Source: an uncultured Campylobacterales bacterium (GTDB lineage Bacteria > Campylobacterota > Campylobacteria > Campylobacterales > QNZT01). Taken from it: a stretch of DNA of 64,000 bases. Position numbers and translations under genes: made by a program. The notes beneath the pieces were generated by a model, which had not been told where the DNA came from, did not search any database, and was given only the letters and a program-made list of their open reading frames with translations. Position 1 is the first letter of the stretch, and the number at the start of each line of letters is the position of its first letter. This document shows positions 1 through 64,000 of the stretch, piece after piece. The stretch covers positions 10,918 through 74,917 of the forward strand of contig CAYUEN010000003.1 of the NCBI GenBank assembly GCA_964443745.1, in the 5' to 3' direction.

Positions 1-258
1 GACGGCATAGCGCTCCATCAGATCTTTACGATAGAGCAGATAACCCAACACGCCGCCGATCAGCACGACTTGCAGATACTTCAGCCACTCCCCCAAAAAG
101 GCGAACATCGAAAAGGCGACCCCTCTGTTGAAAGTCAGTGTCAGCGAAATGCATTCGGTCTGGTATTCGTATCCAGCCAGAAAGAGATATTTGATCGCTT
201 GATCCACAGCGAAGGTCGCTGCGAAAACCGCCAGAAAAAGGAGATATTTTCTAACCAT
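1..258 (-). CDS. lspA: Signal peptidase II, 5' part (runs off window start)
   Basis: Not in ORF track. Manual translation from ATG 258 gives [23 protein letters not shown]...[10 protein letters not shown], with the LspA DQxxK and NxGxAFS motifs; start overlaps the glmM stop. Confidence 0.9.
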
Positions 259-1591
259 TGAGTCTGTCGCTGAAAAAATCGAGCAACTCTTCCATCGTCT
301 TTTCGACGATTTCGGTATCTTTTCCCTCCAACAATACGCGCAGCAGATTTTCGGTTCCTGAATAGCGAATCAGTGGACGGATATGTCTCTTTTTGATCTT
401 CTCTATCATCTCGGGATACCCATCGATATCCTCGAGCGGAATTTTCTTTTTGATTTTGATGTTTTCCAAAATCTGCGGATAGAGTTCGAAAGGATTGAGG
501 ACTTCGCTCGCTTTTTTGCCTTTTTTGAGAACGAAGGCGACCACCTGCAGTGCTGCGGCGAGCGCATCGCCCGTCTTGGCGTAGTCGCTGAGAATCACGT
601 GTCCGCTCTGCTCTCCTCCGAAGTTGAGCCCCTCCTTTTGCATCGTCTCCAGAACGTATTTGTCTCCGACATTGCAGCGAAAGAGCTCTATTTCGCGTTC
701 TTTAAGAAAATCGGCCAATCCTTGGTTACTCATGACGGTTGCGACCACGCCGTTGTTCGAGAGTTGCCCCTGCTGTTTGAGATGGCAGGCGAGCGTACCG
801 ATGAGCTTGTCTCCGTGGACGATTTCTCCGTTTTCATCCACCACGACGATTCTGTCGGCGTCTCCGTCGAACGCGAAACCGATATCCGCCCGCAGTTTTC
901 TCACCTCTTCCCCCAGTTTCTGCGGATGGAGCGCGCCGCAGCTTTCGTTGATGTTTCGGCCGTCGGGATTGTCGTTGATCACGAAGACGTCGGCACCCAG
1001 TTCGGTGAAAACCGTCGGCGCCACTTTGTAAGCTGCGCCGTTGGCCGTATCGAGTACGACCCGCAGTCCATGAAGCGTCATCGCGCGCGGAAGGGAGTTT
1101 TTGATATGGACGATATAGCGTCCGATTACGTCGTCGATTCTTTTGGAAGCTCCGACATTCATATTCTTCGCCTGGTTTTTACTGATGAGCTCTTCGTCGA
1201 AATAGATCTTTTCGATCTCCTCTTCGATCGCTTCGTTGAGTTTGTTTCCCCGTTTGTCGAAAAATTTGATACCGTTGTCGAAGTAGGGATTGTGGCTGGC
1301 GCTGATCATGATTCCGGCATCACACCGCAGATCCTCGGTCAAAAAAGCGATCGCGGGTGTAGGCATCGGTCCGATCTGCCGTACGTCGTAACCTACCGCC
1401 GTCAAACCCGATACGATCGCGTTTTCGATCATATAGCCGCTCTTTCTGGTGTCTTTACCGACAAGGATCTTGTTGGTGATGGATTGTTTGCGAAAATAGA
1501 TTCCAGCCGCCATCGCCAGGCGCATGGCGAGCATCGCGGTGAGCTTCTCTCCCGCCATTCCGCGTACACCGTCCGTTCCGAAAAGTTTCAT
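251..1591 (-). CDS. glmM: Phosphoglucosamine mutase
   Basis: FGTDGVRG N-terminus, SASHNP phosphoserine loop, DGDADR metal site, GEQSGH. Confidence 0.97.
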
Positions 1592-1655
1592 ATACCCAGC
1601 CTTTAAATTTAATAGTCATATTATAAAAATAATTTTATTTTAAAGTTGTTACTAT

Positions 1656-1682
1656 ATATCGGCAGTTATTAAAAGTTTCTTA
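1656..1682 (-). promoter_or_regulatory. Putative sigma28-type promoter upstream of glmM
   Basis: Minus strand TAAG-N15-GCCGATAT; a TATAAT also lies at 1620-1625. Confidence 0.4.
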
Positions 1683-1784
1683 AATTTGACATAAACCGGG
1701 GTAAAAAATAAAAAAGTCCTTAAATTAAGCTTAAATTAAGGACTTTTGGATAAAATCCACTTCTAAAAATCCCAATAAAGGCAG

Positions 1785-2060
1785 ATGATGGCAAATCACA
1801 AGTCGGCATTGAAAAGAGCCAGGCAGACGATCAAAAGAACCGAGAGAAACAGATTTTACAGAACCAGAATCAAAAATCTCACCAGAGCGGTCAGAGAAGC
1901 GGTCGCGGCGGGCGACAGCGCGAAAGCTCAGGAGGCGTTCAAAGAGGCGAACAAAAATCTCCACGCCTATGTCAGCAAAGGGGTGCTGAAAAAGAATACG
2001 GCAGCCAGAAAAGTCAGCAGGCTCGCTAAAATCGTCAATGCGATGAACGAAGCCGCGTAA
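1785..2060 (+). CDS. rpsT: 30S ribosomal protein S20
   Basis: [13 protein letters not shown]...[11 protein letters not shown]; true start may be the second ATG (1788). Confidence 0.97.
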
Positions 2061-2073
2061 TCGCGGCTTTTTT
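2050..2073 (+). terminator. Intrinsic terminator after rpsT
   Basis: AAGCCGCG-TAAT-CGCGGCTT hairpin followed by a T run; the stop codon lies in the loop. Confidence 0.8.
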
Positions 2074-2102
2074 GTCGGTTTCCGTCCCAAAACATTCTAT
2101 AG

Positions 2103-3170
2103 ATGCTAAAATCCAAACTCCAACCCTTTCTCGAAAGATACAACGAAATTTCACGACAACTCAGCCAGCCCGAAATCGTCAACGATATCCGGAAAATGAC
2201 CGAACTCTCCAAAGAGCAGTCGGCTATCGAACCGATCAGGGAAAAAGCGGAAGCTTATTTCTCTATTTTGGAGAGTATCGAAGAGAATAGAGAATTGCTC
2301 GAAGACAAGGAACTGGGTGAACTCGCCAAGGAGGAGCTCAAGGAGCTCGAGCCCCGAAAGAGACGGCTCGAGGAGGAGATCAAGGTTTTGCTGCTTCCCA
2401 AAGATCCCAATGACAACCGCAACATCTATCTGGAGATGCGTGCGGGTACGGGGGGAGACGAAGCGGCGCTTTTCGTGGCGGATCTCTTCAAAGCCTACGT
2501 ACGATATGCCGAAAGCAAAGGGTGGAAGGTCGAGATCGTCTCCGCCAGTGAAAGCGTGATGGGCGGTTACAAGGAGATCATCGCCCTGATCAAGGGTGAG
2601 GGCGCCTACAGCCGACTCAAATACGAAGGGGGTACCCACAGGGTCCAGCGTGTACCGGCCACCGAATCACAGGGGCGCGTACACACCTCCGCGATCACGG
2701 TGGCGGTGATGCCGGAGGTGGAGGATGTGGAGATCGAAATCGACCCCAACGACCTCAAAATCGATGTGATGCGCAGTTCCGGGTGCGGGGGACAGTCCGT
2801 CAATACGACCGATTCAGCGGTACGTATCACCCATATTCCCACCGGAATCGTCGTCACCAACCAGGATCAGAAATCGCAGCACAAAAACAGGGAAAAGGCG
2901 ATGAAGGTTCTCAAGGCGAGACTCTACGATCTGCAGATGCAGAAAAAACTGGAGGAGGAGGGTGCCGATCGGAAATCTCAAGTGGGTACCGGAGATCGAA
3001 GCGGACGTATCCGTACCTACAACTTTCCCCAGAATCGGATCACGGATCACAGGATCAACCTCACTCTCTACCGTCTTGATGCGATCATGGAGGGGGGACT
3101 TTTCGACGAGATCATCGATCCCCTGATCGCCCACTATCAGGCCGAGCAGATGAAAGCGGCGGGATTTTGA
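2103..3170 (+). CDS. prfA: Peptide chain release factor 1
   Basis: GTGGDEA, PAT tripeptide (RVPATE) typical of RF1, GGQ motif. Confidence 0.97.
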
Positions 3171-3177
3171 CCCCCCG

Positions 3178-4467
3178 TTAATGCAACGCTTCACCCTCTT
3201 TTTTGAACAGCCACCACTGAAACACGCCCCGATAGAGGAAAAAGAGCATGAAATTGATCCAGAGGGCGTAAGCGAAATCGTATCCTTTCGTCAGATAAAA
3301 AAGCAGCATAAACAGCGCCGTCGAAAGCAGAATCGTGTTGCGCATCGAAACCGAAGCGGTCATTCCGATGAAGATTCCATCCCAGATGAAGGCCCAGAAG
3401 CTTATCAGAGGAAGTATGGTCACCAGCGGTAGAAACCGTTCGGCTCTCTCGATCAGACGAGTATCGTCCGTATAGAGGGCGAGCAGCTCTTCCCCGAAAA
3501 AGCCGTACAAGAGCGCGAAGCCCACCGCCAGTGCTCCGCCCCAGTAGAGCGAATAGCGGATTGCACGACGAAACGCTTCGGTTTCACCGCTACCGTAATA
3601 ACGCCCGGTCAGACTCTCCGCGGCGTTGGCGAATCCGTCGATACCGAACGACATCCAGATCATAAACTGCAGCAGTATGATCATCACCGCCAGTATCTCC
3701 TCTCCCGCTTTAGCCGATTGGGCGTAGAAGAAAGCGAGTACGAACGTCAGCGCGATTGTACGGATAAAGATATTCTTGTTGATATGTAAAAAAGCGGTGA
3801 GTGCTTCTTTGCGGAGAATCTCCCCGATTTTGGGCGGGATGAGCCTCTTTTTATACCGAAGCGTCAATATCAAGGCGAGTCCCAGGCCTGCATACTGCGC
3901 AACGAGCGTGCCGTACGCCGCCCCGTCGATTCCCAGATCCATCTTTCGGACCAGCCAGTAACTCGACACGATATTGACGATATTTACGAAGAGGGTGATG
4001 TAGAGTGGGTAGCGGGCGTTTTGCAATCCGAAAAACCACCCCATCAACACGAAGAGCGTCAACGCTCCGGGTGCCGCGTAGATGCGAATCGAAAAATAGT
4101 CGGCGACCATATCGGCATAGGAGGGCGATACGTTCATCCAGCGGCACCCCAACTCCAGGATCGGCTGCTGCAGCATGATAAGCCCGATTCCCGATCCGAA
4201 CGCGAGCAGCAGCGCACGGTAGAGGGTGTTGGAGATCGCCTCCCTGTCGGCCCTGCCGAAAGCCTGTGCGGTCAATCCGGTCGTTCCCATTCGCAGAAAG
4301 TTGAAGTTGCCGTACAAAAAGGTGAAAATCATCGAAGCGATACCGAGTGCCGCCAGATGCGATCTGGAGAGATGGCCCATCAGGATCGTGTCGACCGACG
4401 AGAGAAGCGGTACGGAGATATTGGAGAGAATATTGGGCAGCGCGAGCCGCAAAATCGCACGATGCAT
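3178..4467 (-). CDS. MATE family efflux transporter (DinF-like)
   Basis: LALPNILSNISVPLLSSVDT, LRMGTTGLTAQAFG, DGFANAAE; about 12 hydrophobic segments. Confidence 0.9.
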   Translation of the reverse strand: MHRAILRLALPNILSNISVPLLSSVDTILMGHLSRSHLAALGIASMIFTFLYGNFNFLRMGTTGLTAQAFGRADREAISNTLYRALLLAFGSGIGLIMLQQPILELGCRWMNVSPSYADMVADYFSIRIYAAPGALTLFVLMGWFFGLQNARYPLYITLFVNIVNIVSSYWLVRKMDLGIDGAAYGTLVAQYAGLGLALILTLRYKKRLIPPKIGEILRKEALTAFLHINKNIFIRTIALTFVLAFFYAQSAKAGEEILAVMIILLQFMIWMSFGIDGFANAAESLTGRYYGSGETEAFRRAIRYSLYWGGALAVGFALLYGFFGEELLALYTDDTRLIERAERFLPLVTILPLISFWAFIWDGIFIGMTASVSMRNTILLSTALFMLLFYLTKGYDFAYALWINFMLFFLYRGVFQWWLFKKEGEALH

Positions 4468-5216
4468 CAGAGAGAGACGGAGGTTTCGAAGATTTTCTCC
4501 ACGCTTCCTTTGAAATAGATCGATCCCTCATCGAATCGCAGTGTCAATTCCGCCCGGCTGGTGGGATACACCTGTGTACGTGCATCCACCCTCCCCTCCA
4601 GAAAAGCGGCGTAGAAGGCGGCGGCCATGCCGGTGCCGCAGGCCTGGGTTTCCGCTTCGACACCCCGTTCGTAGGTACGTACATGAATCGTACGTTTTTC
4701 CGGATCGATTTTGGCGAAATTGACGTTGGCGTTGTACTTCTCTCTCATGATACGCGCTTTTTCTTCATCGAAATGTTTCAGATTTTCCACGAAGGTGACC
4801 AGATGGGGTACGCCGGTATCGAAGAGTTTCCATCGCATTCCCTCCTCCACGATCACTTCGTCGATGATTTTGGGTTCGGTGAGTTTCACCTCGGCAAGAT
4901 TTCCTTCGACCGTCGCCTCGATCACTCCCGCCAGTGTCAGAAACTTCATCTTTTCGCCCGCCAGACCGTTGGTGTAGGCGTAGTGTGCCGCCGCGCGGCT
5001 TCCGTTGCCGCACATCTCGGCGTCGCTGCCGTCGCTGTTGTAAAATTCCCATTCGAAGTCATAGCCTTGGTGGGGAACCAGGACGATCATTCCGTCGGCG
5101 CCGACGCCTCTGTGGCGGTCGCAGACTCTTTTCGCCAGTTCGTTCCGGGATTGACGCGAAAAGGTGTGAAAGATCACGAAATCGTTGCCGCTGGCGTTGT
5201 ATTTGGTCACTTGCAT
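4467..5216 (-). CDS. dapF: Diaminopimelate epimerase
   Basis: SGNDF, AEMCGNG, TGVPH, ERGVEAETQACGTG motifs. Confidence 0.96.
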   Translation of the reverse strand: MQVTKYNASGNDFVIFHTFSRQSRNELAKRVCDRHRGVGADGMIVLVPHQGYDFEWEFYNSDGSDAEMCGNGSRAAAHYAYTNGLAGEKMKFLTLAGVIEATVEGNLAEVKLTEPKIIDEVIVEEGMRWKLFDTGVPHLVTFVENLKHFDEEKARIMREKYNANVNFAKIDPEKRTIHVRTYERGVEAETQACGTGMAAAFYAAFLEGRVDARTQVYPTSRAELTLRFDEGSIYFKGSVEKIFETSVSL

Positions 5217-5241
5217 GGCGTCTCCTTCGGGAATGGTGGGA

Positions 5242-5964
5242 TTATTTTAGCGAATCGACTCTTTCGATGGCATTTTGGCAGTAGGTTTCGTCCAGTTCGC
5301 AGCCGATGAAATTGCGGCCGGTTTTTTTGCAGGCGATCGCGGTGGTGCCCGAACCCAGAAAACAGTCCAGTACCGTATCTCCCGGATCGGAGTGTTTCTC
5401 TATCAGGGCTTCGAAGAGTTTGACCGGCTTTTGGGTGGGGTGAGTGCGCTCGCGCCCCTGATAGATCGGATATTCGTAGACGCCGTTGTCGTAGTTGGAG
5501 TGAAATTTCGGCTTGCCCCCTTTGACGGCGCTGATCGCGATCTCTCTGGCGTTGGTGAGGTAGTTGACTCTGGAGTTGAGCGGGACGGGGTTGGTTTTGA
5601 GCCACTCCAGGAAGCGCAACTGTTTGAATTTGAATCGCCTGAGGGCTTCGGAAAGCGGCGTGATCTTCCACAAATCGTAGAAGATGATCGCGGTTCCTCC
5701 CTTTTTAAGGACCCGATAGAAGGCGGGAATGATCATCTCCAGATCGAGCTTTTCATGATCCCATCTTCCGAAATCCATCGAGACGCTAAAACGCTCCACT
5801 CCGTTGACGACCGACTGGAATCCGGTCTTTCTGGAGATCTCGTAGGGAGGATCGATCAGGATCAGGTCCACGCTTTCGCTTTCGATCTTCTCCAGAAAGG
5901 TGAAGCAGTCGTTTCTTTCGATATGGATTTTCGGGCAAAAACGTGTTTCAGATTTTGAGCTCAC
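5242..5964 (-). CDS. Orphan N6-adenine/N4-cytosine DNA methyltransferase, beta class
   Basis: DPPY (motif IV) near N-terminus, HPTQKP, DCFLGSGTT (motif I) near C-terminus; no adjacent endonuclease. Confidence 0.92.
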   Translation of the reverse strand: MSSKSETRFCPKIHIERNDCFTFLEKIESESVDLILIDPPYEISRKTGFQSVVNGVERFSVSMDFGRWDHEKLDLEMIIPAFYRVLKKGGTAIIFYDLWKITPLSEALRRFKFKQLRFLEWLKTNPVPLNSRVNYLTNAREIAISAVKGGKPKFHSNYDNGVYEYPIYQGRERTHPTQKPVKLFEALIEKHSDPGDTVLDCFLGSGTTAIACKKTGRNFIGCELDETYCQNAIERVDSLK

Positions 5965-6553
5965 GATAGTTCTCTTTCAGATACTCCACGAAGCGGTCCA
6001 CTTCCGCTTGCAGATGTTTCAGATCCCGGGTGTTGTCTATGACATAGGAGGCGAGTTCGCGCTTTTTGTCGATCGGTATTTGAGCTTCGATCCTGCGCCG
6101 AGCTTCTTCTTCGGTGTACCCTTCCCTCTTGATCAGCCTCTCCAGTTGCTGTCGCCGTGTCGCGTAAACGAGCGCGACCTTTTCGATTTGGTAGTGGTTC
6201 GTCTCGAAAAAGAGCGGAATGTCGAGGATATAGGGCACGCCTCTTTCTTCGCAAAAGCGGCTTTGTCGGAAAATCTCTTCGCGAATGGGAGGATGCAGTA
6301 GCGTTTCGAGTCTCTTTTTCGCTTCTTTGTCCGAAAAGATCAACGCTCCCAGCTTCTTTCTCTCCACTTTTCCGTCGATAAGGTAGGCATCGCCGAAAAG
6401 TTCGGCAATCTTTCGGCTCTCTTTCTCGAGCATTCGGTGGGCGATGGCGTCGGCGTCTACGATCTGGAAACCGTAGAGTTTCAGGAGTGAACAAACACTG
6501 CTCTTACCTGTGGCGATCCCTCCGGTGAGTACGACGGCATGACGAAACTCCAT
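5948..6553 (-). CDS. coaE: Dephospho-CoA kinase
   Basis: LTGGIATGKS P-loop, HPPI, DIPLFFE. True start is ATG 6553 (TGATG overlap with speE), not 7192. Confidence 0.95.
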   Translation of the reverse strand: MEFRHAVVLTGGIATGKSSVCSLLKLYGFQIVDADAIAHRMLEKESRKIAELFGDAYLIDGKVERKKLGALIFSDKEAKKRLETLLHPPIREEIFRQSRFCEERGVPYILDIPLFFETNHYQIEKVALVYATRRQQLERLIKREGYTEEEARRRIEAQIPIDKKRELASYVIDNTRDLKHLQAEVDRFVEYLKENYRELKI

Positions 6554-7395
6554 CAGTTTTTGGCGATTCCCAGTAGCGCTTTTTTGATGTAGGTGGGTAC
6601 GGTGAAACTGGCACGATGGATGTCGCTGTTGTAGTAGCGTACCGGTTCGAGCAGGTCGGCCCGCTGCAGATTGATATCGGCCGTGGGATGGTATTTTTTG
6701 GAGGCGAGGATGAAATTCCATACGCATCCGGGATAGACCATCATCTCGTAGCGATAGGGCATCGCGATCGGGAAGAGACTTCCGGCGTTCGCGAGTATCT
6801 TTTTGTGTTCCTCCGGCGCCATCCACCAGCTGCTTCCCTGTGTGGCGATCAATCCGTCCTCTTTCAAAACGCGGTGGACTTGGGCGTAGAAGGTCGCTTC
6901 GAAAAGCTCTTCGGCCTTGCCTTTGGGATCGGTCGCGTCGACAAGAACGATATCGTAACTGCACTCTTCGGCATCTGCGATGAAATCGAGCCCGCTTCGT
7001 ATATGCAGATGCAGCCTTTCGTTTTCCCACACCTCCGCCATCGCCGGAAAATAGGCTCGCGAAGCTTCGATTACCGCTTCGTCGAGCTCGACCATATCGA
7101 CACTGACTTCCCGATGTTTGAGCACCTCTCTGGCCGTACCTCCGTCCCCGCCTCCGACGATCAGCACCCGTTCGGGTTCGCGGTGGGTACATAGCGGTAC
7201 GTGGGCGAGCATCTCGTGATAGATGAATTCATCCTTTTCGCTCAGCATCGCCGCGCCGTCGAGTACCATGATATGGCCCAGTTCGTCGCTGCGATAGATC
7301 TCTATCTGTTGATACGCGCTCTGTTTTTCGAAGATCTTCTCTTCGACCTTGAGCGATTGTTTAAAAAAATCCCCCTGATTCTCTTCAAACCACAT
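6553..7395 (-). CDS. speE: Polyamine aminopropyltransferase (spermidine synthase)
   Basis: YQQI, LDG, YHEMLAH, VGGGDGGTARE, DATDP. Confidence 0.92.
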   Translation of the reverse strand: MWFEENQGDFFKQSLKVEEKIFEKQSAYQQIEIYRSDELGHIMVLDGAAMLSEKDEFIYHEMLAHVPLCTHREPERVLIVGGGDGGTAREVLKHREVSVDMVELDEAVIEASRAYFPAMAEVWENERLHLHIRSGLDFIADAEECSYDIVLVDATDPKGKAEELFEATFYAQVHRVLKEDGLIATQGSSWWMAPEEHKKILANAGSLFPIAMPYRYEMMVYPGCVWNFILASKKYHPTADINLQRADLLEPVRYYNSDIHRASFTVPTYIKKALLGIAKN

Positions 7396-7541
7396 CTCTT
7401 TCCCCTATAATTTCATTTTATAATTAAAGCTACAAATTTTAGCATAGCGAGATTAAATTTCCACTTTTAAGTGGAGCTTAAGAACCTCTTTAAACGACTT
7501 TTGTTAGAATCTGTGCAAAAAAAAATACAAGGAGCAGAAAT

Positions 7542-7784
7542 ATGTGTGCCGAGAGAATGCAGCGGATATTGACATCGATCATGTTGGGAGTGATCCTCTA
7601 CTTTTTCGCGATGGGAGCGCACGATTTCCAGGCCGGAGCGAAAGAGAGCATCCACTTTACGATCGCGGTCGTATTGCAAATTTTCGTGATCATCATGATG
7701 TTGATCTGGGCGTTTACCAACTTCTGCCCTTCGATCTGGTTTTTCAAAAAGATCTTTCCGCCATGCGAATGGGAGAAAAAATAG
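7542..7784 (+). CDS. Small 2-TM membrane protein, DUF2892/YgaP-like
   Basis: AGGAG RBS; two hydrophobic helices, ERxxR start and FCP motif; abuts purM. Confidence 0.7.
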   Translation: MCAERMQRILTSIMLGVILYFFAMGAHDFQAGAKESIHFTIAVVLQIFVIIMMLIWAFTNFCPSIWFFKKIFPPCEWEKK

Positions 7785-8783
7785 GTGGACAAAAATCTTT
7801 CGTACAAGGATGCGGGCGTCGATATCGATGCGGGGAATCGGTTCGTTGAAAATATCAAACCTTTCGTCAAGGCGACGTTCGATAAAAACGTGGTCGGAGG
7901 GATCGGATCGTTTGCCGGTGCCTACGCGATGCCCAAAGGTTACAGGGAGCCGGTTTTGCTCGCCGCGACCGACGGGGTGGGAACCAAGCTCAAGCTTGCC
8001 ATCGAAGCGGGGAAATACGATACCGTCGGCATCGATCTGGTCGCGATGTGCGTGAACGATCTGATTTGCAATTTCGGCGAACCGCTCTTTTTTCTCGACT
8101 ATTACGCGACCGGTAGGCTGGAGACACGGATCGCGACGGAGGTGGTCAAGGGAATCGCCGAGGGGTGTCAGGATGCCGAATGTGCGCTGATCGGAGGTGA
8201 GACGGCGGAGATGCCGGGTATGTATGCCGCCGACGACTTCGACCTGGCGGGATTTGCGGTCGGCATAGCGGAGCGATCGGAAATGGAGAGAATTTCCCGC
8301 GTCGCAGAGGGAGATCTGCTTGTCGCGCTGCCAAGCTCCGGTATCCACTCCAACGGCTATTCGCTGGTGCGAAAACTCTTTTTTGAAAAGCTGGGGGTGG
8401 GTTTTGACGAAGAGATCGACGGCGATACGCTGATCAATATCCTTCTGCGCCCCACCCGTATCTACGTGCGTACGTTCAAAGCGCTCAAAGACTCCATCAA
8501 CGCATTGGCGCACATTACGGGAGGGGGTATCGTCGAGAACCTGCCCCGTGTATTGCCCCGAGGGCTGGATGCGGTCGTCTACAGGGACAAAATACGGATA
8601 TTGCCCATTTTTCAATATATGAGCCGTTTCGTCGATGAGACGGAGATGTACCGCACCTTCAATATGGGGGTGGGGATGGTGCTCGTGGTCTCTCCCGAAA
8701 ATATCGACGAGGTTTTGGAGAAGAGCGACGGGTATATCATCGGCGAACTGATAGAGGGAAGCGGTACGGTCATTTTGCAGTGA
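7785..8783 (+). CDS. purM: Phosphoribosylformylglycinamidine cyclo-ligase
   Basis: YKDAGVD, TDGVGTK, GGETAEMPG, HSNGYSL, TFNMGVG. Confidence 0.97.
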   Translation: MDKNLSYKDAGVDIDAGNRFVENIKPFVKATFDKNVVGGIGSFAGAYAMPKGYREPVLLAATDGVGTKLKLAIEAGKYDTVGIDLVAMCVNDLICNFGEPLFFLDYYATGRLETRIATEVVKGIAEGCQDAECALIGGETAEMPGMYAADDFDLAGFAVGIAERSEMERISRVAEGDLLVALPSSGIHSNGYSLVRKLFFEKLGVGFDEEIDGDTLINILLRPTRIYVRTFKALKDSINALAHITGGGIVENLPRVLPRGLDAVVYRDKIRILPIFQYMSRFVDETEMYRTFNMGVGMVLVVSPENIDEVLEKSDGYIIGELIEGSGTVILQ

Positions 8784-8974
8784 TCCGCATCCTTCGGGAT
8801 TCTCGTGATGGCTACGCCGGTAGGTATTGCGGCTCTTCCATGTTTCTTTTGTAGTGTGATACGTTACATTTCTTCTCATATAGAGGGTAATGGTACAGTA
8901 TACCCATATCATGAATATCTTGGCATAACAGCTCTCTTTGTTTAAAATATTATATTGAAGTTTTAATAAACGAT

Positions 8975-9001
8975 TAAAGAATTGATCCGTAATGCCGATA
9001 T
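8975..9001 (+). promoter_or_regulatory. sigma28 (FliA) promoter
   Basis: TAAA-N15-GCCGATAT, about 25 bp before the GGDEF-EAL start. Confidence 0.75.
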
Positions 9002-9025
9002 GTATCCTAGACTACTTTTAGGAAA

Positions 9026-11218
9026 GTGATAATGGATACCCCGCAAATGCTTAGCGAGACGTTGCTGAAGCAAATAGAGAATTTCAAATTACAAAATAAA
9101 TTTTTAGATACCATTGAAGATATTGCATTTTTTTGTGCAAATGACGCACGTGAGATCGTCGAATGGAACCGTGCGAGCGAACTTCTCTACGGATATAGTC
9201 GCAGCGAAGCGCTCGGAAAAAAGATAGAAGATTTGATCATCCCTCTCCATGACAGAGAACGGTTTGTCGAAACATTTTCTCCTGATGTATGGATTGAGCG
9301 CGACGAGACCGAGCATCAGAAGAAAGAGGGAACGATACTGCTCGTATATCAGCGGGGGGCGTTTGTCGCGGATGCGGATGGAAAATGGCGATTTTTCAGT
9401 CTCAGTGTCGACATGACAAAACTGCGACAGATCAAAACGCTGCAGTATATGTTGCGGTCGGTCCATATCAAATCCGAAGTTCAAGAATCCAAAATGGTCG
9501 TCGTCTCTTTCGATCGCAATGGTCGTATCAACGGCTTCAACCCTTCTGCCGAAGAGTTGACCGGATATCGCAAAGATGAAGTTTTGGAGCGAAACTTCAT
9601 CACCCTTTTCTTGCCGGAAAGTTATCATGAAAAGATGATGACGACCATTCAAAAAGCATTCAAAGAGCGTAAACCGCAGCAGATGGATGCGTTTCCGATC
9701 ATCTGCAAGGATGGTACCAAGAAAGTTCTCTACTGGGAATACTCCGTCATCAGCGATCGGGACAGACAGGGAAACAGCTTTTTGCTGATCGGTCATGAAC
9801 GCAGCAACGATACGCATCTTCAGGAGCGGTTGGAGTATCTGGCCAATTACGACTCCCTCACCGACCTTCCGAACAAGAATCTCCTCTACGAGAGGCTCGG
9901 CAATGCGATCAACCGTGCGGCCAGATCGAACGAACGGCTCGTGACGATGTTCATCAATCTCGACAATTTCAAATCGATCAACCATACACTCGGTTATGCG
10001 GTAGGGGATGAATTGCTCAAATCGGTCGCAAACAGGCTCTACTCCAGGCTCAGGGATTACGATACGATCGCCCGGTTCGGCGGAGACGAATTCGTGCTCG
10101 TGTTCGAAAAGATCGACGATGAAATCCATGCGGCCTCTTTGGCGAAACGGGTGATGGAGGTTTTCAAAAAACCCTTTTTGATCAAAGGGAACGAACTCTT
10201 TCTTTCGGCGAACATGGGGATCGCCTTTTTCCCTTCCGACGGAAACGATCCCAAAACACTGATCAAAAACGCCAATTTGGCGATGCAACGCTCCAAGGAA
10301 CAGCCCGGTACGTCGTTTCAGATTTTCAAACACGAGATGCATGAAGAGATTACCAAAAGGGTGATTTTGGAGAGAAACCTCAGAAAAGCGATCGAAAACA
10401 GAGAATTTTTCGTCGAATATCAGCCACAGATCGATACCCAAACCAAAAAGATCGTCGGAGCCGAAGCGTTGGTACGGTGGAACCATCCCCAGCTCAGCAG
10501 AATCCCCCCTCTGGATTTCATTCCGATCGCGGAGGATACCGGAATGATTCTGGAGATCGGGCAGATCGTTCTCGAAGAGGCGATCGAGCAGATGCAACGC
10601 TGGCATAAGATGGGTTATGAGGATTTGAAAATTTCCATCAATATCTCCGGCGTGCAACTGCTGCAGAGCAATCTTTTCGAAACCGTCGAGAGGATCTTGA
10701 AGCGTTCCGGATTCGATCCCCGATATCTGGAGTTGGAGTTGACCGAAAGCATTCTGATGGAAAATATCGAACTCGCCTCTTCCCTTCTGCAGCGGTTCAA
10801 GAAGCGAGAGATACACCTCTCTATCGACGATTTCGGTACGGGGTATTCCTCCCTCGCCTATCTGAAAAAATTGCCGATCGATACACTCAAAATCGATCAA
10901 TCCTTTATCAAAAATATTCACAACAGCGAAAACGACAGAGTGATCGTCAATGCGATCATCGCGATGGCACACAGCCTGGGACTCGATGTGATCGCCGAAG
11001 GAGTCGAAAAGAAGAGCCAGTATGCCCACCTCAGACAACAGGGATGCGAAATTCTGCAGGGGTATTTTTTCGGAGAGCCGCTCGAAGCCGAGGCCTTCGA
11101 AGCGTTGATAGAGGAGCGTCGTATTTTGGAGGGGAGCGACTACAAACAGGCCCATTTCGATTTCGATCTGGAAGAGAAACTGAGAAAGTTCAGCGATCCC
11201 AACTATATCACCCGCTGA
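9026..11218 (+). CDS. PAS-PAS-GGDEF-EAL diguanylate cyclase/phosphodiesterase
   Basis: Two PAS motifs (WNRASELLYGY; FNPSAEELTGY), DSLTDLPN, RxxD plus GGDEF, EALVRW, DDFGTGYSSL. Confidence 0.95.
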   Translation: MIMDTPQMLSETLLKQIENFKLQNKFLDTIEDIAFFCANDAREIVEWNRASELLYGYSRSEALGKKIEDLIIPLHDRERFVETFSPDVWIERDETEHQKKEGTILLVYQRGAFVADADGKWRFFSLSVDMTKLRQIKTLQYMLRSVHIKSEVQESKMVVVSFDRNGRINGFNPSAEELTGYRKDEVLERNFITLFLPESYHEKMMTTIQKAFKERKPQQMDAFPIICKDGTKKVLYWEYSVISDRDRQGNSFLLIGHERSNDTHLQERLEYLANYDSLTDLPNKNLLYERLGNAINRAARSNERLVTMFINLDNFKSINHTLGYAVGDELLKSVANRLYSRLRDYDTIARFGGDEFVLVFEKIDDEIHAASLAKRVMEVFKKPFLIKGNELFLSANMGIAFFPSDGNDPKTLIKNANLAMQRSKEQPGTSFQIFKHEMHEEITKRVILERNLRKAIENREFFVEYQPQIDTQTKKIVGAEALVRWNHPQLSRIPPLDFIPIAEDTGMILEIGQIVLEEAIEQMQRWHKMGYEDLKISINISGVQLLQSNLFETVERILKRSGFDPRYLELELTESILMENIELASSLLQRFKKREIHLSIDDFGTGYSSLAYLKKLPIDTLKIDQSFIKNIHNSENDRVIVNAIIAMAHSLGLDVIAEGVEKKSQYAHLRQQGCEILQGYFFGEPLEAEAFEALIEERRILEGSDYKQAHFDFDLEEKLRKFSDPNYITR

Positions 11219-11239
11219 GAGTGTAGTGAATCGTAAAAA

Positions 11240-11279
11240 TGACGATAATAGTATATGATACTATTGACTATTATCGTCA
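11240..11279. repeat. Perfect 13-bp inverted repeat with nested 8-bp inverted repeat (probable operator)
   Basis: TGACGATAATAGT (11240-52) / ACTATTATCGTCA (11267-79); AATAGTAT (11247-54) / ATACTATT (11258-65). Confidence 0.85.
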
Positions 11280-11292
11280 AAAGTGTTATACT
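11264..11292 (+). promoter_or_regulatory. sigma70 promoter of the recombinase-like/ccoG operon
   Basis: TTGACT-N17-TATACT with TGn extended -10. Confidence 0.75.
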
Positions 11293-11341
11293 TTCGCCAC
11301 GGGATAGATAGGATATCTGCCCGAAATAGGAGAAAACACAG

Positions 11342-12019
11342 GTGGTAGTAGCACTTCTTCGAGGGAAGAACAGAACATGTTCCATCTCCGACCAACAGGC
11401 ATTTTTGATCGAATATGCCTATAAACACGGAATCGCGATCGAAATCACGGAGATCGACGACGATCTGCCGACGCTCGAACTCGAAAAGCGGGAACATCTG
11501 CTCGACCTCATCCATCGACTGAAGGGTGGAGATACCATTTTGATCTACGATCTTTGGGTCTTGAGCAAGAAAGTGGGCGAACTGGCGAAAATTTTCAGTT
11601 GCGCACTCAAAAACAATACAAGTATCCATATCTGTAAGCGCGATATTGTCATCGACCGTCAGATACCGCTGGAGATCATGATGGAGATTCTCTCGACACA
11701 AAGAGAGCAGAACCTCAAAGGTACCAAACGGGTGATAGGGAGGCCGAAAGGGAGTTTTTCCCGGTCGAAATTCGATCCTTATAAGAGTGAAATCGTTAAA
11801 ATGCTCGAAGAGAATCTCTCTGTCAGCGAAATAGCCAAAAAGTTGCAGGTGAGCAGGAGTTCTCTGAAAGACTATATCAATTCACGTTCACTCAAAGAGA
11901 TCGTCGACTCCCAGAAGATGGGATCGGAAGGTGCCGTAGCCCGGGTGAAGTCGCTCTCTTCGAATGTCACGGACGAATGTCCGTTGAAAGTAAACACGAA
12001 AATTTCACACAAAGGATAG
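11342..12019 (+). CDS. Serine recombinase (resolvase)-family protein with C-terminal HTH; catalytic motifs degenerate
   Basis: AGGAG RBS; GDTILIYDL fold motif, GRPKGS arm, HTH LSVSEIAKKLQVSRSSL; RVS replaced by RGK. Confidence 0.8.
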   Translation: MVVALLRGKNRTCSISDQQAFLIEYAYKHGIAIEITEIDDDLPTLELEKREHLLDLIHRLKGGDTILIYDLWVLSKKVGELAKIFSCALKNNTSIHICKRDIVIDRQIPLEIMMEILSTQREQNLKGTKRVIGRPKGSFSRSKFDPYKSEIVKMLEENLSVSEIAKKLQVSRSSLKDYINSRSLKEIVDSQKMGSEGAVARVKSLSSNVTDECPLKVNTKISHKG

Positions 12020-12022
12020 ACT

Positions 12023-13477
12023 ATGGCCGAAGCCGTCGCGCAACCGCGCAAAAGCTCCAAAGAGCGAATGAAAGAGTATCTCAAAGGGTGGATTCCCTAC
12101 CGATACAAGAGATATTACTTTTTTGTTTTCCTCACGATCGTAGCGCTGGTGCTGCCGTTTATCAAGATCAACGGCAACCACTTCTTTCTGCTCAACTTCG
12201 ACCACAAACAGTTGCATCTCTTTTTCGTCAGATTCGATATGCAGGAACTCTATCTGATGCCGTTTCTGCTCATCTTCGGCTTTTTGGGTGTCTTTTTCAT
12301 CACGACGCTCGGAGGGCGTGTCTGGTGCGGCTGGGCCTGTCCGCAGACGATTTTCAGGGTCATCTATAGAGATTTGATCCAGACGAAGCTACTGGGAATC
12401 CGTAAAAACATTCTCAACAAGCAGAAAGAGCCCGACTATTCCAAGCCCGAAAACAGAGTCAAGGGTGCGATCGGTTTCCTGATTTGGGTCGTGCTCTCTT
12501 TTATCGCGGCGGCGGATTTTCTCTGGTATTTCGTGCCGCCGGAGGATTTTTTCCAATATATCAAAAATCCGAGCGAACACGGCGTATTGATGGGGGCGCT
12601 TTTCATCGTCGCCGGTTTTCTGATCTACGACATCGTCAAGCTGAAAGAGGATTTTTGTATCTATGTCTGTCCCTATGCGAGGGTGCAGTCGGTTATGTAC
12701 GACGAAGAGACAATACAGACGATCTACAATACCTACCGCGGCGGCCATATCTACAGTGAAGATCAGGAGGTCAAACTCGTTCACAACCTCAAAGAGTTGC
12801 ATGAACGCGAGCCGGATGCGGAGTGTACGATGTGCGACAGTTGCGTGCGTGTCTGTCCTACACATATCGATATCAAACGCGGTACCCAACTGGAGTGTAT
12901 CAACTGTCTGGAGTGTGCGGATGCGTGTACGAAAGTGATGGCGGCACTCGGCAAGCCTTCCCTGATCACTTGGACCAGCTATTCGGCTGTCAAGGAGGGA
13001 AGAAAACCGAAATTCCTTCGATTCAGGACGATCGCCTACGGTGTCGCGCTGACACTCGCGCTGGTGGGACTCTTCTGGATGGGAAGCAAAAAAGAGTATA
13101 TGCTTCTGAATATCAACAGGACAACCCAGCTCTACAAAATCCATGATGATGGTACCGTGACCAACGCTTACACTTTCCTCTTCCAAAATACGGAGTCGAA
13201 AGACCATACCTACTATTTCGAGGTCGAAGGTCATCCGGAGATCAAGATTGTAAGACCCAAAAAGCCATTCAAACTTAGAGCGCGCCAGAAAGCGAAAAAA
13301 GTCGTAGTCCTCTCTACGGATAAAGTGTTGGTTAAAAATCCCACCAAAGATACGCCGATACCGATTACGATCAAAGCGTATGCCGTCGATGCGAAGGACA
13401 AAGTCGTTGTCAAGAGAAATACGACATTCGTCTTCCCCAGACTCGATCTCTACGAGAAAAAGATCAAAAAACAATAG
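12023..13477 (+). CDS. ccoG: Cytochrome c oxidase accessory polyferredoxin CcoG/FixG
   Basis: GRVWCGWACPQT, FCIYVCPY, CTMCDSCVRVCP, CINCLECADAC. Confidence 0.95.
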   Translation: MAEAVAQPRKSSKERMKEYLKGWIPYRYKRYYFFVFLTIVALVLPFIKINGNHFFLLNFDHKQLHLFFVRFDMQELYLMPFLLIFGFLGVFFITTLGGRVWCGWACPQTIFRVIYRDLIQTKLLGIRKNILNKQKEPDYSKPENRVKGAIGFLIWVVLSFIAAADFLWYFVPPEDFFQYIKNPSEHGVLMGALFIVAGFLIYDIVKLKEDFCIYVCPYARVQSVMYDEETIQTIYNTYRGGHIYSEDQEVKLVHNLKELHEREPDAECTMCDSCVRVCPTHIDIKRGTQLECINCLECADACTKVMAALGKPSLITWTSYSAVKEGRKPKFLRFRTIAYGVALTLALVGLFWMGSKKEYMLLNINRTTQLYKIHDDGTVTNAYTFLFQNTESKDHTYYFEVEGHPEIKIVRPKKPFKLRARQKAKKVVVLSTDKVLVKNPTKDTPIPITIKAYAVDAKDKVVVKRNTTFVFPRLDLYEKKIKKQ

Positions 13478-13484
13478 AGAGCAT

Positions 13485-13519
13485 ATCGCCGTGGAGGTTT
13501 TCTTCCCGGCGATTTCCCT
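13485..13519 (+). terminator. Hairpin/terminator after ccoG
   Basis: ATCGCCG...CGGCGAT stem with inner GGAGG/CTTCC pairing and a pyrimidine tail. Confidence 0.6.
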
Positions 13520-14058
13520 TCCCCTAATTTATTAAATATATTCCTCTCAAATCTGATATTCATATAAACTATTTGATTGAGAATCGTTACGAGATGTGCA
13601 ATAGGCCGGCTCGTGTTGGCGGGATATCGTGCCGCCGCACTTGTGACGATGGCAGTAGGGATTTATTTTCTGGACTTTCCTTTCGATGAAACCCTTTTCG
13701 AGACATTGAGGAGGCATTTTCACTCAAAGCGGCCCGCTATTGCCACCTGTATGCGAAAGGTGATCCTTTGGCGGAGTATATGATGGGAGAAATTGCTGTG
13801 TGGACGTAACACTCCAAGGAAGAAAATCGATATATGGCGGGGGTATTCGGATATCGCTGCGACAATGTATGTCGTATGGGAGTCATACTATTCCCGAAAC
13901 GCTATGGAGTTGCCTAAGGATAGTGGCAGATCGGATTGGGCGGCTTTCTGGAAATGAAAAGCCGCGAGTATTTTTCGAGAAGTTGTAGACACTTTTGACC
14001 GGTATCGCAGAAGAGTGGTAAATAGTGCCGATAGGACGATCTCGGAGTATGGAATATA

Positions 14059-14111
14059 GTAGCGGAGCCGGACATATTTCCAAAAAGACGCTCTCTTTCC
14101 GTATCCGCTAC
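14059..14111 (-). terminator. Hairpin downstream of the coiled-coil gene
   Basis: GTAGCGGA / TCCGCTAC plus CGGA / TCCG arms. Confidence 0.4.
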
Positions 14112-14123
14112 CTTCAATGGTGA

Positions 14124-15194
14124 TCAGCTCTTTTTCCGCTCCTTTTCAAACCGCTCTTTTGCCTCTTCGTAGATCTTGTCGATATCTAGCGACGAGGGAA
14201 CGAGCTTCTCCCTGATCTTCTTCCACCACCCCGTTGTGGAAATATCTGTGCGTTCTTCGGAGCTGATCGCTTCGCTCTGCTGAGAATGTGTCTGCAACTC
14301 CTCTTCCAATTCTTCGAGTTCGGCGACTTTTTCGGGATCGACACGCCCCGATCCCTTCATCGTATCTTCGATTTCGCGAAACTTGAGTGCGATTTTCTCT
14401 TTCCAGAGTGCCGCCTCCTTTTTCGCTTTTTCTATCTCCGATCGAAGATGTTGATTGGCTTCTTCGACATGAGCGAGGGAAGAGAGACGTTTTTGAAGTG
14501 AGTGGAATTCCCCCGTTAGAATTTCCTTTTCACCCTCTATCTTTTTGAGAATCTCCTCCTTGGACGTGAGGTTGTGAAGTGCCGATGCGAGTTTTTCCCC
14601 CATCTCCGCGAGGTTTTTCTCTTTCGCTTCGATACGCTGCAGAAGTTCTTTCCTTGTTTCGTCGAGTTTGGCGAGATGCTGTTCTTTTTCCGAAAGTTGT
14701 GTCTCGAGTCTCTTCTTTATCTCTTCGAAAGAATGCAAATCCGCTATTTTAGCACGGAGATGCTCCGCGGTCTCTTCGTATTTCTTCTCGAGTTCCAGAA
14801 GTTTTTTCTTCAAAAGACCCTGCTCTTTTGTGTGAGCGGTGAGAGCCTCTTCTTTGTCGAGCAGTGCCTGATCGAGGTCGTTTTTCTCTTTTTCGAGTTG
14901 GACGACCTTTTCGCTCAGTTTTCTGTTTTGTTCCGTCAACTCTTCGATATTGGCGCTAAGAGACTCCTTCTTTATCTCCGTATCGAGTAGGCGTTGTTTT
15001 GTCTCTTCAAAAAGTGTGTTATTGTCCGCAAGAGCCTTATGGGTACGTTTCAACTCTTCATGAAGAGAAGCGATCTGTGGTTCGTATTTCTCTTTTGCAA
15101 AAGCCCTGGCCAATAGATAACCGATAAGAAAGCCAAGAATGAGGGCTGCCAGCAAGCACAGAACCATTTTCGTGATGATGATTTCCATTTTCAT
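14124..15194 (-). CDS. Membrane-anchored long coiled-coil protein
   Basis: N-terminal TM (CLLAALILGFLIGYLL), then about 270 aa of E/K/L heptads; ATGA overlap with the upstream OmpA gene. Confidence 0.85.
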   Translation of the reverse strand: MKMEIIITKMVLCLLAALILGFLIGYLLARAFAKEKYEPQIASLHEELKRTHKALADNNTLFEETKQRLLDTEIKKESLSANIEELTEQNRKLSEKVVQLEKEKNDLDQALLDKEEALTAHTKEQGLLKKKLLELEKKYEETAEHLRAKIADLHSFEEIKKRLETQLSEKEQHLAKLDETRKELLQRIEAKEKNLAEMGEKLASALHNLTSKEEILKKIEGEKEILTGEFHSLQKRLSSLAHVEEANQHLRSEIEKAKKEAALWKEKIALKFREIEDTMKGSGRVDPEKVAELEELEEELQTHSQQSEAISSEERTDISTTGWWKKIREKLVPSSLDIDKIYEEAKERFEKERKKS

Positions 15195-16240
15195 ACTCCT
15201 CTTTTCAGTAAATATATTTCGACACGCCTATTTCTACGGTCGTTTGGATTTTCGGTGATGAATCCGCTCTCTCCGTATCCTCTGGCGACGATTTGCTTTT
15301 TTCTTTTCATATGCGAGAGAAGAAATTTTTTGACCGCTTCGGCTCTTTTTTTGCTCAACATTAGATTGTAGTCGGCATCTCCTCTAGCGTCGGTGTAACC
15401 CGCCACCTCAATCGTGATTCCACTCTCTTTGTCGAGCATACGGGCGATTTTGCGCAATGTTCTTTTACTCTTTTCACTCAATTGGGTGCTGTCGAGCTTG
15501 AAAGTGATCGGCTCTCCCACCAGAATCTCTGCGATTTTTTTCTCCGTTGCGTTCGCTTTTTGGACCTCTTTCTCCTCTTTGGGTACTGTCTCTACGACCT
15601 CCTGCAGAAAACTTCTATCATCCACATGGTATCCTTTCGCTCCAAATCTCTCTTCGATCCGCGAAAGTTTGTCGAAATCGGCTTTTTGATTGAAAACTCC
15701 GTCGACGATCACTTCCTTGTCTCTGATCATCAGCGAAGATTGGGGTATTTTCGCCTCTTCGAAAAGCTTTACGATCTCCAACGCCTCGTCGATCCATTCG
15801 GCACTTTCCCTCCCCTTTTCAGTCGTGATTTGCAAATCGCATGGGTGGGATTCGCAGTAGGAATCTATATGCGAAAGCAGCCTGTTTTTCCTGTCAAGAT
15901 CGGATACTATCGCGGTGACCTGGAGCTTCTCTCCCGAAATATAGGCGAATGATGGAGCTATCGGTTGGGTTGGGGTGGTTTTTGACGGATTCGTATCGTT
16001 TATTTCTGTAGTGGCAGGTTCTGGTGTTTCGTTTGCAGTCGTGGACTCTTCGATTTTTTGAAGATTTTCATTCTGCAGTGTTGCGGGTGTCGTCGCCGCG
16101 AGGTGTTGTGTGGGATTGGCAGACTCTTTTTGGGATGGCATCAAAGCGGCCGCGATCTCCTCTTTTTTGGTGGTGACACAAAGATAGATCAACAACGCGG
16201 AGAGTACAGTCCCAAGCAGCAAAATCACTTTGCTCGACAT
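15191..16240 (-). CDS. Membrane-anchored OmpA_C-like peptidoglycan-binding protein
   Basis: N-terminal TM, T/P-rich linker, GYTDARG...NLMLSKKRAEAV...GYGE...NRRVEI. Confidence 0.92.
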   Translation of the reverse strand: MSSKVILLLGTVLSALLIYLCVTTKKEEIAAALMPSQKESANPTQHLAATTPATLQNENLQKIEESTTANETPEPATTEINDTNPSKTTPTQPIAPSFAYISGEKLQVTAIVSDLDRKNRLLSHIDSYCESHPCDLQITTEKGRESAEWIDEALEIVKLFEEAKIPQSSLMIRDKEVIVDGVFNQKADFDKLSRIEERFGAKGYHVDDRSFLQEVVETVPKEEKEVQKANATEKKIAEILVGEPITFKLDSTQLSEKSKRTLRKIARMLDKESGITIEVAGYTDARGDADYNLMLSKKRAEAVKKFLLSHMKRKKQIVARGYGESGFITENPNDRRNRRVEIYLLKRGV

Positions 16241-16336
16241 TTGACTCCTCCTTTAGGTATTTCATTCAAGTATAGCACTGATATTTTCTATAATAAATTA
16301 AAATAATTATCTATTTTTAAAAAAAGATGAAAGTCT

Positions 16337-16359
16337 AAGAGAGTGTTGCACACTCTCTT
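16337..16359 (-). terminator. Terminator hairpin after nrdA
   Basis: AAGAGAGTGT-TGC-ACACTCTCTT perfect 10-bp stem. Confidence 0.75.
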
Positions 16360-16366
16360 TCATGGA

Positions 16367-18745
16367 TCACTGGCAGCTCAAACACTCGATACTGCGGTCA
16401 GCGACGTCGTTTTGGGCTTCCGGAGACTGGCTTCTTAGGTAGTAGGTCGACTTGAGCCCCAGTTTCCAGGCGAGCATATAGATATCGTTGAGGTATTTTC
16501 CGCTCGCTTTGTCGAGGGTGATGAAAATATTGAGACTCTGTCCTTGGTCGATCCACTTCTGCCGAATCGCCGCCGCTTTGACCAGGACGCGTTGATCCAG
16601 ATCGTAGGCGGGAGTGTAATACGGCCAGGTGTCGGGGCTGAGTTTGGGTACGACGACGGGGATCAGCCCGCTGAGGTTCTCTTCGAACCATTTGCGCTTG
16701 TAAACCGGTTCGATCGTCTGTGTCGTACCCACGAGAATGGAGATGGAGCTCGTCGGGGCGATCGCCATCAGATAGCCGTTGCGCATCCCGTCTTTTTTTA
16801 CTTTCTCTTTGAGTGCCTGCCAGTCGTAAGTGTAGCCAAACAGCCCTCCCCGGTCGACCAGTTTCTTCGCCTCTTCGTTCGCCAGGTCGATCGGGAAGAT
16901 TCCTTTGCTCCAGTTGGAGCCCTCGAAATCGGGATAGCTTCCTTTTTCGATCGCGAGATTGGAAGAGGCTTTGATCGCGTTGTAGCTGACCGCCTCCATC
17001 ACCTCGTCGATTTTCCGTAGATGTTCGTCGCTGCCCCATGCGATCTGCTGCTCTGCGAGCATCTGCGCTTCTCCCATCACGCCCAGGCCAATCGACCGGC
17101 TGGAGAGGTTGGTCTGCTTGACTTTTTCCAGCGGATAGAAGTTGAGATCGATCACGTTGTCCAGCATACGAATCGCGATCGGCATGATGCGTTCGATATC
17201 CTCTTTGGTATGAATTTTGGAGAGGTTGATGCTGGCGAGGTTGCAGACGGCCGTTTTGCCGTCGATCTTCTCCTTCTCGACCATAAACACCTGTTTGCCG
17301 CCGATACTATCCAAAGCCGTTACCTTTTTGGCTTTTTTAGTCACGCCGGTATCGACTTCGACCTCCTCTTCTTCATCGTAGAATGCAGTACTGCCGTCGT
17401 CGAATTTGAGTTTGATGCGATATCGGTTGGGTTCGGTATTTTGGAAAATTTCGGTGCAGAGGTTGGAACTGCGTATCATACCGGTATGGGTGTTGGGATT
17501 GACGCGGTTGGCGTTGTCTTTGAAACAGAGAAACGGATTTCCAGTCTCGAAATAGCTGAGCAGAATCTTTTTCCAAAGCTCTTTGGCGCTGATACTCTCT
17601 TTGAGTATGTCGGGGTCTCTTTCATACGCCTCGTAACGCTCTTCGAACGCTTTACCATGCAGATTGGGTAGATCGGGTGTTTCGAGCGGATCGAAAAGAG
17701 TCCAGATTCCGTTTTCTTCGACACGCTTCATAAATAGATCGTTCAGCCACAATGCGGGAAAGAGATCATGTGCGCGTCTTCGCTCCTCTCCGGAGTTTTT
17801 CTTCAGATCGAGAAAATCGAGTATATCGATATGCCAAGGCTCGATATAGACGGCGATCGCTCCTTTTCGGGTACCCAACTGATCCACGGCGATCGCGACG
17901 TCGTTGGCGATCTTGAGAAACGGTACGATACCTCCGGCCGCGTTTTTGTGTCCGTCGATCGCGCTGCCCATTCCTCTGACTCCCGTCCAATCCCATCCGA
18001 TTCCACCGCCGAATTTGCTCAACAGCGCCATCTCTTTGTAACCGTCGAAAATCCCCTCGATATTGTCCGGAGTACTGCCGATATAGCAGGAGCTCAGCTG
18101 ATGTCTGGGCGTTCTGGCGTTGGAGAGGGTCGGCGTGGCGAGCATCACTTCGAATTTGCTGATCAAATCGTAGAATTTCTTCGCCCAATCCTGAGGGTTG
18201 AATTCGTTTTGGGCCAGAAACATCGCGATCGCCATGAACATATGCTGCGGCAATTCGATGGGATTGCCCCGGCGATCTTTGAGCAGATAGCGATCATATA
18301 GCGTGCGTACTCCCAGATAGGTAAACTGCAGGTCTCGTTTTGGGTCGATATAGGCGTTCAGGTCGTCCAGATCGTATTTTTCCTTGAGCCCAAGCAGAAT
18401 GCGCCCCTCTTTTTCACCTTTTTCGAAATAGTCTCTAAGATGTATGTAGCCGGTAAAACCACTTACTTTGTGATAGAGATCGTAGAGAAAGAGCCGTGCC
18501 GCGACGAACGTCCAATCCGGCCTGTCGACATCGATCTTGTCTACCGCGGTTTTGATCAGTGTCTGCTGGATCTCTTCCGTACTGATGCGATCGCGAAACT
18601 GGATATGCGCGTCTAGTTCCAGTTCGCTCTGGCTGACGTTTTCGAGTCCTTCCACCGCTTCACCGGTATATTTTTGAATCTTCGTGATATCGAGCGGTTC
18701 GATACGGCCGTTTCTTTTGGTTACGGTTAACATTTTACTTGTCAT
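16367..18745 (-). CDS. nrdA: Ribonucleoside-diphosphate reductase alpha subunit (class I)
   Basis: ATP cone VTKRNG, ATPTL, LSSC, SNLCTEI, CNLAS, KSTYY, C-terminal CxxC. Confidence 0.97.
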   Translation of the reverse strand: MTSKMLTVTKRNGRIEPLDITKIQKYTGEAVEGLENVSQSELELDAHIQFRDRISTEEIQQTLIKTAVDKIDVDRPDWTFVAARLFLYDLYHKVSGFTGYIHLRDYFEKGEKEGRILLGLKEKYDLDDLNAYIDPKRDLQFTYLGVRTLYDRYLLKDRRGNPIELPQHMFMAIAMFLAQNEFNPQDWAKKFYDLISKFEVMLATPTLSNARTPRHQLSSCYIGSTPDNIEGIFDGYKEMALLSKFGGGIGWDWTGVRGMGSAIDGHKNAAGGIVPFLKIANDVAIAVDQLGTRKGAIAVYIEPWHIDILDFLDLKKNSGEERRRAHDLFPALWLNDLFMKRVEENGIWTLFDPLETPDLPNLHGKAFEERYEAYERDPDILKESISAKELWKKILLSYFETGNPFLCFKDNANRVNPNTHTGMIRSSNLCTEIFQNTEPNRYRIKLKFDDGSTAFYDEEEEVEVDTGVTKKAKKVTALDSIGGKQVFMVEKEKIDGKTAVCNLASINLSKIHTKEDIERIMPIAIRMLDNVIDLNFYPLEKVKQTNLSSRSIGLGVMGEAQMLAEQQIAWGSDEHLRKIDEVMEAVSYNAIKASSNLAIEKGSYPDFEGSNWSKGIFPIDLANEEAKKLVDRGGLFGYTYDWQALKEKVKKDGMRNGYLMAIAPTSSISILVGTTQTIEPVYKRKWFEENLSGLIPVVVPKLSPDTWPYYTPAYDLDQRVLVKAAAIRQKWIDQGQSLNIFITLDKASGKYLNDIYMLAWKLGLKSTYYLRSQSPEAQNDVADRSIECLSCQ

Positions 18746-20073
18746 TCTCCAAATACCCTATTGAAAATTTTATCGACGTTTTTGGTGTAGTAGGCATAGT
18801 CGAAGCATGCCCGGATCTCCTCCTCCTTCAACTTTTTGCGCAGTGCTTCATCCTGCAGGAGATATTGCAAAAAGAGGCTTTCTCCCTTTTCGTTGAGCGC
18901 CGATTTGCCCTGTTGCAGATCCTGCCACACTTTCATGGCGTTTCGCTGGACGATTTTGTAGGCGTCTTCCCGACTGACACCTCTTTTGGGCAATTCCAGC
19001 AGCACCCGCTGCGAAAAGACGAGCCCGCCGGTGAGGTTGAGGTTTTTCATCATGTTTTCCGGATAGACCAGGAGCTTTTCGATCACGCCGTTGAGACGAT
19101 GCAACATAAAGTCGGTCGTGATGAAACCGTCAGGTAGGATGAAACGTTCGACGGAGCTGTGGCTGATGTCGCGCTCATGCCAAAGTGGTACGTTTTCCAT
19201 CGCCGGCATCGCATAGGAGCGGATCATACGGCAAAGTCCCGTGATATTTTCGGTCAGGACGGGATTTCGTTTGTGAGGCATCGCGGAAGAACCTTTTTGT
19301 CCGGGTGAAAAATACTCTTCCGCTTCGTACACCTCCGTACGTTGATAGTGGCGGATATTGACCGCGATCTTTTCGCAACTGGAGGCCAGAAGGGCGAGGG
19401 CGTTCATCAAATTGGCGTAACGGTCACGTTGTACGACCTGGTTGGAAACGGGAGCGGGTTTGAGCCCCAGATCCTCGCAGACGAGCTCTTCGAGCTCCAT
19501 AGGGGCGTGTGCGAAGTTGCCCATTGCGCCGCTGATCTTTCCGACGGAGACGACCTCCATCGCTTGTTCGAGATTGCGGAGATTTCGTTTCATCTCGTCG
19601 TACCATATCGCCAGTACCAATCCGAAGGTGATGGGCTCGCCATGAATGCCGTGGCTGCGTCCGACCATCAGCGTCATTTTGTGTTCAAACGCCCTCTTTT
19701 TGAGCGAACGCATCACCATCTTCACATCTTCGATGACGATTTTCAGCGAATCGCGCATCTGAAGGGCTACGGCGGTATCGATACAGTCGGAGCTGGTCAT
19801 ACCGTAATGAACCCAACGACTCTCCTCTCCGAGCGATTCGGCTACGCTGGTGAGAAAAGCGATCACGTCATGACGCGTCTCTTTTTCTATTTCTTCGATA
19901 CGCTTTATATCGAATTTCGCGTTTTCGACGATTTTTTTGCAATCTTCGTCCGGTACCAGCCCCAGCTTGTTCCACGCTTTGACTGCCGACTTTTCGACTC
20001 TGAGCCAGGCGTCGTATTTGGCCTGTACCGTCCAGTTTTTCTTCATCTCTTCACGGGCATAACGTTCGACCAT
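18742..20073 (-). CDS. purB: Adenylosuccinate lyase
   Basis: HDVIAF, GRSHG, GSSAMPHKRNP. Confidence 0.97.
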   Translation of the reverse strand: MVERYAREEMKKNWTVQAKYDAWLRVEKSAVKAWNKLGLVPDEDCKKIVENAKFDIKRIEEIEKETRHDVIAFLTSVAESLGEESRWVHYGMTSSDCIDTAVALQMRDSLKIVIEDVKMVMRSLKKRAFEHKMTLMVGRSHGIHGEPITFGLVLAIWYDEMKRNLRNLEQAMEVVSVGKISGAMGNFAHAPMELEELVCEDLGLKPAPVSNQVVQRDRYANLMNALALLASSCEKIAVNIRHYQRTEVYEAEEYFSPGQKGSSAMPHKRNPVLTENITGLCRMIRSYAMPAMENVPLWHERDISHSSVERFILPDGFITTDFMLHRLNGVIEKLLVYPENMMKNLNLTGGLVFSQRVLLELPKRGVSREDAYKIVQRNAMKVWQDLQQGKSALNEKGESLFLQYLLQDEALRKKLKEEEIRACFDYAYYTKNVDKIFNRVFGE

Positions 20074-20194
20074 GCATCAGTACCTTTTTGTATATTATTA
20101 GATTTAACTTAAAATTTGAGATAATTTAATTGTTTTTAGTATAAAAAGATTCTAACCCATTCGCCGTTAAATACCGGTTAAAAAAGGATTAAAT

Positions 20195-21121
20195 TTGTCA
20201 TATAAAATAAAGCAGTTTTCGGTCAAAAGAAAAGTTAAAGTTTTTAAGTTTTTGATCGATCAATTCAACCTTTCGATCTCCGAAGCGCAACGTTGGATCG
20301 ACAAAGGCAGGGTGTTGAAGGAGGGGATGCCGCTCTATCAAAAGTCGGCCTTTATAGAAGGCGAAATCGGCGTGATCTGTTTCGTTCCGGATACGATAGG
20401 ATTGGAGCCGCTTTTCGAGACGGACGATTTCGTTCTTTTCGACAAACCCAGCGGCGTACCGGTGCATCCGATAAACAGACACTCCGCCCGTACGCTGACG
20501 CACGAGCTCAAGTTTCGCTACGGTCCCAGGGCCAATATCGCCCATCGAATCGACAAAGAGACGAGCGGTGTGGTACTGTGTGCGAAACGTCCCGATGTGG
20601 AGAGAAGACTCAAGCTATCGTTCGAAAATCGAGAAGTAGAGAAGGGCTATCTCGCACTTGTCAAAGGTGCTATCGAAGAGGAGATTTTCATCGATGCCCC
20701 TATCGGCAAAAACAGAGACTTTTCGGAAATCAAACTGAAGGTTTTCATAGACGAAAACGGGAAATCTTCCCAAACCATCATCAAGCCTATCAGATATTTT
20801 CCGGAGCAGAAGATGACGCTTGTCGAAGCTATCCCGCTAACGGGTCGACAGCATCAAATCCGAATCCATCTGTTTCACGTGAAACATCCCATCGTTGGAG
20901 ACCCTATCTATGGTACGGATAAAGAGCAAGCGACTGCTTATCTGGATGGTTTGATGGACGATGCGCAAAGAAAAGCCGTAACCGGAGCAAACAGGCTGAT
21001 GCTTCATGCCGATTGGATAGCGTTTCGGTACAAAAACAGATTCAAAATCAAATCGAAATATGCTTTTGAAACGGAGTGTGAAAAGCTTATCGCTTCTCTT
21101 TGTCGAAAAAGATCGCTTTGA
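20195..21121 (+). CDS. RluA-family pseudouridine synthase
   Basis: KPSG, HRIDKETSG, TGRQHQIR, LHA. Confidence 0.92.
   Translation: MSYKIKQFSVKRKVKVFKFLIDQFNLSISEAQRWIDKGRVLKEGMPLYQKSAFIEGEIGVICFVPDTIGLEPLFETDDFVLFDKPSGVPVHPINRHSARTLTHELKFRYGPRANIAHRIDKETSGVVLCAKRPDVERRLKLSFENREVEKGYLALVKGAIEEEIFIDAPIGKNRDFSEIKLKVFIDENGKSSQTIIKPIRYFPEQKMTLVEAIPLTGRQHQIRIHLFHVKHPIVGDPIYGTDKEQATAYLDGLMDDAQRKAVTGANRLMLHADWIAFRYKNRFKIKSKYAFETECEKLIASLCRKRSL
20871..20886. other. parS centromere site
   Basis: Perfect palindrome TGTTTCACGTGAAACA matching the bacterial parS consensus. Confidence 0.9.
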
Positions 21122-21177
21122 TCATTCCGCCGACACCGACGATAAAAACAATCGAAATAAAAACGATTTGTACTATG

Positions 21178-22248
21178 TCAAGAATGGTCATTTTTCGTCT
21201 TCTCCCTCAACTGACCGCAAGCCGCACTGATGTCGAGCCCTTTGGATTGTCTGATCGTGCATAGTACGCCGTGTTTGATGAGATACTCCTGAAACGCGAG
21301 CATATCTTCTTTTTCGGGGCGTTGAAAAGGTGAGCCGGGGTAGGGATTGAAATAGATGAGATTGACTTTCGCTTTGATTCCATGCAGAAGTTTGACCAGC
21401 TTTTTTGCGCTTTTGATATCGTCGTTCAAACCTTTCATCACCAGATATTCGAACATGACACGTTTGCGTTGGTCAATGGGAAAATTTTTGACGGCGTCGA
21501 TGATCGATTCGATATTGTAAGCTTTGTTGATCGGCATCAGTTTCTCGCGCAACGTATCGTCCACGGCATGGAGTGAGATAGCGAGCAATACGCCCAGATT
21601 CATCTCGCCCAGCTTCTTTATTTGTGAACTAAGACCGCTGGTCGAAATCGTCTGGCGTCTCGCGGATATCGACAGACCGTCTGGATCGTTGAAAATCTTC
21701 ACGGCCTTCGCCACATTCTCTATATTGTCGAGTGGTTCGCCCATACCCATATAGACGATATTGAGCCTGCGGTTGTGGGCGATACGGTTGTCTTTTTTGA
21801 TTTCCAGCACCTGAGCGACGATCTCGCCGGCCGTGAGGTTTCTGGTAAAACCCCCTTTGGCGGTCAGACAAAATGCGCATCCGATTTTGCATCCCACTTG
21901 TGAAGAGACACAAACGGTGTATTTGGTCTCTTGCAGTAGTTTACCGCTATCGTCGTAACGCGCCTTTTTCATCGGAAGCAGGACCGATTCGATCGTGACG
22001 CCGTCACGGCATCGAAACAGATATTTTTTGCTTCCGTCACCGCTCTCTTCGACGTTTACGGTTTGAAGAGGGCTAAGATCGTACGCCTCATCCAGTTGGG
22101 CTCGCAATTTTTTGGGTATGTTTCGCATCGCTTCGAAACTCTCCGCATGTTTTTGATAGATCCATTGATAGATCTGTGTCGCCCTGAACGGGGGAGAGAT
22201 TGTTTCCGCAAGTTCGGTTTTTGTCAGATCGAGAATGCACCGTTTCAC
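21178..22248 (-). CDS. rlmN: 23S rRNA m2A2503 methyltransferase (radical SAM)
   Basis: [29 protein letters not shown]. Confidence 0.96.
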
Positions 22249-22253
22249 CTGTT

Positions 22254-22799
22254 TTACGTCTCCTTTCTGCTTTGCAGATAGTCGGTAAGAAGTTTTTTCG
22301 CTTCGGTGTGGTTTGCCAGGAAATCTTCGTGCGCGTTGGTGTCGCAGTAGTTGGTGACGACGAAGATGCCGGCCACGGGAATATCAAACTCCTTCGCGAC
22401 GCTCATTACGGAAAAAAACTCCATATTTTCGATTTCGAGCCCCAATTTTCTGAATTTTTGCGCCGCGTTGAAATCGGTAGTGATATAATTGCTCGAGTTG
22501 ACGATGATTTTCGGGTTTGTTTCACGTGAAACATCAGCCGTTTCCAGATCGATGACGTTGTCGATCGGGGTGTATGCGGCGTTTTGGACGAAAGCGTATT
22601 CGACATTGGCCGCTGCCGTAGCACGGACGATGTCGAAGGGCTTGTATTTTCCGTAACTACCCGCCGTACCGATGAATAGCAGCGTGTCGGGGGGATCGAA
22701 AAGAGCCAGCCGAGTAAGATTGATCGCGCTTTCCACCATACCGACACCGATGGGGAAAGCGAAAGGAAACGTCTCGTTTCTGCCCGCACATACGATCAT
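22254..22799 (-). CDS. Nucleoside phosphorylase-family protein (PNP_UDP_1-like)
   Basis: [20 protein letters not shown]. Confidence 0.8.
22518..22533. other. parS centromere site
   Basis: Second perfect TGTTTCACGTGAAACA. Confidence 0.9.
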
Positions 22800-23458
22800 T
22801 TACACTCCAGTTGGAAGGTGGCGTTGATGCTGATGTTTTGAAGATCCCTTTGCGGTGTCGGGGCGAAATCCCGCTTTTGGATGGGCATGGCACTTTCGGC
22901 ATAGGGAGAGGGGTAGCGTACGGGGATGAAGGAGACATCCTTGATAAGGCAGGAGGTTTTGAGACTCTTCGAGAGTTTTTTGGTGTATCTGTTGATCCAA
23001 AGAAGCGCCTCGAGTCTGAGTTGATCCTTTTTGCCGCGCAGTTGTTTGTCGCTCATAATCCATGAAAGAGAGGCGATGTTGATATCTTCGGTTTTGGATT
23101 CTTTGAGCGTATGCAGTTTTTCGAGAAATGTGTCGATCTGTTTGGGATCTTTGCTTTGGATGCGGTAGGAGAGGGTGCCGGTATAGCCCGTTTTGTATCG
23201 ACGATTACGCTCGTAGTTGTATTCGGGATAGACGTTGAAATTACCCCCTCTTTTGACGACATCGGGAAAATTTCTGACGAAATTCGCGTAACGTGTAAGC
23301 TTACGGATGACACTTTTTTCATCTGTATCTTTGACGGTGACGGAGATAGAAGCTTGCAGCGTGTCGGGTACGATCTCGTGTTCGAAACTCTTTTCGAATT
23401 CGATGGTGTAGGCAAACAGCGAAACGAGAAGTAGCGGGAGTGCGAGAATGATTTTCAT
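22796..23458 (-). CDS. Exported SIMPL (DUF541)-like protein
   Basis: Signal peptide; PD motif, NVYPEYNY...TGY, C-terminal beta strand. Confidence 0.7.
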   Translation of the reverse strand: MKIILALPLLLVSLFAYTIEFEKSFEHEIVPDTLQASISVTVKDTDEKSVIRKLTRYANFVRNFPDVVKRGGNFNVYPEYNYERNRRYKTGYTGTLSYRIQSKDPKQIDTFLEKLHTLKESKTEDINIASLSWIMSDKQLRGKKDQLRLEALLWINRYTKKLSKSLKTSCLIKDVSFIPVRYPSPYAESAMPIQKRDFAPTPQRDLQNISINATFQLECK

Positions 23459-23460
23459 AT

Positions 23461-24219
23461 TCAGATCCTTACCGGAATGTTGCGTTGGCCAAGATAGTGT
23501 TTGAGCTCTAAGATGTCGATCTCTCTGAAATGGAAGATCGAAGCGGCGAGGGCGGCATCCGCTCCCGATTGGAACGCGTCGTAGATATGTTCCATCGTGC
23601 CGGCGCCTCCGCTGGCGATGACGGGAATCTCCACGGCGGCGCTGACGAGCGAGTTGAGTTCGTTGTCATAACCCGCTTTGGTGCCGTCCGCGTCCATCGA
23701 AGTCAAAAGAATTTCGCCGGCACCTCTGTCGTAGACCTCTTTGGCCCAAGCGATCGCATCGATACCGGTATCGATGCGTCCGCCGTTGAGATAGATGTTC
23801 CAACTATTGCCGGTTCGTTTGGCATCGATCGCGATGACGATACACTGGCTGCCGAAACGCTTGGCGGCTTCGTCGACGAAATCGGGATTTTTGATAGCGG
23901 CGGAGTTGATGCTGACTTTGTCGCAACCGACATCCAGAAGATTGTAGATATCCTCGAGTTTGCGGATTCCGCCCCCGACCGTAAGGGGTATGAATACCTC
24001 CTTCGCGACTTCCTCGACGATATGCACGATCGTATCCCTCTTTTCGTGGCTGGCGGTGATATCCAAAAACGTAATCTCGTCAGCTCCTTCGTCGTTGTAT
24101 CTTTTGGCGACTTCCACGGGATCTCCGGCATCCCTGAGGCCCACGAAATTGACGCCTTTGACGACGCGGCCGTTGTCCACATCGAGGCAGGGGATGATCC
24201 TTTTGGCAAAAAAATCCAT
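23461..24219 (-). CDS. hisF: Imidazole glycerol phosphate synthase cyclase subunit
   Basis: [29 protein letters not shown]. Confidence 0.97.
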
Positions 24220-24328
24220 TCGGTCCTTCTTTAAATCAGTCTTAATTTCATCTTAGCGAAACGAGGCTAAAAAACCGATCATGAAAGCGGTGTTCGTAGC
24301 GGTGGAGAATTTACCGTATTATGAAGAT

Positions 24329-25339
24329 TCACTCCTCTTCCTTGAGGGCGCACAGTTGCATGGAGGAGCAGTGGATGCTACCGCCTTCACGAATCAGTCG
24401 GCGCGCATCGATCGGAATGATTTCCCGATCCGGAAAGAGCGATTTGAAAAGATCGACGACCTCGCCGTCCTTTCGATCTTGGTAGAGAGGAAGCAAGATC
24501 GCATGGTTTGTGATCAGAAAGTTGGCGTAGGAGGCGGGAAGACGTTTGGATTCGTGAAAAATGGGATCGGGCAGGGGTAGAGGGATGAGACGATAGGGAT
24601 CTCCCGTCTTGGTCCTGAAGGTGGAAAGCTGCTTTTTCATCTCCCGAAGCGGCCTATAGTGGGGATCGGAAGGATCTTCGCAAACGATATGTACGATGGT
24701 TCGGGGATCGACGAAACGGGCGAGCATATCGATATGCGCATCCGTATCGTCGCCAAGAAGCATGCCATGATCGAGCCAGAGTATCCGATCGATACCGAGA
24801 TAGGAGGCAAGTTGCTCTTCTATTTGGGATTTGCTCAATCCTGGATTTCTGTTGGGATTAAGCAGGCAGGAGGAGGTGGTCAGCAGCGTGCCACGGCCGT
24901 CTGTGTCGATGGAGCCGCCCTCCAGAACAAAATCGACCGACTGTACGTTCGATGGATAGAAAAACCACTTTCGGGCGAGTCGACGGGTGACCTTGTCGTC
25001 TTTTCGAAAAGGAAATTTCCCACCCCAAGCGTTGAATCTAAAATCCAGAAGCAGTCGCTTTCCGTTTTCGTAAACGCTAATCGGCCCGTAATCCCGAATC
25101 CAGGTGTCGTCGTAATCTAGTTCGACGAAAGAGATTTTATCGTGATAGCAGAGCATCGATTTGACCAGATCCCTGTCATGGCAGAGAAGGATGGTTTTTT
25201 GGCGATAGCTGACGGCACTGACCATTTTCAAAAATACGGAGTAGGCGCTTTGCAGATTCCCGGCCCAATCGCTTTCGGGGTGCGGAAAAGCGAAAAGTAC
25301 GGCTTCTTGTTTCTCCCATTCTGCGGGTAGTCGTCGCAT
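24329..25339 (-). CDS. aguA: Agmatine deiminase
   Basis: PAEWE, WIRDYGP, FNAWG, EGG, DTDAHID, GGSIHC. Confidence 0.9.
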   Translation of the reverse strand: MRRLPAEWEKQEAVLFAFPHPESDWAGNLQSAYSVFLKMVSAVSYRQKTILLCHDRDLVKSMLCYHDKISFVELDYDDTWIRDYGPISVYENGKRLLLDFRFNAWGGKFPFRKDDKVTRRLARKWFFYPSNVQSVDFVLEGGSIDTDGRGTLLTTSSCLLNPNRNPGLSKSQIEEQLASYLGIDRILWLDHGMLLGDDTDAHIDMLARFVDPRTIVHIVCEDPSDPHYRPLREMKKQLSTFRTKTGDPYRLIPLPLPDPIFHESKRLPASYANFLITNHAILLPLYQDRKDGEVVDLFKSLFPDREIIPIDARRLIREGGSIHCSSMQLCALKEEE

Positions 25340-25348
25340 AGAAACTCC

Positions 25349-26449
25349 TTATCGGCGAGCTTTTGGAATTGTAGCATCCAAAAGCGCAAGAAGATCTTCC
25401 TTCTGTTCGCCTTCATAGACGGCGACACTGTTGTCGGTATGCAGATCGCGATCGAAAGCGGTGATCTCTTCTCCGGAAGGACAACGATTGGCACCGCCGT
25501 AGGAGAGACAGGCGAAAACAGCCCAGCTCCTGGCGTATTTGAGCGCTTGGACGAATCGTTTTTGTGTGAAATGGCGATCTCCCTCGAGTGAAGCGACCAT
25601 ACCGGCGCAAAAAGCGTCCCCGGCACCGGTCGAATCGACAAACCGCTCTCCGAGATCGATAGGTCTGAGGACAAAAAGCTTTTCGGGTTCGTTTTTCAAA
25701 ATCGCGAGCGCACCGAATTTGTCGAGTGTGATGATCGCGTTGATTTTCAGCATCGAAAGTTGTCGGATAATTTGGCTGAGGGTAGGAACATAATCGTCGC
25801 TTCCGAAAAGTCGTCTGAATTCGAGATAATTCTGTTGAATGAAATCGAGCTGCTCGAGATAGGGTTTCCAAAATTCGAAACCGTAACCAAGCTGGGTGGC
25901 ACCCATGTTGAGATATATCAGTGCGTTGCGTTCGCGAAAATAGGAAATCGCATAACTTGTGCTGAGCGAAGAGGGGTCGCACGCTCCGATAGGGCGGTCG
26001 TTGTGGATATGGCCGATGATGACCGAGTCCGCATCGAGAGTTCGCTCGAGACGGTTTTCGATAAAAGGCCTGAAGAGATTACGATCGTTGAGATCCTGCG
26101 AGAGTATCGTACGATGGTAGCCTTCTACGATGATGGTCGATCTGGGAGTCGTCAAACCCGGAACGAAAAAGGCGTCGCTTTCGATGAAGCGACGATGCCG
26201 GGCCATATGCGAAGAGAGGCGATCCAGAAGCAAGGATCGGATTCGGTGGCCGATACTGTCGTTGCCCAGAAAAAGAAGAGGATAGACCGCATATCCGGCA
26301 CTCAGCAGACGTAGCGTATAGTTTACGCCGCTACCTCCGTAATGCTCCTCCACGTCGACGAAATTTTTGGAGCCGCGCTCTATCGGATGGTCGCATTTGA
26401 GGATATATTCGATATTCGCACCACCGATGACGACAATGGATCGCTGCAT
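25349..26449 (-). CDS. PfkB-family carbohydrate kinase
   Basis: GGSGVN and DSTGAGDAF signatures. Confidence 0.85.
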   Translation of the reverse strand: MQRSIVVIGGANIEYILKCDHPIERGSKNFVDVEEHYGGSGVNYTLRLLSAGYAVYPLLFLGNDSIGHRIRSLLLDRLSSHMARHRRFIESDAFFVPGLTTPRSTIIVEGYHRTILSQDLNDRNLFRPFIENRLERTLDADSVIIGHIHNDRPIGACDPSSLSTSYAISYFRERNALIYLNMGATQLGYGFEFWKPYLEQLDFIQQNYLEFRRLFGSDDYVPTLSQIIRQLSMLKINAIITLDKFGALAILKNEPEKLFVLRPIDLGERFVDSTGAGDAFCAGMVASLEGDRHFTQKRFVQALKYARSWAVFACLSYGGANRCPSGEEITAFDRDLHTDNSVAVYEGEQKEDLLALLDATIPKARR

Positions 26450-26543
26450 GGCACCCCCTTTATATTAAATCGTCATTTTTATCTAAAATTAAACTGATTA
26501 TAAGTACATTTGAGTATAATTAGATTTTCATAAAAGGCTCATA

Positions 26544-27356
26544 TTGATAGAGGCGAAGAAAAAATTCGGTCAGAATTTTCTGAAAGATGAGTCGATTACG
26601 CAAAAAATCATCCAATCGATGCCCAAAGACGATCTCAAAATCGTCGAAATTGGACCTGGGTTAGGTGATTTAACACGAAAGCTGCTTTCGGACAAAAAGA
26701 GAGTTACAGCTTTCGAAATCGACTTAGAGTTATGTCGTTACCTGCGACGGGAGTTTGCCGAAGCGATAGCGGACGAGAGATTCAAGCTGCATTGCGGCGA
26801 CGTATTGCGCAGATGGGAAGGGGACTCCCTTTCGGAGCGTTCCTACCATCTGGTAGCCAATCTCCCCTATTATGTCGCGACCCGTATCGTTCTAAAAGCG
26901 TTGGCGGATAGAAATTGCCGCTCTTTGCTGATTATGATTCAAAAAGAGGTCGCGGAAAAGTTTGCGGCGAAAGAGGGGCACAAAAGCTTCTCCGCACTCT
27001 CCGTGCTCGCAGGTAGCGTTGCCGATATCGAAATTCTTTTCGAAGTGGCTCCGGACGCTTTCGTTCCGCCGCCGAAAGTGACTTCGGCCGTGCTGAAAAT
27101 GACGAAATTCAAAAATTTCGTCGCGGGTGAAAAAGGGGCGGGATGTTTCGAAAGCGAAACGGATTTCGCCCTTTTCGAAGATTTTTTGCGTGAAGCGTTC
27201 CGCGCACCGCGCAAACAGTTGCTGAAAAACCTCTCCGGGAGATATCCGAAAGAGAGGTTGATCGGGATCTTCGAAGAGCTTGAAATAGCCCGGCAGGCAA
27301 GACCGCATCAACTCTCTGTCAAAAATTATCACCTTTTATTCGATAGATTAAAATAA
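26544..27356 (+). CDS. rsmA: 16S rRNA dimethyladenosine transferase
   Basis: KKFGQNFL, EIGPGLG, NLPY, PPPKVTS. Confidence 0.96.
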   Translation: MIEAKKKFGQNFLKDESITQKIIQSMPKDDLKIVEIGPGLGDLTRKLLSDKKRVTAFEIDLELCRYLRREFAEAIADERFKLHCGDVLRRWEGDSLSERSYHLVANLPYYVATRIVLKALADRNCRSLLIMIQKEVAEKFAAKEGHKSFSALSVLAGSVADIEILFEVAPDAFVPPPKVTSAVLKMTKFKNFVAGEKGAGCFESETDFALFEDFLREAFRAPRKQLLKNLSGRYPKERLIGIFEELEIARQARPHQLSVKNYHLLFDRLK

Positions 27357-27366
27357 AAGGAAACAG

Positions 27367-56946: not shown

Positions 56947-58680
56947 TTACAGGCCGCTTGGTTGCCCCATCCTGAGAGGTCCACCTCTTGCACCGCTCCA
57001 GAGTATACAGTTGTTCGCCGAATCGGGTACGCTGAAGATATCCACGCCGTGGTCGAAAGTCTGTACGAAAATCTCCAGATCGCCGTCTCCATCGAGATCT
57101 CCCACCGCGGGTGCGGCGGGCGCACCATTGCCGTTGCCGTTGTGTCCGGGATCGGGGAGCGGAATATCGTACAACAAAGATCCGTCCGCGCCGAGAATCA
57201 CCAGATAGCCCGAATCCTCCGTATCGGGAGAGCCGTAGGTGGCAAAAAGCACCTCGGGGGAGCCGTCCTGATTGAGGTCCGCGACGGTTGCCTCCGAAGC
57301 GTACATCACCGATTTCCCATGCATATAGTTGTATCTCCACAACTCCCGTGCATCACTACCGAAAGCATGCATGAAGCCGTCGTTGAGCGAGACGACGATC
57401 TCCGGTCGGCTGTCTCCCTGGATATCGACCGTTACGGGAGCCGGAATACCGTTGGGCGGATACCACCCCGCCACTTTGACGGGCGTACCGCCTCTGGGCA
57501 ACTCCTCCCATCCGCTTTTTCGCATCGCGGAGCGCTCCGCGTTCCCGTAGGCTCCCTCCAGCACCATTATCGCATACGCCACCGTGTCGTACGGTACACC
57601 TTTTTCGACGTTCGGGACGCCGATCACTTCGTTTTTCCCGTCTCCATCCAAATCGGCGATATTGGGAGGAGAGGCGGTCCACTGCAACCACTCCTGGTTT
57701 TTGGGATGGGGCCATGATCCGGTATGCAGATGGTAGTGTGCCTCTTCCACCGCAGGATCGGCCCACCGTATGAATTGCCCCCAGGTCATAGGATTGTCCA
57801 GATATTCGTGGGAGGGGTTGGAGAACCACGGGGAGGCGTCTATCGCTTCGCCGTCAAGATCGAACGCCTGAATATGGTGGTTGTCGTAGGTGACGATGAT
57901 TTCCATTTCGCTGTCGTCGTCGATATTGCCGATGCCCACATTAAGACCGTAGCAGCCGTATCCATGATGTCCCGCTCCGTTTCGGTCCGCGTCTCCGCCG
58001 GGGCCCGTGCGGTTGTTGTATCTTGGCCAGGCGGGAAAATTCACGCCGGCCGGTTGGTAGCTTCGGCCGTTTGCGTCGAAGACAAATACCTGGGCACCGC
58101 CGTTTTCCGTGCTTTCGGTCTGGGTGGTGGTCGCGACGACTTCGATGGTACCGTCGCCGTCCAGATCGGCGGCCGCTAGCCCTCTTATTTCCGGCGGATT
58201 TCCCGCGGTGGTGGTGTCGGCGGGCCATCCGCTTTTGAGGTGGAGTTTTTTGTTTCTATATTCGTAGGCGTAGACTTCGTTTGCGTTGCCATAGACGATT
58301 TCGGTGATGCCGTCCCCTTCCAGATCCACCACGATATGGGGTGCGTAGATTCTCCCCTTTCCCCCTTCGGCTTTGTCGAGAAGCTCTCCGTTGCGGTCAT
58401 ACACGAAGAGAGAGTAACAGGCGACTATCAGTTCGTTGGAGCCGTCATGATCCAAATCGGCGACGATTGGCGAGGCGAACCACCCTGTTTCGGTTCGGAG
58501 ATTTTTCCAAAAGAGCGGCCGCGACACTTCCGCTTTGCTCGCTCCCGCCTTGCAGACGGGATTTCGTTCGCCGCCGGTGGCGTTTCCGCCCTGCGTTGGA
58601 ACCGAAGGGCCGCTTTCACCGCCACATCCTACGACTGCGATCGCACAGAGTGCGAATATGTAATCTTTACAGACACTCAT
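56947..58680 (-). CDS. FG-GAP/VCBS repeat beta-propeller lipoprotein
   Basis: Lipobox VVGC; about 8 DLDGDG-type repeats (ADLDHDGSNE, DLEGDG, DLDGDG, NIDDD, DIQGD, DLNQDG). Confidence 0.9.
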   Translation of the reverse strand: MSVCKDYIFALCAIAVVGCGGESGPSVPTQGGNATGGERNPVCKAGASKAEVSRPLFWKNLRTETGWFASPIVADLDHDGSNELIVACYSLFVYDRNGELLDKAEGGKGRIYAPHIVVDLEGDGITEIVYGNANEVYAYEYRNKKLHLKSGWPADTTTAGNPPEIRGLAAADLDGDGTIEVVATTTQTESTENGGAQVFVFDANGRSYQPAGVNFPAWPRYNNRTGPGGDADRNGAGHHGYGCYGLNVGIGNIDDDSEMEIIVTYDNHHIQAFDLDGEAIDASPWFSNPSHEYLDNPMTWGQFIRWADPAVEEAHYHLHTGSWPHPKNQEWLQWTASPPNIADLDGDGKNEVIGVPNVEKGVPYDTVAYAIMVLEGAYGNAERSAMRKSGWEELPRGGTPVKVAGWYPPNGIPAPVTVDIQGDSRPEIVVSLNDGFMHAFGSDARELWRYNYMHGKSVMYASEATVADLNQDGSPEVLFATYGSPDTEDSGYLVILGADGSLLYDIPLPDPGHNGNGNGAPAAPAVGDLDGDGDLEIFVQTFDHGVDIFSVPDSANNCILWSGARGGPLRMGQPSGL

Positions 58681-58756
58681 CGTATCCTCCTTGGGAAGAG
58701 TTTACTACAGGAGATTAAATCGAAAGTAACATAAGTGTTTATGGTATCATGGCTTT

Positions 58757-59227
58757 ATGGCGATAGAGATCGAAAGAAAGTTTTTGGTAAAAGAGGAAAG
58801 CTGGCCGAAAAAGAACCCCGTTTTGTATATGCAGGGGTATCTGAGTCTCGATACCGAGCGTGTCGTTCGGGTGCGTGTGGCGGACGATCGTGGATATTTG
58901 ACGATCAAAGGTAAAAACGAAGGTGTCGCCAGGCTCGAATTCGAATACGAAATTCCCGTGGAAGATGCGAAGGAGATACTCGAAAAACTCGCTATTCGCC
59001 CTATCATCGTCAAATACCGTTATCGTATCGAATATGCAGGATTCGTCTGGGAAGTGGATCGGTTTCTCGGCGAAAACGAAGGGTTGGTGATCGCGGAGGT
59101 GGAGCTGAAAGAAAAAAACCGACACCCCCCGCTTCCTCCCTGGGTCGGCGCGGAGGTGACGGGAGATCCGCGTTATTACAACGCCAATCTCGTCCTACAC
59201 CCCTACAAGATGTGGGGGAAAGGGTAG
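58757..59227 (+). CDS. CYTH domain protein (triphosphate tunnel metalloenzyme)
   Basis: EIERKF, RVR, LTIKG, EFEY, AEVE, EVTGD.RY.N. Confidence 0.92.
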   Translation: MAIEIERKFLVKEESWPKKNPVLYMQGYLSLDTERVVRVRVADDRGYLTIKGKNEGVARLEFEYEIPVEDAKEILEKLAIRPIIVKYRYRIEYAGFVWEVDRFLGENEGLVIAEVELKEKNRHPPLPPWVGAEVTGDPRYYNANLVLHPYKMWGKG

Positions 59228-59228
59228 T

Positions 59229-59960
59229 CTATTTACCGCCGCCGAACATCTCGCCGAGACTTTTCATCATCTGTTCCAACTGCTCTTGATCGATTTTCGG
59301 CATCTGAGGAGGCGGTGTATCCTCGGGCATTCCTGATTCGCGCATCTCTTCTCGGATCATCTGATCCATCGTACGTATCGGATAGTCGGGCAGTTTGAAA
59401 GCGCTCTCGGGAATGGAAACGTTGAATTTCGCCTTGGTGGCGATCTGTGTGTGCTTGAAGCCCATCATCGTCGTTTCGATTTTCAAAGGAACGCCTTTGT
59501 AGAGCCATACTTTGCCCGCTTTCGATTCCCAAATCTCGCAGGGGTATCCGAGTACGCTCCCTTTTCCGACGACTTTGCCTCCCATCTTTTGCATCATCTC
59601 TTTTCCGAACTGTTGCAAGTCCTTCTTTCCTTTCAGGTATTCGGGCGTCATCTTGATGATCCGCTTATCGTCGAAATCGACCGTATAGATCGTTCCGCCT
59701 ACGAATTTGGTGAGATTGCGGCTTTTTGTCGTACGTCCCATCGTTGTCGTCGTGGTGGTTTCGTCGTGCAACTCCTCGTTTCCGTAGGATTTGAAAATCA
59801 CCTTGGAGTGGCCTTCCAGGGTCGATTTGATTCCCATCATCGTACCCCCACCGCCTATCGAATACTCCACGATACCCGATTTGATATCGTACCGTTTTAC
59901 CCCTGCCCAAAGCGTTGTGCCGAGCAATACCAGTGAAACTATGATTCTGAAATATCTCAT
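59229..59960 (-). CDS. Exported hypothetical protein (DUF4412/LolA-like)
   Basis: Signal peptide, AGGAG RBS, LGYPCEIW, F.LP motif, Met/Pro-rich tail. Confidence 0.7.
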   Translation of the reverse strand: MRYFRIIVSLVLLGTTLWAGVKRYDIKSGIVEYSIGGGGTMMGIKSTLEGHSKVIFKSYGNEELHDETTTTTTMGRTTKSRNLTKFVGGTIYTVDFDDKRIIKMTPEYLKGKKDLQQFGKEMMQKMGGKVVGKGSVLGYPCEIWESKAGKVWLYKGVPLKIETTMMGFKHTQIATKAKFNVSIPESAFKLPDYPIRTMDQMIREEMRESGMPEDTPPPQMPKIDQEQLEQMMKSLGEMFGGGK

Positions 59961-60053
59961 AAACGACTCCTTTTGAAAAATTATATCTCAAATTTAAAAA
60001 TATGTAAAGATATCGATATGGTAAAATGGAGCAAAAAGGAAAAAAGGCTTCCC

Positions 60054-60689
60054 ATGATTACCGAAAGTACCCATCCGCTTGTGAGTTCATTGGTCAACGG
60101 CCTGCGCGATACGCGTATAGATGCGCTTCGGTTTCGCCATATGGTGGCACAGATCACGTCGCTGCTTATCTACGAAGCCTTTACGAATATGCCTACCCTC
60201 ACGCGAAAAATCGATACCTGGCAGGGGAGACGGGCTTTCGATTTTTTGGACGAAGAGGCGTTTGTCTTTGTGACGATTTTGCGCGCGGGACTGCCGATGC
60301 TGGAGGGAGCGAACCGTCTCTTTCCCGATGTGGGTAGCGGATTTTTGGCGATGAAACGTGACGAACACACCAAAAAAAGTCGTCTCTATTACGACAGAGT
60401 ACCTTCTTGTGAAGGGAAAATCGTCGTTTTGTTGGATGTCATGGTCGCTACCGGTGGTTCTCTTTCGGATGCGATAGATCTGCTAAAGAGTAAAAAACCC
60501 GCATCCGTTATGAGCTTGAATATTATCGGAGCTCCTGAAGGGTTGGCGCGGGTTGAACGTCGGCATCCCGACGTCGCGATCCATATCGCCCGGATAGACG
60601 AACGGCTCAATGCCGACAAATTCATCCTGCCGGGACTCGGAGACGCAGGTGACCGCAGCTACAATACACTCAAAGAGGAGGAGTCGTGA
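60054..60689 (+). CDS. upp: Uracil phosphoribosyltransferase
   Basis: HPL, ILRAG, RDE, DVMVATGGS, PGLGDAGDR; start ATG 60054. Confidence 0.95.
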   Translation: MITESTHPLVSSLVNGLRDTRIDALRFRHMVAQITSLLIYEAFTNMPTLTRKIDTWQGRRAFDFLDEEAFVFVTILRAGLPMLEGANRLFPDVGSGFLAMKRDEHTKKSRLYYDRVPSCEGKIVVLLDVMVATGGSLSDAIDLLKSKKPASVMSLNIIGAPEGLARVERRHPDVAIHIARIDERLNADKFILPGLGDAGDRSYNTLKEEES

Positions 60690-61309
60690 TGTTTCGAGAC
60701 AGAAAAGATGCCGGAAAACGGCTGGGAGAGGCGCTATCGGGATACCGAAACCAAAATCCTCTGGTGTTGGCGATTCCCCGCGGCGGTGTCGAAGTGGGGT
60801 ATGAAGTGGCAAAAGCGTTGCAAGCCGATTTCGATCTGCTGATCTGCCGCAAACTCCCCTATCCGGACAATCCCGAAAGCGGTTTCGGCGCGATTGCGGA
60901 GGATGGGACCCTCTTTATCAATGAAGCGGCGGCGGCCTATCTGAGCGAAGGAACGATTTTGCGGATCATCGAAGAGCAAAAACGGGAAATAGAGCGTCGA
61001 ATTGAGCGACTCAGGGGAGGTAGACCGATTACGCCCGTCGAAGGGCGGACGGTGATTTTGGTGGATGACGGTATCGCGATGGGATCGACGATGACCGCCG
61101 CCCTGCGAATGTGTCGCAAACGGGGTGCAAAGCGTATCGTCGTCGCCGCGCCGGTGGCGGGTGCGCGTACGATCGCCTACTTTTCGCAGGTCGCCGACGA
61201 TGTGGTCGTCCTAGAATCTCCTCCCGACTTTTATGCGGTCGCACAAGTATACGAAAAGTGGTACGACGTCAGTGACGAGGAGGTATTGGAGATTTTGGGT
61301 CGGAGTTGA
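60686..61309 (+). CDS. Phosphoribosyltransferase-family protein
   Basis: FRDRKDAG..L, PRGG, RKL, VDDGIAMGST. Confidence 0.9.
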   Translation: MMFRDRKDAGKRLGEALSGYRNQNPLVLAIPRGGVEVGYEVAKALQADFDLLICRKLPYPDNPESGFGAIAEDGTLFINEAAAAYLSEGTILRIIEEQKREIERRIERLRGGRPITPVEGRTVILVDDGIAMGSTMTAALRMCRKRGAKRIVVAAPVAGARTIAYFSQVADDVVVLESPPDFYAVAQVYEKWYDVSDEEVLEILGRS

Positions 61310-62380
61310 TCACTCCCCACAAAGTTCCCGTAGCGGATTGCGGGGATCGTCACACACATAATCGTATCGTTCGGGCGGTAGGAGTGCAACAGGATGTGAA
61401 GTGGAGAGTTGGGCGGGCAATAGAGGGTGGGTGGAAAGTGTGTCGGATATGCCGAAAAGTTGATTTTCGGCTTCGGTATTTTCTTTGAAAACAGCATCCA
61501 TCACCATCCCCAGTGGAAGAAATATCGCATAATCGTCGAGTGCGTCGTAACTTGTTTTCGAACTGGCCGGTGTGCCATGATTGGCATAGTAGTGGTAGCC
61601 GTCGATCGTGGCTGATCGTGCAGTGAGGTAGCGTTTGTAACGTTCTGGAATCGGCAGGTGGACAAAAAGGCTGATCGGTATCCTGGGATCGGTCGAAAAA
61701 TCCTCTTCGAACTGAGAGATGATCAATCGGGTATTGGCGGGAAAATCGGCCAGATCCGAAGGTTGCATATCAAAAGCGATCCATGGAGCCATAGCGTATA
61801 GAAATTTTCCGTTCGATCCCCACCCTTTTTCGGACACCACTTTCTGCAACAGATGGAAAATCGCTCCGCCTCCGTAGGAGTGGCCGGCGAAAGCTATGCG
61901 GGAAGTATCGATTGTGTCGTTTGAATACGAAACGGCATAGATAAATGCATTGTACAGATCGTCTGTATTATAGGAGTCGATCGAATGGGGTGCATAGATC
62001 GCGATCGTTCCTTTCGCGGCGACAAAACGCAGAAGCATTTCGTATGAAGTACTTTTCGTATCTCCCCACCCCGGTGCGAAAAAGAGTACCGGTCGGGGCG
62101 AAGAGATATCGGATGGTATGTAGATATCGATCGAAGTGCCCGGAAAATAGGGATTGGAGAGCTTTTCGACTTTTACAGTGGAGGGGTCGAACGCGGCATA
62201 CCCCGAAACGGCACGGGGAATGGGGCCGTTATGGGGTGGCTGGGCAGGAGCGGGAGCAGGTGCAGGCGCAGGAGAATTTCTTTCCGGGGGAGTGGGGTTT
62301 TTCGAAAGGGGAGGGGTGGCATCCGAACAGGCGAAAAGGATAAACGAAATCAAAGATATGGCCAATCCGAAAGCTCTCAT
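61310..62380 (-). CDS. Alpha/beta hydrolase lipoprotein (cutinase/chlorophyllase-like)
   Basis: Lipobox LFAC, Pro-Ala linker, APGW, GHSYGGG, MAPW, candidate Asp (EEDF) and His (NHG). Confidence 0.82.
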   Translation of the reverse strand: MRAFGLAISLISFILFACSDATPPLSKNPTPPERNSPAPAPAPAPAQPPHNGPIPRAVSGYAAFDPSTVKVEKLSNPYFPGTSIDIYIPSDISSPRPVLFFAPGWGDTKSTSYEMLLRFVAAKGTIAIYAPHSIDSYNTDDLYNAFIYAVSYSNDTIDTSRIAFAGHSYGGGAIFHLLQKVVSEKGWGSNGKFLYAMAPWIAFDMQPSDLADFPANTRLIISQFEEDFSTDPRIPISLFVHLPIPERYKRYLTARSATIDGYHYYANHGTPASSKTSYDALDDYAIFLPLGMVMDAVFKENTEAENQLFGISDTLSTHPLLPAQLSTSHPVALLPPERYDYVCDDPRNPLRELCGE

Positions 62381-63894
62381 GTGCGCAGTACCTGTCTTTT
62401 GTTGTGGCGGGAGAGTTTTTGGGGGCGCAGATCGGGAATTTTCGTGGCGTATTGGCGTAAAAATCCGGGGATCGAGCGTCCTTTCACCCGCATGATGTCT
62501 TCTATGATAGTATCGGCCACTTTACGCTTGTCATAACCCCTTCTGGTCGTCAGATATTCGAAGATCAACTGCGACATTCGCCCCATCGAAATCTGCCATG
62601 TCGAAGCGGTCTGCGTGAAGATCCACCCGCTGAAATCGAAAAAACCGCCGAACACATCTTCACCGTCGAACAAAAAGTCGGCCGTTTGGCGGAAATTGCC
62701 GCTGTTGTAGACGATATCCCAGTATCTGGCGAACCGCTTCATCTTCTGGATCGTATCGAAAGAGAGCAGATCGTTTTTGAGAATATCGTAGGGGGGAATA
62801 TCGCTGTAGACCATTCCGAAGGTTTCATCGTGGCGGTGAAGCGTGGTGCCGGAGAGCTTTTTGAGAATGCCGATCTGAATCTCCGCATCGGTCAGTTTCT
62901 TAAGGGTGTTGAGGTTGTCCGCGAAGCTTTCCAGCGATTCGCCCGGCAATCCCACGATCAGATCCAGATGGAGGTGTGCATGCGTGTGCCGATCCAAAAA
63001 GGCGATATTTTCCTTCACCTTCCGCAGATCCATCCGACGGCGGATATTGGCCAAAATTTCCGGATTGAGTGTCTGTATGCCGATCTCCAGTTGCAACGTT
63101 GCGGGGCCGAAGGATCCGATACGCTCCCGCAGCGCTTCGGGAAAGCGGTCGGGCACCACTTCGAAATGGAGTTCGACCGGTTCGGTCTTGGAGAGGAAAA
63201 AATCGATCAGATCGAGAGCGTAGCGAATATGGAGATTGAAGGTGCGGTCGATGAATTTGAAACTGCGCGCCCCTCTGCGCCAGAGCGTCTCGAACGCTTC
63301 CAGCAGCCGCTTCGTGTCGAACGTCCGCACCCGCTCATCGATCGCCGAGAGACAGAATTCGCATGTAAAGGGGCAGCCGCGCGAAGCCTCCACATAGATA
63401 TGGCGATGGGCGATATCATGGTCGCTATATTCGTCGTAGGGGAGTGCGAGTTCTTTGAGGTCGGGGGTGACGGGGCTTATGATGCGCTCTTTGATTTTCC
63501 GCCCTTCGAGCAGATCCCGGCAGAGTCGGTAGAAAACGATCTCGCCCTCGCCCGGAACGATATGGTCTGCGGCCGAAAAGTCGACCCGATAGGGGGGATG
63601 ACTCGCTTCCGGTCCGCCCAATACGATCGTCGTTTCGGGAGAGATCTTTTTGAGTATACCGATCAGGTCGCGCACGTCGGTCGCGTTCCAGATGTAGGTG
63701 CCGATTCCGACGATTTTGGGAGCGTGACTCAGTATCGTTTCGGCGATGTTACGAGGATTTTCGCCGATGACGAACTCTTCGATCACCGAACGCTCCCGAA
63801 GCTCTTTTAGATTGGCCCGCAAAGAGCGCAATCCGAACGAGCTGTGGGAGTAGCGGGAGTTGATTCCCGCAAGGACGATCTCTTTTTTGTTCAT
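62377..63894 (-). CDS. B12-binding radical SAM protein (DUF4080-type)
   Basis: YIWN, LGGPE, GEGE, EASRGCPFTCEFC, DRTFN, DLIVGLP. Confidence 0.92.
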   Translation of the reverse strand: MNKKEIVLAGINSRYSHSSFGLRSLRANLKELRERSVIEEFVIGENPRNIAETILSHAPKIVGIGTYIWNATDVRDLIGILKKISPETTIVLGGPEASHPPYRVDFSAADHIVPGEGEIVFYRLCRDLLEGRKIKERIISPVTPDLKELALPYDEYSDHDIAHRHIYVEASRGCPFTCEFCLSAIDERVRTFDTKRLLEAFETLWRRGARSFKFIDRTFNLHIRYALDLIDFFLSKTEPVELHFEVVPDRFPEALRERIGSFGPATLQLEIGIQTLNPEILANIRRRMDLRKVKENIAFLDRHTHAHLHLDLIVGLPGESLESFADNLNTLKKLTDAEIQIGILKKLSGTTLHRHDETFGMVYSDIPPYDILKNDLLSFDTIQKMKRFARYWDIVYNSGNFRQTADFLFDGEDVFGGFFDFSGWIFTQTASTWQISMGRMSQLIFEYLTTRRGYDKRKVADTIIEDIMRVKGRSIPGFLRQYATKIPDLRPQKLSRHNKRQVLRT

Positions 63895-63918
63895 GACCGA
63901 AGCATAGCGTATTTAGCC

Positions 63919-64000
63919 TCAAACGAACGCCGCGCTCATATATCCCACCACCTGGGATTCGTCTCCGCTCGCGTCCGCGCTCGTGCGATAATCCAACAAC
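63919..64000 (-). CDS. 3' end of a MEMO1-family (AmmeMemoRadiSam protein B) gene, partial
   Basis: Manual translation LLDYRTSADASGDESQVVGYMSAAFV*, matching the YxTS.D...VVGY C-terminus of MEMO proteins. Confidence 0.75.
   Translation of the reverse strand, partial: LLDYRTSADASGDESQVVGYMSAAFV

Follow-up and report, generated by a model that had tools for sequence, protein, structure and literature searches.

The 225-residue protein encoded just ahead of ccoG in an uncultured Campylobacterales bacterium is, on balance, probably a domesticated small serine recombinase, catalytically dead and now regulating, through sequence-specific DNA binding, the operon made up of its own gene and ccoG. The broader statement, that the protein is a sequence-specific regulator of the recombinase-ccoG operon with the sign of its effect left open, we consider highly probable from the sequence comparisons given below. 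Given such a regulator, it is likely to be a repressor rather than an activator, and a cysteine-based signal is proposed tentatively. The preliminary description of this DNA had suggested a recombinase scaffold repurposed as a DNA-binding regulator, and this proposal is supported by the loss of Ser10 and Arg68, purifying selection, linkage to ccoG and a conserved repeat at the gene's own promoter; the redox response that it had also suggested is more tentative. The window analysed here is the whole stretch of 64,000 nucleotides, to which all positions refer.

A passage of PMC8267372, citing Marckmann 2019, describes CcoG as a cupric reductase required for full cbb3 oxidase activity. No regulator of the ccoG step in free-living Campylobacterota is described in the papers searched. 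Literature searches of non-subscription journals found no papers on a ccoG-linked dead resolvase family, and the matches listed for dead serine recombinase regulators were general recombinase papers alone. The review PMC8987985 covers invertases and resolvases, and the passages searched make no mention of an inactivated serine recombinase. A lineage without catalysis, kept across hundreds of species beside a single host gene, would clearly illustrate how an enzyme of mobile elements can become a host transcription factor. It would also offer a testable handle on the control of ccoG in free-living Campylobacterota, including sulfur oxidisers of hydrothermal vents and sediments, and its defined operator and invariant recognition helix would form a compact protein-DNA pair for studying the reuse of recombinase DNA-binding modules.

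Recombinase fold and catalytic residues

The gene and the parts of its product considered in this section are as follows.

11328..11333, + strand: ribosome-binding site AGGAGA, 8 nt upstream of the GTG start, read from the sequence
11342-12019, + strand: catalytically dead serine-recombinase homologue, 225 aa, GTG start, stop codon TAG at 12017-12019
11366..11368, + strand: K9 codon, aligned with the Ser10 nucleophile by hhalign
11555..11569, + strand: W72-V73-L74-S75-K76, replacing D67-R68-L-G-R71 of resolvase (hhalign/alignment)
11738..11752, + strand: GRPKG arm, residues 133-137, in a lower-confidence linker of the model
11774..11884, + strand: HTH domain of the model, helices 145-156, 161-168 and 172-181, recognition helix SRSSLKDYINSR

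The protein is homologous in its catalytic-domain fold to the small serine recombinases (resolvase/invertase). PF00239 (Resolvase) scored 27.2 bits against a cut-off of 23.3, with only profile positions 15-122 covered, and HTH_7 gave 22.3 bits, slightly below its cut-off of 23.8. Comparison of the AF2 model (mean pLDDT 84.2) by Foldseek and VIA-align returned serine recombinases throughout as the best matches. Tn3 and gamma-delta resolvase were the best Foldseek matches with an E-value of 8e-8, while VIA-align yielded a Z of 14.3 and an rmsd of 2.4 Å over 115 aligned residues for Sin, and a Z of 14.1 and an rmsd of 2.5 Å over 115 aligned residues for gamma-delta resolvase. The equivalog model of the Mpi family master DNA invertase, NF009949, gave 45.3 bits, under its cut-off of 272. 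The N-terminus MVVALLRGK aligns without gaps to homologues starting M-V/I-I-A, and the family profile aligned with 13 catalytically intact relatives by hhalign at a probability of 99.95, the N-terminus again being gap-free. The resolvase layout that the preliminary description had read from the open reading frame is therefore borne out by the profile and fold matches, including the alignment to Tn3/gamma-delta resolvase that it had suggested as a check.

The recombinase family was defined as 246 proteins at E<=1e-3, including 26 cluster representatives (50% identity) below 1e-30, and residue conservation was counted over 155 members. The residues Y6, R8, S10, D36, R68 and R71 are crucial according to PMC2794168, and S10, R68 and R71 among these six are gone across the whole family. 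The hhalign alignment pairs the Ser nucleophile with K9, Arg68 with V73 and Arg71 with K76, in agreement with the earlier reading of LLRGK in place of YxRVS and LWVLSK in place of LDRLxR. The Ser10 column holds Lys in 96, Arg in 21 and Ser in 2 of the 155 members, and Ser in 13/13 intact relatives. Arg is found in 0/155 members at the Arg68 column and in 6/155 at the Arg71 column, where it is absent in 149/155. The column of Arg8 is better kept (R 132, K 19 of 155), and that of Tyr6 shows F in 72, Y in 50 and L in 29 of the 155, with Leu in the protein studied here. The Asp36 region contains the acidic run E37-I-D39-D40-D41, where HMMER and MAFFT put Asp36 on different residues. Ser14, five residues past the canonical nucleophile position, is conserved in 121/155 members, which leaves a small probability of a shifted nucleophile. 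Because Ser occupies the nucleophile column in 2/155 members and Arg68 is kept in none, the catalytic loss is ancient. By hhalign, the helix E region also falls about 11 residues short of its counterpart in the intact relatives and is preceded by a 5-residue deletion.

The DNA-binding parts, previously described as an intact GRP arm and HTH, are indeed retained. G133, R134 and P135 are found in 155/155 members, and the model places a three-helix domain behind them. The residues R172, S174, D177, Y178 and R182 are invariant among 68 diverse members, and this motif invariance extends to members of only 28% identity.

Linkage to ccoG and selection

12023..13477, + strand: ccoG, 484 aa, ATG at 12023, 3 nt past the recombinase stop; TIGR02745
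13485..13513, + strand: hairpin 3' of ccoG, a possible terminator (dG -21.4 kcal/mol, z -3.45)

The downstream gene belongs to the CcoG / FixG / RdxA family (TIGR02745), its product scoring 482.3 bits against a cut-off of 316.7, with 153.9 bits for Fer4_18 and 78.3 bits for FixG_C. The recombinase frame had been described as ending 3 bp ahead of ccoG, with a promoter and a terminator common to the pair and no visible transposon ends. These points hold on closer analysis, as the stop TAG lies at 12017-12019 and the ATG at 12023, one predicted sigma70-like site at 11264-11292 precedes both genes, and the predicted hairpin at 13485-13513 follows them. This hairpin has a poor U tract and was unlisted by the consensus terminator scan, and 0/200 shuffles were equally stable. 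A search for transposon ends around the gene found just low-identity chance pairs within coding regions. The G+C content is 0.445-0.463 across the recombinase gene and 0.463-0.507 in the flanks, showing no anomaly.

The preliminary description had proposed surveying the adjacency to ccoG across Campylobacterota, and the linkage proved to be far from sporadic. The recombinase gene is immediately followed by ccoG in the same orientation at 22/22 non-self loci (E<1e-30) and at 79/80 named-genome loci (best 80 of 419), the 80th having only 81 bp of room, so that all 79 assessable loci are linked; related genomes are non-independent, and such counts exceed the number of independent events. The linked loci span Sulfurospirillum, Arcobacter, Sulfurimonas, Sulfuricurvum and Sulfurovum, and the pairwise identities of the recombinase and ccoG are correlated with a Pearson r of 0.72 over 78 loci. 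In a sample of the phylum, the recombinase is present in 0/124 and 2/90 genomes of two large taxonomic families; it is common in other families, e.g. in 17/23, 6/6 and 9/11 genomes. The carriers are free-living sulfur bacteria, and Sulfurospirillum cavolei NBRC 109482 and S. arcachonense DSM 9755 are cultivable examples.

The dN/dS values of the recombinase calculated by NG86 are 0.012-0.111 for pairs with dS<1, over which ccoG gives 0.014-0.127, indicating strong purifying selection similar to that on ccoG. A functionless, decaying remnant of a mobile element might be suspected from the missing catalytic residues and the marginal Pfam scores. Such a remnant is refuted by the selection (dN/dS 0.01-0.11) and has next to no probability, since the frame is open in 22/22 loci with E<1e-30 and in 48/49 phylum-sample matches, the motifs are invariant down to the lowest identities mentioned above, and neither element ends nor a G+C anomaly was found.

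Inverted repeat at the promoter

11240..11279, unstranded: putative operator, a 40-bp palindromic site with the arms TGACGATAATAGT (11240-11252) and ACTATTATCGTCA (11267-11279)
11264..11292, + strand: predicted sigma70-type promoter TTGACT-17 nt-TATACT with TG before the -10 box (consensus scan, 10/12 matches)

A domesticated DNA-binding regulator requires a DNA target, and a conserved inverted repeat, first reported here, would supply it; this repeat overlaps the promoter of the recombinase and travels with the gene. The two arms form a perfect 13-nt inverted repeat, a smaller palindrome of 8 nt lies inside the site (11247-11265), and the core pattern is TGACG-N29-CGTCA within a 39-40 bp inverted repeat. 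The right arm occupies positions 4-16 of the spacer that separates the -35 box from the -10 box. The segment TTGAC-N7-GTCAA (11264-11280) is a 17-bp palindrome by itself. The relaxed pattern GACG-N28-31-CGYC was found in 74/86 distinct orthologous upstream regions (200 shuffles averaged 0.05), and the full repeat is absent from the other 12/86. The layout of -35 box, half-site in the spacer and -10 box is present in 83/86 distinct upstream regions against a shuffle mean of 0.065; as the -35 box needs TTGAC regardless, part of this conservation reflects the promoter rather than the operator. The distance from GACG to CGYC in 75 measured sites is 33 nt in 57, 34 nt in 11, 32 nt in 4, 44 nt in 2 and 52 nt in 1. 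An apparently variable arm spacing of 14-30 nt was discarded as an artefact of arm length, the spacing of the core motifs being fixed at 33 ± 1 nt. A conserved palindrome over the regulator's own core promoter characterises autoregulatory HTH repressors, and the putative operator has this arrangement with respect to the predicted promoter.

The repeat appears to travel with the recombinase gene and not with ccoG, judging from the upstream regions compared. It was found in 0/6 regions upstream of ccoG genes that lack the recombinase, and the sole unlinked recombinase copy (L024) retains TGACG-N29-CGTCA upstream. One clade carries AGACG..CGTCT, and the substitution E163K in helix 2 of the HTH domain is present in 9/9 of its operator-detected loci and absent from every TGACG locus; this co-variation is confined to a single clade and represents one evolutionary event.

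Resolvases double as repressors while still enzymes. By analogy with resolvase-DNA complexes, we propose that the HTH domains of the protein would contact TGACG at the outer end of each half-site and that the GRPKG arm would bind the A/T-rich stretch further in. Protein bound to the spacer arm may block RNA polymerase, in which case the protein would be an autorepressor that also sets the expression of ccoG. The geometry of the site is odd for a single dimer of the resolvase type, with half-sites about 34 bp apart and the shortened helix E.

The same protein and site might instead activate the promoter or tune it architecturally, the distal arm near -60 recruiting RNA polymerase or the DNA being bent. 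The distal half-site indeed lies at the position of a class I activator, and extra direct copies of the half-site are found 20 bp further upstream in L008, L010, L019, L023 and L114. Serine recombinases also bend DNA strongly, with a flexible linker that fits varied site geometries, according to a passage of PMC9943657. We regard activation as unlikely, however, because the near-consensus -35 and -10 boxes with a 17-nt spacer need no activator, and the best-conserved arm (83/86) lies inside the spacer, the classical place of a repressor.

A non-transcriptional job is less probable still. If the protein were, for example, a partner or chaperone of CcoG and the repeat the site of another regulator, the tight spacing of 3 nt and the joint inheritance of the two genes would fit a protein partnership, and the cysteines could hold copper or an Fe-S cluster for hand-over. 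This is improbable given that the DNA-binding arm and the recognition helix are the most conserved parts of the protein, that the repeat stays with the unlinked recombinase gene and is missing from ccoG promoters without the recombinase, and that the half-site layout, with specific bases outside and an A/T run inside, is of the resolvase type.

It is very improbable that the protein is still a recombinase or invertase using Ser14 as a shifted nucleophile, with the repeat as a tiny invertible promoter. The lack of Arg68 in 155/155 members and of Arg71 in nearly all, together with the shortened helix E, argues against such activity, and the 14-29 bp between the arms is far below the length needed for synapsis. 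Moreover, 83/86 assemblies have the -35 box facing the 'on' way. The contigs of 4 DNA runs showed the arrangement unchanged, with two single-base differences and no rearranged, inverted or strand-changing joint, though rare variants drop from contigs and can be missed there. On the side of an invertase are the conservation of Ser14, the -35 box flanked by the repeat, and the nearest intact relatives, whose best match is the NCBI Mpi master DNA invertase model at scores below its cut-off. A repressor bound at its own promoter remains the preferred reading.

Cysteines, further targets and known systems

11600..11602, + strand: C87, a family-specific Cys in helix 78-90 of the core domain
11978..11980, + strand: C213, part of an ECPL motif; the disordered C-terminal tail around it has no counterpart in intact recombinases

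The four cysteines counted in the preliminary description are C13, C87, C98 and C213, of which two are near-invariant. C87 is Cys in 154/155 members and in 0/13 intact relatives, and C213 is Cys in 153/155 members, its column being a gap in 13/13 intact relatives. The tail on both sides of C213 has a pLDDT below 50 in the model. The other cysteines are less kept (C98 in 102/155, C13 in 6/155). The conservation of C87 and C213 suggests a thiol sensor, in which modification of the two residues, one in the core and the other in the tail, or ligand binding by them would lift repression.

A position weight matrix of the operator, built without the window's own site, was used to scan the source genome and was judged against 20 block-shuffled genomes, whose best scores were 13.1-25.7 bits. 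The best match is the recombinase's own operator (36.8 bits). Next come a site in an SQR-family sulfide:quinone reductase promoter (C4:67637; 32.0 bits) and a site upstream of a PhsA-like gene (27.3 bits). One strong site adjoins the recombinase, and the two that follow it in score belong to other promoters, at a distance of 56 kb in one case and on a separate contig in the other; no pair of recombination sites around a mobile or invertible segment is seen. An earlier genome scan with the regular expression TGACG..CGTCA gave mainly chance matches and was superseded by the matrix and the shuffles.

Judging from the second site, the recombinase homologue probably also controls the SQR-family gene in the source genome, where the same protein would act on the promoter of the other contig. 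The SQR-family gene directly follows ccoG in 4 other genomes and carries a full or proximal site in 4 further genomes. It follows ccoG in just 1/68 named loci with room, and 18/27 SQR-family loci are without a site. The PhsA/PsrA-like gene was rejected as a member of the regulon, as its score is barely above the shuffles and the full site, confined to the source genome, is conserved in 0/11 orthologous regions. A TGACG half-site near -160 is present in 3/12 of its regions (G000, G004 and G022) and was not found in genomes without the recombinase, making this gene a weak lead.

Taken further, the resolvase scaffold could have been rebuilt as a thiol sensor-regulator, in which C87 and C213, joined by a di- or polysulfide bridge or else holding Cu(I), would free the protein from its 40-bp operator, coupling the maturation of cbb3 oxidase through CcoG to sulfide oxidation through the SQR-family enzyme in sulfur-oxidising Campylobacterota. 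We consider this speculative and rather doubtful. If true, it would add a new structural class to the sensors of reactive sulfur or copper, and it would show in a worked case how a site-specific recombinase can turn into a dedicated transcription factor. The thiol sensors of sulfide/persulfide or copper, CstR/CsoR, SqrR and BigR, resemble the protein in working only, the protein being a putative small repressor with a conserved Cys pair near genes of sulfide oxidation and aerobic respiration; the folds are unrelated, and C87 and C213 are a putative reactive pair. In CstR the Cys pair forms di- to tetrasulfide links, leading to derepression (10.1101/2021.07.25.453692), and BigR is described in a passage of PMC5823870 as a sulfide-sensing repressor linked to aerobic respiration.

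The closest likeness in structure is to TnpR, the resolvase of Tn3 and gamma-delta (PDB 1gdt, 2gm5, 5cy1), which has the same fold and is likewise built from a core, then helix E, a linker containing GR and a C-terminal HTH. Compared to TnpR, the 225-aa protein lacks Ser10, Arg68 and Arg71, is shorter by about 11 residues in the helix E region with the 5-residue deletion before it, and has two family-specific cysteines and a C-terminal tail. It is chromosomal and co-inherited with ccoG, without a transposon context. TnpR sits on res, where it represses tnpA and tnpR. In contrast to the three-site res, the 225-aa protein has a single putative site of 39-40 bp at a host promoter. Resolvases of the TnpR type bind 12-mer half-sites, and the geometry of the complex depends on how these are spaced and oriented (a passage of PMC9943657).

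The nearest relatives in sequence are intact small serine recombinases that best match NF009949, with 26% identity over 188 columns by hhalign. They score 124-195 bits on this model compared to 45.3 for the 225-aa protein, under the cut-off of 272, and are putative invertases by profile. They share the arm GRPKGS-x-KSK(F/L)D with the 225-aa protein and have a recognition helix like its own, whereas the catalytic motifs Y-x-R-V-S-T and S-R-L-G-R-S are kept only in the intact relatives.

Locus and descent of the recombinase homologue

The operon and its flanks comprise the following features of the window.

9026-11218, forward strand: PAS-PAS-GGDEF-EAL gene directly upstream of the operon, ending at 11218
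11342-12019, forward strand: recombinase homologue, a serine-recombinase-like protein of 225 codons, from GTG at 11342 to TAG at 12017-12019, with AGGAGA 8 nt before the start
From 12023, forward strand: ccoG, 484 aa, starting three bases past the stop of the recombinase homologue (TIGR02745, 482.3 bits; cut-off 316.7)
13485-13513: stable hairpin downstream of ccoG (dG -21.4, z -3.45)

The ccoG product contains Fer4_18 and FixG_C domains by domain search, and the genes beyond the hairpin lie on the opposite strand. These coordinates agree with the preliminary description, in which the recombinase homologue ended 3 bp before ccoG and no transposon ends were visible; our search of the surrounding DNA likewise turned up no terminal inverted repeats such as a mobile element would have. 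Its G+C is like that of the neighbouring genes. The PAS-PAS-GGDEF-EAL neighbour is kept at 15 of 16 same-family loci with the recombinase homologue (exception L011) and is not retained in other families of the order. On the reverse strand, 14124-15194 encodes a highly charged, Glu/Lys-rich protein of 356 aa with one N-terminal hydrophobic segment and no Pfam match, adjoining an OmpA-domain gene (15191-16240). The source genome, G000, was assembled in 66 contigs from metagenomic DNA of a hydrothermal vent.

The recombinase homologue is a serine recombinase by descent, and the resolvase layout described for it earlier was borne out by profile and structure comparisons. It passes the Pfam Resolvase model narrowly (27.2 bits, cut-off 23.3) over profile positions 15-122 only, leaving the nucleophile stretch unmatched. 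A structure model built from 68 family members (mean pLDDT 84.2) gave the following arrangement.

Residues 1-104: beta-alpha core
Residues 110-127: helix
Residues 133-137: GRPKG, within a weakly predicted linker
Residues 145-181: three-helix HTH, followed by one further helix
After the last helix: disordered tail

The best solved Foldseek matches were Tn3 resolvase, gamma-delta resolvase and Sin (E about 1e-7). Superposition by VIA-align yielded Z 14.3 and an rmsd of 2.4 A over 115 residues against Sin, and Z 14.1 and 2.5 A over 115 residues against gamma-delta resolvase. The closest catalytically intact sequences are small recombinases whose best model is NCBI Mpi invertase (124-195 bits, below cut-off); profile-profile alignment of the family with 13 of them reached a probability of 99.95 over 188 columns.

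Judged from its sequence, the recombinase homologue is unable to function as a recombinase. Olorunniji and Stark (PMC2794168) name Y6, R8, S10, D36, R68 and R71 as crucial. The profile-profile alignment is gap-free at the N-terminus and matches K9 to the Ser nucleophile, V73 to Arg68 and K76 to Arg71; relative to the 13 intact relatives, 5 residues are deleted before helix E and 11 inside it. The preliminary description had proposed alignment to gamma-delta resolvase and a survey of homologues for loss of Ser10; HMMER alignment to that resolvase confirmed the reading of the LDRLGR stretch, and among the 155 family members with a length of 190 aa or more the S10 column holds Lys in 96, Arg in 21 and Ser in 2. 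Arg is found in 0 of 155 at R68 and 6 of 155 at R71; the R8 column retains Arg in 132 and Lys in 19. An active site shifted to Ser14, which lies five residues beyond the nucleophile position at the start of helix A and is conserved in 121 of the 155, is conceivable from sequence alone, but very unlikely without the two catalytic arginines. The nucleophile serine is also missing from some proteins of the Mpi-like clade, which is otherwise intact (P0177, YLKTSKN; P0182, YVKGNDD; P0218, CIKTSDD; P0220, YFKTSKD), so small recombinases of this kind may have lost catalysis repeatedly.

Distribution, selection and linkage to ccoG

A word-indexed search returned 246 relatives at E<=1e-3, with source names all from Campylobacterota. 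In an exhaustive search, cluster representatives numbered 26 at E below 1e-30 and 57 at E below 1e-10, ordinary recombinases coming next, near 1e-9. The gene is kept by selection; Nei-Gojobori dN/dS in close pairs (dS<1), a check suggested beforehand, was 0.012-0.111, and ccoG gave 0.014-0.127 over those pairs.

Adjacency to ccoG across Campylobacterota was surveyed as the preliminary description had also proposed, in two locus sets that overlap because both use species representatives. Of 41 genomes related to that of the window, 27 gave a match at E<=1e-3. ccoG lies directly downstream on the same strand wherever a non-self locus reaches E<1e-30 (22 of 22), but not at the five weaker loci (L024-L028, identity 25-35%). 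Named species genomes supplied 419 stretches coding for a relative, and ccoG is directly downstream in 79 of the best 80 of these, the 80th ending 81 bp past the recombinase homologue. Carriers include Sulfurospirillum arcachonense DSM 9755, S. cavolei NBRC 109482, Sulfurospirillum sp. SCADC and MAGs named Arcobacter, Sulfurimonas, Sulfuricurvum, Sulfurovum and Helicobacteraceae. Pairwise identities of the recombinase homologue and ccoG correlate over 78 loci (Pearson 0.72). In an even phylum sample the gene occurred in 49 of 301 genomes at E<=1e-20, with 0/124 and 2/90 in the two largest families and 17/23, 9/11, 8/12, 6/6 and 3/4 in others. Since related genomes are not independent, these counts measure conservation, not how many separate events took place.

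Four related genomes without a recombinase match (G026, G034, G036, G037) also yield no ccoG with this query, and in another, G002, ccoG sits at the end of a contig. The recombinase homologue is missing but ccoG is present in G007 and G012 (one genus), G035 and G040. G031 carries two ccoG copies (L032/L035) and an unlinked recombinase-homologue copy (L024, G031:C32), in which TAG falls just past the HTH, so that it is without the ECPL tail.

Predicted operator and further sites

Upstream of the operon lies an inverted repeat with perfect 13-nt arms, TGACGATAATAGT (11240-11252) and ACTATTATCGTCA (11267-11279), and its first base, 11240, is where the preliminary description had set the start of its finding. 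The region has only one good predicted sigma70-type promoter, TG-extended TTGACT-17-TATACT (11264-11292), so the right arm fills the spacer. Orthologous upstream regions read distal TTGACG(A/T)(A/T)AA, then TTGAC(A/T)-N5-CGTCA-N7-TATAnT. Across 86 distinct upstream regions from 103 loci, the half-site was found in the -35/-10 spacer in 83 (shuffle mean 0.065) and the full repeat, in relaxed form, in 74 (shuffle mean 0.05). Core-to-core spacing was 33 nt in 57 sites, 34 in 11, 32 in 4, 44 in 2 and 52 in 1, and some loci have one or two extra direct copies in 20-bp steps upstream. In the half-site the outer bases, T-G-A-C-G, are specific, and the inner run is rich in A/T.

The predicted operator belongs to the recombinase homologue, not to ccoG. 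It is missing upstream of ccoG in all 6 assessable cases where the genome or locus lacks the recombinase homologue, and TGACG-N29-CGTCA is still upstream of the unlinked copy L024. One clade (Arcobacter, S. arcachonense and relatives) carries an AGACG..CGTCT variant instead; Glu163 in HTH helix 2 is Lys at 9 of 9 loci of this clade with a detected operator and at no TGACG locus. Lying in one clade, this covariation counts as one event, and it is only a hint. Loci L063-L091, L105 and L109 (Sulfurospirillum/Arcobacter clade) have a conserved GTGAYAAAAAGGTGACA round the ribosome-binding site in the 5' UTR, about 5-25 nt before the recombinase-homologue start; this sequence, which the window's own UTR lacks, may serve as a second control element.

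With a weight matrix of 146 half-sites from other genomes, the window's own site excluded, that site scored 36.8 bits, top of the 1.97-Mb genome, followed by 32.0, 27.3 and then 20.7; top scores in 20 block-shuffled genomes were 13.1-25.7. The 32.0-bit site (G000 C4:67637, on another contig outside the window) has the same promoter architecture (TTGACT/TATAAT) and lies 35 nt before an SQR-family gene (G000 C4:67637-68911; L116/L118). The product, 398 aa with Pyr_redox_2, has sulfide:quinone reductases (3h8i/3h8l, 3hyv) as best solved relatives. Its orthologue directly follows ccoG in G027, G028 and G029, in the order recombinase-ccoG-SQR, and also one ccoG copy of G031. The orthologue has a full site in G005 and a promoter-proximal half-site in G001, G004 and G014; no site was found at the other 18 of 27 loci, including four genomes of the recombinase-losing genus. 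Since the SQR-family gene follows ccoG in just 1 of 68 named loci with room for it, it probably belongs to the regulon only in some members of the family. The 27.3-bit site, barely above the shuffles, lies about 160 nt before a molybdoenzyme gene, and the full site is not conserved in its orthologues.

G000 C3:78520-81023, about 3.6 kb past the window end: PhsA/PsrA-like molybdopterin oxidoreductase gene with a Tat-type signal (L117/L145)

The orthologues of this gene share a TTGAT-N4-ATCA(A/T) box, which we take to be FNR/CRP-type.

Proposed mechanism and comparison with known systems

We infer that the recombinase homologue is an autoregulatory repressor. Its subunits would use the HTH and the GRPKG arm to bind the two halves of the operator, and the spacer-located operator arm, when bound, would shut out RNA polymerase, so that the repressor would control its own level and that of CcoG, described in PMC8267372 (citing Marckmann 2019) as a cupric reductase supporting cbb3 oxidase assembly. 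C87 and C213, the latter in the ECPL motif of the tail, are Cys in 154 and 153 of 155 members, respectively, and absent from the intact relatives; they are the obvious candidates for a signal input of the predicted regulator. Because of the partner genes, reactive sulfur species, copper or oxidants are candidate signals, by analogy with Cys-pair sensors such as CstR and BigR.

Resolvases can act as repressors, and resolvase dimer sites commonly span 25-34 bp. The predicted operator, at 39-40 bp, is longer than these, whereas helix E is shorter; a 17-bp palindrome, TTGAC-N7-GTCAA, lies at 11264-11280. Binding may involve either sharply bent DNA, or two dimers, or the palindrome as primary dimer site with the distal arm as auxiliary. 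In the literature searched outside subscription journals, passages of PMC8987985 included, no ccoG-linked or catalytically dead serine recombinase regulator was found. The layout of the half-site is like that read by the DNA-binding domains and arms of resolvases, a comparison based on general background and PMC9943657.
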